From a bacterium (lineage in GTDB: Bacteria; Zhuqueibacterota; Zhuqueibacteria; Residuimicrobiales; Krinioviventaceae): a DNA stretch of 64,000 bases. Both the position numbers and the translations under genes were made by a program. Below are positions 1 through 64,000 of this stretch, in pieces (positions within the stretch are counted from its first letter, which is position 1; the number at the start of each line of letters is the position of its first letter). The notes beneath the pieces are model-generated. The model searched no databases, had not been told where the DNA came from, and was given only the letters and a program-made list of their open reading frames with translations. Where the stretch lies: assembly GCA_963693055.1 (NCBI GenBank), contig OY843751.1, positions 2,656,001 through 2,720,000 on the forward strand, in the 5' to 3' direction.

Positions 1-1
1 C

Positions 2-985
2 AAATATCTGGACAATATTGAAAAAAGTACTGACCAGGCAACCACATTGACGCAACAGTTACTTACCTTTTCAAAGGGTGGCGAGCCGGTTAAAAAAGTT
101 AGTGATATAAAAGAGCTTATCCGTGAAACGGCTAATTTATCGCTCAGTGGATCTAACGAAAAATGTGTTTTTGATATTGTTTACAACCTTTATCCCGTAA
201 ATGTTGACAAGGGCCAAATAAGCCAGGTCATTAATAACATTGTTTTGAATGCAGACCAAGCCATGCCTAATGGCGGAATAATATATATTAATGCAAAAAA
301 CATTACCTTGAGCGATCATAAAGTTCAAACATTGAGTCCTGGTAAATATATCAAGATAGAGATAATCGACAGTGGCTCTGGTATGGATGACGAGATCATT
401 CACAAAATCTTTGATCCCTATTTTACCACGAAGCAAAAAGGTAGTGGATTGGGATTATCTGTTGCTTACTCTATTGTGAGAAAACATGGCGGCGCAATTT
501 TGGTAGATTCTGTTTTAGATTCAGGGTCAACTTTTTCTGTTTTTCTACCTGCTGTTGAAGAAAAAATTAAAGAAGAAGAAAAAGAAAAAGAACGTGCCTT
601 TAAAGGAGCAGGCAAAGTATTGGTTATGGATGATGAGGAGCTTGTGCTGCAAATGGTTGGTGATATCCTTAAAGGCGTTGGTTATGAAATAGAATTGGCA
701 ACAGATGGCATTGCAGCAATTGAGCATTATCAGGGAGCTTTAAAATCCGGCGATCCATTTGATGTAGTTCTTTTAGATTTGACAGTGCCCGGTGGTATGG
801 GAGGAAAGGAAACTGTTCAAAAACTTATCGAGATTGACCCTAATGTCAAAGCAGTTGTGTCGAGTGGATATTCAAACGATCCTATTATGGCAAACTTTAA
901 ACAATATGGTATTGCGGGTGTTATTGCTAAACCTTATAGAATTATGGAATTATGTAAGACATTGAAATCTGTTGTAGAAGATTAA
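2..985 (+). CDS. Hybrid sensor histidine kinase/response regulator, 5'-truncated by window edge
   Basis: Frame open from position 2; HATPase N/G1/F/G2 boxes (NIVLNA, DSGSGM, FDPYFTTK, GSGLGLS) then receiver domain (VMDDE, LLD, KP). Confidence 0.92.
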   Translation, partial: KYLDNIEKSTDQATTLTQQLLTFSKGGEPVKKVSDIKELIRETANLSLSGSNEKCVFDIVYNLYPVNVDKGQISQVINNIVLNADQAMPNGGIIYINAKNITLSDHKVQTLSPGKYIKIEIIDSGSGMDDEIIHKIFDPYFTTKQKGSGLGLSVAYSIVRKHGGAILVDSVLDSGSTFSVFLPAVEEKIKEEEKEKERAFKGAGKVLVMDDEELVLQMVGDILKGVGYEIELATDGIAAIEHYQGALKSGDPFDVVLLDLTVPGGMGGKETVQKLIEIDPNVKAVVSSGYSNDPIMANFKQYGIAGVIAKPYRIMELCKTLKSVVED

Positions 986-1006
986 GAGGAAATAAATACT
1001 ATAAAC

Positions 1007-1044
1007 AAAAAAAGGCTGATCAAATATTTGATCAGCCTTTTTTT
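1007..1044. terminator. Bidirectional intrinsic terminator
   Basis: A7-GGCTGATCAAA-TA-TTTGATCAGCC-T7 between convergent genes. Confidence 0.88.
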
Positions 1045-1048
1045 ATAA

Positions 1049-1279
1049 TTAAACCGAAACGACTTCTTTAATTTCCGGAATATTTTTGATTATTTCTTTT
1101 TCAATACCCATCTTTAATGTCATTTGGGCCATAGGACATGTACCACAAGCACCCTGTAATTTAACTTTGACTATGCCGTCAGAAACTTCAATCAATTCAA
1201 CATTTCCACCGTCAGCCATCAGCGCGGGTCTAATTGTATCAATTACTTGTTCAACTTTATCAAAAAGCTGTTCACTCAT
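1049..1279 (-). CDS. NifU/Nfu family Fe-S carrier protein
   Basis: IRPALMADGGNVEL...GACGTCP (CxxC) Nfu signature. Confidence 0.93.
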   Translation of the reverse strand: MSEQLFDKVEQVIDTIRPALMADGGNVELIEVSDGIVKVKLQGACGTCPMAQMTLKMGIEKEIIKNIPEIKEVVSV

Positions 1280-1291
1280 TTTAATTATCCT

Positions 1292-2149
1292 CTAGTTTGT
1301 TTCTGTGTTTGTTTCTGTTTGTGTCTCTTCTGCCGGTACCAACGCCTCGTCTCGTATTACATAAGATTTTGCCGGGCATTTTTTAACGGCATTATATAAT
1401 TCTTCACTGTTAATATCTTTAATGATAGGAATATTTCCATCCATTTCAATTGCCTGAGAGGGGGTAACCTTGGGAGTTGTACAGATTTTACAACCAAAAC
1501 AACCTACTTTACAAACAGATTTTACTGCTTTGAGCTTGTCTTGAGAGATACATCCCAAATAAACATTTTGCTTTCTGGGTATCAGCGCCATTATTCCTCT
1601 TGGACAAGTAGAAACGCAGATTCCACAGGCCGTACATTTTTCTTCATCAACAATAGGCAAGCCGTTAGTATCCATATGCATTGCATCAAAAGGACAAGCT
1701 TTAACACATGATCCTAATCCAAGACAGCCATACTTGCATGCTTTGTTTCCGCCGCCAACTAGCACTGCAGCGTTACAATCATCAATTCCATCATAAATGA
1801 ATTTCTCTTCAGCAAGCTCTTTGCTACCCTGGCATTGTACAACAGCCACTTTGGGGTCTTCCAGTTCAACTGCCAGGCCCAGAATGTCAGATATTTTTTC
1901 TGCAACAGCTTGCCCACCAGGTGTACATTTGTTGGGAGGGACAATTCCACTTGCAACAGCTTCTGCATAAGCGTTACATCCGGGTTGTCCGCATGCACCA
2001 CAATTTGCTCCTGGAAGTGTTTCAATGATTAAACTTACTTTGGGATCCACTTCAACTGCGAATTTTTTTGAAGCGAATGCAAGTCCGGCACCAAATAAAA
2101 AACCTAATCCTGCTAACGCAATAATAGAAGAAATAAATAGGGGGTCCAT
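1292..2149 (-). CDS. rnfB: Rnf electron transport complex subunit B
   Basis: N-terminal TM helix, LPGANCGACGQPGC Fe-S domain, ferredoxin motifs CLGLGSCVKACP and CTACGICVSTCP. Confidence 0.9.
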   Translation of the reverse strand: MDPLFISSIIALAGLGFLFGAGLAFASKKFAVEVDPKVSLIIETLPGANCGACGQPGCNAYAEAVASGIVPPNKCTPGGQAVAEKISDILGLAVELEDPKVAVVQCQGSKELAEEKFIYDGIDDCNAAVLVGGGNKACKYGCLGLGSCVKACPFDAMHMDTNGLPIVDEEKCTACGICVSTCPRGIMALIPRKQNVYLGCISQDKLKAVKSVCKVGCFGCKICTTPKVTPSQAIEMDGNIPIIKDINSEELYNAVKKCPAKSYVIRDEALVPAEETQTETNTETN

Positions 2150-2309
2150 CTCGTCACCATATGCTATTTAATATTTCCTAAACCATGTAAATATACATAT
2201 TCACAAATTGAATTGCAAGTTTTTAAATGATTTTCAAAATGGAATATTAAGTATTGAATTTTATTTTTTTTTTTTATATTAATAAAATAGGATGAATTAA
2301 AATTTTAGT

Positions 2310-2699
2310 ATGGTAATGCGTAAACAAATTCTTGTAGTTGATGATGAAAAAGAAATCCGAGAAATTCTTGAAATAACATTCAAGGATGCAGGATTTTTTG
2401 TAACCGCAGTGGGCACGGGTGAAGAAGCAATTGAGATATTCAAAAATGGTGAATATCTGGTTGTTTTCCTAGATGTACGGCTACCTGGTTTATCTGGTTT
2501 TGATATTTGTCAGGAAATGAAAAAAATCAAACCACATGCTTATATTGTTGCCATGACAGGGTATACGGATCTGTTTGATCAAAAAAAATGCCTTGAAGCA
2601 GGATTTGACTATTATTTCCCCAAACCCTTTCGATTTAAGCATTTAATGGAATTGGCCCGCAATGCTCTTGAGCGTGTTGAGTGGTGGAAAAAGTATTAA
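2310..2699 (+). CDS. Single-domain response regulator
   Basis: ILVVDDE, FLDVRLP, MTG, KPF receiver motifs. Confidence 0.92.
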   Translation: MVMRKQILVVDDEKEIREILEITFKDAGFFVTAVGTGEEAIEIFKNGEYLVVFLDVRLPGLSGFDICQEMKKIKPHAYIVAMTGYTDLFDQKKCLEAGFDYYFPKPFRFKHLMELARNALERVEWWKKY

Positions 2700-2731
2700 T
2701 TGCATACATTATATTGAGAGTAAAATACTGA

Positions 2732-4153
2732 ATGATTACGTTACATAATAAATATGCAATCCTTATTGGAGTTCCTGCCTATTCTGACAGCATTAAACCC
2801 CTTTCTTATGCATTTAACGATGCTTACAGAATGTCTGCTGTATTAAAAGAAGGGGGATATTCCTTTAAAAAAGTCTTTTTGCTTTCAACTCAAGACAAAG
2901 GCTCTGAACATATTTATGCTTCACCTACCCGTGAAAATATACTTTCAGTTGTTAAACGAGTTGCTGAGCTGGCTCAGGAAGGTGATTCGATATTACTCTA
3001 TTTTTCCGGTCATGCAGTTGATATTTTTGGCAGACCTTATTTAATTGCTTCTGATACGCAACTTGATTACTTGCTGAGTTCAGCCGTTGCTATTTCAGAA
3101 ATTTATGATCTATTGAAAAAATCAAAATGTGATCAGGTTTTTAGAATTTTTGATGTTTGCCGTACTCACTTTGCCCAGGGACGTACATTAATTTCAAAAA
3201 TGACCGAGAATAATCTTGCCGGCTTTACTGAAATTTTTCCGGGACATGCTACTTTTATTTCGTGTTCTCCAGGAGAATATGCAAACGAGTCAATTTTTCA
3301 CAAGCAAGGTGTTTTTAGTTATTATCTCAATAATGCATTGAGTGGACTGGTTGAAAAAGAAGGCAATATTTTTTGGGACCTTGTTGCTGATTATGTAAAA
3401 ATCAATGTAAATGATTGGTGCCGTGATAACGGGCAACAGCAAACACCTGTTGTAAAGTCATCTTTTAATAATCCGGTTGTTGTGTGCCTGGCACCTTATA
3501 AAGAAAAACAACAGGTAAAACCCAATATTGATGTAAAAAAAGATATTGAAAGCGAAATTAAAACTGATATTGATAAAAATGATACCATGATGGTCAATTC
3601 ACACAATGTGAATGCGTTATATCATAAAAACCAAATAAAACCAGTTGTTAGAAGCAAAAAACAAGTAACAGCTAATACGTTTGAGAATGCACTAAAGGTG
3701 TTGCTTGAATCTACTGATGGATTTATTAAAGATTTCTCTAATCCAGCCATTTCAGTTTTTAGAACTGAACCCGTTACTCTTTCAATCATGTCTTATTTTG
3801 TAAATACTGAATTTCAAAAGTTTTTAGAAATAAATAATCCTGATTTTAATATTGAGCAGAGCAAGGCTTTGCAAATTTTCTTTAAAAATTCAATGTCAAA
3901 TGTACCTCATACCTCATTGTATATAAATTTGGTTAAATTTCCTCAATATTATTGGGTTTGGTATTGTTTACCTTTTGAGACATTGAGAAGTGAGGGAGAT
4001 TTTGTACCTGCGAATCCTTTAAAAATAGATTATTTTTCATTACGTGAACCGCAAATATATGATCCTGTAAAAATTGGAAAAATCATTAGTGATATTTTTC
4101 GTGATTGTACTGAAACCATTATTCAATGGACAAAAGAATTAAATATAAAATAA
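2732..4153 (+). CDS. Caspase-family (peptidase C14) protein with unknown C-terminal domain
   Basis: YAILIGV, L.YA.NDA, LYFSGHA (catalytic His), IFDVCR (catalytic Cys), GVFSYYL, QQTP. Confidence 0.85.
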   Translation: MITLHNKYAILIGVPAYSDSIKPLSYAFNDAYRMSAVLKEGGYSFKKVFLLSTQDKGSEHIYASPTRENILSVVKRVAELAQEGDSILLYFSGHAVDIFGRPYLIASDTQLDYLLSSAVAISEIYDLLKKSKCDQVFRIFDVCRTHFAQGRTLISKMTENNLAGFTEIFPGHATFISCSPGEYANESIFHKQGVFSYYLNNALSGLVEKEGNIFWDLVADYVKINVNDWCRDNGQQQTPVVKSSFNNPVVVCLAPYKEKQQVKPNIDVKKDIESEIKTDIDKNDTMMVNSHNVNALYHKNQIKPVVRSKKQVTANTFENALKVLLESTDGFIKDFSNPAISVFRTEPVTLSIMSYFVNTEFQKFLEINNPDFNIEQSKALQIFFKNSMSNVPHTSLYINLVKFPQYYWVWYCLPFETLRSEGDFVPANPLKIDYFSLREPQIYDPVKIGKIISDIFRDCTETIIQWTKELNIK

Positions 4154-4288
4154 TCAGGGGAATTTTCCATAATCAATCATGCCAAAGTTGTAATTTAAGT
4201 TTACTATTGTAAAAAAAACTTGCACTAAACAAAAAATTTTATTAAGTTTATTAGCTTTTGTGGTTCTGAAATCGTTTTTGGATAATAA

Positions 4289-5614
4289 ATGTTTAATGAA
4301 ATTTCTGAAAAATTTGATGGTGTAATACGTAAGCTTAAGGGACATGGCAAGCTTTCGGAAAAAAATATTTCCGAAACAATGCGTGAAGTACGCCGTGTAT
4401 TACTTGAAGCCGATGTGAATTATAAAGTTGCCAAGCAATTTATTGCTGATGTGCAGGAAAGAGCCATAGGGCAGGAAGTTGTAAAAAGCATAACTCCCGG
4501 TCAACAAGTTGTCAAAATTATTCATGACGAGTTGACAAAGTTGATGGGGGTCAAAAATTCACAAATTCAATTTTCAAATAAAATTCCCGGTGTAGTTATG
4601 TTGGTAGGTTTGCAAGGATCTGGTAAAACTACTTTTGCCGGCAAGTTGGGCATGCATTTGCGTTCTAAAAGTCGTAATCCCATGCTTGTTGCTGCTGATA
4701 TTTACCGACCCGCAGCAATTCAACAGTTAAAAGTTGTTGGAAAAGCAACCAACAATACTACTTATTCTGAAGAAAGCAAAGATGCAGTGGCAATTTGTAA
4801 GAATGCTGTAGAGTTTGCTCGCAAGAATATTAAAGATACTGTCATTATTGATACCGCAGGCCGTCTTCATATAGATGACGAAATGATGACAGAGCTTTTA
4901 AATATTAAAAATGCAGTAAAGCCTGATGAGATCTTGTTCGTTGCAGACGGGATGACTGGTCAGGATGCTGTAAATACCGCAAAAACCTTTTTAGAAAAAT
5001 TGGATTTTGACGGTGTTGTTTTAACCAAAATGGATGGTGACTCACGAGGTGGTGCGGCATTGTCCATTCGGGCTGTTACTGGTAAGCCAATAAAGTTTAC
5101 CAGTATCGGTGAAAAATTTGATCAGCTTGAAGTTTTCTATCCCGATAGAATGGCTTCCCGTATTTTGGGAATGGGTGATATTGTAACCCTGGTAGAAAAA
5201 GCACAAGACGCTGTTGATGAAGAAAAGGCTTTAAAGCTTGAACGAAAATTGCGCAGACAAGAGTTCACCCTCGAAGACTTTAAAGACCAGCTTCAGCAGA
5301 TCAAAAAGATGGGTCCATTGCAGGATATTTTGGCAATGATTCCCGGAATGCAAAATAAAGCTTTAAGCCAGGTCCAGGTTGACGATCGAGCTTTGGTCAA
5401 GGTTGAAGCTATTATTAATTCCATGACGCGTGATGAACGAAGACGTCCAAACGTTATGAATGGAAGTAGACGTAAACGTGTTGCACTTGGTAGCGGTACA
5501 TCTGTTCAGGATGTTAATCGTGTGCTGAAGCAATTTGAAACCATGCAAAAAATGATGAAAATGATGAATAAAAAGGGCGGCAAGATGAACATGGGCATGC
5601 CGTTTGGATTTTAA
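4289..5614 (+). CDS. ffh: Signal recognition particle protein
   Basis: GLQGSGKTT, DTAGR, TKMDGD, Met-rich M domain with SRRKRVALGSG. Confidence 0.98.
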   Translation: MFNEISEKFDGVIRKLKGHGKLSEKNISETMREVRRVLLEADVNYKVAKQFIADVQERAIGQEVVKSITPGQQVVKIIHDELTKLMGVKNSQIQFSNKIPGVVMLVGLQGSGKTTFAGKLGMHLRSKSRNPMLVAADIYRPAAIQQLKVVGKATNNTTYSEESKDAVAICKNAVEFARKNIKDTVIIDTAGRLHIDDEMMTELLNIKNAVKPDEILFVADGMTGQDAVNTAKTFLEKLDFDGVVLTKMDGDSRGGAALSIRAVTGKPIKFTSIGEKFDQLEVFYPDRMASRILGMGDIVTLVEKAQDAVDEEKALKLERKLRRQEFTLEDFKDQLQQIKKMGPLQDILAMIPGMQNKALSQVQVDDRALVKVEAIINSMTRDERRRPNVMNGSRRKRVALGSGTSVQDVNRVLKQFETMQKMMKMMNKKGGKMNMGMPFGF

Positions 5615-5631
5615 AATGGAGGTACTACAGC

Positions 5632-6150
5632 TTGTCAGTTAAATTACGTTTAACCCGGATGGGTAGAAAAAAATTGCCTTATTACCGAATCGTGGCAATT
5701 GATTCCCGCAAACGACGTGATGGTGAATACCTTGATAAAATAGGTCATTATAATCCTGTAAGCGATCCGGTTGAAATTGTAATAGATAAAGAAAAAGCAA
5801 TATCCTGGCTCGAAAAAGGTGCAATTCCTTCAGATACTGTGAAAAGTTTCATGAGTCGTAAAGGTATTCTGCTTGAATGGGACCTGAAAAAACAAGGTCT
5901 CGATGCCGATGCTATTGAAAAAGAATTGGCTAAATGGCGTCAACAACAGGAAGACCGTACCAAACGTAAAGAAGCTATGGTAGCTATGAAGCAGCGTGAA
6001 GTTGAAAATGAAGCTGCTAAAAAAGAAGCTGAAGAAAAGGCGCAGGCAGAAGCTGATGCCGCTGCTGCAGCAGCAGAAGCAGCGGCTGAAGAAGCACCTG
6101 CTGAAGAGCCTGAAGCTGATGCCGAATCTGAAGATAAAGTTGAAGAATAA
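5632..6150 (+). CDS. rpsP: 30S ribosomal protein S16 with Ala/Glu-rich C-terminal extension
   Basis: VKLRLTRMGRKKLPYYRIVAIDSR; position after ffh; GGAGG RBS before TTG. Confidence 0.97.
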   Translation: MSVKLRLTRMGRKKLPYYRIVAIDSRKRRDGEYLDKIGHYNPVSDPVEIVIDKEKAISWLEKGAIPSDTVKSFMSRKGILLEWDLKKQGLDADAIEKELAKWRQQQEDRTKRKEAMVAMKQREVENEAAKKEAEEKAQAEADAAAAAAEAAAEEAPAEEPEADAESEDKVEE

Positions 6151-6171
6151 TAGCAGGTAGGATTATCACTT

Positions 6172-6711
6172 TTGAATCAGTCAGTTTCTAAACCGGATTT
6201 GCCAGATTATGTTGTTATTGGCCGAATTACAAAACCACATGGTATACGTGGAGCTGTTAAAGTAGAGCCAATTACCGATGATCCTGAAAGGTTTAAACTA
6301 TTAGAATCTGTTTATCTTGCAAAATCAGATACTGAAAGAGAAATTTATCAGATTTCTGATTTGCAATATGGTAATAAACAGCTCATTATTTCTTTTAACA
6401 ACATTGAATCAAGAAATGATGCTGAATCTTTACGAGGTTTATTCATAGAGATTCCGCGTTCAGAGTGTTTACCATTAGATGAAGGATCCTATTATTATTT
6501 TGAATTGATAGGATATACTGTTAAAACAGATTCAGGCGAGATTGTTGGTACACTTGATGATGTGTACGAATATCCGGCCAATGATATGTTTGTGATCCAT
6601 AAAGATGATAAAGAAATTTTGATTCCTGTTATTGATGAATTTATTGATAATGTTGATGATTCAACCGGTGTGATTACTATAAAACCGGTTGAAGGTTTAT
6701 TAGAGCAATAG
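6172..6711 (+). CDS. rimM: Ribosome maturation factor RimM
   Basis: IGRITKPHGIRGAVKV, PRC barrel, conserved operon position. Confidence 0.96.
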   Translation: MNQSVSKPDLPDYVVIGRITKPHGIRGAVKVEPITDDPERFKLLESVYLAKSDTEREIYQISDLQYGNKQLIISFNNIESRNDAESLRGLFIEIPRSECLPLDEGSYYYFELIGYTVKTDSGEIVGTLDDVYEYPANDMFVIHKDDKEILIPVIDEFIDNVDDSTGVITIKPVEGLLEQ

Positions 6712-6717
6712 AGTGCT

Positions 6718-7410
6718 TTGGAAATACATGTAATTACAGGCTTGCCCAAAATTTTAACGGGCCCACTTACGGAGAGTATAATAGAAAAAGCGCAGTCTAA
6801 AGGACTGTTGCAGCTATATATTCACAATATCAGAGATTATGCTGAAGACAAGTACAAGCAAATTGATGATTATCCCTATGGTGGTGGAGCCGGAATGATT
6901 TTAAAACCAGAGCCCTTGTTTAAATGTTTCAAAGATATTCAGGAACGTTTTGATCTTTTAGATACTCCGGTCACTTTGATGACACCAGCTGGCAATACTT
7001 TTAATCAAAGTAAAGCTGTAGAATTTTCATTACGTGATAAAATGGTTTTTCTTTGCGGCCATTATAAGGGTATTGATCAGCGGGTAATAGATACTTTTGT
7101 TACCGAAGAAGTATCTATAGGCGATTATGTGCTTACCGGTGGTGAACTTGCCGCCATGTGTATAATCGACGCCGTTACCCGGTTACTACCGGGTGTAATA
7201 GGAGATTTTGATTCGGCTGATACGGATTCTTTTCAAACCGGACTGCTTGATCATCCACATTATACACGGCCATCTGAATACCAAGGTCTTAAAGTACCAG
7301 ATGTATTACTTTCAGGTAATCATAAATTGATTGAAGCCTGGAAGCAGGAAGAATCATTGAATGTGACAAAAGAAAAACGTTCAGATCTTTACAATAAATA
7401 TGTTAATTAA
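6718..7410 (+). CDS. trmD: tRNA (guanine37-N1)-methyltransferase
   Basis: DDYPYGGGAGM, CGHYKGID, SIGDYVLTGGE, HYTRP. Confidence 0.98.
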   Translation: MEIHVITGLPKILTGPLTESIIEKAQSKGLLQLYIHNIRDYAEDKYKQIDDYPYGGGAGMILKPEPLFKCFKDIQERFDLLDTPVTLMTPAGNTFNQSKAVEFSLRDKMVFLCGHYKGIDQRVIDTFVTEEVSIGDYVLTGGELAAMCIIDAVTRLLPGVIGDFDSADTDSFQTGLLDHPHYTRPSEYQGLKVPDVLLSGNHKLIEAWKQEESLNVTKEKRSDLYNKYVN

Positions 7411-7449
7411 AAGTGAAATATATAACCCTCTTTGTAAAGGAGGCTTGAA

Positions 7450-7797
7450 ATGAACAAATTGGATGCGGTATCCGCTTCTCAAACAAAATCTGATATTCCT
7501 GTGTTCAAAGCCGGTGATACAGTAAATGTACACGTTAAGGTTATTGAAGGGGATAAAGAAAGAATCCAGGTTTTTCAGGGTGTTGTGATCAATCGCAAAG
7601 GATCAGGTGTAAATGAAATGTTTACTGTTCGTAAAATTTCTAATGGAGTAGGTGTTGAACGTATTTTTCCTCTCCATTCACCCAATATTGCTAAAATCGA
7701 AACCTTGAGAATTGGTAAAGTTAGAAGAGCTAAATTGTACTATCTTCGTAGCTTGCGTGGTAAAGCTGCAAGAATTGAAGAAAAACGTGCAAATTAG
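7450..7797 (+). CDS. rplS: 50S ribosomal protein L19
   Basis: [21 protein letters not shown]. Confidence 0.99.
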
Positions 7798-7819
7798 GTT
7801 TTAAAAAAAGTTTTTAAAT

Positions 7820-7857
7820 AAAAAAACCGGTATTATTACTGAATATCGGTTTTTTTT
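7820..7857 (+). terminator. Intrinsic terminator of ffh-rplS operon
   Basis: ACCGGTATT...AATATCGGT stem followed by T-run. Confidence 0.75.
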
Positions 7858-7947
7858 ATTGCACTTGATGAATTTTATTCATATTTATGAATATAAAAAA
7901 ACATATCCAAATCTCTAAGCATTAAATACAATTCAAGGAGAAACACC

Positions 7948-9621
7948 ATGGATTTCCCTGAAAAGCGAACTCTACAAGAGATTTTCCAAAACACTATCAA
8001 CTTGTATTCCAATGAAATTGCTATGGGTTTTGTGGATGAAGAATCCATTACCTATAAAAATTTTGGAAACCAGGCTACCAGAATGGCCAAATCATTACTT
8101 GCATTAGGCGTAAGAAAAGGAGACAGGATTGCCATTCTAAGTGAGAATTCTCCTCGTTGGGGCATTTCCTATTTTGCAGTTGCTGCTTTGGCAGGAGCAG
8201 TAGTAGTACCTATTTTACCTGATTTTCACAAAAATGAAGTTCATCACATTATCCGAAATTCAGGAGCCAAAGTACTAGTGTTGTCTAGTAAACTCGCTCA
8301 TAAAGTTATCGATACCGATTTTAAAACACTTGAAAATGTTATCGCCATTGATGATAAAAAATTAGGTCTCAAGGGATACAAGATCAACACTTTTTCAGAG
8401 CTGCAAGATTCTACAACTTTTAAATCAGATAAAATTAATCTTGATGACATTGAAATTCACGAAGATGATCTTTTAGAAATTCTTTATACCTCTGGTACAA
8501 CAGGGCACTCTAAAGGTGTAATGTTGACACATCGTGGTATTATTTCAAATGCCTATTCCGCAAGAATGGTAATTGATATTCGTACCAATGACAGATTATT
8601 GTCTATTTTACCTATTTCTCATTCTTATGAATGTACATGTGGTTTTATAGCACCTTTTTCTGCCGGAAGTAAAATGTATTACATAAAAGGATTGCCTACA
8701 GCGCAAACTTTGCTACCTGCAGTAGCTAAAATTAAGCCTACTATACTTTTATCTGTACCCTTGATTATGGACAAAATTTATAAAAAGAAAGTCCTTTCCG
8801 AGATCAAATCTAAACCCGTTGCAAGTCGTTTGTATCAAATCCCCGCAATGCGCAAGGTAATTAACAAGGTAGCTGGTAAAAAACTATATAAAGCATTTGG
8901 CGGACAATTGCGATTTATGGTTTTTGGTGGTGCTGCAACGCCTATTGATGTTGAAAACTTTTTAACTGAAGGCGGTTTTCCCTATATTTGTGGATATGGA
9001 TTAACTGAAACTGCCCCATTATTAACGGTAAATCCTCCTGGAAAAGGTGTTATTGGCTCGGCTGGAATTATTGTACCAGAAGTTGAACTCAATATATATG
9101 ATCCAGATCCTAAAACCGGTATTGGTGAAATTACAGCCAAAGGTCCTAATATTATGAAGGGATATTATCGTAATGAAGAAGCTACCAAGAATACTTTTAC
9201 AGATGATGGCTGGTTGATAACCGGTGATAAGGGTATTATTGATGATAAAGGTTACCTGTTTATCAAAGGTCGCTCAAAAAATCTAATTGTTGGCCCCAGT
9301 GGTGAAAATATTTACCCTGAAGAAATTGAATTCCATATGTCAGAAAATACATATGTTTTAGAAGCACTGGTATATGAAAAAGAAGGCAAGGTTGTGGCAA
9401 AAGCATTTCTGGATTTTGATGCTATTGATAAAGATCATAATTATTATGAAATGAATGAAAAAGATGCCGCTGATTTGTTGAAAAATATTTTGGAGACAAT
9501 ACGTAAGGATGTAAATACAAAAGTTGCATCTTATAGCAGGGTACACAATATTGTTGAACAACGGGAAGAATTTGAAAAGACCCCAACTAAAAAGATAAAA
9601 CGTTATTTATACACAAATTAA
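7948..9621 (+). CDS. Long-chain fatty acyl-CoA ligase (AMP-binding enzyme)
   Basis: YTSGTTGHSKG, GYGLTET, TGD, KGRSKN..V..SGENIYP. Confidence 0.9.
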   Translation: MDFPEKRTLQEIFQNTINLYSNEIAMGFVDEESITYKNFGNQATRMAKSLLALGVRKGDRIAILSENSPRWGISYFAVAALAGAVVVPILPDFHKNEVHHIIRNSGAKVLVLSSKLAHKVIDTDFKTLENVIAIDDKKLGLKGYKINTFSELQDSTTFKSDKINLDDIEIHEDDLLEILYTSGTTGHSKGVMLTHRGIISNAYSARMVIDIRTNDRLLSILPISHSYECTCGFIAPFSAGSKMYYIKGLPTAQTLLPAVAKIKPTILLSVPLIMDKIYKKKVLSEIKSKPVASRLYQIPAMRKVINKVAGKKLYKAFGGQLRFMVFGGAATPIDVENFLTEGGFPYICGYGLTETAPLLTVNPPGKGVIGSAGIIVPEVELNIYDPDPKTGIGEITAKGPNIMKGYYRNEEATKNTFTDDGWLITGDKGIIDDKGYLFIKGRSKNLIVGPSGENIYPEEIEFHMSENTYVLEALVYEKEGKVVAKAFLDFDAIDKDHNYYEMNEKDAADLLKNILETIRKDVNTKVASYSRVHNIVEQREEFEKTPTKKIKRYLYTN

Positions 9622-9622
9622 C

Positions 9623-9660
9623 AAAAAAAAAGCCGTTGAAACTTTCAACGGCTTTTTTTT
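9623..9660. terminator. Bidirectional intrinsic terminator
   Basis: A-run-GCCGTTGAAA-C-TTTCAACGGC-T8 between convergent genes. Confidence 0.88.
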
Positions 9661-9669
9661 AAAATGTAT

Positions 9670-10110
9670 TTAACGATTTTGTACGAGAACTCTTTCACCG
9701 TCCTCAAATACAACACTCATTTTCGAATTATTTACAATTTCTTTGACAACACCTAGTCCAAATTTTGCATGGTTAATTGCATCATGTTCTGTAAAGGATT
9801 TCGTCATCTCGTATTCTTCGGGATTATCGGTATCAACCTTGTTACATAGACGGGTCCATTTTCTCTGTTCGGGAGTTTTGGAAGCGGCTTTGGTAGCAGT
9901 TTTTTTGGTAGTACTGCTTTTCTTTGTTGTTGTTTTTTTTGCTTCAAGGTCAGGTGAACGATATCGATGAGAACTGTTACAACTTTTACAAAGGGCTTTA
10001 TAAGGTTTGTCGCTTTTAATTACTTCGATGACATGTACTGTGGCATCTTTACATTTTCCGCACATTGCTTCAATTTCTTGTCCCACAGCATATGACTTGG
10101 ATTCGGACAT
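9670..10110 (-). CDS. Conserved hypothetical: Zn ribbon, Lys/Thr-rich linker, SH3/tudor-like C-terminus
   Basis: CGKC...CKSC; C-terminal HAKFGLGVV..VVF.DG.R.L; AAGGA RBS. Confidence 0.75.
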   Translation of the reverse strand: MSESKSYAVGQEIEAMCGKCKDATVHVIEVIKSDKPYKALCKSCNSSHRYRSPDLEAKKTTTKKSSTTKKTATKAASKTPEQRKWTRLCNKVDTDNPEEYEMTKSFTEHDAINHAKFGLGVVKEIVNNSKMSVVFEDGERVLVQNR

Positions 10111-10250
10111 AACTTTTTCCTTTGATTTGTTATGATATCTAATTTATTTCTCGCAGACTCAATTATAAATGTAAAAAAAATATTTGAATAAAGCAAGGAA
10201 TGTTTTAACTTATAGAGTTTCAAGTATTTATAAATTAATTAGGATCAATT

Positions 10251-10703
10251 ATGTCTCTATTACTACAGTCTATCGGTATTAGTCTCGTCCTTGCTGTTTT
10301 TATTTCCGAATTAACCGGACTATCAGCAGCCGGTTTAATTGTCCCTGGATACTTTGCTTATTATTGGAATGATCCTGTACATTTACTTTTGATCGCATTT
10401 GCTACAATTTACACCTGGCTTACTGAACGATTTGTTTCAAGATTTACAATAATGTTCGGTAAACGTGTTTTTGCATTGACTATATTATCAAGTTTTGTTT
10501 TTATGTATTTAATGGAAAACATTTTATATAATATAGGCTTCCAAATTACCCACATGGGTGATGCTATTGGATATTTTATTCCTGCTTTAATTGTTATTTA
10601 CATTGGTGCTAATGGATTTTTGAATACAATTTTATCCTTAACTTTATTAACCCTGCTAGTTCGAATAATAATGATAGTTTTAATATCTTTAAATTTAATT
10701 TAA
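10251..10703 (+). CDS. pgsC: Poly-gamma-glutamate biosynthesis membrane protein PgsC/CapC
   Basis: ELTGLSAAGLIVPGYFA, FGKRVF, AIGYFIPALI; 150 aa hydrophobic protein. Confidence 0.82.
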   Translation: MSLLLQSIGISLVLAVFISELTGLSAAGLIVPGYFAYYWNDPVHLLLIAFATIYTWLTERFVSRFTIMFGKRVFALTILSSFVFMYLMENILYNIGFQITHMGDAIGYFIPALIVIYIGANGFLNTILSLTLLTLLVRIIMIVLISLNLI

Positions 10704-10705
10704 AT

Positions 10706-11335
10706 TTATCTTTTTAACAATTTGAATGCTATGTTAGGTCCAAGTTGTTGTTTATATGCTAAACTTATCCATAACATGGCAAGCGCTTCTAAATTTCTTG
10801 CTGCATCAAGCTCGCCTGCATCAATAACTTCAAAACCCAATTCAACTGCTAATAATTTTACAGTCTTTTTAGCGTTTTTATCATTACCACAGATAAACAT
10901 TGTAGCTTGTTCAATTCCGAACATGGCATCCATCATATTGCCGGAACCTGTTGTGTTGAACGCTTTAACAACATTAGCCTGTGGTACTCTATCAGCAATA
11001 ATTTCTGCAGCAGATTTGCAATTTTCAAATTCGATTAAAGTAAGGTCAGAATTTAAAGGATTTGTACAGTCCACAATTGTCTTTTTATCAAGCTTTCAAA
11101 GCTTTTCTATCACATTCAAGGCGGATGTCCAGGGTGTTGCTAATACAATTACATCTGAATGTGATGCGGCTTGTTCAATGTCAACTGCTATACTGTTGTT
11201 GCATTCTTTTAATAGAGAGAGAACTTTGGGGGATCTTGGATTTCTTGAACCAAAAGTTATTTCATGGTTCATTGCTGACCAGCGTTTTCCCAGTGCTGTA
11301 CCTACTGCTCCGGTGCCAATAATGGAAATTTTCAT
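10706..11335 (-). pseudogene. NADPH-dependent F420 reductase (F420_oxidored family) with in-frame TGA
   Basis: ORFs 11096-11335 and 10706-11074 share a frame, separated only by TGA at 11096-11098 (IEKL*KLDKKTIVDCTNP); GTGAVG, VVKAFN, DAG.L..AR.LE motifs. Confidence 0.85.
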
Positions 11336-11402
11336 AGAACCTCCTGATTATTGTTTTGTACTATATTAACAATAAATCAAGAGTATTTATTTTAAGAAAT
11401 GT

Positions 11403-12929
11403 TTAATTATTTTTAATGGGAAAAGTTAATATTATCTCAGTGCCCTGTTCTGGTTTACTATTAACACTAATATTGCCATAATGTTCATGAATAATTTTAT
11501 AGCAGATAGATAACCCAAGCCCTGTACCAATTCCTGAACTTTTTGTAGTAAAACCGGGTTCAAAAATATGTTTCAAATCTTCCTGAGATATACCTCTACC
11601 GGTATCTTTGAATGTTACAATCACATTTTTTTGATCTGAATGTGTTGAAACAGTAATTATACCTGTGGATGTAATTGCTTCTCTAGCGTTCAACATGATA
11701 TTCCAAAAAACTTGATTTAGCTTGGCAGGAGAGCACAGTATCTTGGGAACTTTATTAAACCGAGTTTGGATTTCAATGTTCTTGTCTAAGCCACTTTTAA
11801 CAAGACGTATTGTATCTTCAAGACCTTCATGAACATCAAATAATTGAGTTTCAGCTTCATCAAGATTTGCAAAATTACGCATCGCTTTAACAATTTCAGT
11901 AATTCTGTTTGTACCATCTTCGGTCACACGATTAGCTTCGCGTAATACTTTAAAGTAATTTTCAATTTTTTTGTCATTTTCTTTGATATAATTCTCTTTA
12001 ATATGAGATTCAAGCTTACCTGTTGCACTTTTAACCGATTGTTGCATACTTTTTACGGCACCAATAGGATTATTGATTTCGTGAGCTATTCCAGCTGCCA
12101 ATTGGCCAACAGAAGCCATTGTTTTTGATTCAACCAATAGGGATTGTGTATTTTCAAGCTCTATTGTTCTTTCCTTTACTTTGGTTTCAAGATTTTCATT
12201 TAATTCTTCAACCATGCCAAATTGATATCGAAGTATTGCTATATAGAAAATAACTACACCAATAGGAAAAGCTAGAAAAACATAGATTTGCCAATTAATC
12301 CTAAAAAGAGGTAGAATATATATCAAAGAAATTACAGATCCATATATTATTCGGAATGCAATGATGTTTAAAAAGAGATATTCTCTGAAAATTTTATCTT
12401 TGGATTTTCTAAAAGCTGTATTAAGTGAAAATAAAATCTTACCTAAGCCTGTTACCAGTATAAATAAAAAGATTATAGAGATGGGACCAAATTTTATTTG
12501 AAATTTAGTAGAGTTAATACGTTCGATATTGTTAATAAATAAATGTGTCTCTTTGAGAACATAGAGCGTAATTGACCATAAAATTAACCCCAGAAAAAAA
12601 TAAAACCATACAGGTATATTTTTACCAAATAGTTTTACAACTTTGAATTGCCCTTTTCCTGTTAAAATGTTTGAATACATGATTGCAAAGATAATGGAAA
12701 ATATTGCAAACAAGGGAACAATCCTCAAATGTTCTTCGGAAATTGTCATTTCTTTGCGTGTTGCTAGAAAAGTAAACAGGGTAGCCATTCCCAGTAATAA
12801 ACTGAAAATTGAAAGCATTTTCCATTGTGATCCACCTTTTCCAGAAAAATATGAAACGATAGAAAGTGAAAAGAGAAACACCATGCTGATAAGTGGGGGG
12901 ATAGAATATATACTAATTGTGGTTGGCAT
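11403..12929 (-). CDS. Membrane sensor histidine kinase (about 7 TM N-terminal sensor)
   Basis: Hydrophobic N-terminal half; AGIAHEINNP H-box, NQVFWNIMLNA, DTGRGI, GTGLGLS. Confidence 0.92.
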   Translation of the reverse strand: MPTTISIYSIPPLISMVFLFSLSIVSYFSGKGGSQWKMLSIFSLLLGMATLFTFLATRKEMTISEEHLRIVPLFAIFSIIFAIMYSNILTGKGQFKVVKLFGKNIPVWFYFFLGLILWSITLYVLKETHLFINNIERINSTKFQIKFGPISIIFLFILVTGLGKILFSLNTAFRKSKDKIFREYLFLNIIAFRIIYGSVISLIYILPLFRINWQIYVFLAFPIGVVIFYIAILRYQFGMVEELNENLETKVKERTIELENTQSLLVESKTMASVGQLAAGIAHEINNPIGAVKSMQQSVKSATGKLESHIKENYIKENDKKIENYFKVLREANRVTEDGTNRITEIVKAMRNFANLDEAETQLFDVHEGLEDTIRLVKSGLDKNIEIQTRFNKVPKILCSPAKLNQVFWNIMLNAREAITSTGIITVSTHSDQKNVIVTFKDTGRGISQEDLKHIFEPGFTTKSSGIGTGLGLSICYKIIHEHYGNISVNSKPEQGTEIILTFPIKNN

Positions 12930-12957
12930 GACTTTCCTTTGATATCATTAATAAATA

Positions 12958-13674
12958 TCAATTACTAATATATTCATCCGGATTATTTAAAAACTTTTTG
13001 TATACCTGGTAATAACTGGTCTCTTTATAATCAATTTTGCTGCCACCTGGTGTGTCAAATGAATAAATATCAGCACCAGGACATGCAAGTAAAAGGGGAG
13101 AATGTGATACAATTACCATTTGGATGTTATCACTTTTAATAATTTTTTGCAATAGTTTAATAAATAAAATTTGACTGGATGGTGAAAGTGCTGTTTCTGG
13201 TTCATCCAAAAAATAAATTCCTTTTTTTTCATATCTGGCGGTAAAATATGATAAAATAGATTGTCCATGGGATTGAGTCATTAATGATTTGCCACCAAAA
13301 TAATCCAACAATCCTGAATCCATAGAACTCCATTCATCAACAATTTGACTGAAATTGTGAAAATGCTGAGAAGAAAAAAAAGATCCTTGTATAACACCAT
13401 CATTCCAGGGCATATCAATATATTGGTAAAGCATTTCTTCATATGGATTGTTTTCGATTCTAGATCTTTCAATGCCTTTCCAGATATAGATTCCAGCTCT
13501 TTTAGCCATACTTTTAAGAATTGTACTTTTTCCGGATCCGTTTTCCCCAACAAAAAAAGTAACATTTGATTTGAATGGAATGGTAATTCTTTCTTTGAAT
13601 AAATTAATGTTAAAGGGGTAACAATCTTCTTTTGGAAACTGGATTGGATCTACTGTAATACTTTTAATATGCAT
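12958..13674 (-). CDS. Stand-alone ABC-type ATPase (AAA family, SHG motif)
   Basis: Walker A GENGSGKST, SHGQS, Walker B FLDEPETALSP, VSHSP. Confidence 0.88.
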   Translation of the reverse strand: MHIKSITVDPIQFPKEDCYPFNINLFKERITIPFKSNVTFFVGENGSGKSTILKSMAKRAGIYIWKGIERSRIENNPYEEMLYQYIDMPWNDGVIQGSFFSSQHFHNFSQIVDEWSSMDSGLLDYFGGKSLMTQSHGQSILSYFTARYEKKGIYFLDEPETALSPSSQILFIKLLQKIIKSDNIQMVIVSHSPLLLACPGADIYSFDTPGGSKIDYKETSYYQVYKKFLNNPDEYISN

Positions 13675-13761
13675 TTATCTTGATCTTTAAGTTTATTAAA
13701 TTTTTATCAATATAAGTAAATTTAACCTAAAATAAAAAAATTAAATTTATTTGGAACTTTT

Positions 13762-13805
13762 TACGAAGAGCTTCGTATTAAATGCTAACTACGAAATGAT
13801 TCGTA
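13762..13805 (+). promoter_or_regulatory. Two palindromic BlaI-type operator sites
   Basis: TACGAA-gagc-TTCGTA (13762-13777) and TACGAA-atga-TTCGTA (13790-13805), each followed by TTAAAT, directly upstream of the repressor. Confidence 0.78.
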
Positions 13806-13821
13806 TTAAATTGGAGTTATT

Positions 13822-14205
13822 ATGTCCGACTATAAACCAACCGATTCAGAATTAGAGATTCTAAAGTTATTGTGGGAAAAAAGTCCCAGAACTGTACGGG
13901 AAATTAACAATCTGTTAAATCAAGAAAAAAAAGTGGGGTATACTACAACTTTGAAAATAATGCAGATCATGTATCAAAAAGGTTACCTCACAAGGACAAA
14001 GCAAGGCAAAGTTCATTATTATACGGTTTCTATTGAGCAACAAAAAACCCGTCAGGATTTATTAGACAAGCTTGTAAAAACCGCATTTGATGGATCATCA
14101 TTTAAATTGGTAATGCAGGCATTGGGTAGTGGAACCCGCTCTAAAAATGAACTGGATAAAATTCGTCAGTACCTTGATCAACTCGAAGGAGAAAACAATG
14201 ATTAA
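13822..14205 (+). CDS. BlaI/MecI/CopY family repressor
   Basis: PTDSELEILKLLW, TVREI, YTTTLKIMQIM..KG.L.R; overlaps start of M56 gene. Confidence 0.93.
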   Translation: MSDYKPTDSELEILKLLWEKSPRTVREINNLLNQEKKVGYTTTLKIMQIMYQKGYLTRTKQGKVHYYTVSIEQQKTRQDLLDKLVKTAFDGSSFKLVMQALGSGTRSKNELDKIRQYLDQLEGENND

Positions 14206-14990
14206 TACGAGTTTTATATCAACTCCCGTTACTCATGCAATCGGCTTGGCCTTGATTCATTCTATCTGGCAGGGAATATTAATTGGATTTTTGGCTGGTA
14301 TTTTTTTGGTTTTTATTAAAAATGAACGTCCGGAAATTAAATACAATATAGCTATTTCAGCTATGTTTTTCATGTTTATCACTTTTGTTGTTACATTTAT
14401 TATTTCATTTTATAATACCCATCATACGTCACAAATAATAACTCAAACTGCTAAAGTCCAGGTTTTTAATTCAACTCAAAGCATTATTCCAATCACTCCG
14501 AATGCTTTCACAATATTATTGATAAATGTTGAACCTTTTTTACCAATAATAACTATGATATGGTTAGTTGGAGTGCTTGCTCATATATTACAAATTTCAA
14601 AAGATTTGTTAAGGGTTCACTACCTGAAAACACGAAATATAAAAAGTGTTAATCCTGAATTAGCCAAAGTTTTTAATTTAGTTGCAAATCAGATGCGTAT
14701 TTTGAAAAATTTTCATGTGTTTGAATCTTCCAAAGTTCGAATTCCCATGGTTATTGGTTATCTAAAACCCGTCATTTTACTGCCTGCTGGCGTATTCACA
14801 GGTTTTTCAACCAAACAAATAGAATCTATCATTGCACACGAGCTTGCTCATATATTGAGAAATGACTATTTGATAAACATTATAATTTCTTTTATTAAAC
14901 CTGTGTTTTTTTATCATCCGGTTTTTTGGTGGTTTGTATCGATCATTGAACAGGAAAGAGAAAAATGCTGTGACGATAGGGCAATAACTG

Positions 14991-16430
14991 GAGTTATTGT
15001 CAATAGTTGTGGATCAAAAAGCGTATCCATTTCATAAAAGTTAAGCTGCCAACTTAAACAATTCCTGATTTTCCGGTTCACCATTCACAAATTTTTCTCC
15101 TTTAATCACAAATGGTATCCACTTGTACCCTCTCAAACGCCGCCACCGTTTTTCCGCTTCTTTAGCCAGTTTAAAAACCATAGTCAAAGTCGCCTGACTT
15201 GAACCGCAGCCCTTTGTTCTCCGCGTCCTGAGTCTCACTGTAGCAAAGGTAGATTCAATGGGATTCGTGGTCCGGATATGCTGCCAATGTGAATCCGGGA
15301 AATCATAAAAAGTAAAAAGTTGATCATAATCTTTTACCAGACAATTAACAACTTTGGGATACTTGTCTTCATAAATTTTGATAAATCTATGATAAGCGAT
15401 TAACGCATTTTCTTTGGTCTCAGCCATATACATTTCATGAATAAGCGATTTGGCATTTGTCTGCGCACTTTTCGGTAGCTTATCCAATATGTTGGCTGTC
15501 TTGTGGACCCAGCAGCGCTGTTCACGAGACTCGGGATAAACTTGTGGCAAAGCTTTCCAAAAACCGAGGGCACCGTCTGCGATTGCCAGTTTCGGTCCCA
15601 TCTCAAGTCCCTGGTCCTTTAACTCCAACAGCAGTTCTTTCCAGCTCAATTCGCTTTCTCGAAAGCCTTCTTTGACCGCCAAAAGCTCTTTTCGCCCATA
15701 TTCGTCCGCTCCAATAATCACTAAAATACAAGGATTTACGCCTTTCAATCGAACATTGAAATAGACACCATCGGCCCAGATGTATACATAGTGTTTGCCG
15801 GACAGATCACGCCTGGCCCATTGCTTGTACTCTGACTCCCATTCTTCTTTCAAGCGCACAACCGTGTTGGCTGAAAGTCCTTTGACTTTATCTCCAAGTA
15901 TAGCCGACAATGCAGCCGGGAAGTCCTGTGTCGAAATGCCCTTCAAATAAAGGGCAGGTATCAGGTTATTCAGGCTGGGTGTCCGTCTCAGGTATTTGGG
16001 TAGTATCTCACTTGTAAAGCCTTCTACGCCATGTTCCTGCCGTAATTTCCTGTCATCCACTCGCGGCTGCCGGATCGTTATTGGACCTGAACTGGACAAT
16101 ATTGTGCGCTCCGGCATGGAACCATTGCGTACGGCCAGGCGGTGACCTTGTTCATCTCTGTGATTTTTATAGCGATCAAGGTATTCCTGAACTTCGTTTT
16201 CTATGGCTGCTGCCAATATTTGTTGCGCTCCATTTCGAATAATTTCATCCAAACTTTTATTGAATGTTGTGGTTTCTGCTTGCAGTTCTGACTTTGTTGT
16301 ATTACCTTTTTTCATAGCGTGTCCTTTTTGGTTTTATCTTTTTTCTTGGTCGAAAAAAAATACTTAAAAACTATAGGATACGCTTTTTTATTTATTTTTT
16401 CAAGTCATCCACAACATTAGAATATAACTC
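14991..16430 (-). mobile_element. IS256-family insertion sequence (1440 bp)
   Basis: 24-bp imperfect IRs GAGTTAT-N8-GTTGTGGAT; 9-bp target duplication CAATAACTG at 14982-14990 and 16431-16439. Confidence 0.93.
15041..16315 (-). CDS. IS256 (Mutator) family transposase
   Basis: LYLKGIST, WADG, IADG, QRCWVHK, RTTNPIES DDE motifs. Confidence 0.96.
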   Translation of the reverse strand: MKKGNTTKSELQAETTTFNKSLDEIIRNGAQQILAAAIENEVQEYLDRYKNHRDEQGHRLAVRNGSMPERTILSSSGPITIRQPRVDDRKLRQEHGVEGFTSEILPKYLRRTPSLNNLIPALYLKGISTQDFPAALSAILGDKVKGLSANTVVRLKEEWESEYKQWARRDLSGKHYVYIWADGVYFNVRLKGVNPCILVIIGADEYGRKELLAVKEGFRESELSWKELLLELKDQGLEMGPKLAIADGALGFWKALPQVYPESREQRCWVHKTANILDKLPKSAQTNAKSLIHEMYMAETKENALIAYHRFIKIYEDKYPKVVNCLVKDYDQLFTFYDFPDSHWQHIRTTNPIESTFATVRLRTRRTKGCGSSQATLTMVFKLAKEAEKRWRRLRGYKWIPFVIKGEKFVNGEPENQELFKLAA

Positions 16431-16866
16431 CAATAACTGTTGTTTCTGATTCACTTTTGTACGCTCGCTCTCTGGAAAAATTGTATCAATTTAATTTAAC
16501 ATCTCCTTCCATTGCAATGACAGCTATTAAGAATAACAACCAGGTATTTAAACGGATAAAACGAATTACGAATCCTGTTGTAATGGAAAGTAACAGACTG
16601 GGAGAGACATTGCTGCTTACATTATTCATTATTGGTTTATGCATATTTTCTGCTAATGCTCAATCTGGAATTAATAATACCGATTCAACAAATCATTCAC
16701 AAAATGAAAACATCTCAGATTCACTATTACATAAAGATCTTTCTGAAACAATACCTGTGGAGAACAATGATAAATCAGAAAGCAATAATACTTGTAATGC
16801 TTATCTTTGAATTTGAGAAATGGGCCAAAATTATTAAATTAGATAAAACAGAACAAAGGAGGCCCA

Positions 16867-17172
16867 TTGAGTACCCGACAACGATTTACAGCCGAAGCCA
16901 AAGTACAGATACTACGTGAACATTTGGAAAATAATGTCAAGATATCCGAATTAGCTGAAAAATATAAAGTTCATCCTGGTGTGATCCAGCGATGGAAAAA
17001 AGAACTCTTTGAAAACGCACTTGATGGTTTTTCCGGCCAGCATAAAAATCGTAAAGATAAAACCCGCAAAGAAGAACAACTTGAGCATAAAGTGATCAAA
17101 ATGCAGGAAGTGATTACCGAGCTGTCAACAGAGGTGATTGATTTGCGAAAAAAGTATTTTGGGGCCCCCTGA
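16867..17172 (+). CDS. IS3-family OrfA (HTH)
   Basis: RQRFTAEAKVQIL, HTH with WKK, C-terminal coiled coil; AAGGAGG RBS before TTG. Confidence 0.9.
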   Translation: MSTRQRFTAEAKVQILREHLENNVKISELAEKYKVHPGVIQRWKKELFENALDGFSGQHKNRKDKTRKEEQLEHKVIKMQEVITELSTEVIDLRKKYFGAP

Positions 17173-17191
17173 AAGATCGTTGGGTAGCCCC
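17131..17191 (+). promoter_or_regulatory. Programmed -1 frameshift signal
   Basis: A-AAA-AAG at 17148-17154 in OrfA phase, SD-like GAGGTG at 17131-17136, downstream GGGGC...GCCCC stem; -1 frame open into OrfB. Confidence 0.85.
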
Positions 17192-17246
17192 TGACATACG
17201 CGATGACATTATCACTACATTTGACCGGTTAAAAACACAAACCCAT

Positions 17247-18140
17247 GTGCCAGTTAACACCTTGCTCAACGCGGCAGGATTATCGTGGGCCAGGTACCAT
17301 GACTGGCAAAAACGATTTGGACAACCCAATAGGCACAACAGCGATACGCCGCGCGACTTTTGGCTTGAGCCGTGGGAAAAACAGGCGATAATTGATTACA
17401 AAAAAGATCACATGGAAACCGGATATAGACGTTTAACCTATGAGATGCTGGATAACGACATTGTTGCCGTCAGCCCGTCAACAAGCTACAGGATATTGCG
17501 TCTGGCAGGCTTGACAAGTCGTTGGAATAACAAGACCTTAGAGGTAAAACGGAAAGGATTCGTGCAGCCAAAGAAACCTCATGAGCACTGGCACATGGAC
17601 ATATCCTATGTCAACTTTCATGGATCACACCTGTTTTTGATCTCTGTACTTGACGGATATTCCCGCTTTATTGTGCACCATGAGCTCAGAACACATATGC
17701 AGGAATACGATGTGGAGATCGTACTTCAACGGGCTCTGGAAAAATATCCGGACAAGACACCAAGGATCATTTCAGATAATGGCACCCAGTTCATTGCCAA
17801 CGATTTTAAATCCTTTTTGAGATTGAACAATCTGACACATGTACGAACATCGGTCAATCATCCACAAGCAAATGGAAAACAGGAAGCATTCCACAAGACA
17901 ATCAAAAATGAATGTATTCGTGTTAAAAGCTTTCTGGGTTTGGAGGATGCGAGAAAAATAGTTGCTGAATATGTTCATGAATATAACCATAAACGACTGC
18001 ATAGCGGCATAAACTATATCGCTCCGTATGATATGTTATGTGGCCGGGCTGAAATCATTTTCAAAGAACGTGATTTGAAACTTGAACAAGCACGACAAAG
18101 ACGAAAGGAAAAGGCACAACTTGAACGAAAAGCAGCTTAG
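17247..18140 (+). CDS. IS3-family OrfB (rve integrase-type DDE transposase), probably expressed as OrfAB fusion
   Basis: GYRRL, WHMDISY, LDGYSR, SDNGTQF, NGKQEAFHKTIK, YN..RLHS. Confidence 0.93.
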   Translation: MPVNTLLNAAGLSWARYHDWQKRFGQPNRHNSDTPRDFWLEPWEKQAIIDYKKDHMETGYRRLTYEMLDNDIVAVSPSTSYRILRLAGLTSRWNNKTLEVKRKGFVQPKKPHEHWHMDISYVNFHGSHLFLISVLDGYSRFIVHHELRTHMQEYDVEIVLQRALEKYPDKTPRIISDNGTQFIANDFKSFLRLNNLTHVRTSVNHPQANGKQEAFHKTIKNECIRVKSFLGLEDARKIVAEYVHEYNHKRLHSGINYIAPYDMLCGRAEIIFKERDLKLEQARQRRKEKAQLERKAA

Positions 18141-18583
18141 AGTTTTTTTTCGAATCCCTTCTCACAAGTGTTGGAAGGGTGAGGAGAAAAAACTCGGACT
18201 ATAACTTATTTTAAAGTGGCCTTTTCTCAAATTTTCCTTGAACCATTACAGTATTCGGAACTAGAATCAATACAATTGATTTTGATCAATTACATGAAAA
18301 TATATTACTCATGCAACAGCATTTAGATTCTGTTATGGTTAATAGTAAAGATTATGAGGCACAATTATCAATTGTACAGGATAAATTAAACGATCCTGAA
18401 TTTATGAAGCAAATAGAACTTGCAATTGAAAACGATCTTCAAAATGTTAAAATAGACACTCAGGTATTAGAGGAGAAAATAAAATCCCTAAATGAAGAAA
18501 AAATTAAAGAAATAAACAAAGCATTAAAAGAACTGAATCAATCAGTTGAAAATCAAGATAATGACTAAAAATATATATTTTTT

Positions 18584-18970
18584 TTATGCTACAGGTTCTT
18601 CATCCATAATTAACGTTTTATCAAAGTATCTCATGGATTCTTCCTGTAAGAGAACCCAAAAGGTATAAACACCCAATATGGTACCCAGGGGGATATTGAA
18701 TAAATTAAAAGCTGCGAGAATCATAATTAGGATACGGGCCCAGTTTTTACCTTTGTACAATGCGTAACCACCAATTATACCTGGAATGGAAAAAATAAAA
18801 ATAATTGTCGATATAGTAGTACCTACAGCACTTGTAATAAATAATGCCTGTTCATCGCCAGATAAGATACCGCCACCTGTAAGAATAACAAATACAACGA
18901 GTGCAGTCAAAACACCCATAATGCTAAACGCAATGTACAGAATACTTAATAAATGAATATGCTTTTCCAT
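18584..18970 (-). CDS. Small multi-TM membrane protein
   Basis: ATG at 18970 with GGAGG RBS; IIGGYAL..K.WAR, P.GT.LG.YT.WVL. Confidence 0.75.
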   Translation of the reverse strand: MEKHIHLLSILYIAFSIMGVLTALVVFVILTGGGILSGDEQALFITSAVGTTISTIIFIFSIPGIIGGYALYKGKNWARILIMILAAFNLFNIPLGTILGVYTFWVLLQEESMRYFDKTLIMDEEPVA

Positions 18971-19034
18971 TGAACCCTCCAAAGTTATATTTGATTTAAA
19001 ATAACAAATTACAAATTGCAATCAAATATAAAAT

Positions 19035-19071
19035 AAAAAAAAATGCCAAATCGAAGCAGATTTGGCATTTT
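19035..19071 (-). terminator. Intrinsic terminator of metE
   Basis: AAAATGCCAAATC-N6-GATTTGGCATTTT with T-run on minus strand. Confidence 0.8.
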
Positions 19072-19083
19072 AAAAGGTATAGT

Positions 19084-21390
19084 TTATTTTCGAAGTCGCT
19101 TTGCTGCTTCTACCATATTGGCAAGGGCAGGCATAACTTCTTCCCATCTTCGGGTTTTTAATCCACAGTCTGGATTCACCCAAATATGTTCTTTGGGAAT
19201 ATAGTTTTGTGCTTTAACAAGTAGTTCTTCCATTTCATCAATATTTGGAATTCTTGGTGAATGGATATCATAAACACCTGGACCAATCTCATTGGGATAT
19301 TTAAAATCAACAAAGGCATCCAACAGATCCATTTTTGAGCGTGAGGATTCGATCGAGATAACATCTGCATCCAGAGCTGCAATGGATTCAATCATATCGT
19401 TAAATTCACTGTAACACATATGCGTATGAATTTGTGTTTCATCTTGAACGCCTGATGCAGAGAGTTTAAAATTATCTACTGCCCATTCAAGATATTCCGG
19501 CCAGTCAGATTGCCGCAAAGGCAAGCCTTCTCGTATCGCAGGTTCATCGATTTGTATGACCTTGATTCCTGCTTTTTCCAGGTCTACAACTTCATCTCTC
19601 AATGCTAGAGCGATTTGTTTTGTTGTTTCACTTCGGGGTTGATCATCTCGAACAAAACTCCATTGAAGAATTGTAACCGGACCTGTCAACATGCCTTTAA
19701 CCGGTTTATCGGTTAATGATTGAGAATATTGTGTCCATTCTACAGTCATTGGTGCAGGTCTGGAGACATCACCAAAGATAATTGGGGGTTTTACATAGCG
19801 ACTACCAAAACTTTGTACCCATCCGAATCGTGAAAATACAAAACCATCCAGTTGTTCACCAAAATATTCAACCATATCATTACGTTCAAATTCGCCATGG
19901 ACCAATACATCTATATCCAGATCTTCCTGTTTTTTGATTGTGTCTTGAATTTGGGTTTTAATAAATTCATCATATTCTTTTTGGGTAATTTCATTTTTTC
20001 GCAAAAGTGCCCGCATTTTTCTGATTTCAGGTGTCTGCGGAAATGAACCAATTGTTGTAGTAGGAAATGCAGGTAAATTCAAACTGGATTGTTGTATCTG
20101 ACGGCGTTTTTCAAATTCAGATGAACGTTCAAGATCCTCTTTCGATATTTTTGCGGAACGTTCTTTTACTGCCTTGTTGTGAATACGTGTACTACTGTTT
20201 CTTGAATCATTAGCAGCCTTGTTTGAATCCAGCTTTTCCTGAACATTTTCTCCGGAAATTGCTTTTGCTAGTGTAACAATTTCATCCAATTTTTCAGTAG
20301 CAAAAGACATCCAGTTTAACAACTCTGCGTCAAGCTTACTTTCATTCGCAATAGTTACCGGGGAATGAATCATTGAACAGGAGGGAGCAATCATCAAGCT
20401 TTCAACTCCCAAAGTCGATTTTGCTTTTTCTAATACTGATAATGAATCATTATAATTATTTTTCCAAATATTTCTTCCATTTACAATACCAATGGATAAA
20501 ATTTTGTTTTCAGGAAATGATTCAATTACAGTATCTATTTCTTTTCTGCCTCTAACAGAATCTACATGCAGAGCAGAAACTGGTAATGATAAAAATACAG
20601 CCAGATTTTCTCGTATTTCACCAAAGTAGTTTGCTACCATCAGCTTTAATTTATTGACAGAACCAGCAAGAACTTTATAAGTTTTGGTTAATGCTTCAAG
20701 TTCTTCTTTAGTGAGATCCAGTGAAAAAATGGGTTCATCAATTTGTACCCATTCAGCGCCCATTTCTTCAAGTTTTTGTAAAATTTGAATATATACAGGC
20801 AGCATTTTGTCTAAAAGCGTATATCTGTCAAAGCTTGAGGCATCATCACCAAATACCTTACCCATTTTTAAATAAGTAACGGGTCCCACAAGTACGGGTT
20901 TTGTTTTAATTCCTTCGGATAGTGCTTCCTGAAATTCATCAAATATTTTTGTAGAAGCTAGTTTAAAATCCATATTTGATGTTAATTCTGGAACAATATA
21001 ATGGTAGTTGGTATCAAACCATTTTGTCATTTCGCTGGCATATGTTGCTTTATCATTGCTTGTACCAATTTTTGACAATCCTCTTGCAATGGTAAACATG
21101 AGATCAAGATCAGTGGTGTTCTGGTTCCTATTAAAGCGGGAAGGAATTGCACCCAATGTACAAGTCATATCCAATACCTGATCATAAAAACTAAAATCAT
21201 TCGATGGGATCAGTTCAATACCAGCTTTTTTTTGTGTGTTCCAGTTTAATTTTCTTAATGCGGAAGCGGTTTCTAATAATTCATTTGAATCAATTTTATT
21301 AGACCAATATGCTTCAGTGGCTTTTTTGAGTTCGCGTTTTGCACCAATTCGTGGGAAGCCAAGATTATTGGTCAATACAGAATTAGACAT
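19084..21390 (-). CDS. metE: Cobalamin-independent methionine synthase
   Basis: LGFPRIG..RELK, MTKWFDTNYHY, HTHMCYSEF, WVNPDCGLKTR. Confidence 0.98.
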   Translation of the reverse strand: MSNSVLTNNLGFPRIGAKRELKKATEAYWSNKIDSNELLETASALRKLNWNTQKKAGIELIPSNDFSFYDQVLDMTCTLGAIPSRFNRNQNTTDLDLMFTIARGLSKIGTSNDKATYASEMTKWFDTNYHYIVPELTSNMDFKLASTKIFDEFQEALSEGIKTKPVLVGPVTYLKMGKVFGDDASSFDRYTLLDKMLPVYIQILQKLEEMGAEWVQIDEPIFSLDLTKEELEALTKTYKVLAGSVNKLKLMVANYFGEIRENLAVFLSLPVSALHVDSVRGRKEIDTVIESFPENKILSIGIVNGRNIWKNNYNDSLSVLEKAKSTLGVESLMIAPSCSMIHSPVTIANESKLDAELLNWMSFATEKLDEIVTLAKAISGENVQEKLDSNKAANDSRNSSTRIHNKAVKERSAKISKEDLERSSEFEKRRQIQQSSLNLPAFPTTTIGSFPQTPEIRKMRALLRKNEITQKEYDEFIKTQIQDTIKKQEDLDIDVLVHGEFERNDMVEYFGEQLDGFVFSRFGWVQSFGSRYVKPPIIFGDVSRPAPMTVEWTQYSQSLTDKPVKGMLTGPVTILQWSFVRDDQPRSETTKQIALALRDEVVDLEKAGIKVIQIDEPAIREGLPLRQSDWPEYLEWAVDNFKLSASGVQDETQIHTHMCYSEFNDMIESIAALDADVISIESSRSKMDLLDAFVDFKYPNEIGPGVYDIHSPRIPNIDEMEELLVKAQNYIPKEHIWVNPDCGLKTRRWEEVMPALANMVEAAKRLRK

Positions 21391-21472
21391 GTTGGCCCTT
21401 TCATATTTGAGCTTTGAAGTTAATTTGTTTACACAAATAACTAAAAAACAGTAGTGAATATTTCACAATATT

Positions 21473-22042
21473 TTATTTTTTCTTTAAAACTGCACGCCAC
21501 CCGGTTCGGGGGACACTGGTAGGATTGTACATTTTACTAATGGATCCGGCATGTTCTATTACGTAAAATGCATAGGGTGAATGTTTTTCAATTATAGGTA
21601 TGATTCTTTTTAAATTCTTTCGTTCACAAGCAATAAATAATATGAGTACATCACCTTTTGCACCTTCTCCATTTACAGTGGTTACAGGAAAACCTTCCTG
21701 ACGGATTTCTGATGCAATAAGATCACCATGCTGTGAAGTTATAATACGCATTACAATTTGTCCAAGAGCAAGCCTTCTTTCTATCAATATACCTACTACA
21801 TTACCGGTAGAAAAACCAAAAGCATAAAACAATGCAATGATTGGATAGTGTATCACTTTATCCAATACTGTAGAAAGAACCAGTAACCACATACTGATTT
21901 CAAAAAAACCTAATATAAAAGCTACCTTGGTCTTGCCCCTGATTATTGATATGGTTCTTAAGGTACCAATACTAACATCTATGATTCGAGCACAAAATAC
22001 TAAAATACCTGTTAGTAATATGCTCAAGTTTATAAATTCCAT
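21473..22042 (-). CDS. UPF0316 (DUF5698/DUF2179) membrane protein
   Basis: ARIIDVSIGTLR, GFFE, YAFGFSTGN..G, G.GAKG. Confidence 0.85.
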   Translation of the reverse strand: MEFINLSILLTGILVFCARIIDVSIGTLRTISIIRGKTKVAFILGFFEISMWLLVLSTVLDKVIHYPIIALFYAFGFSTGNVVGILIERRLALGQIVMRIITSQHGDLIASEIRQEGFPVTTVNGEGAKGDVLILFIACERKNLKRIIPIIEKHSPYAFYVIEHAGSISKMYNPTSVPRTGWRAVLKKK

Positions 22043-22054
22043 AAAATATAATCT

Positions 22055-22735
22055 TTAATTCAAAAATTCAAAAATACTGTTAACAAATTGAAGGTTACTG
22101 TCAATAATTTTTTCTCTGTTTTTATCAGGTGCTTGGTTGTTTAACTCCATTGCATCATACAGGCTTTCGCGAGCAGATTTTAATAAATCTATTTCAGAGT
22201 TAATTTTATCTCTCGTTTCCTGAACGTACAATACTTTTTCATCACCATAAGGCATGATTTCAAGATCTTTCATTCTGCTAGCGTATTCTGTTCTCTTTTT
22301 GAATTCGTTGATAGAATAAAAGCCAATATTATTGTATTGCCAGGATGCAATATCTGGTCTGTTTAATTTCTGAGCAACGCTTGCAGCCTTGTTTAATGAT
22401 TTTAATAAACTATCAAAATCACCATTTTCTTTATATTGGGTGATTTCATCACGTGCCTGATTGTATGCAGACCAAAGATCAGCTTCTGATATAACCTGAG
22501 AGTATTCTACAGGTTTAATCTTGGGCAGTTTTTCAACAACCTGCTTTGATGATGTTTCTGCCGTATCTGTTATACTGGTTTTATCATCATGTTTTACAGC
22601 ATTTGAATTATCAGAATTTTCATTGCTACTATGATATGTTTCTGGTTCTATTTCCTGAAATTCGCTTTTGTTTTCATTGTTTTTTTGACAACTCAGAAAA
22701 ATAAAAACAATTAAAACCACCCCAATTTTTCTCAT
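22055..22735 (-). CDS. Hypothetical lipoprotein
   Basis: Signal peptide with FLSC lipobox; helical, possibly TPR-like body (WQYNNIG). Confidence 0.65.
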   Translation of the reverse strand: MRKIGVVLIVFIFLSCQKNNENKSEFQEIEPETYHSSNENSDNSNAVKHDDKTSITDTAETSSKQVVEKLPKIKPVEYSQVISEADLWSAYNQARDEITQYKENGDFDSLLKSLNKAASVAQKLNRPDIASWQYNNIGFYSINEFKKRTEYASRMKDLEIMPYGDEKVLYVQETRDKINSEIDLLKSARESLYDAMELNNQAPDKNREKIIDSNLQFVNSIFEFLN

Positions 22736-22819
22736 GAAAGCCTCTAATTTCTACGATATATGAATTTGTGTAATATTATAGACATATTAATAGAGGCAAG
22801 CTAATTTTTCTGAAAAAAA

Positions 22820-23245
22820 TTACTGATTAGCTTCAGAAATAGCTTTAGCCTTTATTAATGCATCATTATAGTTTTCAACAATGTGGATTTTAATTCCCTG
22901 TTTTTCTGCCGTATCCATATAGTCTTTCATAGCTTCTTTTGTTATTGCACTTGTAGGGGGAATAACAATTAAATCTTTGGCCCCATAGTGTACGGCACGT
23001 GTAAAGTAAAATGTATCAATCCATTCAAGATCATCTGTTCTAATGGTATTTTTTGCTTCGCTTGTATCCATAATAACACAAGGAGGTTTAAATTGCTGTA
23101 AAGTTTTAGCCATTGCCCTGTAACAAGGTTCAAGATCTTCAAAGGCGATCATTGTATACCATTTTGCAATTAAGCAGTTAATTTCTTCATTATATTCAGC
23201 TTTAACAATATTTTCTTTAATAGAATTATATACAACTTGACTCAT
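22820..23245 (-). CDS. Hypothetical protein, STAS/SEC14-like
   Basis: Pattern W...IMD.S.....D.EW....F.RA...G; AAGG RBS. Confidence 0.55.
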   Translation of the reverse strand: MSQVVYNSIKENIVKAEYNEEINCLIAKWYTMIAFEDLEPCYRAMAKTLQQFKPPCVIMDTSEAKNTIRTDDLEWIDTFYFTRAVHYGAKDLIVIPPTSAITKEAMKDYMDTAEKQGIKIHIVENYNDALIKAKAISEANQ

Positions 23246-23319
23246 TTTCTTACCTTTTCTTAATTAAATACTATATTACAAATTTTCTTTTTCTTTATCA
23301 AGTAAAAATATGTAAACAA

Positions 23320-23880
23320 TTATAACCCAATTTCTTTGGATACTTTTTGCATAGCTAATATAACATCCTCAATGAGTAAATTAATTTCAATTTCCATCAT
23401 TGCAGCTCCTTTTTCTATAATTTCACGATTTGCACCAGCAGCAAATGATTTTTGATTCCATTTCTTTTTAACGGATTTTAAAGTAACATCCATAATACTT
23501 TTGGAAGGGCGAACCAGGGCGACCGCTGCTATTAATCCGGTCAATTCATCTACAGTATAAAGAGTCTTTTCCAAATCTGTTTCAGGTTTAACATCTGTAC
23601 AAATCTCCCAACCATGAGACAATACTGCTCTGATATACTCTGGGGGCCAGTTATGTTCCTCAAGCATTTCCTTGGATTTTTGACAATGAAGAGCAGGATA
23701 TTTTTCATAATCCAGATCATGTATCAGTCCTATAATACCCCATTTTTCTTCATCTTGATTGTATTTCTTTGCAAAGTGTCTCATTGTTGCTTCAACTGCA
23801 AGTGCATGATTGATTAAGGCTGTATTACTATTGTGTTCTTTTAGTAGATTCAATGCATCTGAACGGTCAGGTACCATCAT
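23320..23880 (-). CDS. HD/HDIG-domain hydrolase
   Basis: HALAVEA.MR, GLIHDLDYE, H, SH, DELTG, KSVKKK...FAAG. Confidence 0.9.
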   Translation of the reverse strand: MMVPDRSDALNLLKEHNSNTALINHALAVEATMRHFAKKYNQDEEKWGIIGLIHDLDYEKYPALHCQKSKEMLEEHNWPPEYIRAVLSHGWEICTDVKPETDLEKTLYTVDELTGLIAAVALVRPSKSIMDVTLKSVKKKWNQKSFAAGANREIIEKGAAMMEIEINLLIEDVILAMQKVSKEIGL

Positions 23881-23991
23881 ATACTCCGAGTCTTTTTATA
23901 TAGATGAACAGTAAGTAAACAAGATTCAAAAATAATGAAACATTGACAGGATTCGTAAAAAAAAGTTTAGCTATTAAAATTCAAGAAAAGA

Positions 23992-24492
23992 TCAGAGATT
24001 CTTGTGATTTTTAGGAAAGTCAAAAAGCTTAAATTTTCCACTTGATTCGGTAATATCCTGCCAGAACAATGATTCAAATGTAACATAAAATATGCCACAA
24101 GTTGGGATATTATCAACATGATGATTTGTTAAAAAATATGCTAGTGAAGTTATATCAGGATTATGTCCAACAAGATAAACCGTATTATATTTTTCATCCA
24201 GGGATTTAATTTTTTCAAACATTGCATGGATACCATTCAAATACAATTCTTTGTAAAGCGAGATGTTTTTCTTGGGATAATCAGTTTGTTTGGCAATTTT
24301 TTTGGCTGTCTTGTGGGCTCTTACGGCAGGGCTGGAAATTATGAGATCGGGTAGAACGCCCATCTCCTTTAAACGTTTTCCCATAAGCGGAGCATCATGC
24401 TTTCCGCGTTGGTTTAAAGGACGTTGTAAATCAGTCAAGTTGGGATGGTCCCAACTTGACTTGGCGTGTCTTATTAATACTAGATGTTTCAT
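23992..24492 (-). CDS. sixA: SixA-like histidine phosphatase
   Basis: LIRHAKSSW, RPLNQRG, SSPAVRA, VGHNP. Confidence 0.88.
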   Translation of the reverse strand: MKHLVLIRHAKSSWDHPNLTDLQRPLNQRGKHDAPLMGKRLKEMGVLPDLIISSPAVRAHKTAKKIAKQTDYPKKNISLYKELYLNGIHAMFEKIKSLDEKYNTVYLVGHNPDITSLAYFLTNHHVDNIPTCGIFYVTFESLFWQDITESSGKFKLFDFPKNHKNL

Positions 24493-24538
24493 GAGCGTTC
24501 ATTACCCGATATGATATCAAGTATTCAAAATTGTTTTA

Positions 24539-25093
24539 TCATTTAGGTACTGGATGAGCTATAGTTTGCATAGCTGCTGCAAAATCCATTTCTTTATATG
24601 TAGGACTTTCAGAATTGTGACATTTTTTACAAGTTTCTGCAGTTGGTTCTACAGCTCCTACTGCTGCAAAATCTTGTGTGCCATCATACATGGCTTTCAT
24701 AACTTTTAATGATTTATAAAGCGAACCCGGTCCATGACAAGCTTCACAACTAATACCTTCTTCTATTGTCAAGGAGGCTTCTTTAACAGATGCAGGTTCT
24801 TCATAAGCAGTTACATGACACTTTAAACACTTTGGTGATTCCTGAGGATTTCCTTCAACTCCCACTTTTTTAGCTGCTGCTTTTGCTTCTTCTGTAGCAA
24901 GCACTTCATATGCTTTTGAATGCGGACCTTCCATCCAAACTTTTTGTTGGTTACCGCGTTTAGCACTTTTGTGGCATATGTTACATTTTTTTTCACCAAT
25001 GTATTTTGCCTGGTCTTTTTGTGCTGATACATGAGTTGTCAATAGTGTGAGGGCAAACACAGCACCTAAAACAACAATTATCGCCTTTTTCAT
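24539..25093 (-). CDS. Periplasmic tetrahaem cytochrome c (c554-like)
   Basis: Signal peptide; CNICH, CLKCH, CEACHGPGS, CKKCH; YIG..C, W...H..AY. Confidence 0.9.
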   Translation of the reverse strand: MKKAIIVVLGAVFALTLLTTHVSAQKDQAKYIGEKKCNICHKSAKRGNQQKVWMEGPHSKAYEVLATEEAKAAAKKVGVEGNPQESPKCLKCHVTAYEEPASVKEASLTIEEGISCEACHGPGSLYKSLKVMKAMYDGTQDFAAVGAVEPTAETCKKCHNSESPTYKEMDFAAAMQTIAHPVPK

Positions 25094-25164
25094 AATAATT
25101 TTCCTTTCCTATTGTTAACCAACTGATAAATGTTAAGGAATAATAATGCAATAATCAAATAGTT

Positions 25165-25295
25165 TTGTAGAATTTTTCACAGGTTGCTTGAAAAAAGTAC
25201 ATAATCTGCTTGATTTTATATGGATCTATGATTATCATTCTTTAGATACGCTGCTTTTTTATATAGATCTTTAAAAGTTGTGAAATGTTTATCAA
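25165..25295. promoter_or_regulatory. Two candidate Rex- or CRP/FNR-type boxes in divergent cytochrome promoter
   Basis: TTGTAGAATTTTTCACAG (25165-25182) and TTGTGAAATGTTTATCAA (25278-25295) versus TTGTGAA-N4-TTCACAA. Confidence 0.45.
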
Positions 25296-25457
25296 TATAT
25301 TGAATGTAATTAAAGTTGTTGAGACCACATTCATTTTTGGAGAAAACCATTGTTATATTTCGATTACAACATTCATTGGACATAATCAGCAATAAATGTG
25401 TTTCAATTTACAACGTACATTTGAATTGAATTAATCATTATAAATGAGGCTGTTGAA

Positions 25458-27263
25458 TTGTATAAGAAAATAATATTTATTCTGGTCGGCATTTCACTGG
25501 TCTTTATCGGTTGCTCAAACGATAAGGTACCTACGCCATCAACATCGCATCCTGAATCATGGACAAATGTTGGTAATGCAGATTTTCACGGAACCAAAGT
25601 TTTAACTTCAGGTCTTGTTTCTTGTAAATCATGCCATGGAAATGATTTTATGGGTGGTGATTCTAAAGTTTCATGTTACAGTTGTCATGAATCTTATCCG
25701 CATACCGATGTTTGGAATGTATTGGGATCAGATAATAATCATGGTGCCTTTGTAATTGACAACAATTGGGAACTTAATGCCTGTAGCAGATGTCATGGTA
25801 TGGATTATGAAGGTGGGAAAAGTGATATTTCTTGTTATTCCTGTCATGATTCTTATCCTCATTTTCCAACATGGACACTGTCTGAATCTGAACTGTTTCA
25901 TGGCAAGTATTTAAAAGCTCACGATTATACTGTTGGTAATTGTCAGAGTTGTCATGGACAGGATTATACTGGCGGTTCCAGCGAAACCTCTTGTTATCAA
26001 TGTCATGCCAATTATCCACATATGGATACCTGGATGGGTACAACCAATGCAAGCCATGGTTCTTTCATTCTTGCAGATGAAAACAATATTCAATCTTGTG
26101 AAACCTGCCATGGATCTGATTATGGCGGTGGTACCAGTGATGTTTCCTGTTATACCTGTCACCAAACATATCCTCACTTTGCATCCTGGAATGAACCCGA
26201 ATCTGATCAGTTTCATGGAAAATATGTAGAATCTGCAAATTGGAATGTTGAATCTTGTGAGTCCTGCCATGGTTATGATTATACCGGCGGAACTTCCAAT
26301 GTTTCCTGTTATACTTGTCATCAATCATTTCCACATAATGATAGCTGGCTAACAGAAACAGAAGATGGTCATGGTGCATTTATGAAAAATGCAAATTGGG
26401 CTGTAGAAAATTGTACAACATGTCATGGTGAAGATTTAGCAGGTGGTAGTAGTGAGGTATCCTGTTATACCTGTCATGAAACGTATCCGCATGATTCCGA
26501 GTGGATGAATATGGCTTCCAATGAATCTCATGGAAGTTTTGTAAAAGCCCAGGAATGGGATACACAATCCTGTCAAGCATGTCATGGCGAGGATCTGGCT
26601 GGTGGAACAAGTGACGTTTCCTGCTATACCTGTCATGAATCATACCCGCATGATGATACATGGTTAACTGCAACAGAAGAAGGGCATGGCGCATTTGTGA
26701 AAGCACTGGATTGGAACCTGGAAAGTTGTACAGCTTGCCATGGTGAAGATTATAAAGGAGGCAGCAGCGAGGTTTCCTGTTATACCTGTCACGAGTCTTA
26801 TCCACATCCTGAAAATCATGAATGGGTAGGCGGAACGGATGTGTCTCATGGTAAATATATTAAAACTCAATATTGGGATTTGTCTTCATGTCAGTTGTGT
26901 CACGGAGAGGACTATGCTGGTGGTTCAACAAACACCAGTTGTACAACTTGTCACTCGGGTGAACAAGGCCCGGAATCCTGTAATGTTTGCCATGGAAGTG
27001 GTTTTAATGCCGCACCTCCACAGGATTTAGCAGATCATTCTGAAACTACCTATTTGGGTGTTGGTGCACATCAGACACATATGGCAGTTTCTCCGTATTG
27101 TGAATTATGTCACCATCAACCTGAATCATTTGATGACCCGTTACACCTTGACGGGAATCTTCCCGCAGAAGTTAATGAAAATCTGCAATGGGATCGTGAA
27201 ACCGCAACCTGTGGTAATGTGTATTGTCACTCGGATGAAAATAGAGATTATACCTGGAATTGA
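25458..27263 (+). CDS. Multihaem c-type cytochrome lipoprotein (20 CxxCH + 1 CxxxxCH)
   Basis: FIGC lipobox; nine dihaem repeats plus C-terminal domain with GAH..H and CGNVYCH. Confidence 0.93.
   Translation: MYKKIIFILVGISLVFIGCSNDKVPTPSTSHPESWTNVGNADFHGTKVLTSGLVSCKSCHGNDFMGGDSKVSCYSCHESYPHTDVWNVLGSDNNHGAFVIDNNWELNACSRCHGMDYEGGKSDISCYSCHDSYPHFPTWTLSESELFHGKYLKAHDYTVGNCQSCHGQDYTGGSSETSCYQCHANYPHMDTWMGTTNASHGSFILADENNIQSCETCHGSDYGGGTSDVSCYTCHQTYPHFASWNEPESDQFHGKYVESANWNVESCESCHGYDYTGGTSNVSCYTCHQSFPHNDSWLTETEDGHGAFMKNANWAVENCTTCHGEDLAGGSSEVSCYTCHETYPHDSEWMNMASNESHGSFVKAQEWDTQSCQACHGEDLAGGTSDVSCYTCHESYPHDDTWLTATEEGHGAFVKALDWNLESCTACHGEDYKGGSSEVSCYTCHESYPHPENHEWVGGTDVSHGKYIKTQYWDLSSCQLCHGEDYAGGSTNTSCTTCHSGEQGPESCNVCHGSGFNAAPPQDLADHSETTYLGVGAHQTHMAVSPYCELCHHQPESFDDPLHLDGNLPAEVNENLQWDRETATCGNVYCHSDENRDYTWN
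25548..26954 (+). repeat. Intragenic tandem repeat, nine units mostly of 156-159 bp
   Basis: Anchor GTTTCCTGTTATACCTGTCA-like at 25668, 25827, 25986, 26142, 26301, 26457, 26616, 26772; outer boundaries approximate. Confidence 0.88.
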
Positions 27264-27285
27264 TTTTGAATAGGGGGAAATGCCT

Positions 27286-27710
27286 TTAAAGGCGTTTCCC
27301 CATTCCTATGACATTGTCGTCTTAATAACCCAAATGCTCATAAAAGGCAATTACATTTTTATTTGTTTTTCTAACCTGTAAATTAATTTTAGGACACCCC
27401 ATAGATTTAAGCAATTATTCTGCTGCTTGCATTAAGGCCTTACCGATACCTTGTTTCGGATGTGTAAGGGATACGGCAAGATAGTTGACCCAACCACGAT
27501 GACCTTCATAGCAAACCATTACTGAACCAGCCAAAACATCATTTATTACTGCTACTAGTATTCCTTGTGGATGATAAGCAATTTTCATATCTATGTCTTT
27601 ATCCGGATCATTCCAGGGAACGATCAATTCGCATTCCTTCCACAATTCAATAAGAGCATTTCTGTCATTTTCCTCATAGATTCTGATTTTAAATGGTTAT
27701 TATTCTTCAC
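27286..27710 (-). pseudogene. YpeA-like GNAT acetyltransferase pseudogene
   Basis: PWNDP, GHRGWVNYLAV; continues past TAA as LLKSMGCPKINLQVR...FYEHLGY*DDNVIGMGKRL; apparent 1-bp frameshift just after GTG start. Confidence 0.85.
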
Positions 27711-27722
27711 AATTGCTCCCTT

Positions 27723-27759
27723 AAAAAAAGCCGCATAATAATAAACTATTATACGGCTT
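27723..27759 (-). terminator. Intrinsic terminator of tal
   Basis: Minus strand AAGCCGTATAATA-N6-TATTATGCGGCTT then T-run. Confidence 0.75.
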
Positions 27760-27781
27760 GAAAATCAATATTAAATTAAAT

Positions 27782-28747
27782 TTAACAGTTGACTAGTTTA
27801 TTTTTAATATAATTTTCAAGTTGAAGTGTATCTTTGGTGAAATTGCGAATACCTTCTGCAAGCTTTTCTGTTCCCATAGCATCTTCATTGTGCATCCATC
27901 GAAATGATTTTTCATCAATTTCAATTAAGGATTCTCCGTTTTTACTTGCTGCTTCTTTGTTGAGTTTATGCTGTACTAGTTCGGTTTTATTTTTCAATTC
28001 TTCAAGCAGGTTTGGTGAAATAGTCAACAGATCACTCCCCACAAGTTCTGTAATCTCGTCAGTGTTTCTAAAACTAGCTCCCATAACCTGAGTTTTGAAT
28101 CCATTCTTTTTGTAATAATTATAAATACGCGTTACAGATTCAACTCCAGGATCTTTGTGCGGTTCAAAATGTTCTATACCCGTGGATTTTTTATACCAGT
28201 CCAGAATTCTCCCTACGAAAGGAGAAATCAGAGTGACTTTGGCTTGTGCGCAAGCTACTGCCTGAGCAAAACTGAATAATAACGTCATATTACATTTAAT
28301 ATCTTCCTTTTCAAGTATTTTGGCGGCTTCTATACCTTCCCAGGTAGATGCAATTTTTACCAAGATACGATCGCGATCGATACCCACATCTTTGTACATT
28401 TCAATAATTTCATGGGCCTTTTCTATGGTTGCTGCTGTATCAAATGATAATCGGGAATCCACTTCAGTTGATATTCTTCCGGGAATGATATCAAGTATTT
28501 CTTTGCCAAAATTTACTGCCAGTTTGTCCAGAGTGAGCTCAAGTTTATCTGATTCGGATTGAGCATTGTTGTTCCCAAAACATATGGCATCATTTACAAG
28601 ATGTTGATACTCTTCGCGTTGTGCTGCTTTGTATAGCAGAGAAGGGTTAGTTGTGGCATCTGTAGGCTGGTATTTTTGAATCTCCTGAATTTCCCCTGTA
28701 TCTGCAACGACTATTGTATACTGCTTTAGCTGTTCCAATTGATTCAT
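27782..28747 (-). CDS. tal: Transaldolase (TalB type)
   Basis: [40 protein letters not shown]. Confidence 0.98.
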
Positions 28748-28875
28748 ATGTCACCTCATTATTTATCTTTCACAATAAATAACATGCCAGTCAGGTCTAA
28801 TATTTCATTGCATTGTTAAAAGTAGAGTTAAATGGGTTGTTTGGGAATAATTAATATTACAAAAGAATGGATTCT

Positions 28876-28903
28876 AAATGTGGCTGATTTCCAGCCACAT
28901 TTT
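28876..28903. terminator. Hairpin/terminator after HDOD regulator
   Basis: AAATGTGGCTG-ATTTC-CAGCCACATTT. Confidence 0.65.
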
Positions 28904-30148
28904 TTATACTGCACTTGTAATTTCATTTAGATCAAATTTAATTTCTTCACTGATTGTTTTAATCTTTTCTACCGGGAGTTCAATATAACCAAATTCAGTG
29001 TAATCAATTTCATTAATGTCATCCTGAGTAGCAATACGGTTTACCAAATCATTTGTAAAACGAGAGACAAGCAGTATATCATTATTTTTTGATAAATCAG
29101 ATGAAAAGCTGTGGTGTAAAAGTGCAACTTCAATACTGATAGGAGGCAGGTTCCACAAATTTAGCAAAAAAGCACCTACTTCTGTGTGTGTATTACCTGC
29201 AAGACCCATATCCAATTCACAATCATAAAAACTCATATAGGGATGTTGTTTTTGGTGCTCAATAATTTGTTCAAATCTGTCTGGAAAGTATTGAAGTAAA
29301 ATGATTTTACCAATATCATGAGTAATACCAACCGAATTGTATTTGGAATTAATGGGTTTCATAAATTTCAATTTATAGAACAATTGAATGTATTTATTTA
29401 CAATAGAAGAGTGGTCAATAATATTTTGAAAATATTGCTGTTGTACCGAGTTTAATGGCTTTTGTGTGGAAAGCGTTACTGCCAATACAATGTTTTTAAC
29501 AGCATTCAACCCCATGGTCATTATAGCATGTTCAATTGAGGCTGTTGGCTCTCCCAAACGTCTGTAAAAAGCACTGTTTGCAATGTGTAAAATCTTGGTT
29601 GTTACGGATACATCCTGTTTTATGATATCTGCAAACTCGTCAAAAGAAGCTTCTCTATGGAATGCACTCATAAAATACTGATATAACATCGGCAGACTGG
29701 GTAATCTGTCAAGACTGTTCATTAAATCAAGAATTTTATCGTTTTTAAATGAACGATGAAATTTGAGCATACGAATAATTTCATCACGCAGTTCTGTAGT
29801 GTCCCACGGTTTAGGAAAATAAGTAGATACCAGCCCATTAGTTAAAGCCTGAAGTGCAGTGGATTCGTCAACATAACCACTGAGAAAAACACGAATAATG
29901 GAAGGCCATTTCTTTTTAACCAACTCGAGAAATTCCATACCGTCCATTTCCGGCATCCGAATATCACTAATAACCATATCAATTTGTTCGGATTCAATGA
30001 TTTCAATACCTTCTTTAGCACTTGAAGCTGTAACAATGTCAAAATCATTTTGAAATAGAGTGTCTCGAATGACATTTAAAACACTAGCTTCATCATCTAC
30101 AAAAAGTACCTTGCCCATATTTGCTGCATTAACGTCAAAAGTGGTCAT
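28904..30148 (-). CDS. Response regulator with HDOD domain
   Basis: LFVDDE, SDIRMP, KPW; LPSLP, IANSAFY, HDIGK, H.EVGA.L...WNLP. Confidence 0.92.
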   Translation of the reverse strand: MTTFDVNAANMGKVLFVDDEASVLNVIRDTLFQNDFDIVTASSAKEGIEIIESEQIDMVISDIRMPEMDGMEFLELVKKKWPSIIRVFLSGYVDESTALQALTNGLVSTYFPKPWDTTELRDEIIRMLKFHRSFKNDKILDLMNSLDRLPSLPMLYQYFMSAFHREASFDEFADIIKQDVSVTTKILHIANSAFYRRLGEPTASIEHAIMTMGLNAVKNIVLAVTLSTQKPLNSVQQQYFQNIIDHSSIVNKYIQLFYKLKFMKPINSKYNSVGITHDIGKIILLQYFPDRFEQIIEHQKQHPYMSFYDCELDMGLAGNTHTEVGAFLLNLWNLPPISIEVALLHHSFSSDLSKNNDILLVSRFTNDLVNRIATQDDINEIDYTEFGYIELPVEKIKTISEEIKFDLNEITSAV

Positions 30149-30236
30149 AATTGCTCCATTTTCCCTTTTAATACCCCTTAAATTTAATACCTTGTTTTAA
30201 AATAAGATATTCGGAAATCAATGTAAAGATTTTTTT

Positions 30237-30848
30237 TTATAGTTCAAGTAAGAAAAGAGTTGCAATAATTATACTCAAATCAGCTATCAAGTGAGAAAAA
30301 ATTGGAATTATTAAACCATTAAATTTCATTCTACATAATCTCCACATCCATGCTGTTAGAGATAATATTAAAAAGCTAAACAGAATCCATTCAATTTTAA
30401 TAAATTGATACAATACTATAGTGTGATATGCAGCAAACAAAAAATCTGTTAAAACCGGTTTTGTTGAATTTAAAAATAAAATGTCTCTCCAAAAATATTC
30501 CTCAAGGAAAGGGGTGGTCAAAGTATAATAGATGCTGAATATATAAAAAGAAAAACCATTCAAACCCAATGTTTCCAATGTAGATAACATTGACACGCTA
30601 TTCGAAACAATTGGCCATAAAATATAAATTGATATCCCTGAAGTTAATCCTGCCACTGAAAAGATAAGCAAATAAGTAAGGTTAAATCCTTTAAATAAAA
30701 TTTGAAAATTTCTTTCAGATGCTATAATGATTGTTAGTAAGATGATTGCATGATAGCCGATAATTGCGGCCCATGCATTTTTTAATATTATAATGCCAAT
30801 TACCATTATTAAAATTGGTAAACTAGCAATTAAATGTTTCTTGTTCAT
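30237..30848 (-). CDS. CPBP (CAAX protease/Abi) intramembrane metalloprotease
   Basis: LEEYFWR, FAAYH, SHLIAD motifs. Confidence 0.85.
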   Translation of the reverse strand: MNKKHLIASLPILIMVIGIIILKNAWAAIIGYHAIILLTIIIASERNFQILFKGFNLTYLLIFSVAGLTSGISIYILWPIVSNSVSMLSTLETLGLNGFSFYIFSIYYTLTTPFLEEYFWRDILFLNSTKPVLTDFLFAAYHTIVLYQFIKIEWILFSFLILSLTAWMWRLCRMKFNGLIIPIFSHLIADLSIIIATLFLLEL

Positions 30849-30874
30849 TAAAACACCCCTTATAAAACAGGTAA

Positions 30875-31636
30875 TTATTTCTTTGTGTTTTGCATATTTA
30901 CCCCTTTAAGCACTTTATCTGAATAACCCCAACCAAATTCAGATGGAAGGTCGACAAGTATAAAACTCGATTTTTTGATAGATTTGATGAGTAATTGATT
31001 TTCAAGTTCAATTCTTGCCTGATCATTTGTTTTTATGACAGAATCATTAACATTAAACATGCCTGAAATATTATATATAAATATTCGTCTTTTATCATAA
31101 AGGTCATAAAACAAGGTTTTATCCGGTTCTAAATCGCATCTATATATGGTTGCATCTGCATTTATGTGCACGGCTTCGTCAAAACCCTGGCCCGAAGCAA
31201 TGGGGTAAATATTGTTTAACCAATTTCGGGATCTTGTTTTTTTAATTTCTGTGGTGGGTTCTAGATTGTGTTTATTGGGATAGAGCCAGATTTGAAAATA
31301 TTGTACCGGTTTTTCTGAAAAATTAATTTCAGAATGACGAACACCCGTCCCCGCGCTGAGGGAATGGACTTGATTGGTTGAAATTACAGTTTTGTTGTTC
31401 ATATTATCATGATGGGTTATATCCCCCTTGTGAACCAGTGTAACAATTTCCATGTTTTTATGGGGATGGGTTGGGAAGCCACATTGAGGTTCAATATGAT
31501 CATGATTAAATATCCGTAAATTTCCAAATTGGATGTTATTCGGGTCGTAATAACTGGAAAATGAAAATAGCCACCACGCTTTTAACCAACCCAGATTTGT
31601 GTAATGACGTTCGTCGGCTCTAATTATTCGTATCAT
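30875..31636 (-). CDS. Pirin family protein
   Basis: FSFSSYYDP, GFPTHPHKNMEI, SAGTGVRHSE, QIW. Confidence 0.93.
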   Translation of the reverse strand: MIRIIRADERHYTNLGWLKAWWLFSFSSYYDPNNIQFGNLRIFNHDHIEPQCGFPTHPHKNMEIVTLVHKGDITHHDNMNNKTVISTNQVHSLSAGTGVRHSEINFSEKPVQYFQIWLYPNKHNLEPTTEIKKTRSRNWLNNIYPIASGQGFDEAVHINADATIYRCDLEPDKTLFYDLYDKRRIFIYNISGMFNVNDSVIKTNDQARIELENQLLIKSIKKSSFILVDLPSEFGWGYSDKVLKGVNMQNTKK

Positions 31637-31638
31637 AA

Positions 31639-33057
31639 TTATTCATATCTTATTGGCCAGGATTCAGAATCAGTATGGGCTTTTTCAAGTCTTGCTTTAA
31701 CTTTTTCTAGAATATCCGGATGTGCATTTGCAACATTGGTGGTTTCACCCAAATCAGAATCCAGATCAAACAATTCAATTTGAGCATTCGGGCCATCCTG
31801 AACAGCTTTCCAGTAATTCATACGCAGAGCAAAACGTGTGGGTTTGTTCCAATGAAATTCCCAATACAGGTATTCATGTTGTTTTTGAATTTCAGATTTG
31901 CCTAAAAGCGTAGGCAGGAATGATATTCCATCGATATTTTCAGGGATTTCAATTCCAGCAAGTTCAACACAAGTAGGAAGGAGGTCCCAAAACGCAGAGA
32001 TGTGATTACTTTTTGTACCGGGTTTGATCTTGCCTGGCCATTTTGCAATAAAAGGAACCCGAATGCCGCCTTCGTAGACATCACGTTTTATGCCTCGTAA
32101 TGGACCATTGCTATCATTGAAATCAGGATCATTTAATCCTTCTTTATGTGGTCCGTTATCACTTGAGAACATGATTACTGTGTTTTCTGTTAATCCAAGG
32201 TTTTGCAAGTGCTCAACAATTTTTCCAATATCACTGTCCATTCTTGAAATCATGGCAGCATGACCTTTTTGAGCCAAAGGCCAATTTTTATCTTTATAAA
32301 TTCCATAATCAGGAACTTCCATGCCATGTTCTGCTTCAACAAGGTTCCATTGATTATTTGCATGGGGGATGGTATAAGCAAGGTACAGGAAAAAGGGATT
32401 GTTTCTATTTTTATCAATAAAAGTTTGTGCTTCCCGGGTAAATAAATCATGAGAATAAGTAGATTTGTTTATAGATGCACTTCCTATGCCTTTCGAATAT
32501 CCATTTTCAGACATTACTATGTTATTATCAAGTTTAATCTTTTCATGATTCCGCCAGATCCAATCCGTATAATAGTTGTGAGCACGTGTTTGGTTTAAAT
32601 AACCAAAAAAATAATCAAATCCTTTTTTGTTGGGTTCACCGGTGGTTTCTGTTTCACCCAAGCCCCACTTTCCAACGAGAGCGGTTGAATAGCCTGCCTT
32701 TTTTAATAATTCAGCAATTATCAGGTCACTGGGTTCCAGTGGAATGAGAGCATTTCCACGAATTCTGGCGTGTCCTGTGTGTGTGCCTGTCATAAGGCAA
32801 CAACGGGAGGGGGCGCAAACTGTGCTTCCGGCATAATGATCAGTAAACAAAATACCATCATTGGCTAATTTGTCGATATTGGGAGTTTGAATTTCTTTTT
32901 GGCCGTAACAACCTAAATCACCATAACCTAAATCATCCGCTAAGATATAAATGATATTGGGTTTTGATTTTCGAGTTGCACAATTTAAAATGGGGATAGG
33001 TAAAAAGGCAGTGGCCGCACCGAGTACATGTTTAAGGAATTCTCTACGTTGCAGCAA
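31639..33057 (-). CDS. Arylsulfatase with Tat signal
   Basis: RREFLK Tat motif; ILADDLGYGD; CAPSR formylglycine motif; GKW; SDNG. Confidence 0.94.
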   Translation of the reverse strand: MLQRREFLKHVLGAATAFLPIPILNCATRKSKPNIIYILADDLGYGDLGCYGQKEIQTPNIDKLANDGILFTDHYAGSTVCAPSRCCLMTGTHTGHARIRGNALIPLEPSDLIIAELLKKAGYSTALVGKWGLGETETTGEPNKKGFDYFFGYLNQTRAHNYYTDWIWRNHEKIKLDNNIVMSENGYSKGIGSASINKSTYSHDLFTREAQTFIDKNRNNPFFLYLAYTIPHANNQWNLVEAEHGMEVPDYGIYKDKNWPLAQKGHAAMISRMDSDIGKIVEHLQNLGLTENTVIMFSSDNGPHKEGLNDPDFNDSNGPLRGIKRDVYEGGIRVPFIAKWPGKIKPGTKSNHISAFWDLLPTCVELAGIEIPENIDGISFLPTLLGKSEIQKQHEYLYWEFHWNKPTRFALRMNYWKAVQDGPNAQIELFDLDSDLGETTNVANAHPDILEKVKARLEKAHTDSESWPIRYE

Positions 33058-33080
33058 AACTATTCCTTTCCGGTAAAGGT

Positions 33081-33929
33081 TTATTTTTCCTTTAATTTTT
33101 TAAACACAGAGTCAATGTTCTCATCCAATGTGGCAATTTTTTCTTTAAAAAACAAACCTAAATAAATAGGTTCTTTGCTCTCGGCATATTGCAAAGCTTT
33201 TGCTCTATCTGTTACATCATAATCATCAGGAAATTTGCCTACTACCTGGTTCCAGCTTTTATATGTAATGAGTTTATTAAATTCAACACAAGGAGATAGA
33301 TCATGAATAAATGAAAACCCCGGGTGTTGTATAGCTTCTTTAACAATTTGAGAAACTAGTTTACGTTCACGACTAAAAACGCGAGCGACAAAGGTTGCCC
33401 CATATGATAAAGCTAAAGTAGTTGGATTTAGAGGGCGCGCTATGTTTCCATATGGAGTAGTGCCGCTAATCATTCCCATTGGCGATGTAGGTGAGACCTG
33501 GCCTTTGGTTAAACCATAAATGCTATTGTCCAACAGGATATATGTTATATTGAGGTTGTTTCTTGCAGCGTGAGGAAAATGACCGCCACCAATCCCAACA
33601 CCATCACCATCACCACCAACCACAACAACCGATAGTTCCGGATTAGCAATTTTGATTCCTGTTGCAATAGGAATTGCACGTCCATGCAGTCCATGAAAAC
33701 CAAATCCGTTTACAAAGAAGGGAAAGCGACCAGAACAACCAATACCAGATACAACAACAAAATTCTTTGGGGGTATTTTGAGCTCATTGGCAGCTTCATA
33801 TAGTCCATTTAACGCTGTAAAATGTCCACAACCGGGACACCATGTAGGCAAGTTACCACGCCATTTACTTTTATTTTCAATTTTAACTCGGTCTAGTGCA
33901 TCAAGAACGGACCTTTTATTTAATGTCAT
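33081..33929 (-). CDS. 2-oxoacid:ferredoxin oxidoreductase beta subunit
   Basis: WCPGCG, SGIGCS, HGRA, GGDGD TPP motif, YGLTKGQ.SPT; ATG at 33929 overlaps alpha end. Confidence 0.95.
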   Translation of the reverse strand: MTLNKRSVLDALDRVKIENKSKWRGNLPTWCPGCGHFTALNGLYEAANELKIPPKNFVVVSGIGCSGRFPFFVNGFGFHGLHGRAIPIATGIKIANPELSVVVVGGDGDGVGIGGGHFPHAARNNLNITYILLDNSIYGLTKGQVSPTSPMGMISGTTPYGNIARPLNPTTLALSYGATFVARVFSRERKLVSQIVKEAIQHPGFSFIHDLSPCVEFNKLITYKSWNQVVGKFPDDYDVTDRAKALQYAESKEPIYLGLFFKEKIATLDENIDSVFKKLKEK

Positions 33930-35670
33930 TTTGTACCTCAAGAATCTTTTCTGCAACTTTTGCCGGACTTACCGGATCTACAGAGGGGATATGTACCTCA
34001 ACAGGTTTAATATTGTAGGTCGATTTGAGCAACGCGGCATATTGACCTTGATAATTCATTTCAAATACAATAATCTTTTTGCAGCTGTTGAAAAATTCGT
34101 TAAAAGCATTTTCATCTTGTGGATATATCATAATACTTTTTATCAGTTTAGATTTAACACCTTTTTGCCGGGCAAGCTCCATGCCTTCCAGAATTGCGCC
34201 AATAGTTGAGCCCCAGCTTGCTATGCCCACATCTGCATCCTCATCACCTATGATCTCTACAGGAGGCAGGTCTTGCACCATTGTTTTAAACTTTCTGTAT
34301 CTTTTTGATGTCATGTCTTTGTGAACAACCGATTCAAAGTTCGGATTTCCCTTTAGATTATGCTCAAGCCCGGTTACAGAATAAAAAGCGCCTTCTTCAC
34401 CCGGTACAAGCCATGGAGAAATACCGTCTGGTGTCATTTCATATCGGTTATAATTTTGCAACTGTTCCGCTGTTGGCTTTATCCGAGTTGAACGGTTACG
34501 GTTGATATTGAGTTCCAGACTTTCGGTTTCAACCCGTTGCCCTAAAAAAAGATCACTCAGAAAAATTACAGGGGTCTGATATTTTTCAGCCAAATCAAAT
34601 GCGGTTTGTACTCCTGTATAACAATCTTTAATATCGGCAGGGGCCATAACTACACGCGGAGAATCTCCTGATCCGCCATAAAGTGCAATGTTTAAATCTG
34701 CTTGTTCAAGTTTGGTTGGTAATCCTGTTGCCGGTCCACCGCGTTGCACATTGATGATTATTGAAGGAATTTCTGCCATTACGGATAGATTTAAAAGCTC
34801 ACTCATTAATGATAATCCTGGGCCAGAGGTAGCTGTCATAGAGCGTGTACCAGTATACCATGCGCCTAAAACTGCGCCAGCGGCAGCAATTTCATCTTCA
34901 ACCTGAATTGTCCATCCACCTAGTTTGGGTAATTCTGTCGCGCAGATTTCCATGATCTTGGTAGCAGGGGTAATAGGATAACCGGCAAAAAATTTAAGAC
35001 CGCAATCCATTGCTCCTCTGGCCAATGCTTCATTACCACTAATCATTGTTAATGGTTTTGCACCTGTTTGAATAGGAAATTCATGATCCAGAGGAAATTC
35101 TTTTTGGCAATATTCATAACCAAAATCAAAAGCTTTTAAATTGGTATTAACAACCTTTTCACCTTTGCGGGTAAATATTTTTTTAATGTAATTTTTAAAA
35201 ATGTCCCGAGGTAGTCCATATAGATAGCAAAATGCACCAATTGCTACAATATTACGTCCCTTATTTGTATTGGTTGCCTGATTTGAGAGTTTTTTCAATG
35301 GAACGCCATATCCCTGCATGTTGGGTTTAATATGTGAAGCAAGGCTTTCATCTTCAGGAATATCTGATGTTAAACTACTATCATAGATGATACTGCCACC
35401 AGGAACCATATCTTCAAGTTCATCAATCGATTCAAGTGAAGCCAGACCCACCAATATATCAATTCCGTCTCCCATGCTATAAACTTTGGAATTTGAGAAT
35501 CTTACAGTGGAGGTTGATTTGCCCAAGCCTCTGATTTCAGCACTGTAAATGTCATTTACCATTACATTAAGGCCAATACCAGCGCAAGAATTGGCAACAA
35601 TCCGGCTTGCTGATACAATACCATCACCGGCAATACCACAAAATCTAATAGATAATTCTTTATGTTCCAT
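33916..35670 (-). CDS. 2-oxoacid:ferredoxin oxidoreductase alpha subunit (gamma-alpha fusion)
   Basis: G.AGDG, YSAEIRG, GYPITPAT, EDEIAA, TSGPG, QRGGPATGLPT, EMN.GQ. Confidence 0.95.
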   Translation of the reverse strand: MEHKELSIRFCGIAGDGIVSASRIVANSCAGIGLNVMVNDIYSAEIRGLGKSTSTVRFSNSKVYSMGDGIDILVGLASLESIDELEDMVPGGSIIYDSSLTSDIPEDESLASHIKPNMQGYGVPLKKLSNQATNTNKGRNIVAIGAFCYLYGLPRDIFKNYIKKIFTRKGEKVVNTNLKAFDFGYEYCQKEFPLDHEFPIQTGAKPLTMISGNEALARGAMDCGLKFFAGYPITPATKIMEICATELPKLGGWTIQVEDEIAAAGAVLGAWYTGTRSMTATSGPGLSLMSELLNLSVMAEIPSIIINVQRGGPATGLPTKLEQADLNIALYGGSGDSPRVVMAPADIKDCYTGVQTAFDLAEKYQTPVIFLSDLFLGQRVETESLELNINRNRSTRIKPTAEQLQNYNRYEMTPDGISPWLVPGEEGAFYSVTGLEHNLKGNPNFESVVHKDMTSKRYRKFKTMVQDLPPVEIIGDEDADVGIASWGSTIGAILEGMELARQKGVKSKLIKSIMIYPQDENAFNEFFNSCKKIIVFEMNYQGQYAALLKSTYNIKPVEVHIPSVDPVSPAKVAEKILEVQNDIK

Positions 35671-35685
35671 ATTCTACCGTTTCGT

Positions 35686-36687
35686 TTATTCCCACCAGCG
35701 GGCTTTTAAGGGTTTTCCCATTAATTTAAAAGATAATGTTTCATGTATCTGATATTCAATTTTATTTCCGGCAATATTTTTACCGGCAATTTCTCCTTGT
35801 TCCTGGGCGTTTGGCCAACCGAAATTAATCCAATAGTTTTTCAAAACTGGGTGATATATTTCCGTACAATCACCTGCCGCATAAATATCCTTGATAGATG
35901 TTTGCAAATGTGTGTCAACCAATATCCCTTTTTTTTGATAGACCTTATCGGGTTGACAAAAATCAATGTTTGGCTTCCTGTCATCCCAGGCGTATATAAT
36001 ATCTGTATCAATTTTTTTATTTTTAAGCGTTAATACTCGGTATTTATTATCTTTCTTTTCAACATAAACAGGTTTATCGTTGGTAATTATTTCAATTCCT
36101 TTATTTTGAATGAAATCATGTATGTAATCTGCAAATTCCGATTGTAAAAGGGGAAAGAGTACCTGGTCACGACGGGTTATATAGGTGATTTTTTTTCCCA
36201 GATTATACATACCTGCTAAAAGATCAAGATTGCTCAGATTTTCTCCATAGATTACACAATGTTCAATGTTATCTAAATTACGTTTTAAAAGCTGTACATC
36301 CTGCAGTGTGTAATAGGATTGTATGAGTTGTGAAAAGGGACTTAGCAAGGGCCCCAGATGCTGACGTCCACCTGTTGCAATTAGCAATTTATCAAAAGAT
36401 AATACTTCATTGTGAAAGAGCTTAATTTTCTTGTTTTCCGGATCAACTGCTTTAACGGATTCACCTTTGCGAAATTTTATCCCCAATTTTTTGATTTCAT
36501 CCAGATTCAAATAATAGAGTTGTGAATCATCAAGTTGATCGCAAAGATATTCGGTGAGAAGATAGCGGTTATAGGGAAGATAAGGTTCCTTTCCAATGAC
36601 CGTAACATCAATTTGCGGGTCCGTCTTTTTTATTGTTGAAGCAGCTGTCATACCGGCTATTCCAGCACCGATGATGATCACTTTCAT
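35686..36687 (-). CDS. FAD-dependent pyridine nucleotide-disulphide oxidoreductase-like protein with degenerate NAD site
   Basis: GAGIAG, PYNR, LLIATG, YAAGDC, W.NA..QG..AG; second Rossmann motif reads GENLSN. Confidence 0.85.
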   Translation of the reverse strand: MKVIIIGAGIAGMTAASTIKKTDPQIDVTVIGKEPYLPYNRYLLTEYLCDQLDDSQLYYLNLDEIKKLGIKFRKGESVKAVDPENKKIKLFHNEVLSFDKLLIATGGRQHLGPLLSPFSQLIQSYYTLQDVQLLKRNLDNIEHCVIYGENLSNLDLLAGMYNLGKKITYITRRDQVLFPLLQSEFADYIHDFIQNKGIEIITNDKPVYVEKKDNKYRVLTLKNKKIDTDIIYAWDDRKPNIDFCQPDKVYQKKGILVDTHLQTSIKDIYAAGDCTEIYHPVLKNYWINFGWPNAQEQGEIAGKNIAGNKIEYQIHETLSFKLMGKPLKARWWE

Positions 36688-36721
36688 AACAATTCTCCAA
36701 ATAGCGGGATTGAATTATTTT

Positions 36722-38392
36722 TTATTTTTCTATAGTTGTCAATGTATATTTGGATATAGAAATACAATCTACCGGACAAGCTCGTACACAATTACCGCAT
36801 CTGATACATTTGTCGTTGTCAATTACAATTGCTTGTACCTGACCCCAATTTTCAGCTTCAACCGGTTTCATGCTTCCATCTTCCGTTACGGTAATATCTT
36901 TGGCCATTTTAATACAATCAACAGGCATTACATCAATGCATGCAAGGCAATAGATACATCGATCTATGTCGATTTGAAAATTGTAATGGCAGAGATAACA
37001 TCGCTTTGCCTCATTTAATGATTTTTCTTCGCTAAAACCTGTATCTACTTCTTTTTCTTTTATCGATCTTTCTGAAATAGGAATTTTATCCATTGGCTGC
37101 AAAGGAATAAAATCATATTCGCGAATTCTGCCAGTTTCTTTAATAGGCTCTATAGTTACAATATCTTCAAAACCACACAGGCCGGCAAGATCTTTATGGA
37201 CAAGCTGAGCGGTTTTACGTCCGTCAGAACAAGCCTGAATAACTGTGGAAGCACCGTTTCTAAAATCACCAGCAGTATAAATTCCTTTCGTTACCAGTTC
37301 TAGATCTTTGACCAGGTGCTTTTCTTCTTCCTGCCCTATTGCAAATATCACAGTATCTGCAGGAATTACAAAATCCGAATCTGGGATTTGTGTTAATTGA
37401 TTATTTGCCCCTTTGGCATTACGTTTAAATTTAACACCCGTTACCTGACCATTTTTAGATTCGATAGCAATAGGGGTGACCAGAAATGAAAAATCAATAC
37501 CCTCTGCTTCCATGTCTTCTATTTCGTGTTCACCAACTGTCATTTCATTTCTTGTAAAAAGAAAAGAAAGTGTAATATTCTTTGCACCCATCCGAAAAGC
37601 CATACGTGTACAATCAACAGAGGTAAATCCACCACCAACAACTATAACATTTTTCATTTTATGGTCAAAAGTGTTTGTGTTGGCGTCCATCATAAAATCT
37701 AGACCCCACGTGACTCCTTTTGAATCCAGCCCGGTAATGTCTAATCGTTTAGGCGCCATACAACCACCGGCCATTATCACGGCATCATATTCAGATTTCA
37801 ATTCTTTGATCTGATCATAATTGTCTATTCTTATGTTGGTTTTCAAGGTAACACCCAAATCTAAAATAGATTGTAGATCCTGGTTCACAATATCATTAGG
37901 TAATCTAAAACGGGGAATACCATAACGCAGCATGCCGCCTGCTTTAGAAAATTGTTCAAGAATAGTTACCTTGTAGCCCCGAATAGCCAAATCATTTGCT
38001 GCAGTTAAACCGGAAGGTCCAGAGCCAATAATACAAACGGTTTTTCCGTTAGGTTTATTGCCATTTTTAAATTCTTTAAAACCATAATCAGCTGCTGATC
38101 TTTTTAAAAAGCATATAGCAACAGGATCTCCTAAACCATCCCATCCATGTCTACATGCACTTTCACAAGGGCGATGACAAATTCTTCCCAGAATAGAAGG
38201 TAACACATTATCTTTACGATTAATTAAATAGGCAGTTTTGTAATCACCATCAGATATTGCTTTGATATACCCGGGTATGTCTGTCATAATAGGACATGCA
38301 GATTTGCATGGTATATTCACATCAATCCACTTACGGTCCAATAAATCCGTTGATTTGTAAATTTGGTCCCCATGAGATTCAGGTGCCATCAT
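36722..38392 (-). CDS. GltD/DsrL-like Fe-S flavoprotein with C-terminal ferredoxin domain
   Basis: PCKSACP, GRICHRPCESAC, GSGPSG, GGMLRYGIP, VGGGFTSVDC, AGD, EAKRCYLC, CIYCLAC and CIRCGNCVRACP. Confidence 0.9.
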   Translation of the reverse strand: MMAPESHGDQIYKSTDLLDRKWIDVNIPCKSACPIMTDIPGYIKAISDGDYKTAYLINRKDNVLPSILGRICHRPCESACRHGWDGLGDPVAICFLKRSAADYGFKEFKNGNKPNGKTVCIIGSGPSGLTAANDLAIRGYKVTILEQFSKAGGMLRYGIPRFRLPNDIVNQDLQSILDLGVTLKTNIRIDNYDQIKELKSEYDAVIMAGGCMAPKRLDITGLDSKGVTWGLDFMMDANTNTFDHKMKNVIVVGGGFTSVDCTRMAFRMGAKNITLSFLFTRNEMTVGEHEIEDMEAEGIDFSFLVTPIAIESKNGQVTGVKFKRNAKGANNQLTQIPDSDFVIPADTVIFAIGQEEEKHLVKDLELVTKGIYTAGDFRNGASTVIQACSDGRKTAQLVHKDLAGLCGFEDIVTIEPIKETGRIREYDFIPLQPMDKIPISERSIKEKEVDTGFSEEKSLNEAKRCYLCHYNFQIDIDRCIYCLACIDVMPVDCIKMAKDITVTEDGSMKPVEAENWGQVQAIVIDNDKCIRCGNCVRACPVDCISISKYTLTTIEK

Positions 38393-38576
38393 CGAACTCC
38401 CATTAATAAATGATGGATTTTTTAAAAGATAATGAATGCTGTTACCCGAAACAAGTATTTTATCGTTATTATTTTGATTTTATTGTGATTTATTGTTTTT
38501 TTTTATCAAGATGTTGTTGAATTTAATTTTTTTTAATACTTTAATTTTTATTGATAATTAAAAGGAAAAGTAAGAA

Positions 38577-39242
38577 TTGATTGGAAATAGTAGAATCATT
38601 AAATCAAACCAAGCTGATGTTCATTGTGATTTAATAAAATTATTGGATAGATACAGCAACAAGCCGTTTCAACGTCAAATATCAAATCAGATTGTGGAAA
38701 GTTTTTTAATGCTCGATGATCAAGTTAAAAAACATAAAATGCCAATCATACTTGATTCAGGTTGTGGAGTGGGAGAGAGCACATTAAGCATAGCTGAGAA
38801 AAATCCAAACAATTTGGTTATAGGCGTAGATAAATCTATACACCGTCTGGATAAAAATTTTTCCAGTAAAGTGAAACACAATAATGTTATTTTTTATCGA
38901 ACAAATTTAATTGATTTTTGGCCCCTTGTCAATCAGTATGATTGGCAGGTTCAAAAACATTACTTGCTTTATCCGAATCCGTGGCCACTTAAAAAAGACG
39001 TCAAAAAAAGATTTCATGCTCACCCCATTTTTATGGAATTGATTAAAATTTCTAATGTTATAGAATTGCGTAGTAATTGGAAAATTTATCTTGAAGAATT
39101 TTCACTTGCTTTTGAACATGTTGCGGGGTGCAAAAGTAAAGTAGAAATTTATAATCCTGAATCAGCTGTAACACCATTTGAACGCAAGTACCAATCAAGC
39201 GGACATGTTTTATATAGATTGTTGATTCAACATGAGGGATAA
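38577..39242 (+). CDS. TrmB-like SAM-dependent methyltransferase
   Basis: LDSGCGVGEST, GVDKS, LYPNPWP, RFH, ELRSNW..Y, TPFERKY. Confidence 0.82.
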   Translation: MIGNSRIIKSNQADVHCDLIKLLDRYSNKPFQRQISNQIVESFLMLDDQVKKHKMPIILDSGCGVGESTLSIAEKNPNNLVIGVDKSIHRLDKNFSSKVKHNNVIFYRTNLIDFWPLVNQYDWQVQKHYLLYPNPWPLKKDVKKRFHAHPIFMELIKISNVIELRSNWKIYLEEFSLAFEHVAGCKSKVEIYNPESAVTPFERKYQSSGHVLYRLLIQHEG

Positions 39243-40352
39243 ATGACAGATCGATCTGTAGCAATCCATAAACAATACAAGATTTTACTAATTCATCAAC
39301 ATCTATCCGGATTTGAAATATTTAAAAAAAATTTTCAAAATCCACGTTTCCATTATGAATCATGTTTAATTTCAAATTTTGATCTTCGAACATTAATATA
39401 CCAGGACTATGATGGTTTTGTTTTTATTAATCATAGTAAAGTAGAGAGTTTGCTTCCCTTTTGTGAACAAGTACGAAACCATCCTCAACTATTATTCCAT
39501 CCTATTATATTTGTCAATAATTGTAATAATCAAAAAGATACAATAGCTGCATTTCATGCAGGTTGTTCAGATGTTGTAACAGTACCATGTAATCCTGACG
39601 AGTTTTTTATTCGTTTTGAAAAACAATTTACAAATTACCAGACGATACTTGAGTTACATGAAATTAATAATACAAAAGACAAGTTTTTATCTATTATATC
39701 TCACGATTTACGTAGCCCTTTTACAATTCTGTTGAATTTTTCTAAAATTTTATATAACAAGTTTGACAGTTTTGATCGTACGCTTCAAAAAGAATACATA
39801 AGCGCAATAAATGATTCCGCTGAACATACCTATACTATACTTGAAAATTTATTGCGATGGTCAAAAGCAAATTCCGGAGAAATAAAATTTTATCCTACTC
39901 GATTAAATCTGACCTCTGTGTTATATGAAAGTATTTTATTGCTTGCTAACGATGCTAATCAGAAAAATTTGAATATTTATTTTAATAATCAAAAAGAACA
40001 TTTAATTACTGCTGATAGAAATATGTTGAGTGTTATTTTTAATAATCTGATCAATAATGCGATCAAATATTCCTATCCAGATGGAAAAATTATTATCAGT
40101 ATAGAAAAAAATGATTCGGATTACCAAATTAAAATTTCAGACAACGGTACAGGTATTGAAAATGAAAGATTGGATCACTTATTCAAGCTTGGTCATTTGA
40201 TCAAAACTCCAGGCACCAAAAATGAACAAGGGGCGGGGTTGGGATTACTCATTATTAAGGAATTTATTGACAAACACCAGGGAAAAATTATCGTTAAAAG
40301 TGTTAAAGATAGTGGATCCACTTTTGTCGTGACACTTCCCAGTGAGGCATAA
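39243..40352 (+). CDS. Histidine kinase with N-terminal pseudo-receiver domain
   Basis: SHDLRSP, NLINNAIKY, DNGTGI, GAGLGL; receiver-like N-terminus lacks the acidic pocket. Confidence 0.88.
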   Translation: MTDRSVAIHKQYKILLIHQHLSGFEIFKKNFQNPRFHYESCLISNFDLRTLIYQDYDGFVFINHSKVESLLPFCEQVRNHPQLLFHPIIFVNNCNNQKDTIAAFHAGCSDVVTVPCNPDEFFIRFEKQFTNYQTILELHEINNTKDKFLSIISHDLRSPFTILLNFSKILYNKFDSFDRTLQKEYISAINDSAEHTYTILENLLRWSKANSGEIKFYPTRLNLTSVLYESILLLANDANQKNLNIYFNNQKEHLITADRNMLSVIFNNLINNAIKYSYPDGKIIISIEKNDSDYQIKISDNGTGIENERLDHLFKLGHLIKTPGTKNEQGAGLGLLIIKEFIDKHQGKIIVKSVKDSGSTFVVTLPSEA

Positions 40353-40496
40353 AGTACACAAAATTATCCATATTTAAGGCAAATTTAAGCATTTTTGCCT
40401 CGAAATTGTTTACTTTATGCAACAATTTTTCCAAACAATCGTTTATGTGTATATTTTTCACCTCATAAAAAACAATGATTTAAACTGTATTTTATT

Positions 40497-40513
40497 TTGG
40501 TATAATGTTTGCT
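40497..40513 (+). promoter_or_regulatory. Candidate sigma-54 promoter (overlaps a TATAAT)
   Basis: TTGGTATAATGTTTGCT, GG-N10-GC spacing. Confidence 0.45.
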
Positions 40514-40567
40514 AAAGTTGTAGTAGATTTGTTTAAGAATCAATTTACAACAAGTGGAACTTTTATT

Positions 40568-41497
40568 ATGGATATGCAAAATAGTTGTTTGAAAATGATG
40601 TATTTCTCATTTGGAAAATCGAGTGTAAGGCAGATTAATTTTGACAGAAAAAAAGTGATTTTTGTATCACTTGTTTTTATTTTGACCTTGACAATATTAA
40701 TCTCTGTTTCACTCAAAATGTTCACTGGTATTTATCAAAACTGGAGAATTTCACATTTGAGAAAAGCCAATAGTGAGCTTGAACATCAGATTTATAATCT
40801 TGAACAAAAGCTGGTACAACTTGATAATAAAGTTGTTTCATTAGAGCGTCAGGATGATGATTTAAGAGTATTTGTAGATATTCCAACAATTAATCCTGAT
40901 ATACGCAGATTGGGTACCGGTGGTCAATCTCCAGCAGTTATTACCGGCTATAGTTCAGTCAACGAGTCTTTACTTGGATTCGCACAAAATGTTGATCAGC
41001 AATTATTCAATTTATCACACCGTCTGGATCTTTTGATTGATAGCAGAGATGAAATAGTAACAAAATATAATAAAAATTCCAGTCAGTTACGCCAAACTCC
41101 TTCAATACATCCTGTACGTAGAGGAAGAATAAGTGATAGCTTTGGTTACAGGATTGATCCATTTACCGGACAACGCAAGCACCACAATGGTGTAGATATT
41201 TCAGCTCCCCGTGGTACAGATATTTATTCTACGGCGGATGGAATTGTTATAGAAGCTGTTAGTAAATATACTCCCAATCAATTACGCGGCAAGTATGTTA
41301 TTATCGATCATGGTTTTGGCTTTAAAACAAAATACGCGCATCTTTCCAAAGTACTGGTTAAACCCGGCCAAAAAATTGCAAGATATACTGTAATTGGTAA
41401 AGTTGGTGATACAGGACGAGCTACGGGGCCGCATCTTCATTATGAAGTTATAAAAGAAGATAGACAAGTGAATCCTATATACTATTTTATGGATTAA
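40568..41497 (+). CDS. M23 family peptidase with TM anchor and coiled coil (start uncertain)
   Basis: FGYRIDPFTG, HNGVD, YAHL, TGPHLHYEV. Confidence 0.92.
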   Translation: MDMQNSCLKMMYFSFGKSSVRQINFDRKKVIFVSLVFILTLTILISVSLKMFTGIYQNWRISHLRKANSELEHQIYNLEQKLVQLDNKVVSLERQDDDLRVFVDIPTINPDIRRLGTGGQSPAVITGYSSVNESLLGFAQNVDQQLFNLSHRLDLLIDSRDEIVTKYNKNSSQLRQTPSIHPVRRGRISDSFGYRIDPFTGQRKHHNGVDISAPRGTDIYSTADGIVIEAVSKYTPNQLRGKYVIIDHGFGFKTKYAHLSKVLVKPGQKIARYTVIGKVGDTGRATGPHLHYEVIKEDRQVNPIYYFMD

Positions 41498-41593
41498 ATT
41501 TGTAATGTTGAACTAATTTTTTATTTGTTTTCTTTTTAATACAAATTTATTATATTTTTGATAAATACTACTCTTACAAAAATATGATAGACT

Positions 41594-43813
41594 ATGCGTT
41601 CATTAACAAGATTTATCCTGACAATCCTTTGTTTTTCTGCAATTTCTTCTGCACAAATTAATCCCGTTCAACTTGAACCGGCATTGATTTTCAACTCTGA
41701 TCGTTCTACGTATTTTAGCAGAACGATCTATTCTTTAGGTTCCCAGTTTTCATCTACAGATTCAATTTTTGCTTTGCAAAAAATTCAAAAATTTAATATA
41801 ACAAAAGTTGATTCCATAAATTCTCATGAATTACAGATTGATTTTGTTATAGAACCAGGATTTACTGAATTCGGCAGACATAAATTTGTAGTGTTGGATT
41901 CTTTGCAAAAGAAAAAACTGGATTTTACTCTGGATGTAAGGTATGCAAATTCCCCATTTGTCGAATCAATTTTGATCCGTCAGAATAAAAAAGTAATGAA
42001 CGACACTATACGTTTGTCAGATACAGACTATACGTTAGCAACGTTGACAATAAGAGGGACAGGTTTATTTGACAATACTATGATAGAGTTTGATGACCCT
42101 GCAATTCAGGTTTCAAATACACCGGGGTGGAGGAGAAGTATTGCCCCGAATTTATTACAAGTTGGACTGGAGATAAAAACCAGTAATATTAATGTTGGCT
42201 ATAAACAATTTAGAATAAAAAATGATTTTGCCATGGAAGGTTTTGGCAAGATTTTTATCAAAAGTAACAGATCGCCAATAATATATGGATCGGTTCCTGA
42301 TATCATTGCAGATGGTCAGGACCATCGTATACAAATACGTGGTGATTATTTTCAATCGGGACTAACAGCATTATTACTGCCTCAAGATGGTATAGCAAGA
42401 GTACAAAATCGTTCAACCAATGAAGTTGATCTATTGGTAAACATTCCTGTATTGGAAAATACAAAAAGTTATAAACTCGTTATTCAAAATCCTGATGGAT
42501 TATCTGATACTACCGGATATTTTACTGCAAAAACACCTCCCTTAAATAAAGCATACGCACGGTCATTGAATGATCAACCCGTATTTTTAGATAAAGAAAC
42601 CCGCATTGTTTTTACAGTTCAAACCTATGCAAACAAGCGGTTAAACAAACAAACTGCTTATGAAATTAATATTGATGGTGAAAAATTTACGGTTAATTCA
42701 GTAATAAATGACAGCACTTGTGAAGCTGTAATTAAATTATCTCAAAAATCACCTTACACTTTATTAAATCAGCATGTATTTACTATTAGTCCGGTGAATG
42801 CTGCTCCCAGGTGGAAAGGCTTGTTATTTAGCAAACCTGCTCCTGAACTCACCTACATGTCACCAGAAAATGTATTGCATCCTCAGGATACATTGAGTTT
42901 TGTGTTCAAAGGTAAAAATCTGGATGACATAATTATGTTTATAACTGACCCAGAGATCACATTTAAAATTCAGGAAAACAGGGGAGACCTGATTCGCGTA
43001 ACAGCAATAGCCGGGCGTCATTTAAAAAATGGTACATATCCTGTAAAAATTCGGAAAAATGATGTAACTTTTGAGTTCCCAGAGCATCAAATTAATATAC
43101 AACAGTGGCAACCATTTACTGAATATGCTTCAATCTATACAACTAGTTTAAATAGTCTGCCGCCCGATTCTTTATGGAAAGAAAAACAAAAAGCCCGGAT
43201 CATTGAAAAAACTGACAAATTACGCATGGATTTTTATTTGCAAAACTTGTCAAAAGATGCTGGCACCCAAAAAGTGTTTATTAACGCTGTATTGATCGAT
43301 TCTTCAAATGCTGTTCGAGCAGAAACACGCTTTTATAAAGCGTTGACCTATGAAAATAAAACTTTTTCCTGGAATTGGCGTTTACATGAAAAAATTAAAT
43401 CTGGTGATCGTATAGAGATCTCTATCAATAATACTGGTGGGCAAAACAAAAAGACAGAAGTGTTTTTTGTAAAACCTCACTGGTCAGAATCTTTTAAAGG
43501 ATCAACCTCATTTATAATTTTCAAGGCACCAATGAATGGAGGAAATGCTACAGCTGAAATTTTAAGAACCGTAGCAATTGGTCTTTCATATCAACCCTTT
43601 GAAAATAAAGACTTTTTGGAATTTGATTCTTCTGTATTGATTGGTAATGCAACATCAAGCGACAGTGATCTTGATGTTGATTTGGGTCTGGGTTTAAGTG
43701 TGATCTTGTGGAATCATATCCAAATTGGTATGGGTTCAAACCTGACCAATGGACCTTTTTCAGAAATGTTTGCTTTTATGGGTACACGTATAAAGATACC
43801 TGTTCCCTGGTAA
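41594..43813 (+). CDS. Large secreted beta-rich protein, IPT/TIG-like domains
   Basis: Signal peptide; repeated P..(S/P)....I.G..(F/L) modules; amphipathic C-terminal strands ending in W. Confidence 0.65.
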   Translation: MRSLTRFILTILCFSAISSAQINPVQLEPALIFNSDRSTYFSRTIYSLGSQFSSTDSIFALQKIQKFNITKVDSINSHELQIDFVIEPGFTEFGRHKFVVLDSLQKKKLDFTLDVRYANSPFVESILIRQNKKVMNDTIRLSDTDYTLATLTIRGTGLFDNTMIEFDDPAIQVSNTPGWRRSIAPNLLQVGLEIKTSNINVGYKQFRIKNDFAMEGFGKIFIKSNRSPIIYGSVPDIIADGQDHRIQIRGDYFQSGLTALLLPQDGIARVQNRSTNEVDLLVNIPVLENTKSYKLVIQNPDGLSDTTGYFTAKTPPLNKAYARSLNDQPVFLDKETRIVFTVQTYANKRLNKQTAYEINIDGEKFTVNSVINDSTCEAVIKLSQKSPYTLLNQHVFTISPVNAAPRWKGLLFSKPAPELTYMSPENVLHPQDTLSFVFKGKNLDDIIMFITDPEITFKIQENRGDLIRVTAIAGRHLKNGTYPVKIRKNDVTFEFPEHQINIQQWQPFTEYASIYTTSLNSLPPDSLWKEKQKARIIEKTDKLRMDFYLQNLSKDAGTQKVFINAVLIDSSNAVRAETRFYKALTYENKTFSWNWRLHEKIKSGDRIEISINNTGGQNKKTEVFFVKPHWSESFKGSTSFIIFKAPMNGGNATAEILRTVAIGLSYQPFENKDFLEFDSSVLIGNATSSDSDLDVDLGLGLSVILWNHIQIGMGSNLTNGPFSEMFAFMGTRIKIPVPW

Positions 43814-43833
43814 TTGTTAATGGAGATTTTAGT

Positions 43834-44073
43834 ATGAATTGTGATGATATTTTAAATCGAATATGTGACGACTTGTCTGAAGATATCAATTCTCAGGTTT
43901 GCAAGGATATTAAAAATCATTTAGAATCTTGTGAAAATTGTAATGCACAAATTAATTCTATGAAAAATGCTGTAAATTTATATAAATGCCTTGAGGAAAA
44001 AGAGGTACCGACTGTTGTTCATGAACGTTTGTTAAAAATGTTAAATTTAGAGAATTTACCACCCGCTAAATAA
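43834..44073 (+). CDS. Zinc-finger anti-sigma domain protein (zf-HC2)
   Basis: MNC...HLESCENC (HxxxCxxC); GGAG RBS before ATG 43834. Confidence 0.82.
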   Translation: MNCDDILNRICDDLSEDINSQVCKDIKNHLESCENCNAQINSMKNAVNLYKCLEEKEVPTVVHERLLKMLNLENLPPAK

Positions 44074-44074
44074 C

Positions 44075-45019
44075 CTAAATATTTAGCAAGATTGTTATTG
44101 TTGCAAAAAGTAATAATAATATAATAATTGCAAATCCTCTACCACTGAACAATCCTTTAATTATTCTATTTCTGGCATTGTTAACTGCTTTTCGCAGCGG
44201 CAACCAGAAATTTCTATCCATATACAAGAAGAATGATTTAATAAATACCTGTCCTGTATACATGAATTGTTGTAAAAAATGCTGTTGCGTATCTGCTCTT
44301 TTTTCCTGATGTTGATTAATCTCAACTGGCAATACCTTTTGCTCTTCAACTTTTAACTGTAGATCAAGATGATCCGGATCTAGTCTGTAATATGGAATAT
44401 ACATTTTTTTAGTTGTTTTGCCTTTTTCATAAACAGAACCTGGTTTTATTCCTTTATGAAATTTACCTTTCGCGTAAATTAATGAAATTATATCATTTAA
44501 ATAGGCTGTCATAACAGGATTATTTTTATCAACTAGTTCATTGATAAATTGTTGTTGTTGATCAAGTTGATCTATTGATATACTTTTTTCTTTACTGAAT
44601 GTATCAAATAGTCTTACTAGTTTGTTAATAGCTTTAAATAATTGATCGTCAAAATCAGTAAACGAGCCATCTTGTAATACAAAGGGGACCGACTCGAGTT
44701 CAATGTTGAAATTATAGTTTACAGAATTAGTATTTTCGGTATTAAACACTTGAGAGTTGATAATGAATGATAATTTTAAACCAATATTTTGATCAAATGT
44801 GTTTATATTTAAACTTGTGTTTAAAAATCGTATGCTTTTATTTGCCAGATCGCTATTTGTTGAATTGATATGCTGCTGAATTTTGGATGATAGCATATAA
44901 TCCTGTTTGAAATCAATTTTTATATTTTTATTGGGAAAATCATCCAGTGGTTTTTTATGTTTTCCTATGGATTTTAATTGTTCGTATTGTTCAATTTTGA
45001 ATCGATTAACCTTGGTCAT
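44075..45019 (-). CDS. Hypothetical protein with C-terminal TM anchor
   Basis: Long ORF; ATG 45019 after AGGA; hydrophobic C-terminus. Confidence 0.6.
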   Translation of the reverse strand: MTKVNRFKIEQYEQLKSIGKHKKPLDDFPNKNIKIDFKQDYMLSSKIQQHINSTNSDLANKSIRFLNTSLNINTFDQNIGLKLSFIINSQVFNTENTNSVNYNFNIELESVPFVLQDGSFTDFDDQLFKAINKLVRLFDTFSKEKSISIDQLDQQQQFINELVDKNNPVMTAYLNDIISLIYAKGKFHKGIKPGSVYEKGKTTKKMYIPYYRLDPDHLDLQLKVEEQKVLPVEINQHQEKRADTQQHFLQQFMYTGQVFIKSFFLYMDRNFWLPLRKAVNNARNRIIKGLFSGRGFAIIILLLLFATITILLNI

Positions 45020-45157
45020 AGAGTTTCCTGTTAAAAAATTATAAAAAGAAGTAAAATATAGATCATTTATCATTGCAAATTTCATCCCAAATACGTATAA
45101 TTCTAAATAAAAAAACATGTATTTTCAATTCCAATTATGTTACATTTGGGTGATGAA

Positions 45158-46327
45158 ATGTCTGAAAATGAAATCAAGATTGTAGAATTTTCCAATCAAA
45201 CCAAAAATGATAGACAATTATTAAAGCAATTTGTTAATTTCCATTGGTCTCATTACGAAAATGATCCTCAATATGTACCATTATTGGATTATGAATATTT
45301 GGGCTTTCGGTTAATTGGCATGACAGGTTTTTTTGAACCTGGCAATTTATTTTTCAAGCATGCGGAAATGCGTTTTTTCCTGGCTCAAAGAAATGGCGAA
45401 TGTGTTGGTCGTTGTAACGCTTTTGTTAATCACAGTTATAATGAACATTGGAATGAAAAGACAGGTTTTTGGGGACAATTTGAATCAATAGATGATCTTG
45501 ATGTTGCACGTGCTTTAACCGATGCTGCTGCAAGCTGGCTTGCACAGCAGGGTATGGATATGATGCGGGGACCTCAAAATTTACCCGTTAATGAAGCAAC
45601 ACCCGGCTTGTTAACTGAAGGCTTTGAAACACGTCCTGTCATTTATTATCAGTACAATAAACCCTATTATCAAAATCTAATCGAGCAGCTTGATTTTGAA
45701 CCAGCAAAGAAATTTTTATCATGGGAAGCACCTGTAACTCAAGGAGAAAAGCCCAAGCTTGAACGAGTCACTGAAAAGATAATGAAACGTTTTGATATTA
45801 AAGTTGAAACCTGGGATGAACGTCCATTTAAAACCCGACATCAAGAGATGTTTGATATTTATAATGACGCCTGGAGTGATAATTATAATTTTGTACCCTT
45901 TACGCAGGAAGAGTTTTTTTCCATAGTTAGTGATATGATGTTAGTAATGGATAAGAAACTATTTTTGTTTATTTATGTAAATAATGAACCCGCAGCGTTT
46001 TTTGGTGGGGTACCCAATATAAATGAGGTTATAAAACCCATACCCGGAATCAAAAGATGGGAATTGATTCGGGCAGTTAAAATGTTATTAACCAAACATA
46101 GAGTTAAAGGATTCAGGTTAGGGTATTTAGGAGTAAAGAAGAAATTCAGAAGAATGGGACTTGATGGTTTAATGTTGTGGAAGCAACATGCATATTCTAA
46201 ACAAGCTGGTTACGAGTATTCTGATTTAGGTTGGGTTTTAGAAGATAATGTAATGGTACATCGACTGATTGATCTTATAATTGCAAAACCATCAAAGGTT
46301 TATACAATTTATGAAAAGCAAATTTGA
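45158..46327 (+). CDS. GNAT-fold protein (YghO-like)
   Basis: Y.NDPQYVP.L, GFWGQFE, RGP, YNKPYY, LGV...FR.MG, WVLEDN. Confidence 0.8.
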   Translation: MSENEIKIVEFSNQTKNDRQLLKQFVNFHWSHYENDPQYVPLLDYEYLGFRLIGMTGFFEPGNLFFKHAEMRFFLAQRNGECVGRCNAFVNHSYNEHWNEKTGFWGQFESIDDLDVARALTDAAASWLAQQGMDMMRGPQNLPVNEATPGLLTEGFETRPVIYYQYNKPYYQNLIEQLDFEPAKKFLSWEAPVTQGEKPKLERVTEKIMKRFDIKVETWDERPFKTRHQEMFDIYNDAWSDNYNFVPFTQEEFFSIVSDMMLVMDKKLFLFIYVNNEPAAFFGGVPNINEVIKPIPGIKRWELIRAVKMLLTKHRVKGFRLGYLGVKKKFRRMGLDGLMLWKQHAYSKQAGYEYSDLGWVLEDNVMVHRLIDLIIAKPSKVYTIYEKQI

Positions 46328-46346
46328 AAATATTTAAGGAGTTGAT

Positions 46347-47303
46347 ATGTCTCTAGTGAATCGTCGTGATTTTATTAAAAAAAGTAGTATTGTTGCTAGC
46401 ACAACAGCAATGGGAGGATTAATTCAGGCTTGTTCTAAATCTGAAAAACCTGTTGTTGAAAGCTGGAACGGATTTAAACATGCTATGTGTAATGAAAGTA
46501 TGCAGGATTTGAGCTGGTCAGAACAGTGCAGCATTGTTGCAAATGCTGGTTACCAGGGAATAGAAGTTGCTCCCTTTACATTGGTTCAAAATGGTGTAGG
46601 TGATATTGACGCAAACGGTCGCAAAGAAATGAAAAAAGTTATGAATGATTTGGGACTTGAATGCGCAGGTTTACATTGGCTATTGGCCCCACCTCCCAAA
46701 GGATTGCATTTTACAACTCCGGATGCTAAACTCCGAGCCAAAACAGTAGATTATTTGAATCAGTTGATTGATTTTTGTGGTGATTTGGGTGGAACAGTCA
46801 TGATCTTTGGTTCTCCTAAACAAAGAAATACTCTGGGAATTTCAATTGATGAAGCTAAAAAATATTTTACTGAAAATTTGGCATCCGTTGCAGATCATGC
46901 ACAATCACGCGATGTGAAAATTTTAATAGAACCTCTTGATACCAGTCAAACAGATGTTATTAATGTTACTGCTGAAGCTGTTGAAATTATTAATAAAATT
47001 AATCATCCTGCAATCCAAACCATGTTTGATTTCCATAATACACCAAATGAAACAGAACCGTTTGATGTAATTGTTGATAAAAATTATCAATACATTAAAC
47101 ATGTTCACGTTCAGGAAATGGATGGTAAATATCTGGGCACTGGTGATGCAGTCGATTCTTTTGTAAAAGCCTTTCAGGTATTGAAAGATAAAAATTATGA
47201 CAAATGGGTGTCATTGGAAGTTTTTGATTTTACTCCAGGCGGAAAAACCATTGCCGAAAGCTCTATCAAGGTTTTGAAAGAAATCGAATCGAAACTTGTA
47301 TAA
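46347..47303 (+). CDS. Sugar phosphate isomerase/epimerase (ketose 3-epimerase-like TIM barrel) with Tat-like leader
   Basis: RRDFIK, IQAC; GSPKQR, IEPL, FDFHN, HVHVQE, SLEVFD. Confidence 0.88.
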   Translation: MSLVNRRDFIKKSSIVASTTAMGGLIQACSKSEKPVVESWNGFKHAMCNESMQDLSWSEQCSIVANAGYQGIEVAPFTLVQNGVGDIDANGRKEMKKVMNDLGLECAGLHWLLAPPPKGLHFTTPDAKLRAKTVDYLNQLIDFCGDLGGTVMIFGSPKQRNTLGISIDEAKKYFTENLASVADHAQSRDVKILIEPLDTSQTDVINVTAEAVEIINKINHPAIQTMFDFHNTPNETEPFDVIVDKNYQYIKHVHVQEMDGKYLGTGDAVDSFVKAFQVLKDKNYDKWVSLEVFDFTPGGKTIAESSIKVLKEIESKLV

Positions 47304-47310
47304 TTTTTCT

Positions 47311-47336
47311 AGGTGTTGATATCATCAACACCTTTT
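47311..47336 (+). terminator. Intrinsic terminator
   Basis: AGGTGTTGAT-ATC-ATCAACACCT-TTT. Confidence 0.7.
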
Positions 47337-47409
47337 AAAATTTAAAAAAAATGTTGCATAATTCATAAAAAATGATTTATTCATTCATGTTTTCACTACA
47401 TGAATTTAT

Positions 47410-49179
47410 TTGAAAGGAAATAAGCAGGTTTTGTTAACTAAACTTATCCATAATGGAATTATTGTTCCGGATCCCCCAAAATATCATGGTGTTACCTTAA
47501 AAGTCAAAGATCAACAAATTAAACTTTCCCCCAAACAGGAAGAAATGGCGTATGCCTGGGCAAAAAAGCAAGGAACACCTTATGTAGAAGATCTTGTTTT
47601 TGTTAAAAATTTTCTCAAAGATTTTAGTCTTGCCCTTGGATTTAAAAAAGCACTAAAACTCGATGAAATTGATTTTACACCTGTTAATAAAATTGTTGAA
47701 AAAGAGCGTATAGCTCGTGAGGCCATGAGCAAGGAAGATAAAAAACTGCTTGCAGCAAAACGTAAAGAGATTCGTGAAGAGTTGAAAGAGAAATATGGTT
47801 TTGCTTCAACTGGTGATGAGAGAATAGAACTTGCGAATTATTTAACAGAGCCCAGTGGAATTTTTATGGGTAGGGGTAAGCATCCATTACGTGGAAGATG
47901 GAAAGAAGGTGCCGCTCAAAAAGATGTAACTTTAAATCTGAGTCCAGATGCCCCCGTTCCACCCGGAGATTGGAAGGAAATTGTTTGGCAGCCTGATTCT
48001 TTATGGGTAGCACGATGGGATGACAAGCTGTCAGGAAAACTTAAATACATCTGGCTTCACGATACTGCTCCTATCAAACAGGCTCGTGAAGCAAAGAAAT
48101 TTGATAAAGCTCTTGAATTAAATTCACGCATTGAACAAGTTAGAAAATCTCTGGAAAAAGATTTACAAAGCGATGAATTCAAGGTCCGTAAAGTTGCAAC
48201 CGCATGTTTTCTGATCGATGCATTATGTCTTCGTGTTGGTGATGAAAAAGATCCTGAAGAAGCCGATACCGTAGGTGCTACAACTTTACGCCCTGAACAT
48301 ATTAAATTCCTCAAAGATGGTCGCGTAGAGTTTCGTTTTTTGGGTAAAGACTCTGTATTATGGGATAAAAAGATAGAGCTACCGGATTTTGTTAAAGATA
48401 ATTTGAAAGAATTGTCTGAAAAAGCCAGACCCTCGACAAATAGTTTTGGTAAAGTCAAGCATGAAGCATATAATAAACCGCAATTGTTTCCAGATATTAC
48501 CAGCCGTAATGTTAATGCTTATTTATCAAATCATATGAAAGGTTTGACTGCCAAGGTTTTTCGTACACACCATGCTACCAATGTTGTTAAAACTTCATTA
48601 AATAATTCTAATGTTGTGAAAACTGATCCTGAATATGTTAAATGGGAAGCAACAGTTAACGCAAACCTTGAAGCTGCAATTTTATGTAATCATACAAAGC
48701 AGCCACCCAAAAATTGGGCAGAGCGCAAAGTTAAATTTAGAGAACGTGAAAAGAGTGCCAAGGAAAGAATTGAAAATATAAAAGCTTTGATCAAAACTTT
48801 AAAGCAAGAAATTAAAGATCTTAAAGTAGAATATAAAGAAAAGAAAGAAGCTGCCCCTAATAAAGCTCAGCGAAAAAAAGTTAAAGAACGTTACGATAAA
48901 AAAATTCAGGCTAAAAAGAACAGGCTGGAAACTACCATACAAAGAGAAGAGAAAGCACAAATATCAATAGGAAAACTACGTGCACAAAAAGCCATAGCTT
49001 CTCAAAACAGAACATGGAACCTGGGTACTAGCCAAAAATCATATATTGATCCTAGAGTATTTCACGAATGGGGAAAATCTGTTGATTATGATGTTATAGG
49101 AAAATACTATTCAGCAACACTACAACGCAAGTTTATGTGGGTTAAAGAGCAGGATAACGATGAAAATGAAACTGCTTGA
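47410..49179 (+). CDS. DNA topoisomerase IB, eukaryotic/archaeal long form
   Basis: HNG, EPSGIFMGRGKHP, LRVGDEK, ADTVG, FLGKDS, LTAKVFRT, AILCNH, coiled-coil linker, LGTSQKSYIDPR. Confidence 0.95.
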   Translation: MKGNKQVLLTKLIHNGIIVPDPPKYHGVTLKVKDQQIKLSPKQEEMAYAWAKKQGTPYVEDLVFVKNFLKDFSLALGFKKALKLDEIDFTPVNKIVEKERIAREAMSKEDKKLLAAKRKEIREELKEKYGFASTGDERIELANYLTEPSGIFMGRGKHPLRGRWKEGAAQKDVTLNLSPDAPVPPGDWKEIVWQPDSLWVARWDDKLSGKLKYIWLHDTAPIKQAREAKKFDKALELNSRIEQVRKSLEKDLQSDEFKVRKVATACFLIDALCLRVGDEKDPEEADTVGATTLRPEHIKFLKDGRVEFRFLGKDSVLWDKKIELPDFVKDNLKELSEKARPSTNSFGKVKHEAYNKPQLFPDITSRNVNAYLSNHMKGLTAKVFRTHHATNVVKTSLNNSNVVKTDPEYVKWEATVNANLEAAILCNHTKQPPKNWAERKVKFREREKSAKERIENIKALIKTLKQEIKDLKVEYKEKKEAAPNKAQRKKVKERYDKKIQAKKNRLETTIQREEKAQISIGKLRAQKAIASQNRTWNLGTSQKSYIDPRVFHEWGKSVDYDVIGKYYSATLQRKFMWVKEQDNDENETA

Positions 49180-49275
49180 TTAATTAATTATTTTATTGTA
49201 ATTTTTTATAACATTAATTTATCCAATTTGGCTTTGTGGAGCAATTAATACTCATCAATTTATTATAATTTATGG

Positions 49276-49992
49276 ATGGAATCCATGCCTGATGAAAGAA
49301 TTTTGCGTTTATTAAAATTTGTTCCTCTTTTTTCTAAACTCAGTGAATCTGAATTAATTCAAATTTCAGATCAGTGTGTAAAAAAAGAGTGTCAAAAAGA
49401 CCAGGTCCTGTTTGTTGAAGAAGAATCCGGTCAAACATTATTTATTATTCTCAAAGGAACTGTAAAAATTACCCGAACAAGTGATGAGGGTAAAGAGGTT
49501 ATTTTAACGATATTAAAATCAGGCGACTTTTTTGGTGAATTATCTTTACTTGATGGTAAAGGTCGCTCAGCTACAGTAATTGCTATGGCTGAAACAGAGT
49601 TGTTGCTGTTACGAAGAAGCGAATTTTTATTAATTATTGAAAAATTTCCACACATAGCTTCTGAATTGCTCAAAGTGCTTGCTGACAGAATTAGAAAATG
49701 TGATGTTCAGATTGAAAACCTGACGCTTCAGGATGCTGTAGGGAGAGTTGGTGCTACATTAATACATGTTGCTGAACAGACCGGTTATAAACGGGGCAAA
49801 AGCATGGTTATTCCCAAATTACCTGTTCAGCAAGACCTGGCAAACATGGCAGGCACAGCGCGGGAAACTATATCAAGAGTTATGGCCCTTTTTGAGCAAG
49901 ACGAACTGTTTGTGAGAGAAGGAGGACATAGAGTTGTTTTCCCGGATTTTGAAAGATTTAAATCCGATTATTGGTCAGCAAGCAAGGATTGA
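49276..49992 (+). CDS. Crp/Fnr family regulator
   Basis: FFGELSLLDGKGRSATV cNMP cassette; HTH LANMAGTARETISR. Confidence 0.94.
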   Translation: MESMPDERILRLLKFVPLFSKLSESELIQISDQCVKKECQKDQVLFVEEESGQTLFIILKGTVKITRTSDEGKEVILTILKSGDFFGELSLLDGKGRSATVIAMAETELLLLRRSEFLLIIEKFPHIASELLKVLADRIRKCDVQIENLTLQDAVGRVGATLIHVAEQTGYKRGKSMVIPKLPVQQDLANMAGTARETISRVMALFEQDELFVREGGHRVVFPDFERFKSDYWSASKD

Positions 49993-50000
49993 TTTTGGTG

Positions 50001-50510
50001 ATGCAGAATTTAGAAATTAAAGCCAAATACAATGATCTGCAACATGCTGAAAAAGTAGCAATACAAATTAATGCAGTCAAGAAATGGACAAGAATACAAA
50101 AAGATATTTATTTTGTAACGCCTAATGGCAAGTTGAAACTTCGCGTTGTTGATAGCGCAGCTTGCGATTTAATTTATTACAACAGACCAGATAATAAAAA
50201 AGCTGAAATTAGTAATTATAAAATATATAAAACGCAAAAACCACATGAACTGCTTGAAATCCTGACTGAATTTTTTTCACTTGATATTACTGTTGAAAAA
50301 ACACGAACATTGTATATTTTTAAAAATGTACGAATACATCTTGATTCTGTTAATCAACTTGGATCTTTTATAGAATTTGAAGCTGTTTTAGATGAAAAAA
50401 ATGATTTGAATGTTTCCTCAGATCATTTGGATTTTTTAAGTGAAAAATTTAACATCAGTGATAATCAATTAGTAAATACTGGTTATTTTGAATTATTGAA
50501 AAACAATTAA
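50001..50510 (+). CDS. CYTH domain protein (class IV adenylate cyclase, CyaB-like)
   Basis: NLEIKA, Q.D.YF, LKLR, VEKTR, IHLD.V..LG.F.EFE. Confidence 0.88.
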   Translation: MQNLEIKAKYNDLQHAEKVAIQINAVKKWTRIQKDIYFVTPNGKLKLRVVDSAACDLIYYNRPDNKKAEISNYKIYKTQKPHELLEILTEFFSLDITVEKTRTLYIFKNVRIHLDSVNQLGSFIEFEAVLDEKNDLNVSSDHLDFLSEKFNISDNQLVNTGYFELLKNN

Positions 50511-50525
50511 TATTTTGGAGCGAGT

Positions 50526-51473
50526 GTGTACGGAAATTTAAAGGTGTTTTCTGGTAATAGTAACCCTCAATTAGCAAAAGATATTTGTGAAAATATTGGA
50601 ATTGAACCTGGTAAAATTAGAATTCATAAATTCAGTAATGAGAACATTAAAGTCAAAATTGAAGAAAATGTTAGAAATGATGACGTATATGTACTTCAAA
50701 GTGCATCAAAACCCTTAAACGAACACTTTATGGAATTGTTGATCATTCTTGATGCATTAAAATATGCTTCCGCCAGAAGAATAACTGTTGTGACTCCGTA
50801 CTATTTTTATGCACGTTCTGACAAAAAAGATGAACCCAGAATTTCAATTACTGCAAGATTGGTTGCTGAATTACTCAAAGCTGCCGGTGCCGATAGAATT
50901 ATTACCATGGAATTGCATGCACCTCAGATTATGGGTTTTTCACGTATACCTATGGATCAGCTTTTACCAACACAAATATTACTCAATCATTACCATCAAA
51001 AAGACCTTTCTAATGCTGTGATTGCAGCTACTGACGTAGGAGGCGCTAAGGCTGCCAGAAAATTTGCCAGACAACTTGGTCTGCCTATGGTAGTGATGGA
51101 TAAAGAACGAATTGGAGATAAAGAAAAAGTTATTATTAATAATATTATTGGTGATGCTAAAAACAAGGATGTTTTAATTATTGATGATGAAATTCTGTCC
51201 GGTGGTTCAGTGCTTGAAGCTGTAAAATTTCTTAAGGAGCATGGTGCAAATCGTATTTGGGCTGGCTGTACGCATGGGTTTATGACATCAAAAGTTTTAG
51301 ATAAATTTCAAGCATCAGAGGTTGAAGAGCTGGTAACAACCAATACTGTACCTCAACTTCTTTCTGAAAAACATACAAAAGTTAAAGTATTGTCTGTTGC
51401 GGAATTGTTTGCAAAGGCTATCACTGCTATTCATATTGGAGATTCCGTCGGTGCTTTGTTCAGTGACTCGTGA
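50526..51473 (+). CDS. prs: Ribose-phosphate pyrophosphokinase (divergent)
   Basis: FSG.SN..LA, SARRITVV.PY..YARSDKK, LHAPQI.GF, IIDDEILSGGS. Confidence 0.92.
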   Translation: MYGNLKVFSGNSNPQLAKDICENIGIEPGKIRIHKFSNENIKVKIEENVRNDDVYVLQSASKPLNEHFMELLIILDALKYASARRITVVTPYYFYARSDKKDEPRISITARLVAELLKAAGADRIITMELHAPQIMGFSRIPMDQLLPTQILLNHYHQKDLSNAVIAATDVGGAKAARKFARQLGLPMVVMDKERIGDKEKVIINNIIGDAKNKDVLIIDDEILSGGSVLEAVKFLKEHGANRIWAGCTHGFMTSKVLDKFQASEVEELVTTNTVPQLLSEKHTKVKVLSVAELFAKAITAIHIGDSVGALFSDS

Positions 51474-51481
51474 GAATGTGA

Positions 51482-52111
51482 ATGAATAATAACTTTGAAA
51501 TTATATTTTTTGACCTGGGAAACGTACTTGTTAATGTAAATATTGAAATGTTTTTTGCAAACCTTGCAATAATGACTGGTAGTTGCATGATGGATGTGTA
51601 TGCAGTAGCAGATTCACATGCCGACACTATTGAGCAGTTTAACAAGGGTTTAATCTCTGCTAACCAATTTTATAATACGGTTACTTCTAGTTATAATAAT
51701 ATTACTTTTGAACAATTTTCTGATGCATATACAGATATATTTACATTAAATGCGCCTATTGTTCCTGTGGTTAATCTATTGCAAAAGTCTGAAAAATTGT
51801 CTATTATTAGTAATACAGATATATTGCATTTTGAATACATCAAAAAGAAATTTAATTTTATCAATAATTTTGAAAATCCAATTACTTCGTACGAGGTTCA
51901 TTCTTTAAAGCCAGAGCCAGAAATATATTTAAATGCAATGAACCAATTTAAAATGCAACCAAAGCATTGTATTTTTATTGACGACAAGAAAGAGAATATT
52001 ACCGCTGCCAATGATCTGGGTATGACAGGTATACATTTTACCGGTGTAAACAGACTTGTTGACTCGTTAATTGATTTAGGATTCACAAACTTGAAAACCC
52101 TGGAGGTTTAA
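51482..52111 (+). CDS. HAD-family phosphatase
   Basis: FFDLGNVL, ISNT, KPEPEIY, FIDDK.EN. Confidence 0.9.
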   Translation: MNNNFEIIFFDLGNVLVNVNIEMFFANLAIMTGSCMMDVYAVADSHADTIEQFNKGLISANQFYNTVTSSYNNITFEQFSDAYTDIFTLNAPIVPVVNLLQKSEKLSIISNTDILHFEYIKKKFNFINNFENPITSYEVHSLKPEPEIYLNAMNQFKMQPKHCIFIDDKKENITAANDLGMTGIHFTGVNRLVDSLIDLGFTNLKTLEV

Positions 52112-53338
52112 ATGTCAGTTTTGGCAATAAATGGTGGAACGCCTGTAAGAACAGATTCATTTCCTGTTTGGCCGGTTTGGGGTGAAGAAGAGATTAATAA
52201 TGTTACCAATGTTATAAAAAGCGGGAAATGGGGTTGTTTGAATGGAACAATTACATCCGAATTTGAAAAAAAATATGCATCCTATATGAATGCAAAACAT
52301 GGTATTTGTGTGAACAGTGGTACAACTGCTTTGCAAATAGCACTCAAAGCTGCTGATGTAGATGCCGGATCAGAAGTATTGGTACCAGCTTATACGTTTA
52401 TAGCAACCGCAACAGCGGTAGTAGAGATGGGATGTATTCCCATTTTTGTTGATATTGATCCACAAACTTACAACATGGATGCTGATAAAGCTGAACAAGC
52501 CATAACAGACAAAACCGCAGCCATTATGCCTGTACATTTTGCAGGCTGTCCTGCTGATATGGATAAAATTTTGGCACTCGCCAAAAAACATAACCTAAAA
52601 GTTGTTGAAGATGCAGCCCAGGCATGGGGATCTGAATGGAAAGGTCAACGTGTTGGCGCATTAGGAGACGCGGGTTGTTTTAGCTTTCAATCATCAAAAA
52701 ATATCAATTCTGGTGAAGGTGGTATTATTATAACCAACGATGATGAAGTAGCCAAAATGTCAAGATCACATATCAACTGTGGTAGAAGTGAAGATGGCCT
52801 TTGGTATGAGCATTTTTATTTCGGTGGTAATTACCGTATTACAGACCTCCAATCTGCAGTATTGATGGCCCAACTCGAGCGATACGATGAGCTAATGGCA
52901 ATTCGTAAAGAAAATTTTCAATATCTTTCAGATGCATTAAAAGATATTGAGGGTATTGAGCCTTTAACAATTGACGAACGTGTTACATCAAATTCTTGCC
53001 ATTTGTTTATTTTTAAATATAAAAAAGAGCATTTTAATAATGCATCCAAATCATCTTTTATTGATGCTTTGCGTAAAGAAGGAATCTATACAAGTCCTGG
53101 TTATTCATTACCTTTGTATAAACAACCTGTTTTTATTAATAAGGCTTTTGGACCCAGAGGAAAATCAATTGATTTACCAGTTGATTACAACTCTTTTTCA
53201 TGTCCTGAAACAGAAAAAGCATGTTATGAAGAAGCTATTTGGTTCACACAAAATATGTTTTTAGGCGATCAGAATGATATGGATGATATTGTAGAGGCAA
53301 TATCAAAAATTGCTGAGAATAAATCTGAACTGAATTAA
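52112..53338 (+). CDS. DegT/DnrJ/EryC1/StrS PLP aminotransferase
   Basis: NSGTTAL, YTFIATA, EDAAQA, FSFQSSKN..SGEGG, GNYR. Confidence 0.93.
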   Translation: MSVLAINGGTPVRTDSFPVWPVWGEEEINNVTNVIKSGKWGCLNGTITSEFEKKYASYMNAKHGICVNSGTTALQIALKAADVDAGSEVLVPAYTFIATATAVVEMGCIPIFVDIDPQTYNMDADKAEQAITDKTAAIMPVHFAGCPADMDKILALAKKHNLKVVEDAAQAWGSEWKGQRVGALGDAGCFSFQSSKNINSGEGGIIITNDDEVAKMSRSHINCGRSEDGLWYEHFYFGGNYRITDLQSAVLMAQLERYDELMAIRKENFQYLSDALKDIEGIEPLTIDERVTSNSCHLFIFKYKKEHFNNASKSSFIDALRKEGIYTSPGYSLPLYKQPVFINKAFGPRGKSIDLPVDYNSFSCPETEKACYEEAIWFTQNMFLGDQNDMDDIVEAISKIAENKSELN

Positions 53339-53348
53339 GGGGGTATTT

Positions 53349-53657
53349 TTGTTATCGGTTTGCAGGATGTGTGGCCAGCGATCTTTGCGGCCAAAGGACC
53401 TGTTGAGAAATCCGTTTAATGTTACATTCATCTGTCATTATTGTGGTGCAGAATATAAAGTATCAAAAAATTTTTTTCACTATATACTTGTAATTTTAAT
53501 ATGGATTCTAACATTTGTTGCTTTTATTGTATTAACAATTTTCAATTTTGATGGAATATTTAAGCTGGTTTTGAGTTTTATAATATTAATAATTTCATTT
53601 ACCATTTCTGTGATGATTGGGAATTTGGATAAAATTAGTCGTTTAAGAAAAAAGTAG
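53349..53657 (+). CDS. Small Zn-ribbon membrane protein (CxxC...CxxC, 2 TM)
   Basis: CRMCG...CHYCG then two hydrophobic helices; AAGGGGG RBS before TTG. Confidence 0.6.
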   Translation: MLSVCRMCGQRSLRPKDLLRNPFNVTFICHYCGAEYKVSKNFFHYILVILIWILTFVAFIVLTIFNFDGIFKLVLSFIILIISFTISVMIGNLDKISRLRKK

Positions 53658-53661
53658 AATT

Positions 53662-54027
53662 ATGTTCAAGCTTACCGTTCATTCTTCGTTTTCTGCAGCT
53701 CATCGTCTTGTTGATTATTCAGGCGCTTGTCAGAGAATCCATGGTCATAATTGGAAAGTCAGGGCAACAATAGCTTCTGATCAATTAGATGACCTGGGAA
53801 TGGTGATGGATTTATATGAACTTGAAACCATATTAAACTCAACTTTGAAGAAATTTGATCATTATATTATTAATGATATTGAACCATTTACGGAGATTAA
53901 TCCAACTTCTGAAAATTTGGCTAAATTTATATATTATGATATAAAAAAACAATTATCAGCACCTATAAAAATGGTACAGGTTGAACTTTTAGAAACCGAT
54001 GATTTCTCTGTAACATTTGCTGAATAA
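53662..54027 (+). CDS. queD: 6-carboxy-5,6,7,8-tetrahydropterin synthase
   Basis: FSAAHRL, C..IHGHNW, DH, PTSENLA, ET. Confidence 0.93.
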   Translation: MFKLTVHSSFSAAHRLVDYSGACQRIHGHNWKVRATIASDQLDDLGMVMDLYELETILNSTLKKFDHYIINDIEPFTEINPTSENLAKFIYYDIKKQLSAPIKMVQVELLETDDFSVTFAE

Positions 54028-54048
54028 CTAAAAAAGATTAAATATTTC

Positions 54049-54076
54049 TTGACTATTGTTGTTTAAATGATATATT
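54049..54076 (+). promoter_or_regulatory. Sigma-70-type promoter of aro operon
   Basis: TTGACT-N16-TATATT with TG extension. Confidence 0.55.
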
Positions 54077-54121
54077 TAAATACTCTATAGCGGAAGAATA
54101 TAAATTGAGAAAAACCTGAAT

Positions 54122-54190
54122 ATGCAATTTTATTTTGAAAATTATTATTATTTTTTTATCGCCTTTGTAGCGGGAGGGATTAGCGTGTAA
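54122..54190 (+). CDS. Phe/Tyr-rich attenuator leader peptide MQFYFENYYYFFIAFVAGGISV
   Basis: 5 Phe + 4 Tyr in first 15 codons; lies between promoter and attenuator hairpins. Confidence 0.85.
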   Translation: MQFYFENYYYFFIAFVAGGISV

Positions 54191-54251
54191 ATGGATTTTT
54201 TTTTCTAGCTAACCCCACCCACTGCTTTCACAAAGTAGTGGGTTTTTTTTT
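54167..54251 (+). terminator. Attenuator: terminator with overlapping antiterminator
   Basis: Terminator 54217-54228/54232-54243 plus T-run; antiterminator 54167-54184 pairs with 54208-54225. Confidence 0.85.
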
Positions 54252-54268
54252 ATGTATAAGGATATGAA

Positions 54269-54526
54269 ATGGAATTGTCAGAACTTCGAAAAGAAATTGA
54301 TTTAATTGATGAAGAAATTTTGAATTTGCTTTCTAAACGTGCCAATGTTGCTATTGATATTGGTGATTTTAAAAGTAAAAACAATCTTGAAATTTTTAAT
54401 AAAGACCGGGAAGATAAAATTTTTGAAAATTTGATTAATAAAAATAATGGTCCGCTAAGTGATAACGCTGTTCGGGCTATATTTGAACAAATCATTGTAA
54501 TCTGCAGAGATTTACAAAAGCTCTGA
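54269..54526 (+). CDS. Monofunctional chorismate mutase (AroQ class)
   Basis: LSELRKEID.ID.EIL.LLSKR, IG..K, RE. Confidence 0.93.
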   Translation: MELSELRKEIDLIDEEILNLLSKRANVAIDIGDFKSKNNLEIFNKDREDKIFENLINKNNGPLSDNAVRAIFEQIIVICRDLQKL

Positions 54527-54552
54527 TAATTATTTATTGAAAGGACAGTATT

Positions 54553-55569
54553 TTGGTAATTGTCATGAAAGATAGTGCGTCAGATGAAATGATTGCAATT
54601 GTATCTGACAAACTTGTTGAGCTTGGTTTTGACGTTCACAAAGTTGTGGGTGTTAACAAGACCATAATAGGTGCAATAGGTGATAAACGCGGTATAGATA
54701 TAAGACAATTTGAAATAATGGAAGGCGTTCAGGAAGTTGTTCGCATTACTGAACCTTATAAACTTGCAGGACGTACATTTCATCAGGAAAATTCAGTTGT
54801 TAAAGTTAAGGAAACATCTTTTGGTGGTGACGAAATACATGTAATTGCTGGTCCTTGCTCTATTGAAAGTGAAGATCAATTATTTACAATTGCTGAATTG
54901 GTTAAAAAAGCCGGGGCCACAGTACTTCGTGGTGGTGCTTTTAAACCACGTACATCTCCTTATAGCTTTCAGGGAATGGGAAAAGAAGGTTTACAATTGC
55001 TACAAAAAGCCGGAAAAGAATATAATTTACCCACTGTCTCTGAGATTATGCGTGAAAATCAGGTTGATTTAATGTGTGAATATGTCGACATTCTTCAAGT
55101 GGGCGCTCGGAATATGCAAAATTTTTCACTTTTAAAAGAACTTGGAAAAACTAAAACACCAATATTACTAAAGCGTGGTCTTGCTGCAACAATTGAAGAA
55201 TTTTTGATGGCAGCAGAATATATTATGGCTGGTGGAAATTATAATGTAATCTTGTGTGAACGTGGTATTCGTACTTTTGAAAATTATACCCGAAATACAT
55301 TAGATATTTCTGCTATACCTGTCGTCCACAAGTTGAGTCATTTACCTATTATTGCCGATCCCAGTCATGGAACTGGTATTCGTGATAAAGTACCTCCAAT
55401 GGCAAGAGCAGCTATTGCGGCCGGTGCTGATGGCTTGACCATTGAAGTACATCATGAACCTGAAAAAGCCTTCTCTGATGGTGCTCAGTCATTGTATCCT
55501 AAACAATTTGAACGGTTAATGGAAGAGCTTCGAATGATTGCATGGGCTATAGGTCGTAAAATTAAATAG
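54553..55569 (+). CDS. aroF: DAHP synthase type I-beta with N-terminal regulatory domain
   Basis: AGPCSIE, KPRTSPYSFQG, GARNMQN, KRG, CERGIRTFE, DPSH. Confidence 0.97.
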   Translation: MVIVMKDSASDEMIAIVSDKLVELGFDVHKVVGVNKTIIGAIGDKRGIDIRQFEIMEGVQEVVRITEPYKLAGRTFHQENSVVKVKETSFGGDEIHVIAGPCSIESEDQLFTIAELVKKAGATVLRGGAFKPRTSPYSFQGMGKEGLQLLQKAGKEYNLPTVSEIMRENQVDLMCEYVDILQVGARNMQNFSLLKELGKTKTPILLKRGLAATIEEFLMAAEYIMAGGNYNVILCERGIRTFENYTRNTLDISAIPVVHKLSHLPIIADPSHGTGIRDKVPPMARAAIAAGADGLTIEVHHEPEKAFSDGAQSLYPKQFERLMEELRMIAWAIGRKIK

Positions 55570-55578
55570 GATTTAATA

Positions 55579-56688
55579 ATGGATACCAATAATCGTTTTA
55601 AAACAATTGCCATAGTAGGAGTAGGACTTATTGGTGGTTCTCTGGGTATGGCACTGAAACGAAAAGGCTTTAAAGGAACTATCGTTGGCATTGATAATCC
55701 TTATACGCTTGAAGATGCTATAAAGAGAAAAGCAGTCGATAAGGTTTATCCCATTGATCAACTCAAAGAGGGTGTAGCAACAGCTGATCTGGTTTTTCTT
55801 TGTACACCAATAGATGAAATAGTTAACCTGATCAAAATTGTTGGTAATTATGTAAAACCAAATACTTTGATTACGGATGTTGGCAGTATTAAGCGTAGAA
55901 TAGTTGAAACCGCCAATTTGCATATACCACGCGAATGCGATTTTATTGGTGGTCATCCCATGGCTGGTTCTGAATTTAGAAGTATCAAAGCCGCTGATCC
56001 ATTTTTGTTCGAGAACACAATTTATGTTTTAACTCCAACTCGGCCTTTAGATGAATCTACACGTAAAGCTTTTGGAGAGTTGTTGGAATCAATTGGTGCC
56101 AAAGTATTATTGATGCTTCCCAAGCTGCACGATGAAATTGCTGCTGCAGTTAGTCATTTACCACAAATGGCTGCTGTAGCCTTGATGAATATGGTTGCTG
56201 AAAAGCAAAAAGAAAGTCCGCATTTTATGAAAATGGCTGCGGGTGGTTTCAGAGATATGACACGTATTGCATCCAGTCCATATGGTATTTGGGAACATAT
56301 TCGTCAAACAAATTCAGATATGATTATTGAGTATATTGATGCATATATAAAAGAATTGGAAAAAGTCAAAAAGATATTATTAACACCGGAATTGGAAACA
56401 TATTTTGAGAGCTCTGCTAAAAACAGGCTCAATATCCCTAGTGATACAAAGGGCTTTTTACGTCCTCATTTTGATATTTCAGTAGCAGTTGAGGACAAAC
56501 CTGGAATGATTGCTATTATAGCGAATACATTGAATGATGAGAATATTAATATCAAGGATATTGAAGTATTGAAAATCAGAGAAGATGAAGGTGGAACAAT
56601 ACGTTTGGCTTTTACAACAGAAAATGATAGAGAAGCCGCTATTGCGTTGTTAAAAGCCAAGGGACTTGAATGTGGAAAGAGGGATTGA
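55579..56688 (+). CDS. tyrA: Prephenate dehydrogenase with C-terminal ACT domain
   Basis: GVGLIGGS, DVGSIK, GGHPMAGSE, SHLPQ, GFRDMTRIA, EDKPG. Confidence 0.95.
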   Translation: MDTNNRFKTIAIVGVGLIGGSLGMALKRKGFKGTIVGIDNPYTLEDAIKRKAVDKVYPIDQLKEGVATADLVFLCTPIDEIVNLIKIVGNYVKPNTLITDVGSIKRRIVETANLHIPRECDFIGGHPMAGSEFRSIKAADPFLFENTIYVLTPTRPLDESTRKAFGELLESIGAKVLLMLPKLHDEIAAAVSHLPQMAAVALMNMVAEKQKESPHFMKMAAGGFRDMTRIASSPYGIWEHIRQTNSDMIIEYIDAYIKELEKVKKILLTPELETYFESSAKNRLNIPSDTKGFLRPHFDISVAVEDKPGMIAIIANTLNDENINIKDIEVLKIREDEGGTIRLAFTTENDREAAIALLKAKGLECGKRD

Positions 56689-56689
56689 A

Positions 56690-57973
56690 ATGAATGAACG
56701 TTTAATTAAACCTGCTGCCAAATTAAATGGCACTCTATTAATGCCTGGTGATAAATCAATTTCTCACCGCGCTTTGATCCTTTCGTCAATTGCCAACGGT
56801 GATTGTAAAATCACCGGTTTGTCTGATGCTGTTGACATCCAGAATACAGCCAATTGTTTAAAATCTCTTGGTATTTCTATTGAAGAAAAGGATAACAGTG
56901 TAATTGTTCATGGCAAAGGTATGTTGGGAATGTCAGAACCTTCAGTTGTTCTTGACGCAGGAAATTCCGGCACTACTATTCGTCTTTTATCTGGTATATT
57001 GGCAGCGTTACCCTTTACAACAGAAATAACCGGTGATGAATCCTTGCAAAAACGTCCAATGCGACGAATTATAGAGCCTCTTGAATTAATGGGTGCCCAG
57101 ATAGACAGCGCGGACTTTAAAGCACCTTTAAAAATCCGTGGAAATCATTTACGTGCTATTGACTATGCCTCGCCTGTTGCAAGTGCTCAGGTTAAATCCT
57201 GTATTTTATTGGCAGGTTTGTATGCACGTGGACTAACCCGTGTTACTGAAACCTCTGAATCTCGTAATCATACAGAATTGATGTTGCGTGAATTTAATGC
57301 AAATATACATTTTAATCCTGGCATGGCTGGCGTTCGAGGTCCTGCTGAGCTAGAATCAACAGACATTGACGTTCCCGGAGATATATCCGCAGCAGCATTT
57401 TTCCTTGTTGCTGGCTCATTATTAAATGGTTCAGAAATTGTAATGCCCAATATTGGAATCAACACAACCCGTACAGGTATTCTTGATGCCTTGACAACAA
57501 TGGGCGCCATGATTGATAAATCAGATGAAAATTCTATGAACCATGAAGACCGCGCTACTTTGACTGTAAAATCAACCATGTTAATGCCTACTCATTTGGG
57601 CGGTTCATTAATACCCAGAATAATTGATGAAATTCCAATTATTGCTGTTGCAGCAACTCAGGCACCTGGTACAACAATTATCAAAGATGCTGGTGAATTG
57701 CGTGTTAAAGAATCTGACCGCATTAAAACTGTGGTTGACAATCTAAAACGTATGAAAGCTAATATACGTGAGATCAAAGATGGAATGATCATTGATGGTC
57801 CATCAAAACTCAAAGGTGCAGAGATTGACAGCTTTGGAGATCACCGTATTGCTATGGCGTTTGCAATTGCTGGTTTGGTTGCTGAAGGAGAAACATTGAT
57901 CAAAAATACAGATTGTGTTGACACTTCGTTTCCAGGATTTTTTGACAAGCTGGAGTCGTTACGTAATGATTGA
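56690..57973 (+). CDS. aroA: EPSP synthase
   Basis: PGDKSISHR, DAGNSGTT, SAQVKS, ELRVKESDR, DHRIAM. Confidence 0.98.
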   Translation: MNERLIKPAAKLNGTLLMPGDKSISHRALILSSIANGDCKITGLSDAVDIQNTANCLKSLGISIEEKDNSVIVHGKGMLGMSEPSVVLDAGNSGTTIRLLSGILAALPFTTEITGDESLQKRPMRRIIEPLELMGAQIDSADFKAPLKIRGNHLRAIDYASPVASAQVKSCILLAGLYARGLTRVTETSESRNHTELMLREFNANIHFNPGMAGVRGPAELESTDIDVPGDISAAAFFLVAGSLLNGSEIVMPNIGINTTRTGILDALTTMGAMIDKSDENSMNHEDRATLTVKSTMLMPTHLGGSLIPRIIDEIPIIAVAATQAPGTTIIKDAGELRVKESDRIKTVVDNLKRMKANIREIKDGMIIDGPSKLKGAEIDSFGDHRIAMAFAIAGLVAEGETLIKNTDCVDTSFPGFFDKLESLRND

Positions 57974-58841
57974 TGCCATGACCCGAGTTTTAGCTGTAAT
58001 TGGCGATCCCATTGAACACAGTTTGTCACCGCTTATGCAGAATTGGTTTATCCGGAAAACCGGAATAAATGCTGTTTATACTGCATTTCATGTTAATCCA
58101 AAAGATGTTAAAGATTGTGTAGCCGGTATGCGTGCAATGAATATTGCTGGGTTGAATGTAACAGCACCACACAAACAACTCGTTGTCGAACATGCTGACT
58201 CTGTGTCTAATGAAGTAGAATTATTGGGTGCTTCTAATACACTTGTAAATACTGATGGAAAAATTTCTGCATATGTAACGGACCCTTTTGGTTTTATTGA
58301 ATCTCTTGGTTCTGAAAAAAATCGTTTCAAGAATGCATCGGTTGTTTTGTTTGGTGCTGGTGGTGCTGCAATGTCTATTGTGTATGCATTATCTAAATTA
58401 AAGGTAAAAAAGGTCTTTATAACAGATCTGTATCCTGAAAAAGCTTCTGATTTGCAAAAAATGGCTACCCATGATCTCAATATGACAGATGTAACCATTA
58501 TCGATCCTGCCAATAAAGATAAATCCGATATCATTCGGGATGCTGATGTTTTAATTAATGCTACTGCTGTTGGTATGCATCCACTGGTTGGTAAATCTGT
58601 AATTGATGATTTTACTCCTATTGCTCCTAAGCATTTTATTTACGATCTTGTATATAATCCCGGTGTTACACATTTTATGCATAATGCACAAAAACAGGGT
58701 GCAAGCGTACAAAACGGACTCGAGATGTTGATTTTTCAAGGTCTTGAATCTTTTCGGTTATTTACCGGAGAACCTGTTCAGCTCAATGAAAAAGAGCTGA
58801 GTGAATTAAAATCTATTATGAATAAGGCTTTAGGTTTATGA
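57966..58841 (+). CDS. aroE: Shikimate dehydrogenase
   Basis: HSLSP, NVT.PHK, TD..GF, GAGGAA, NAT.VGM, DLVYNP. Confidence 0.96.
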   Translation: MIDAMTRVLAVIGDPIEHSLSPLMQNWFIRKTGINAVYTAFHVNPKDVKDCVAGMRAMNIAGLNVTAPHKQLVVEHADSVSNEVELLGASNTLVNTDGKISAYVTDPFGFIESLGSEKNRFKNASVVLFGAGGAAMSIVYALSKLKVKKVFITDLYPEKASDLQKMATHDLNMTDVTIIDPANKDKSDIIRDADVLINATAVGMHPLVGKSVIDDFTPIAPKHFIYDLVYNPGVTHFMHNAQKQGASVQNGLEMLIFQGLESFRLFTGEPVQLNEKELSELKSIMNKALGL

Positions 58842-60043
58842 ATAAAATTAGGTTTCTGACTGCCGGAGAGTCTCACGGACAAGCGTTGAATGCTATAATT
58901 GAGGGACTTCCAGCCAATCTTGAAATCAATGAAGTAGAAATACGTCATGATCTTGCCCGCAGACAGCGCGGCTATGGCCGTGGTGGCAGAATGCAGATCG
59001 AAAAAGATTATGCAAGAATTATGACAGGTGTAAGATACGGAAAAACATTAGGTAGTCCTGTTTCTCTATTACTTGAGAACAAAGACTGGCCCAACTGGAC
59101 TGAGAAAATGTCTGTTACACCTGTTGACAATCCTGTCCCCAAGTTACAAATGCCACGTCCGGGGCATGCTGATTTTTCCGGTATGGTTAAATATCAGCAG
59201 GATGATTTACGCAACTTGTTGGAGCGATCATCGGCACGTGAAACAACAATGCGTGTTGCAGTAGGTGCTGTTTGCAGGAAATTGTTGTCTGAATTTGGCA
59301 TTCAAATCTATGGTCATGTTGTAAGAATTGGATCGGTAACGTCAGATTTTTCTGGTTTAAATGTAACCCAAAAAGATTTTAACGATTCTGATTTTGTAAA
59401 AAGTTGGATTGATACCTTTTCCAAAGTTGAATCTGCCGATATGGCCTGTGCTGATGATACTGCCAATAAAGCGATGATGGATTTGGTTGATGAAGCAAAA
59501 GAAAAAGGTACATCTTTGGGGGGGCAGTATGAAATTATTGCAACCGGTTTGCCTGTAGGGTTAGGCAGCCATGTACACTGGGACCGTAAATTAGACGCTC
59601 ACATTGCTTATGCTATGATGAGTATTAATGCCATGAAATCCGTTGAAATTGGAATGGGTGTTGGTGTTGCTCAAAATCCTGGTAGTGCTGTACATGACCA
59701 GATTTATTATGATGAAAAAAACGGATATTATAGAACCAGTAATAACGCTGGTGGGCTGGAAGGCGGTATGACCAATGGTGAACCCGTAATTGCCCGTATT
59801 TCAATGAAACCCCTGCCAACGATGGTTACACCTTTAGATTCTGTTGATGTTAAAACCAAATCATCCAAACAGGCGCATTATGAACGTGCGGATGTTTGTG
59901 CTGTACCCGCTGCTGTAATTGTAGGTGAAGCCATGATGGCAATTGTGCTTGCCAATGCTTTAATTGACAAAATTGGCGGTGACTCGATTGAAGAGATGAA
60001 GCGAAACTATAAAGGATTACCTAATGTACCCTTGGGATGGTAA
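58838..60043 (+). CDS. aroC: Chorismate synthase
   Basis: TAGESHG, PRPGHAD, ERSSARET, GGLEGGMTNG. Confidence 0.98.
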   Translation: MNKIRFLTAGESHGQALNAIIEGLPANLEINEVEIRHDLARRQRGYGRGGRMQIEKDYARIMTGVRYGKTLGSPVSLLLENKDWPNWTEKMSVTPVDNPVPKLQMPRPGHADFSGMVKYQQDDLRNLLERSSARETTMRVAVGAVCRKLLSEFGIQIYGHVVRIGSVTSDFSGLNVTQKDFNDSDFVKSWIDTFSKVESADMACADDTANKAMMDLVDEAKEKGTSLGGQYEIIATGLPVGLGSHVHWDRKLDAHIAYAMMSINAMKSVEIGMGVGVAQNPGSAVHDQIYYDEKNGYYRTSNNAGGLEGGMTNGEPVIARISMKPLPTMVTPLDSVDVKTKSSKQAHYERADVCAVPAAVIVGEAMMAIVLANALIDKIGGDSIEEMKRNYKGLPNVPLGW

Positions 60044-60560
60044 AAACGTCTATTTTCTAGGATTTATGGCTTCCGGAAAATCAGCAATTGGTCGTGAATT
60101 TTCAAAAATGTTGGGTTGGCCTTTTTATGATACCGATGATCTTGTCGAACAAGCTGCCGGTAAAACAATCAGTGAAATTTTTGAGCAGGATGGAGAACAG
60201 GCATTTCGTGACCTTGAATCTCGAGTGGTTAAATCTGTTTCTGAAAAAAAACATCAGGTTGTTTCACTTGGTGGTGGTGCAATTATACGCCAGGATAACT
60301 GGAAATATATAATCGATTCAGGAATCACCATTGGGCTTATGGCACCTGTAAGTGTTTTGGCAGAACGTATTGCAAGGAAATCTCATCGTCCTTTAATGTA
60401 CAACTTGAAGGGTGATGAATTGATAAAAAAGATTGAATCCCTGCTTAAAGAACGTGAGCCTTTTTACATTCGCGCTCAATACAAATTTGAAAACACCGGA
60501 CTATTGACTGTTCATGATTTTACTCAGGAAATATTCAATACAATACGGGATGACATATGA
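60024..60560 (+). CDS. aroK: Shikimate kinase
   Basis: GFMASGKS, DTD, FR.LE, GGG, RPL. Confidence 0.96.
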   Translation: MYPWDGKNVYFLGFMASGKSAIGREFSKMLGWPFYDTDDLVEQAAGKTISEIFEQDGEQAFRDLESRVVKSVSEKKHQVVSLGGGAIIRQDNWKYIIDSGITIGLMAPVSVLAERIARKSHRPLMYNLKGDELIKKIESLLKEREPFYIRAQYKFENTGLLTVHDFTQEIFNTIRDDI

Positions 60561-61654
60561 AAACCGTTAATATAGATCTGGGTGAAAGAGGTTATGCAAT
60601 TCCAATAGGACCAGGTGTGCTGTCAAGTTTGCCTGAGCTATTAGTAAAACATGAAATACAGGAAGAATTGTACATCATTACCGATACCAATGTACACCAA
60701 TATTATCATCAAACAATAAAAGATTTATTTAATAAAACTGATATAAATCCTGTCATTTTTACTGTACCTGCAGGCGAAAAATCCAAATCTCTTGATGTTG
60801 CAAATCAACTTTATACACAATTACTTGAAAACAATGCTACCCGTAAAGCTGCAATTGTTGCCTTTGGCGGTGGAGTAGTAGGGGACCTGGCCGGTTTTAT
60901 TGCGGCAACTTTTATGAGAGGCGTTCCTTTTGTGCAAGTACCAACTACTATATTGAGTCAGGTTGACAGTAGTGTTGGCGGTAAAGTGGGTATAAATCAT
61001 CCATTGGGTAAAAATTTGATTGGTGCCTTTTATCAACCTGAATTTGTCCTTATTGATCCTGATGTTTTGGTAACTTTGCCGGAAAGAGAAATTAAAGCTG
61101 GAATAGCAGAAGTTATCAAATACAGTTTTATCTGGGATTATGATTTTTTTACCTCACTTTTCGATCATATTGATTCATTGATCTCATTGTCAGATACTAA
61201 ATATCTTGTCGATGTTTTGGCCAAATGTTGTGAGATAAAAGCAAATGTAGTAGAGCAGGATGAAAAAGAATCCGGTTTACGCAGTATATTAAACTTTGGT
61301 CATACGGCAGGTCATGCGCTTGAAGCCGTTACCGGTTATAATCACTTTCTCCATGGAGAAGCAGTATCTCATGGTATGCGTGCTGCAATTCATTTATCCA
61401 TGCTTGAGAACCGTATTGATAACAAAACTGCACAAAATGCACTTAAGCTAGTAGATTTATTAACCCCTCCTGAAATTCCATCTTTTGTAACCGTTGATGA
61501 TATTCTGCAAGCTACCCAAAAGGATAAAAAGCGTTCAAAAGCCGGCCAACTCTGGATATTGTTGGATGGTATTGGTAAATACGCAATGACCCGGGATGTT
61601 TCGAATGATCATATTAAATCAGCAGTTGAATTTATGATCAGGTACGCGCTATGA
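60557..61654 (+). CDS. aroB: 3-dehydroquinate synthase
   Basis: GGGVVGDLAGF, QVDSSVGGK, LNFGHT.GHALE, HGEAV. Confidence 0.98.
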   Translation: MKTVNIDLGERGYAIPIGPGVLSSLPELLVKHEIQEELYIITDTNVHQYYHQTIKDLFNKTDINPVIFTVPAGEKSKSLDVANQLYTQLLENNATRKAAIVAFGGGVVGDLAGFIAATFMRGVPFVQVPTTILSQVDSSVGGKVGINHPLGKNLIGAFYQPEFVLIDPDVLVTLPEREIKAGIAEVIKYSFIWDYDFFTSLFDHIDSLISLSDTKYLVDVLAKCCEIKANVVEQDEKESGLRSILNFGHTAGHALEAVTGYNHFLHGEAVSHGMRAAIHLSMLENRIDNKTAQNALKLVDLLTPPEIPSFVTVDDILQATQKDKKRSKAGQLWILLDGIGKYAMTRDVSNDHIKSAVEFMIRYAL

Positions 61655-62094
61655 TCAAAGTAATTGTCATCCATGGTCCCAATTTAAACTTGTTAGGTGA
61701 TAGAGAACCTGATGTTTATGGTACTTTAACACTGGATAATATAAACCAGGAAATAACCAAGCTTGCTAAATCTATTGATATATCTGTTGAATGTTATCAG
61801 TCTAATCATGAAGGTGAATTAATAGATTTCATTCACAATAATCGTCATTCTGCCAGCGGAATTGTAATTAATCCTGGTGCATATACGCATTATAGCTATG
61901 CAATACGTGATGCAATATCCGCAGTCAAACTGCCAACTATTGAAGTTCACTTGTCTGATATTCACAAGCGGGAAGATTTTCGCAAAATATCTGTCATTCA
62001 ACCGGTATGTATCCATCAAATATACGGTAAAGGTTTAGACAGTTACCTGGAGGGTCTGTTGTTTCTAAACCAATACTTGAAGAAGGATTTGTAA
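61651..62094 (+). CDS. aroQ: Type II 3-dehydroquinate dehydratase
   Basis: GPNLNLLG.REP.VYG, QSNHEG, NPGAYTH, EVHLS. Confidence 0.98.
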   Translation: MIKVIVIHGPNLNLLGDREPDVYGTLTLDNINQEITKLAKSIDISVECYQSNHEGELIDFIHNNRHSASGIVINPGAYTHYSYAIRDAISAVKLPTIEVHLSDIHKREDFRKISVIQPVCIHQIYGKGLDSYLEGLLFLNQYLKKDL

Positions 62095-62200
62095 TCCATT
62101 CATGGGGTACGAGTATTACATCTTGTTTAACCGCTTTAATTAGTTATTGATTCTTTATTTCAATTGTTCTATATTTTAAATTCTATTATTGGAGATATTT

Positions 62201-63913
62201 TTGAAAAATATTGAAATAGCAAATATTTTTATGCAAATGGCCGATATTTTAGAGTTTAATGGTGAGTCACCATTCAAGGTCAATGCTTATCGTAAAGGTG
62301 CCCGTATTCTTGAAGAAATGACAGACGATATTGAATCTGTTTGGCAATCGGGTAATCTTCAGGAAATTCCGGGTATTGGTAAAGCCCTTTACGGTAAAAT
62401 AGAGGCATTTTTGACCAATGGAAATATCCCTCAATATGACGAGTTGTTAAAAAATATACCTCAAGATCTTTTTTTGTTGTTAAAAATCCCCAATTTTGGT
62501 CCCAAAACCGCTGCTCTAGCATACAAAGAATTGAATGTTCAAACACTCGATGATTTGAAAACTGTTATCGAATCCGGTAAACTGGAATCTTTACCAGGAA
62601 TGGGAGCAAAGCGTGTTGAAAAAATAAAAAAGAGTGTCGAGTTATTAAAGACTTCGCAGGAACGTTTATCTATTGGACTTGCTATTCCCATTGTGCAGGA
62701 AACTATAGATTATTTAAATGAACATGTAGGCGACAAAATCCTTAAAATAACAACTGCAGGATCTACCCGAAGAGGGCGTGAAACGGTTCACGATATTGAT
62801 ATTCTTGTCTCTACTGAATTCTCCAAAGTGGTAATTGAGTGTTTCACTCAAATGCCCGGTGTAACCTCTGTGCTCGGTTCTGGTTCAACAAAAGGCAGTA
62901 TCATAGTAAATGATCGAGAACAAATTGATTTACGTGCTGTACCTGCTGATAGTTTTGGTGCTGCTTTGCAGTATTTTACAGGTTCCAAAGCCCATAATGT
63001 GAAACTGAGAGGTATTGCCAAATCTAAAGGTTTTAAAATCAATGAATATGGTATTTTCAAAGATGAAACCAAAGTTGGTGGTGAAACTGAAAAAGAAATT
63101 TATGAGCAATTGGGACTGGTTTGGATTCCCCCCGAATTGCGTGAAGATCGGGGAGAAATAGAAGCATCTGCAGAGAATGCTTTGCCCGAATTGATTACTG
63201 ATTCTGATATGCTTGCAGATTTGCATATGCACACCCACTATAGCGATGGCCAATTATCTATTCAAGAGATGGCTGATGCTGTTCGGCAATTGGGTTATAA
63301 ATATATGGCAATTACGGATCATTCGGCCAATGCATTTTACGCAAATGGGCTGCAAGTCGATAGATTAAAGAAACAAATTGAAGAAATACGTGAAATTAGT
63401 AACAACTATACAGATTTTGAAATTCTTGCAGGTTCAGAGGTAGATATTTTACCCAATGGTAACCTTGACTTTGATGATGATATATTAAAGCAACTTGACT
63501 TTGTTGTAGCATCTATACACTCTGCGTTTACAACCAAACCCACTGAGCGTACGCTTGCAGCTATTGAAAATCCCTATGTGGATGTTATTGGACATCCAAC
63601 TGGCAGATTAATCTCGCGACGTGAAGGATTCGATATGGATATGGATATGGTAATGCAAAGGGCTGCGGAAACAGGAACAGCACTTGAAGTAAATGCCTAT
63701 TGGGATCGATTGGATTTATCTGATATCCACATCAAACAAGCCATTTCTATGGGTGTTAAATTGTCAATCAATACTGACAGCCACCATACACGACATCTGA
63801 GTATGATGCAGTTTGGAATAGCTACTGCAAGACGGGGGTGGGCAACAAAATCTGATGTAATTAATACAATGTCCCTTGAGCAATTGCGGACATGGCAAAA
63901 GCGAAATAACTGA
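62201..63913 (+). CDS. polX: DNA polymerase X with PHP exonuclease domain
   Basis: AGS.RR, DIDIL, IDLR, YFTGSKAHN, HMHT..SDG, TDH, HPTGR, TDSH; TTG 62201 after GGAG. Confidence 0.96.
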   Translation: MKNIEIANIFMQMADILEFNGESPFKVNAYRKGARILEEMTDDIESVWQSGNLQEIPGIGKALYGKIEAFLTNGNIPQYDELLKNIPQDLFLLLKIPNFGPKTAALAYKELNVQTLDDLKTVIESGKLESLPGMGAKRVEKIKKSVELLKTSQERLSIGLAIPIVQETIDYLNEHVGDKILKITTAGSTRRGRETVHDIDILVSTEFSKVVIECFTQMPGVTSVLGSGSTKGSIIVNDREQIDLRAVPADSFGAALQYFTGSKAHNVKLRGIAKSKGFKINEYGIFKDETKVGGETEKEIYEQLGLVWIPPELREDRGEIEASAENALPELITDSDMLADLHMHTHYSDGQLSIQEMADAVRQLGYKYMAITDHSANAFYANGLQVDRLKKQIEEIREISNNYTDFEILAGSEVDILPNGNLDFDDDILKQLDFVVASIHSAFTTKPTERTLAAIENPYVDVIGHPTGRLISRREGFDMDMDMVMQRAAETGTALEVNAYWDRLDLSDIHIKQAISMGVKLSINTDSHHTRHLSMMQFGIATARRGWATKSDVINTMSLEQLRTWQKRNN

Positions 63914-64000
63914 TACCTGGCAGGAAAATAGACTGGCAAAGCTTTCTCATAAATTGATCCGTTTTTTCTATTTGGATAAAATTTTTGCGGAAAACGGATA

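Follow-up and report, generated by a model that had tools for sequence, protein, structure and literature searches.

The gene at 25458..27263 (+ strand) of the window, the 64,000-nucleotide stretch of DNA that we analysed, encodes a 601-aa multihaem lipoprotein built from tandem dihaem modules. In our reading, to which we give a probability of about 0.6, this protein is the outer-membrane terminal cytochrome of a porin-cytochrome (Pcc-type) conduit for electron export. The observations behind this reading are its sequence, its histidine count, its co-occurrence with a porin homologue, the gene order of relatives and a set of operator-like sites.

Nine dihaem modules and a three-haem cap

The initial annotation had described a lipobox cysteine, nine dihaem copies and three further haem motifs, and the sequence bears this out. 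The product carries 20 CxxCH motifs and one CX4CH motif (residues 585-591), and its only cysteine outside the haem motifs is Cys19, which follows a hydrophobic leader. The gene starts with TTG, with GAGG upstream at 25446-25449, and a predicted lipoprotein-type signal peptide (25458..25514, +) ends at Cys19, the predicted lipid anchor, which is invariant in 48/48 aligned homologues. None of these 48 has Asp at position +2 after the cysteine. The residues following Cys19 have a net charge of zero, as they do in 21 of the 48 homologues, and they do not fit the Bacteroidetes surface-lipoprotein signal, K-(D/E)2 or Q-A-(D/E)2 (PMC5080379, in excerpt), a rule that may not hold for this lineage. Surface location therefore draws no support from the sequence.

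The modules follow the pattern H..W..HG..CxxCHG..GG..S-CxxCH and are 47-50 aa long (residues 31-77, 82-130, 135-183, 188-235, 240-288, 293-340, 345-393, 398-445 and 450-499). Departures from the pattern given initially are minor, namely a shorter spacer in module 1 and H-x5-W in module 9. Module 1 (25548..25688, +) is of a distinct N-terminal type and groups with the first modules of homologues, and modules 2-9 (25701..26954, +) measure 48-50 aa each, are joined by 4-residue linkers and alternate between 49 and 48 aa from module 3 to module 8. The 102-aa C-terminal cap (26955..27260, +) carries the last three haem motifs (two CxxCH and the CX4CH), with H538, H541 and H563 as candidate distal ligands. 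It is related to the CxxxxCH/CxxCH domain, at 18.9 bits against TIGR01904, under the curated cut-off of 27. Compared with the cytochromes of that class (TIGR01904, PF09698), the cap resembles a unit of which giant members such as P0122 (5264 aa) and P0123 (4309 aa) contain more than 20 copies, whereas the 601-aa protein has one truncated unit only and its nine modules are a different repeat.

The two non-motif histidines per module that had been noted were confirmed in 9/9 modules, and both of them, together with all six haem-motif residues, are invariant in 118/118 aligned modules from 14 proteins. In the cap, the 29 short-cap proteins compared have H538, H541 and H563 without exception, as well as the atypical motif (CX3CH/CX4CH), while H527 and H553 vary among them. 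The ledger for the whole protein thus sets 21 haem motifs against exactly 21 conserved spare histidines, enough for the bis-His ligation that we predict for its haems. Shorter natural relatives give a similar picture. Four-haem lipoproteins of about 135-150 aa stop just past their last haem motif, and in the one whose histidines were counted (L042) there are exactly four to spare. One-module dihaem lipoproteins also exist (L080-L082, L084). The boundaries seen in the nine-module protein recur in natural proteins of one and two modules, which confirms the module boundary. The source genome itself encodes a one-module paralogue (G000:C1:6063562-6063801; L043:8607-8801) whose signal peptide looks disrupted there and intact in the congener (L080:4360-4617), and similar proteins of 80-90 aa are found in L081, L082 and L084. 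Cytochrome c assembly genes (PF01578) are encoded in the source genome.

Several family labels were rejected. The Pfam and NCBIfam matches to c7, c3, MtrC, c550/c551, DnaJ and ExtN/O represent haem-motif noise. PF14522 (c7) scores above its cut-off (78 bits) through the haem motifs only, the repeat unit has two haems, and there is no PDB match. The match to PF22113 (MtrC/MtrF) is likewise limited to the haem motifs of a protein that has 21 of them and almost no beta structure in its model, in contrast to the decahaem MtrC/MtrF with their beta-barrel domains I and III. We found no description of the dihaem repeat in the openly available full texts searched; the supplements of PMC4245776 and PMC11492766 may hold homologues.

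The full-length structure model has a mean pLDDT of 64.9 and a pTM of 0.26; a three-module model reaches pLDDT 80 and pTM 0.56 and shows the same short helices in each unit. Sequence searches with the protein or a three-module profile gave no convincing solved relative, Foldseek returned no match for either model, and VIA-align none with Z >= 2 for the three-module model. As the models were built without haems, the absence of a fold match does not show a new fold. Counting from the proximal histidine of one haem, the distal histidine of the next module comes five residues later; this spacing is our sole argument for a continuous haem chain.

The repeat count is genuine and varies among homologues

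The possibility that the repeat count is an assembly artefact was checked and rejected. At the DNA level the modules are 51-75% identical to each other, and Tandem Repeats Finder did not report them. The congener carries a 601-aa, nine-module copy that is 93-94% identical, and a further homologue (P0002, 606 aa, 56% identical) also has nine modules. The stretch is also covered in one piece, with 0 differences, by three contig sets that come from a single sample, possibly the source sample. A contig from another study, about 90% identical, runs across it as well and shows no indels in the coding sequence. A search for related loci on genome contigs returned the congener only, plus one spurious match.

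We then compared copy number across genomes, as the initial annotation had proposed, using searches at E <= 0.001 in which the best 120 of 614 and the best 150 of 1803 relatives were examined. Among the matches listed, it ranges from 1 to 16 modules: homologues sharing the architecture have 2, 3, 4, 5, 6, 8, 9 or 10, and variants with other C-termini have up to 14 (G047) or, by pattern count, 16 (P0128). The G047 homologue (L025:1985-11784; 14 modules, 32 haems) sits in a different cluster, its neighbours there being two tetrahaem genes and genes for an NHL-repeat protein, a barrel-like protein of 653 aa and a lipoprotein with 5 haems. Close relatives keep their arrays stable, module for module (G017 vs P0004). 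Distant lineages own separate module clades; in some of these, odd and even modules alternate, which points to blocks of two modules having been duplicated. In the protein-level tree, which leaves out five one-module rows, backbone support is weak (22-64), too weak for a count of independent expansions and splits.

Co-occurrence and gene order with a porin operon

That no porin gene is adjacent, as first reported, holds for the window, but a porin homologue is encoded elsewhere in the source genome (G000:C1:1145580-1146755). Among 61 related genomes, which are non-independent samples, the module gene was found in 34 and the porin in 38, and 23 had neither. All 34 genomes with the module gene also have the porin homologue; conversely, 4 of the 38 porin-positive genomes gave no match for the module gene. 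A close porin (E<1e-60) is present in 28 genomes, 27 of which have the module gene. In 19 of these 27 it comes immediately after the genes for the porin and the 12-haem cytochrome, in two the locus is cut by contig ends, and in six (G000, G001, G017, G037, G038, G042) it is separated from the porin pair. The usual operon in relatives runs from a UGA-split multihaem lipoprotein through a tandem rhodanese lipoprotein, a porin-like protein of about 395 aa and a 12-haem cytochrome to the module gene, which comes last. Metagenomes gave 42 porin loci, several of them near-duplicates; 12 were too short or had no 12-haem match, and in the 30 extending at least 340 nt beyond the best such match the module gene came next in 22 and was absent there in 8.

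The porin-like protein starts with a signal-like stretch, contains 19 or more amphipathic strand windows and has a conserved Trp at the C-terminus; the Atlas cluster nearest to it, 'Porin family protein' (0.99), is mostly from Calditrichota. The adjoining 12-haem cytochrome (G000:C1:1146759-1147643; 12 CxxCH) matches c7 repeats of the GSU1996/ActA type. No family model names the module protein, the porin-like protein or the 12-haem cytochrome, and NCBIfam gave no match over cut-off. Among the loci that the pattern caught, 11 have an in-frame TGA in the first gene of the operon and 2 have a Cys codon; gene callers would split that gene. Its product is a lipoprotein with 10 CxxCH and one CX3CH, and the UGA falls in an N-terminal EG-U-GG. 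The source genome has selA, selB and tRNA-Sec; a SECIS fold sought after the UGA was no better than in shuffles (z -0.5 and -1.5), and the protein has no match in NCBIfam or among solved structures. As this selenocysteine cytochrome was unfound or weak in 10 of the 27 genomes, the core consists of the porin, the 12-haem cytochrome and the module protein.

The source genome has the four other operon genes at G000:C1:1143077-1147643, with a strong hairpin at their end and no module gene, which lies about 1.5 Mb away. A lipoprotein cytochrome in the same cluster is thus absent in G000 and G001 and present in 19/27 related genomes. In the window, the module gene is divergent from a gene for a likely periplasmic, c554-like tetrahaem cytochrome (24539..25093, - strand; PF13435, E 9e-19). 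A c554-like gene is likewise found beside the porin operon in six loci from relatives (L033, L035, L036, L038, L047, L070), and the pair in the window may therefore be what was left behind when the porin pair moved. No coding remnant was found between the two genes. Directly 3' of the module gene's stop codon is a hairpin (27274..27301, +; z = -4.2), a likely terminator that has no clear T-run and was not called by a terminator scan.

Two-module forms, 135-150 aa long, stand in the module gene's place in the operon; this speaks against a fixed rod spanning the periplasm and weakens the periplasm-spanning role suggested initially. A copy with at least six modules is found within a full operon in G018 (L050).

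Other arrangements were also seen. In L041, L053, L054, L057 and L076, two-module copies accompany the selenocysteine cytochrome and the rhodanese but no porin, while G027, G031 and G035 also retain a six-module paralogue beside the porin pair. Several relatives encode, near the porin operon, multihaem proteins that are about 920 aa long and have a C-terminal sorting domain of T9SS type (L026-L030, L039). Elsewhere in the window, one peptidase gene, which we take to be M56/BlaR-like, is apparently split by two insertion sequences (15041-16315 and 16867-18140, within 14129-18568), and the congener counterpart of its C-terminal part is uninterrupted (L001:67-1092). A remnant of an acetyltransferase gene, presumably GNAT-like, lies at 27380-27700, where the congener has an intact 141-aa ORF (L001:9828-10253).

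Rex-type sites at both loci

Between the module gene and the c554-like gene lies a palindrome resembling a Rex operator (25278..25295), with 2 mismatches to the published consensus (PMC5317091, in excerpt) and 17 of its 18 bases kept in the congener. A second, weaker site (25165..25182; 3 mismatches) is identical in the congener and resembles the one before the porin operon, which has a single mismatch and could alternatively serve a divergent gene. Genome-wide, 69 sites have at most 2 mismatches. The 18 intergenic ones include the pair that precedes rex, the site described here, the site upstream of the porin operon and a site at a further multihaem locus. The boxes before rex and at that locus, between 7-haem and 19-haem cytochrome genes, were recorded at G000:C1:5906546, 1309380 and 1309473, and a second Rex-family gene lies near 4395600. 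The motif was spotted by eye ahead of testing, so the following figures are post hoc: none of 30 permuted palindromes matched both the module-gene and the porin-operon loci, and 0.65% of shuffles of the module gene's intergenic region contained such a site. These Rex-type matches suggest that the module gene and the porin operon share Rex control. A sigma-70 scan, with 18 sites against 12.8 expected, was uninformative.

Comparison with known conduits

Three components define Pcc systems: a porin of 18-22 strands, a periplasmic cytochrome carrying 5-14 haems, and an outer cytochrome that bears 1-15 motifs; examples are Geobacter OmbB-OmaB-OmcB and Ignavibacterium album IALB_1839-1837 (Shi et al, 2014, PMC4245776, in excerpt). 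Judged by its strand windows and C-terminal Trp, the porin-like protein would fall in this strand range, and 12 CxxCH motifs place its neighbour within the haem range. The layout in relatives has the same three parts, namely a small barrel, a periplasmic cytochrome (12 haems) and a lipoprotein cytochrome that includes an atypical haem motif. Distant porin homologues (L072-L074, L079) have immediately or shortly downstream a 14-haem cytochrome of 393-410 aa, the size given for IALB_1838 in the available part of its source, and module homologues occur in Ignavibacteria among the matches listed. The Ignavibacterium cluster, compared here by description rather than by sequence, may therefore be a distant homologue. 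In contrast to Pcc systems, the terminal subunit here is a tandem array of variable length whose gene is detached in the source genome, and it has 20 CxxCH against the 1-15 motifs of Pcc outer cytochromes (PMC4245776, in excerpt). The module protein likely works like a Pcc outer subunit, yet it lies outside the porin cluster in the source genome and matches no curated family.

Geobacter conduits likewise place a variable surface subunit beside a conserved porin pair (PMC6148476, in excerpt). The partner operon also resembles Geobacter ExtHIJKL/MccSep in joining a rhodanese lipoprotein, a porin and a multihaem cytochrome read through UGA (excerpts of PMC6148476 and PMC13510729). MccSep is described in the available part of PMC13510729 as a periplasmic pentahaem protein with Sec at residue 325, whereas the one here is a lipoprotein with the motifs given above; and ExtHIJKL, as far as PMC6148476 was available, has no outer cytochrome, unlike the present system. 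The dodecahaem 'nanowire of haems' GSU1996 (PDB 3OV0) is similarly a single chain of repeated small haem domains. Its domains are trihaem c7 units with His-Met haems in the periplasm, whereas the module protein has a 52-53-aa dihaem unit, all-His candidate ligands and a predicted lipid anchor, and we found no sequence or fold match between the two. Porin-cytochrome clusters and concatenated multihaem wires are already known in general: such wires are described in the available text of PMC11492766 and PMC10138318, and excerpts of PMC10732223 and PMC13264449 mention porin-cytochrome complexes in KSB1 genomes, with no detail of the module protein in those parts.

Proposed role and alternatives

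The haem loading, shape, surface location, porin-complex binding, direction of flow and acceptor of the module protein are inferred. In the model that we favour, electrons would pass from the quinol pool to a periplasmic carrier, possibly the divergent c554-like tetrahaem protein, and from there through the c7-like 12-haem cytochrome, held within a barrel of about 20 strands, to the module protein. This would in turn reduce the surface selenocysteine cytochrome and rhodanese, acting on sulfur or selenium species, or, in its long versions, might hand electrons straight to acceptors that are solid or distant. Every module would fold about its own pair of haems, with its own two histidines as ligands, and the five-residue histidine spacing would hold the haems in contact along the chain, so that reach would scale with repeat number. 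In the genus of the source the gene would have parted from the porin pair and yet kept an operon-like Rex-type box, in which case both loci would be induced upon NADH accumulation. Against a place at the tip of the conduit, the gene lies 1.5 Mb from the porin pair, its product has no recognisable export signal, and 8 of 30 metagenome loci are without it.

In an alternative that we consider unlikely, the protein is a wire facing the periplasm from either membrane that feeds the 12-haem cytochrome from inside, its long versions bridging the periplasm. No surface-export signal is recognisable in the module protein, and a periplasmic-type c554 gene adjoins it divergently. Haem chains measure 0.8-1 nm per haem. 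At that spacing 18-21 haems would come to 15-20 nm, near the average periplasm width of 17 nm (cited in the available text of PMC11492766). However, the four-haem versions of 135-150 aa in the same operon slot could not span the periplasm, the genes are ordered porin, periplasmic cytochrome, lipoprotein cytochrome, and where operons are split it is with the selenocysteine cytochrome and rhodanese lipoproteins that the two-module copies remain (L041, L053, L054, L057, L076).

We give still less credence to the idea that the nine-module copy, standing alone, is no longer part of the conduit and serves mainly as an electron store, or capacitor, or as partner of a different porin cluster. GSU1996 has been described as a capacitor (PMC10138318, in excerpt), and the long short-cap versions whose context could be seen (nine modules in G000/G001, ten in G017) are both detached from the operon. 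The source genome also holds other multihaem clusters that the protein could serve. One of these (G000:C1:3833811-3840065) has genes for proteins of 20, 28 and 10 haems, after which comes one for a 532-aa protein, possibly a barrel, with Phe as its last residue, and another large multihaem locus (G000:C1:2005664-2009431) includes a gene with 49 CxxCH. Against this, the window holds the sole full-length copy in a complete genome that retains an intact porin pair, the Rex-type box is common to the module gene and the porin operon, and the G018 copy, of at least six modules, lies within the full operon. Multihaem conduits are reversible. Still, an inward flow through the same conduit, with electrons taken up from Fe(II), sulfide or partner cells, strikes us as improbable: inward conduits exist (PMC6148476, in excerpt), but repression by Rex at low NADH/NAD+ fits an electron sink (PMC5317091, in excerpt), and the pairing of selenocysteine cytochrome and rhodanese resembles the reductive ExtHIJKL/MccSep.

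Within the reading as an export conduit, we tentatively propose a broader possibility, namely that this undescribed dihaem repeat is a genetically extendable wire. Lineages may have independently extended the tip of the conduit, which would have as few as 4 or more than 30 haems, and thereby set its reach, with short forms passing electrons to a surface selenocysteine-rhodanese sulfur reductase, long forms to minerals or other cells, and the 21-haem tip here made in trans under shared Rex control. If this holds, the natural series of 1-16 modules would allow tests of conductance against wire length. The export reading itself, if right, would add a type of conduit to a widespread, mostly uncultured lineage of Calditrichota/KSB1 type, an assignment inferred from homologue names, and would imply that this lineage respires extracellular sulfur or metals. 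Its small self-ligating haem module, with a natural range of lengths, would offer a handle on why some cytochromes grow by repeats and how far their chains conduct.

Follow-up and report, generated by a model that had tools for sequence, protein, structure and literature searches.

The window, by which we mean the whole 64,000-nt stretch of DNA analyzed, carries on its forward strand a gene for a long-form type IB topoisomerase (TopIB) at 47431..49179, with a probable product of 582 aa read from a TTG codon at 47431. The longest open reading frame runs from a TTG at 47410 to 49179 on the same strand, and residues are numbered by this 589-aa frame throughout. A sequence-only reading had given the protein as 589 aa. 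The frame is open over all 589 codons, but the start was probably placed too early, because a congener (G001) has TCG in place of the TTG at 47410, whereas the TTG at 47431, 21 nt downstream, is conserved there with an AAGGA upstream of it. The resulting length of 582 aa is also that of P0002. The AAGGA (47414..47418, forward strand) lies 12 nt before TTG 47431 and is a possible ribosome-binding site. A promoter scan returned 10 sites against 7.1 ± 2.6 expected by chance and was uninformative. Eight of eight motifs listed by the sequence-only reading were found in the translated frame.

Three Pfam domains follow one another in the order of the long form, each above its gathering score. The cap/DNA-binding domain PF02919 (Topoisom_I_N; aa 11–216, 47440..48057, E 4e-49; 167.5 bits vs a cut-off of 25) stands before the catalytic core PF01028 (aa 221–458, 48070..48783, E 1e-59), and PF14370 forms the C-terminal domain (aa 520–584, 48967..49161, E 4e-14). 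The core contains R275 (48232), K313 (48346), R385 (48562), and H428 (48691), and the C-terminal domain contains the catalytic Tyr545 (49042–49044) directly after Ser544 (49039–49041), which occupies the human N722 position. All of these features are on the forward strand. R275/K313/R385/H428/Y545 align with human R488/K532/R590/H632/Y723 (1rrj alignment, chain position + 200), so the R-K-R-H-Y pentad is intact, as had been read from the sequence. The five residues were invariant in 33 complete and one truncated KSB1 sequences and in 8/8 Chloroflexota sequences. In the AlphaFold model (mean pLDDT 91, alignment of 52 rows) the long linker noted earlier takes the form of two long predicted helices, one of 46 aa and the other of 48 aa (48715..49005, forward strand; pLDDT ~88–97). 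It is Lys-rich with a net charge of +19. The His-to-Tyr spacing that measures it was 117 here, 115–117 across 33 KSB1 sequences, 91 in human TOP1, and 164–210 in Asgard archaea, within a range of 56–210 among archaeal and eukaryotic TopIBs.

Solved relatives ranked by E value were led by 6z01 (1.5e-137), the Caldiarchaeum enzyme (PMC8748870), followed by human TOP1 (~1e-68) and the Deinococcus short TopIB 2f4q (1.8e-4). Foldseek with the predicted model matched 6z03 (E 7e-46) and human 1rrj (TM 0.77), with short TopIBs at TM ≤0.31. The overall clamp fold of the model was TOP1-like, at TM 0.74–0.77 to the five best human chains. Pfam and the model thus confirmed the cap, core, linker, and C-terminal domain of a full-length enzyme, and the domain content, the E value of 1.8e-4, and the TM of ≤0.31 set it apart from the short bacterial TopIBs. 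We regard its identity as a long-form, eukaryote/archaea-type TopIB as virtually certain. Some bacterial copies carry C-terminal extensions of 120–220 aa, for totals of 708–802 aa (L019, L063, P0122; L033/L144, L146); the extended KSB1 copies may be read-through or assembly errors.

The neighbors are ordinary bacterial genes. Upstream lies a gene for a xylose-isomerase-like TIM barrel (46347..47303, forward strand) and downstream one for a Crp/Fnr regulator (49276..49992, forward strand). Both also adjoin the TopIB gene in G001 and G017, and elsewhere in the host order the TIM-barrel gene does not. No tRNA genes or Rfam families were found in the window. The long TopIB had no match in the phage database, viral contigs searched with a single query gave no match, and plasmids matched only to short TopIBs. 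We rejected carriage by a mobile element on these results, which agree with the earlier description of bacterial flanks free of mobile-element signs. A functional link to the Crp/CYTH/TIM-barrel neighbors was likewise rejected, since, of the 25 distinct order loci left once duplicates were removed, only those of G001 and G017 had the arrangement. At 18 of these 25 loci (families f1, f2, and f4) TopIB had a divergent response-regulator/tsaE/tsaB-like cluster beside and upstream of it, with gene names assigned by eye from the sequences. In the present genome (G000) that cluster is ~0.95 Mb from TopIB; this distance, and present neighbors common to G001 and G017 only, indicate that the TopIB gene moved in the G000/G001/G017 lineage.

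Two other features of the surroundings are recorded here. The Crp/Fnr gene overlaps that of a CYTH protein scoring just below the class IV adenylate cyclase cut-off (window 49276–50510), and the two are a possible cAMP sensor and source pair. ORFs at 41594–43813 (forward, 739 aa) and 44075–45118 (reverse, 347 aa) had no Pfam match and were kept in G001 (92% and 85%).

Substitution patterns indicate that the TopIB gene is under purifying selection. Values of dN/dS were 0.042–0.108 in 6/6 pairs, resembling those of adjacent genes, and 0.03–0.08 per domain, linker included. Codon bias was at the genome median. The GC3 of 0.24 was at the 4th percentile of the genome, yet equal to that of adjacent genes (0.20–0.28), and so the low value is regional. 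With codon bias at the median and GC3 low across the region, we rejected a recent transfer. The AT shift extended over the whole of 41594–55569, where the ten genes measured had GC3 of 0.20–0.28 vs a genome median of 0.36. Families f1, f2, and f4 each formed a clade in the TopIB tree (90/91, 100/96, and 100/99).

Our bacterial survey covered the KSB1 phylum, which is Zhuqueibacterota (PMC11683472), and Chloroflexota. Within KSB1, PF02919 was present in 43/167 genomes, comprising 39/43 of the host order, 4/4 of family f6 of another order, and 0/120 of the rest. A further order member, G022, had a C-terminal piece of TopIB at a contig end. Close homologues (61–71% identity) were labeled 'candidate division KSB1', which points to KSB1 as the phylum of the host. 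Among Chloroflexota, 4/401 sampled genomes carried the long form, one of the four being the sample's centre. The gene was near-core locally (21/23 genomes of one family and 3/4 of one order), both groups having been picked because one member already had it. TopIB is an order-wide core gene and not a one-off, and the overlooked bacterial clade suspected from the sequence exists. In archaea we found the long form in 72/101 Bathyarchaeia and 43/61 Nitrososphaeria, and proteins labeled Heimdall-, Thor-, Loki-, and Sifarchaeal were recovered in one search seeded with P0127. One short query detected no short TopIB in the 167 KSB1 genomes, and replacement of an earlier short TopIB was set aside on that result. 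Four records have labels at odds with their sequences. L025 (Aenigmatarchaeota-labeled) and L028 (a 0.5-Mb archaeal genome) carry a Bathyarchaeia-type TopIB, through transfer or mis-binning, and P0284 (Zixibacteria label) and P0307 (Bathyarchaeia label) are 66–68% identical to a Heimdall-labeled TopIB, through mis-binning or a second transfer.

Besides TopIB, G000 had one GyrA-family gene and two type IA genes; no Topo VI A and no short TopIB were found. One type IA gene encodes an intact E. coli-like TopA of 880 aa (L059:550-3192, reverse strand; PF08272 and PF21372; order copies L167–L173 and L175). It scored 811 bits on 1ecl vs 435 for the native f6 TopA, had all nine motif residues in 9/9 loci examined, and formed its own clade, which suggests that the order's TopA was replaced at its base from a gammaproteobacterium-like donor. 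The other is a degenerate native topA flanked by smg (DUF494) and xerC (G000:C1:4370048-4372231, L060:943-3126, reverse strand; order copies L187–L214). Its catalytic Arg was absent at 25/25 order loci and its Tyr at 19/25 (kept in 6), the 25 being those left of 30 loci returned after five were excluded as fragments, a marginal match, or a long TopA. Intact TopA copies retained all nine motif residues in 21/21. The degenerate protein has shrunk to ~480 aa in family f2 and retains the C-terminal zinc ribbons, its dN/dS of 0.11 and 0.21 points to purifying selection, and the eight copies tested branched, on long branches, among native KSB1 TopAs. It is likely a conserved topoisomerase IA pseudoenzyme. 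The order thus appears, from its gene content, to have replaced TopA, kept a likely pseudoenzyme, and held TopIB. Carriers and most non-carriers alike had one GyrA-family gene and no Topo VI. Compensation for a missing Topo IV or VI was rejected since type II content failed to separate carriers from non-carriers, and no physiological need stood out from this comparison. Family f14 (G139–G147) departs from the remainder of the phylum in that six of its genomes carry, besides the usual one, a divergent GyrA/ParC-family gene of ~860 aa.

Trees were built with linker columns left out. FastTree was run on 265 rows (135 labeled, plus 130/150 representatives with enough coverage), and IQ-TREE (LG+C20 PMSF) on a 67-row subset agreed with it. 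Bacterial long TopIBs formed one clade (100/99). Bacteria, Asgard archaea, and P0124 formed one group (100/99; 100/97 in a 37-row tree) inside a Bathyarchaeia-containing group (99/99). AU tests, on groupings that were both defined after the tree was inspected, rejected a clade of bacteria and eukaryotes (p 3e-6) and one of bacteria and core Bathyarchaeia (p 0.011; seven rows left free). Of the eight eukaryote-type rows, three had a eukaryotic name or source, and the other five were classed by their motifs and their place in the tree. The eukaryote/archaea affinity read from the sequence is corrected to this extent, that the nearest relatives are Asgard archaeal and not eukaryotic. The nearest outside sequence, P0124, is encoded next to a two-domain gelsolin (2DGel) gene, and two PDB rows for this gelsolin name Loki- and Heimdallarchaeota. 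We take 2DGel gelsolin to be an Asgard marker, and the host of P0124 is on that basis likely an Asgard archaeon. In the 37-row tree bacteria grouped with P0124, P0341, and P0326 (91/85), and Asgard monophyly was AU-compatible (p 0.28). The placement of family f6 shifted, from with Chloroflexota in the 67-row tree to basal in the 37-row tree. Eukaryotic TOP1 was nearer Nitrososphaeria than Asgard, and the nearest kin of the Asgard enzymes were bacterial.

Rooting with short TopIBs gave results that depended on the sample. With six short TopIBs (243 columns) the root fell among bacterial long forms, with archaea and eukaryotes together at 95/92, and a root on the eukaryote branch was not rejected (p 0.098). 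A second set contained nine short TopIBs and five additional viral long forms and omitted ten rows (two compositional outliers among them). Its root fell at the Nitrososphaeria/eukaryote side; in this set, forcing short and bacterial forms together gave an lnL 1.46 higher than the free tree (p 0.61). The outgroup branch measured 4.5–5.4 changes per column (~245 columns), and the outgroup rows and two Chloroflexota rows were compositional outliers. Short TopIBs cannot fix the root, and the direction from archaeon to bacterium rests on distribution. We favor this direction because the long form is widespread across three archaeal groups and has a narrow range in bacteria. The root (Asgard+bacteria)|(Bathyarchaeia+Nitrososphaeria) also agrees with the archaeal species tree. 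We consider it quite probable that the gene passed from an archaeon to a bacterium, and the source was likely an Asgard-related archaeon, long ago. The old inter-domain transfer proposed by the sequence-only reading is the most likely history, although the trees alone leave its direction unsettled. A single entry into bacteria would have come first; the gene would then have passed between KSB1 and Anaerolineae lineages before being inherited vertically, and it relocated to the present site in the G000/G001/G017 lineage. Anaerolineae are reported to co-occur with Lokiarchaeota and to be transfer partners of theirs (PMC13247210).

Among characterized enzymes the best match in both sequence and fold was Caldiarchaeum subterraneum TOP1 (CsTOP1; PDB 6Z01/6Z03; PMC4824112, PMC8748870), with ~45% identity to Caldarchaeum orthologues. 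Both have the cap, core, linker, and C-terminal domains and the pentad, and both lack a long disordered N-terminus. Unlike CsTOP1, our enzyme has a bacterial host with gyrase, belongs to a separate clade, and has a short core insertion around aa 340–357 and Ser in place of Asn before the catalytic Tyr. Its linker is much longer than in Nitrososphaeria (His-to-Tyr 117 vs 63–71 in 24/38 Nitrososphaeria rows). Ser directly preceded the catalytic Tyr in all complete bacterial copies, 19/19 Asgard, and 31/34 Bathyarchaeia sequences, and Asn did so in 38/38 Nitrososphaeria and 8/8 eukaryote-type rows. Asgard TopIBs (Heimdall-, Thor-, Loki-, and Sif-labeled) were the sister or enclosing group in every tree without short outgroups and share with the bacterial enzymes this Ser and a Met at the human R362 position (19/19). 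Their linkers are longer still (164–210 vs 115–117), and they have been noted as long-linkered (PMC8748870); we found no biochemical study of an Asgard TopIB in the literature. Relative to human TOP1 the pentad and the F361/G363/R364/D533 positions are conserved, and the closed-clamp model superposes at TM 0.77. The bacterial enzyme lacks the 200-residue human N-terminal region and has a longer linker (117 vs 91) and a natural Ser at N722. Since human N722S is active and camptothecin-resistant (PMC9481636), we predict that the bacterial enzyme is camptothecin-resistant as well. The short bacterial/poxvirus-type TopIBs (Deinococcus 2F4Q/3M4A) share the core chemistry R-K-R-(H/N)-Y. They are ~320–370 aa, with a small N-terminal domain instead of the PF02919 cap and no linker, compared with 582 aa and both elements here; the cap is described as the domain missing from short bacterial and viral TopIBs (PMC4824112).

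By analogy with its family (PMC4824112, PMC8748870), the cap and core would close around duplex DNA and Tyr545 would nick one strand to form a 3'-phosphotyrosine. The DNA would then swivel, with the basic linker damping rotation, before the nick was resealed, and supercoils of both signs would be removed without ATP. The predicted role is a housekeeping one, in which the enzyme would work alongside gyrase and TopA to relax the supercoils that transcription and replication generate. TopA acts on negative supercoils alone, and TopIB would be the sole ATP-free remover of positive supercoils in G000. We judge that the enzyme is, with good probability, such a housekeeping relaxase, and we do not expect the chemistry itself to be new. 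A long TopIB with this role that entered bacteria from an archaeon is the best explanation overall and, taken as a whole, a reasonably probable one.

Several other accounts of the gene's origin were weighed against this one. An assembly or binning artefact, with archaeal DNA inside a bacterial genome, has practically no probability left and is already refuted. All carriers do seem to be metagenome-assembled, and the three runs compared with the window come from one sample, possibly the source sample. However, G000 is one 6.5-Mb contig (100% complete, 1.26% contamination, one bacterial 16S match), one contig in each of the three runs spans 44000–52625 without a joint, and other species have the gene flanked by the same bacterial genes, with a match in 39/41 relatives. 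A contig chimeric at the gene's borders, which the sequence-only reading had named as grounds for refutation, is thus contradicted. It is very improbable that a eukaryote or giant virus was the direct donor. Giant-virus contigs do carry long TopIBs (67 loci, 29–40% identity), and a few viral copies branched near Bathyarchaeia, Asgard, and bacteria, so that a viral shuttle is possible in principle. But the AU test rejected the clade of bacteria and eukaryotes, 0/15 placed viral copies (of 68 fetched) joined or adjoined the bacterial clade, and neither the phage nor the plasmid searches returned a long form. The reverse history is unlikely: here a short bacterial TopIB gave rise to the long one, which reached Asgard and other archaea and later eukaryotes, leaving the KSB1/Anaerolineae clade as the earliest branch. 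It draws on the root among bacterial long forms in the six-short-TopIB tree, on the second set, where the forced short+bacteria tree was no worse than the unconstrained one, and on the residue before the catalytic Tyr. This position varies among short TopIBs (S, C, A, or N), some of which share the Ser of all bacterial and Asgard long forms, with Asn instead in Nitrososphaeria and eukaryotes. Against it stand the length of the outgroup branch over so few columns, its compositional outliers, a root that shifted once sampling was altered, the narrow bacterial distribution, and the 167 KSB1 genomes in which one query found no short TopIB. Similarly doubtful is a joint reading by which the cap-and-linker TopIB originated in bacteria and entered archaea by way of Asgard, and its arrival in this order belonged to a wholesale type I topoisomerase refit that turned the native TopA into a conserved pseudoenzyme. 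If it were true, KSB1/Anaerolineae bacteria would be the link missing from the ancestry of eukaryotic TOP1.

Two further alternatives concern what the enzyme does. Displacement of the native TopA by TopIB, with later decay of the former, seems rather improbable. The topA beside xerC has lost its catalytic Arg (25/25) and mostly its Tyr (19/25) and sits as a long-branched set within the native KSB1 TopAs. This would fit such a functional replacement, and one has been proposed for archaea, where some Thaumarchaeota lack type IA enzymes (PMC4824112). The intact E. coli-like TopA of the order is nevertheless the simpler account of the decay. Family f6 has TopIB together with an intact native TopA, and among the Chloroflexota carriers a whole type IA match was present in 4/5, with the fifth frameshifted. 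Because these carriers keep ordinary type IA genes, TopIB is no simple substitute for TopA. It is still less probable that the enzyme is active but retained for a different task, for example processing nicks during repair or bridging nucleoid DNA via the long basic linker. The linker is longer than in human TOP1, near-constant in 33 KSB1 sequences, and under purifying selection, and gyrase and TopA already handle basic supercoiling. But no conserved repair or chromosome gene lies nearby, and as linkers vary from 56 to 210 in archaea and eukaryotes, length alone signals no new job. Relief of supercoils as a housekeeping function is the reading we retain.

Some viral TopIBs deserve separate mention. 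Many giant-virus contigs (GVMAG and others; L260–L325) carry a long TopIB, and 11 placed copies lay beside the eukaryotic enzymes; in the papers examined viral TopIB is described as short, unlike these. On four IMG/VR contigs of 58–156 kb (L259, L267, L270, and L292) the long TopIBs lay near Bathyarchaeia, Asgard, and bacteria, apart from the giant-virus and eukaryotic ones, and the neighbors of TopIB include ribonucleotide reductase. These four are possibly prokaryotic viruses with an archaeal-type TopIB.

In the accessible text of PMC4824112 the long form occurs among prokaryotes only in Thaumarchaeota, and there and in that of PMC8748870 bacterial TopIB is treated as short and the long form is presented as a hallmark of some archaea. 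The portion of PMC8185306 available to us makes no mention of a bacterial long form, and the word 'topoisomerase' is absent from the main text of PMC11683472 and PMC13247210. Databases already name the bacterial long TopIBs 'DNA topoisomerase I'. Our search of the openly searchable literature found no description of one, and so no paper documenting the long form in this phylum, a prospect the sequence-only reading had raised. The bacterial sequences form a clade of a known enzyme family, and this clade is apparently undescribed in print. A fixed and selected bacterial clade breaks the rule that bacteria have only short TopIB. An information-processing enzyme would here have crossed domains and become core in gyrase-bearing cells. 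The clade also bears on the open origin of TopIB, with eukaryotic TOP1 near Nitrososphaeria and the Asgard enzymes near bacteria, and for mechanism work it supplies a long TOP1 from bacteria that has an extended linker and naturally carries the N722S change.

Follow-up and report, generated by a model that had tools for sequence, protein, structure and literature searches.

Control of amino acid operons by ribosome-read leader peptides is a textbook mechanism that has long been known, and leaders which sense more than one amino acid are familiar from thrL and ilvL. With respect to the entry into the shikimate pathway, the primary paper on the aroR leader, which precedes the DAHP synthase gene aroF of Corynebacterium glutamicum, is said to be that of Neshat et al. 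2014. The uORFC-13-1 motif is reportedly due to Brewer et al. 2021, and the surveys of Panina 2001, Vitreschak 2004 and Lopatovskaya 2010 are said to be ones that may already predict Phe/Tyr leaders elsewhere. As described in the accessible parts of the respective papers, the aroR leader encodes Phe-Tyr-Phe and responds to Phe limitation while being unaffected by Tyr (PMC11802643); it is also listed by Mentz et al. (PMC4046766), and its control has been attributed to both amino acids (PMC7356990). In the portions available of other sources, the Acholeplasma uORFC-13-1 motif is a predicted Phe uORF before aroF (PMC8632094), a Shewanella table gives aroF-tyrA as a proposed Tyr-tRNA attenuator, citing Camakaris 1980 (PMC2659441), and the E. 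coli Tyr attenuator case is termed 'hypothesized' (PMC8632094). The main text of PMC2965389, so far as accessible, offers no aromatic example, and none of the searched terms is present in the available part of PMC4833913.

The locus described here lies in a 64,000-nucleotide stretch of bacterial DNA (the window), and we consider it very probably a functional, conserved leader-peptide attenuator. It resembles aroR, as the latter is described in the accessible texts, in its short Phe/Tyr leader ORF, ribosome stalling and control of shikimate entry, a functional analogy drawn by description. Unlike the Phe-Tyr-Phe of aroR, leaders of the KSB1 phylum have a mean of about 4 Phe and 4 Tyr codons together with a conserved intrinsic terminator, and they head seven shikimate genes along with chorismate mutase and tyrA. 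A predicted uORF and terminator before DAHP synthase are shared with uORFC-13-1, but that motif, in the available account, includes one or more Phe codons within a U-run, with no mention of a Tyr run, belongs to another phylum and is a prediction only. Similarly, the aroF-tyrA proposal invokes an attenuation that acts on DAHP synthase and tyrA in response to Tyr, but is a gamma-proteobacterial hypothesis for which the accessible text does not give a Tyr-rich leader. In general organization the KSB1 leader is like E. coli pheL-pheA and trpL, hisL and thrL (PMC11802643), with a cognate-codon-rich ORF, an antiterminator overlapping the 3' end of the ORF, and a G+C stem followed by a U-run. Unlike pheL, the window leader has Tyr codons too and its target is the common pathway rather than pheA; in contrast to the pheL/trpL class as a whole, the window's family has a weak protector (1:2) hairpin.

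The initial annotation had suggested that such a leader may be undescribed. This may hold for the KSB1 family, a phylum-wide sequence family that is absent from Rfam: the Phe_leader model RF01859 exceeded its 55-bit cut-off in none of 61 genomes (a sub-threshold match in the own genome is another site, not the leader), no Rfam family matched at gathering level in 20 loci, and the T-box riboswitch RF00230 gave no match at the leader. A description of the KSB1 leader was not found in the open literature, and neither was a demonstrated Tyr-responsive leader-peptide attenuator, subscription papers, including the comparative attenuator surveys, lying outside the search. It does not hold for the general idea, as the accessible texts already describe the Phe-Tyr-Phe leader of C. 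glutamicum aroR (PMC11802643, PMC4046766) and predict a Phe uORF before aroF in Acholeplasma (PMC8632094).

A Phe/Tyr-rich leader before the shikimate operon

From the sequence, a short leader, a 12-bp terminator with T-run and a competing stem that captures the terminator 5' arm had been proposed ahead of a complete shikimate operon. All four are recovered (Table 1): the leader as first noted, from the sequence and the ORF list, the terminator by scanning and shuffling, the competing stem by folding, and the operon through matches to all seven steps downstream.

Table 1. Features of the leader region and the operon that follows it, in window coordinates
Feature	Positions	Strand	Basis or remark
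sigma70-like promoter, TTGACT-16-TATATT, TG before -10	54049..54076	+	motif scan; predicted start near 54083
leader ORF, 22 codons	54122..54190	+	translation MQFYFENYYYFFIAFVAGGISV, 5 Phe + 4 Tyr
control codons 3-12 (FYFENYYYFF)	54128..54157	+	ribosome-position folding model
possible protector/pause hairpin (segment 1:2), weak, inferred	54158..54181	+	-6.4 kcal/mol
antiterminator 5' strand (segment 2), within leader ORF 3' end	54167..54184	+	folding, covariation
antiterminator 3' strand (segment 3)	54208..54225	+	folding, covariation; 54217-54225 common to terminator 5' arm
intrinsic terminator, 12-bp stem 54217-54243 + T-run	54217..54251	+	terminator scan, folding
type II chorismate mutase, heading the regulated genes	54269..54526	+	PF01817
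DAHP synthase, N-terminal ferredoxin-like domain	54553..55569	+	PF00793, PF18152
prephenate dehydrogenase TyrA, ACT domain	55579..56688	+	family match
aroA, EPSP synthase	56666..57973	+	ORF limits; true start perhaps ATG 8 codons in
aroE, shikimate dehydrogenase	57915..58841	+	ORF limits
aroC, chorismate synthase	58838..60043	+	family match
aroK, shikimate kinase	60024..60560	+	E 2e-44, under NCBIfam cut-offs
aroB, 3-dehydroquinate synthase	60557..61654	+	family match
aroQ, 3-dehydroquinate dehydratase of type II, closing the aromatic genes	61651..62094	+	family match

Nine of the first 15 codons of the leader specify Phe or Tyr. As a null, the identical geometric rule was run on the own genome, where it returned 1093 terminator-like hairpins, 605 of them with a similarly placed short ORF; among these 605 the window leader alone has 8 aromatic residues in 10 codons. 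At least 6 aromatic residues in 10 codons occur in 76 of the 97 called orthologous ORFs as against 5 of the 605 own-genome controls, the hairpin cut-off being -11 kcal/mol in the null and -9 in the homologue caller. The Shine-Dalgarno pairing of the leader ORF is weak, at -2.7 kcal/mol (family median -3.0; -3.5 or lower in 38 of 91), compared with -3.8 to -4.7 for chorismate mutase, DAHP synthase, tyrA, aroK, aroB and aroQ in the same operon and -2.6 for aroC.

The promoter-like site is by itself not above chance (3 found versus 5.4 expected). Across homologues, sites matching at least 9 of 12 positions and lying 45-110 nt before the leader ATG were found in 73 of 91, against 1 of 91 controls, although the control windows, taken inside the first gene, are lenient because intergenic DNA is more AT-rich. 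The terminator consists of 12 pairs (one G-U), a 3-nt loop and then 8 T; it is the sole terminator-like site in 53700-54500 (1 found versus 0.2 expected in shuffles), and its fold has a z-score of -5.3, with 0 of 200 shuffles equally stable. The competing stem, with 14 Watson-Crick pairs and one G-U over 18 positions, is the minimum free energy structure of 54160-54232 (-22.1 kcal/mol, z = -2.8).

The nine genes that follow comprise the seven shikimate steps, chorismate mutase and prephenate dehydrogenase, which overlap or are separated by short gaps, with no convincing terminator inside the operon. The DAHP synthase matches 1RZM/3PG9 across its full length; this Thermotoga enzyme is inhibited by Tyr and Phe, in agreement with the leader content. 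The gene immediately 5' of the leader promoter is queD (53662-54027, + strand), as it is in many relatives; in some, a queF-like C-terminus is present there. Tyr codons are read by queuosine-containing tRNA, and a queuosine link was considered on account of this neighbor; the leaders show Asn at 1.05x, Asp at 0.35x and His at 1.5x, which leaves the link unsupported.

Conservation across the phylum and Trp codons in operons with trp genes

In the best 30 DAHP synthase loci of 61 relatives, an ATG-started Phe/Tyr-rich ORF of 18-32 codons with the same terminator is present in 30 of 30. As the picks at these best-30 loci favored Phe/Tyr content, a caller using geometry only was written to remove the bias. 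A match at E <= 1e-100 occurs in 129 genomes of the phylum, of which 114 were taken, 15 weaker paralogue-level or fragmentary matches being omitted; 10 of the 114 are cut off upstream, leaving 104 evaluable genomes. The caller found an ORF in 97 of these; in 91, spanning 20 families, it qualified as an aromatic-rich leader, for which 4 or more aromatic residues within 10 codons were required. Five more leaders, which it had mis-picked or missed, were identified by hand (G013, G039, G084, G118, G163), and two are weak or ambiguous (G085, G096). The presence of Phe/Tyr-rich uORFs in relatives, which the initial annotation had made a check on its reading, is thus borne out. No leader was found in the remaining 6 of the 104 (G057, G149, G153-G156). 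At L207/G057, L159/G155, L151/G156 and L172/G149 the locus reads chorismate mutase-DAHP synthase or trpA-chorismate mutase-DAHP synthase, with leader and terminator absent and an apparently rearranged organization.

In 40 genomes checked, the gene order after the leader is largely retained, and trp genes were found downstream in none of the 40. The element is kept despite differing or even divergent upstream genes and at loci of about 60% GC, the own genome having 39%. These observations bear on the simplest alternative, namely a plain terminator of the queD transcript beside a chance stretch of AT-rich DNA. The low GC content of the genome and the position of queD, whose end lies 190 nt upstream with nothing else terminator-like in the interval, would be in its favor; survival of the element next to altered upstream genes and in GC-rich loci, the first rank of the leader among 605 controls and, in most homologues, a promoter-like site separating the leader from queD are against it. 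This explanation is already contradicted by the conservation and the null test, and we give it a negligible probability.

The leader peptides vary in length from 18 to 40 residues, and what is conserved is their composition rather than the order of residues. It is conceivable that an aromatic-rich nascent chain could contact the exit tunnel and arrest the ribosome in response to a free aromatic metabolite, as in TnaC, in place of codon-level starvation. The variable length and order of the peptides speak against such an arrest, and the residues that follow the aromatic run (SGR, SGK or VGG) mirror the antiterminator strand, a strand that falls in each of the three frames (56, 7 and 18 of 81), which makes this proposal extremely improbable. 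Returning to codon-level reading, Tyr is frame-specific across the leaders (363 in frame versus 32 and 86 in the other two frames), whereas Phe is barely so (316 versus 238 and 252), because T-runs encode Phe whatever the frame. Where the operon lacks trp genes, enrichment of the leaders over the long ORFs of the genome is 3.9x for Tyr and 3.3x for Phe, with Trp at 1.2x.

The chorismate mutase-DAHP synthase block comes after trpEGDCFBA in families f8, f10, f11 and f12, and in family f6 (L137-L140) it is split by an insertion of trpB2 and an ORF of about 270-350 residues, with 3 Trp codons in the leaders. All 21 leaders of operons that hold trp genes have 2-4 Trp codons on the same RNA chassis, while the 70 leaders of operons without them have none in 43 cases, one in 25 and two in 2. 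Family f11 contains both states, with 3 and 3 Trp codons where trp genes are present and 1 and 2 where they are not. Trp gain thus accompanies two distinct rearrangements, the trpE-operon fusion and the trpB2 insertion, with independence judged by family labels as kin are not independent. This appearance of Trp codons along with trp genes is the strongest sign available from sequence comparison that the codons are probably read for their amino acid.

The trpEGDCFBA-chorismate mutase-DAHP synthase supra-operons (L132-L136, L142-L148 and others) have mixed Trp/Tyr/Phe leaders and a strong 1:2 hairpin; the median energy of this hairpin is -22.6 kcal/mol in 21 leaders with trp genes versus -10.2 in 69 without. 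In the Acidobacteriota, L124:1000-1300 has a Phe/Tyr-rich leader and terminator before a chorismate mutase-pheA-DAHP synthase cluster. Among the matches listed, L124 is the only leader outside KSB1; the matches listed there are mostly from Acidobacteriota, with chorismate mutase-DAHP synthase after trpA and the 5' end of the operon beyond the 2.5-kb flank.

Competing stems and ribosome position

Folding with ribosome footprints was modeled with the A site at each codon, an assumed footprint extending 9 nt beyond it and a transcript ending before the basal 3' arm of the terminator. For the window leader the predicted probability that the terminator 5' arm is captured is 0.68-0.80 with the ribosome at codons 2-13, drops to 0.38 at codon 14, and is 0.0 both for Phe15 and for the stop; in this model Phe15 is too near the antiterminator for a role as a control codon. 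Of the 91 homologues, 85 have a capture probability above 0.5 when the ribosome occupies the aromatic run and 70 have one below 0.2 when it is at the stop; 64 show both, and the other 27 lack one or both. In 69 of 91, the final codon that still permits capture is at -1 to +3 relative to the end of the aromatic codons. The proposal that a stall on the aromatic run captures the terminator arm and arrival at the stop frees it is therefore reproduced, as far as the model goes.

With no ribosome the antiterminator is favored in 70 of 91 homologues. In the finished window transcript the terminator with the inner upstream stem reaches -26.3 kcal/mol versus -20.9 for the antiterminator, and at equilibrium the terminator wins at every ribosome position; across the homologues a stalled ribosome brings the terminator below 0.5 at equilibrium in just 23 of 91. 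As the terminator wins at equilibrium, the switch must therefore be kinetic, with the antiterminator forming first, which is how the antiterminator of the E. coli trp leader acts. Because the protector (1:2) hairpin is weak, the model predicts that an untranslated leader, or one that has lost its ATG, would give read-through rather than super-attenuation.

On alignment with MAFFT, RNAalifold recovered the terminator and did not recover the antiterminator. We accordingly scored antiterminator covariation in anchored columns that are independent of folding (89 of 91 rows, 74 of them distinct). The expectation of covarying stems was realized in part: of the six antiterminator positions examined, three show more pairing than shuffles do (43, 39 and 41 versus 35, 25 and 24; 9, 0 and 0 of 2000 shuffles, which disregard kinship, were as high), while at the other three pairing is no higher than in shuffles. 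At the covarying positions alternative Watson-Crick pairs occur across 5-8 families, and at the third of them the shared arm and both its partners change jointly in eight sequences from four families.

These features suggest the following mechanism. Transcription would begin near 54083 and a ribosome would initiate at 54122. When Phe and Tyr are plentiful, the ribosome would proceed beyond codon 14 and cover 54167-54184, leaving 54217-54225 free for the terminator to fold, and transcription would stop near 54250. If either amino acid is short, the ribosome would stall in codons 3-12, and 54167-54184 could pair with 54208-54225 before the terminator 3' arm is made; the resulting antitermination would allow transcription to enter chorismate mutase, DAHP synthase, tyrA and aroA-E-C-K-B-Q. 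Conservation, the null, ribosome-position folding, covariation and the tracking of trp genes by Trp codons all agree with the attenuator reading, and the element is most probably a ribosome-read transcription attenuator that would open the nine-gene operon to RNA polymerase whenever charged tRNA-Phe or tRNA-Tyr runs low. Of the pheL/trpL logic first ascribed to it, the leader, terminator, competing stem and codon placement stand, and the protector hairpin is weak.

Could a small molecule or an RNA-binding protein operate the switch instead, with the ORF as a by-product of a U-rich binding site? The weak Shine-Dalgarno pairing and the formation of the alternative folds without a ribosome are compatible with this, and the best Rfam match is a sub-threshold one to PyrR (RF00515; 21 bits versus 54 needed, E 1.6), although the genes downstream are aromatic and not pyrimidine ones. 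On the other hand, an ATG and open frame are co-positioned across 20 families, Tyr is frame-specific and Trp codons follow trp genes, the modeled switch point falls where the aromatic run ends, and aptamer-like conservation is not seen between the stems. Further, the own genome, a single contig rated 100% complete, has no match to T-box, TRAP or TrpR, and the absence of the first two counts against this possibility. We regard it as very unlikely.

As for which amino acids a ribosome-read attenuator would sense, codon content alone makes it likely that both Phe and Tyr are sensed. The same attenuator might in practice answer to one of them, Phe as in aroR or Tyr, and the accessible description of C. 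glutamicum aroR, whose Phe-Tyr-Phe leader responds to Phe and not Tyr (PMC11802643), offers a precedent. In addition, Phe codons arise readily in U-rich RNA and are not frame-specific, and prephenate dehydratase (pheA) is encoded at a separate locus outside the operon, upstream of which no leader was found in the own genome. Yet aroR has a single Tyr codon, whereas in the model YYY (codons 8-10) and FF (codons 11-12) of the window leader both fall inside the antitermination window. Moreover, among the 70 leaders whose operons lack trp genes, 65 contain two or more Phe together with two or more Tyr, YY occurring in 47 of the 70 and FF in 29, and the Tyr-dominated homologues G023 and G124 have 8 Tyr and just 1-2 Phe. 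Sensing of a single amino acid is hence unlikely. Taken to its full extent, the dual-sensing reading would have a phylum-wide attenuator that truly reads tRNA-Tyr and tRNA-Phe, gates the whole shikimate pathway, is protector-less and on by default, and has had its codons re-tuned, with Trp gained at least twice along with trp genes; we give this combination roughly an even chance.

Natural variants and other candidate leaders

The family supplies about 95 natural variants of one attenuator, their sensing codons differing according to which genes the operon holds, and hence material for a comparative study of tuning in multivalent attenuators. It also bears on whether Tyr codons drive attenuation, given that aroR, the sole tested Phe/Tyr leader found, reportedly ignores Tyr in the accessible accounts. 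Tyr sensing and codon re-tuning are the points worth experiment.

Elsewhere in the own genome we observed three further candidate attenuators, the genes after them being named by eye from translations: a His-rich leader and terminator before the his operon (G000:C1:2919258, - strand), a Trp-rich leader and terminator before trpE (G000:C1:1871583, - strand), and another before a stand-alone trpB2 (G000:C1:4335485, + strand). This uncultured phylum thus likely runs aromatic, Trp and His biosynthesis by E. coli-type attenuators that are missed in annotation. Thr/Ile-rich short ORFs with strong terminators at G000:C1:787225 (- strand) and 5476000 (+ strand) were rejected as support, the genes that follow apparently being neither thr nor ilv genes.

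A separate observation in the window concerns a topoisomerase IB of 589 residues (47410-49179, + strand; PF02919, PF01028 and PF14370), which is of the long eukaryote-like type. To our knowledge, bacteria usually carry just the short poxvirus-like topoisomerase IB. PF02919 gave a match in 38 of the 41 KSB1 relatives and in 0 of 14 control genomes.
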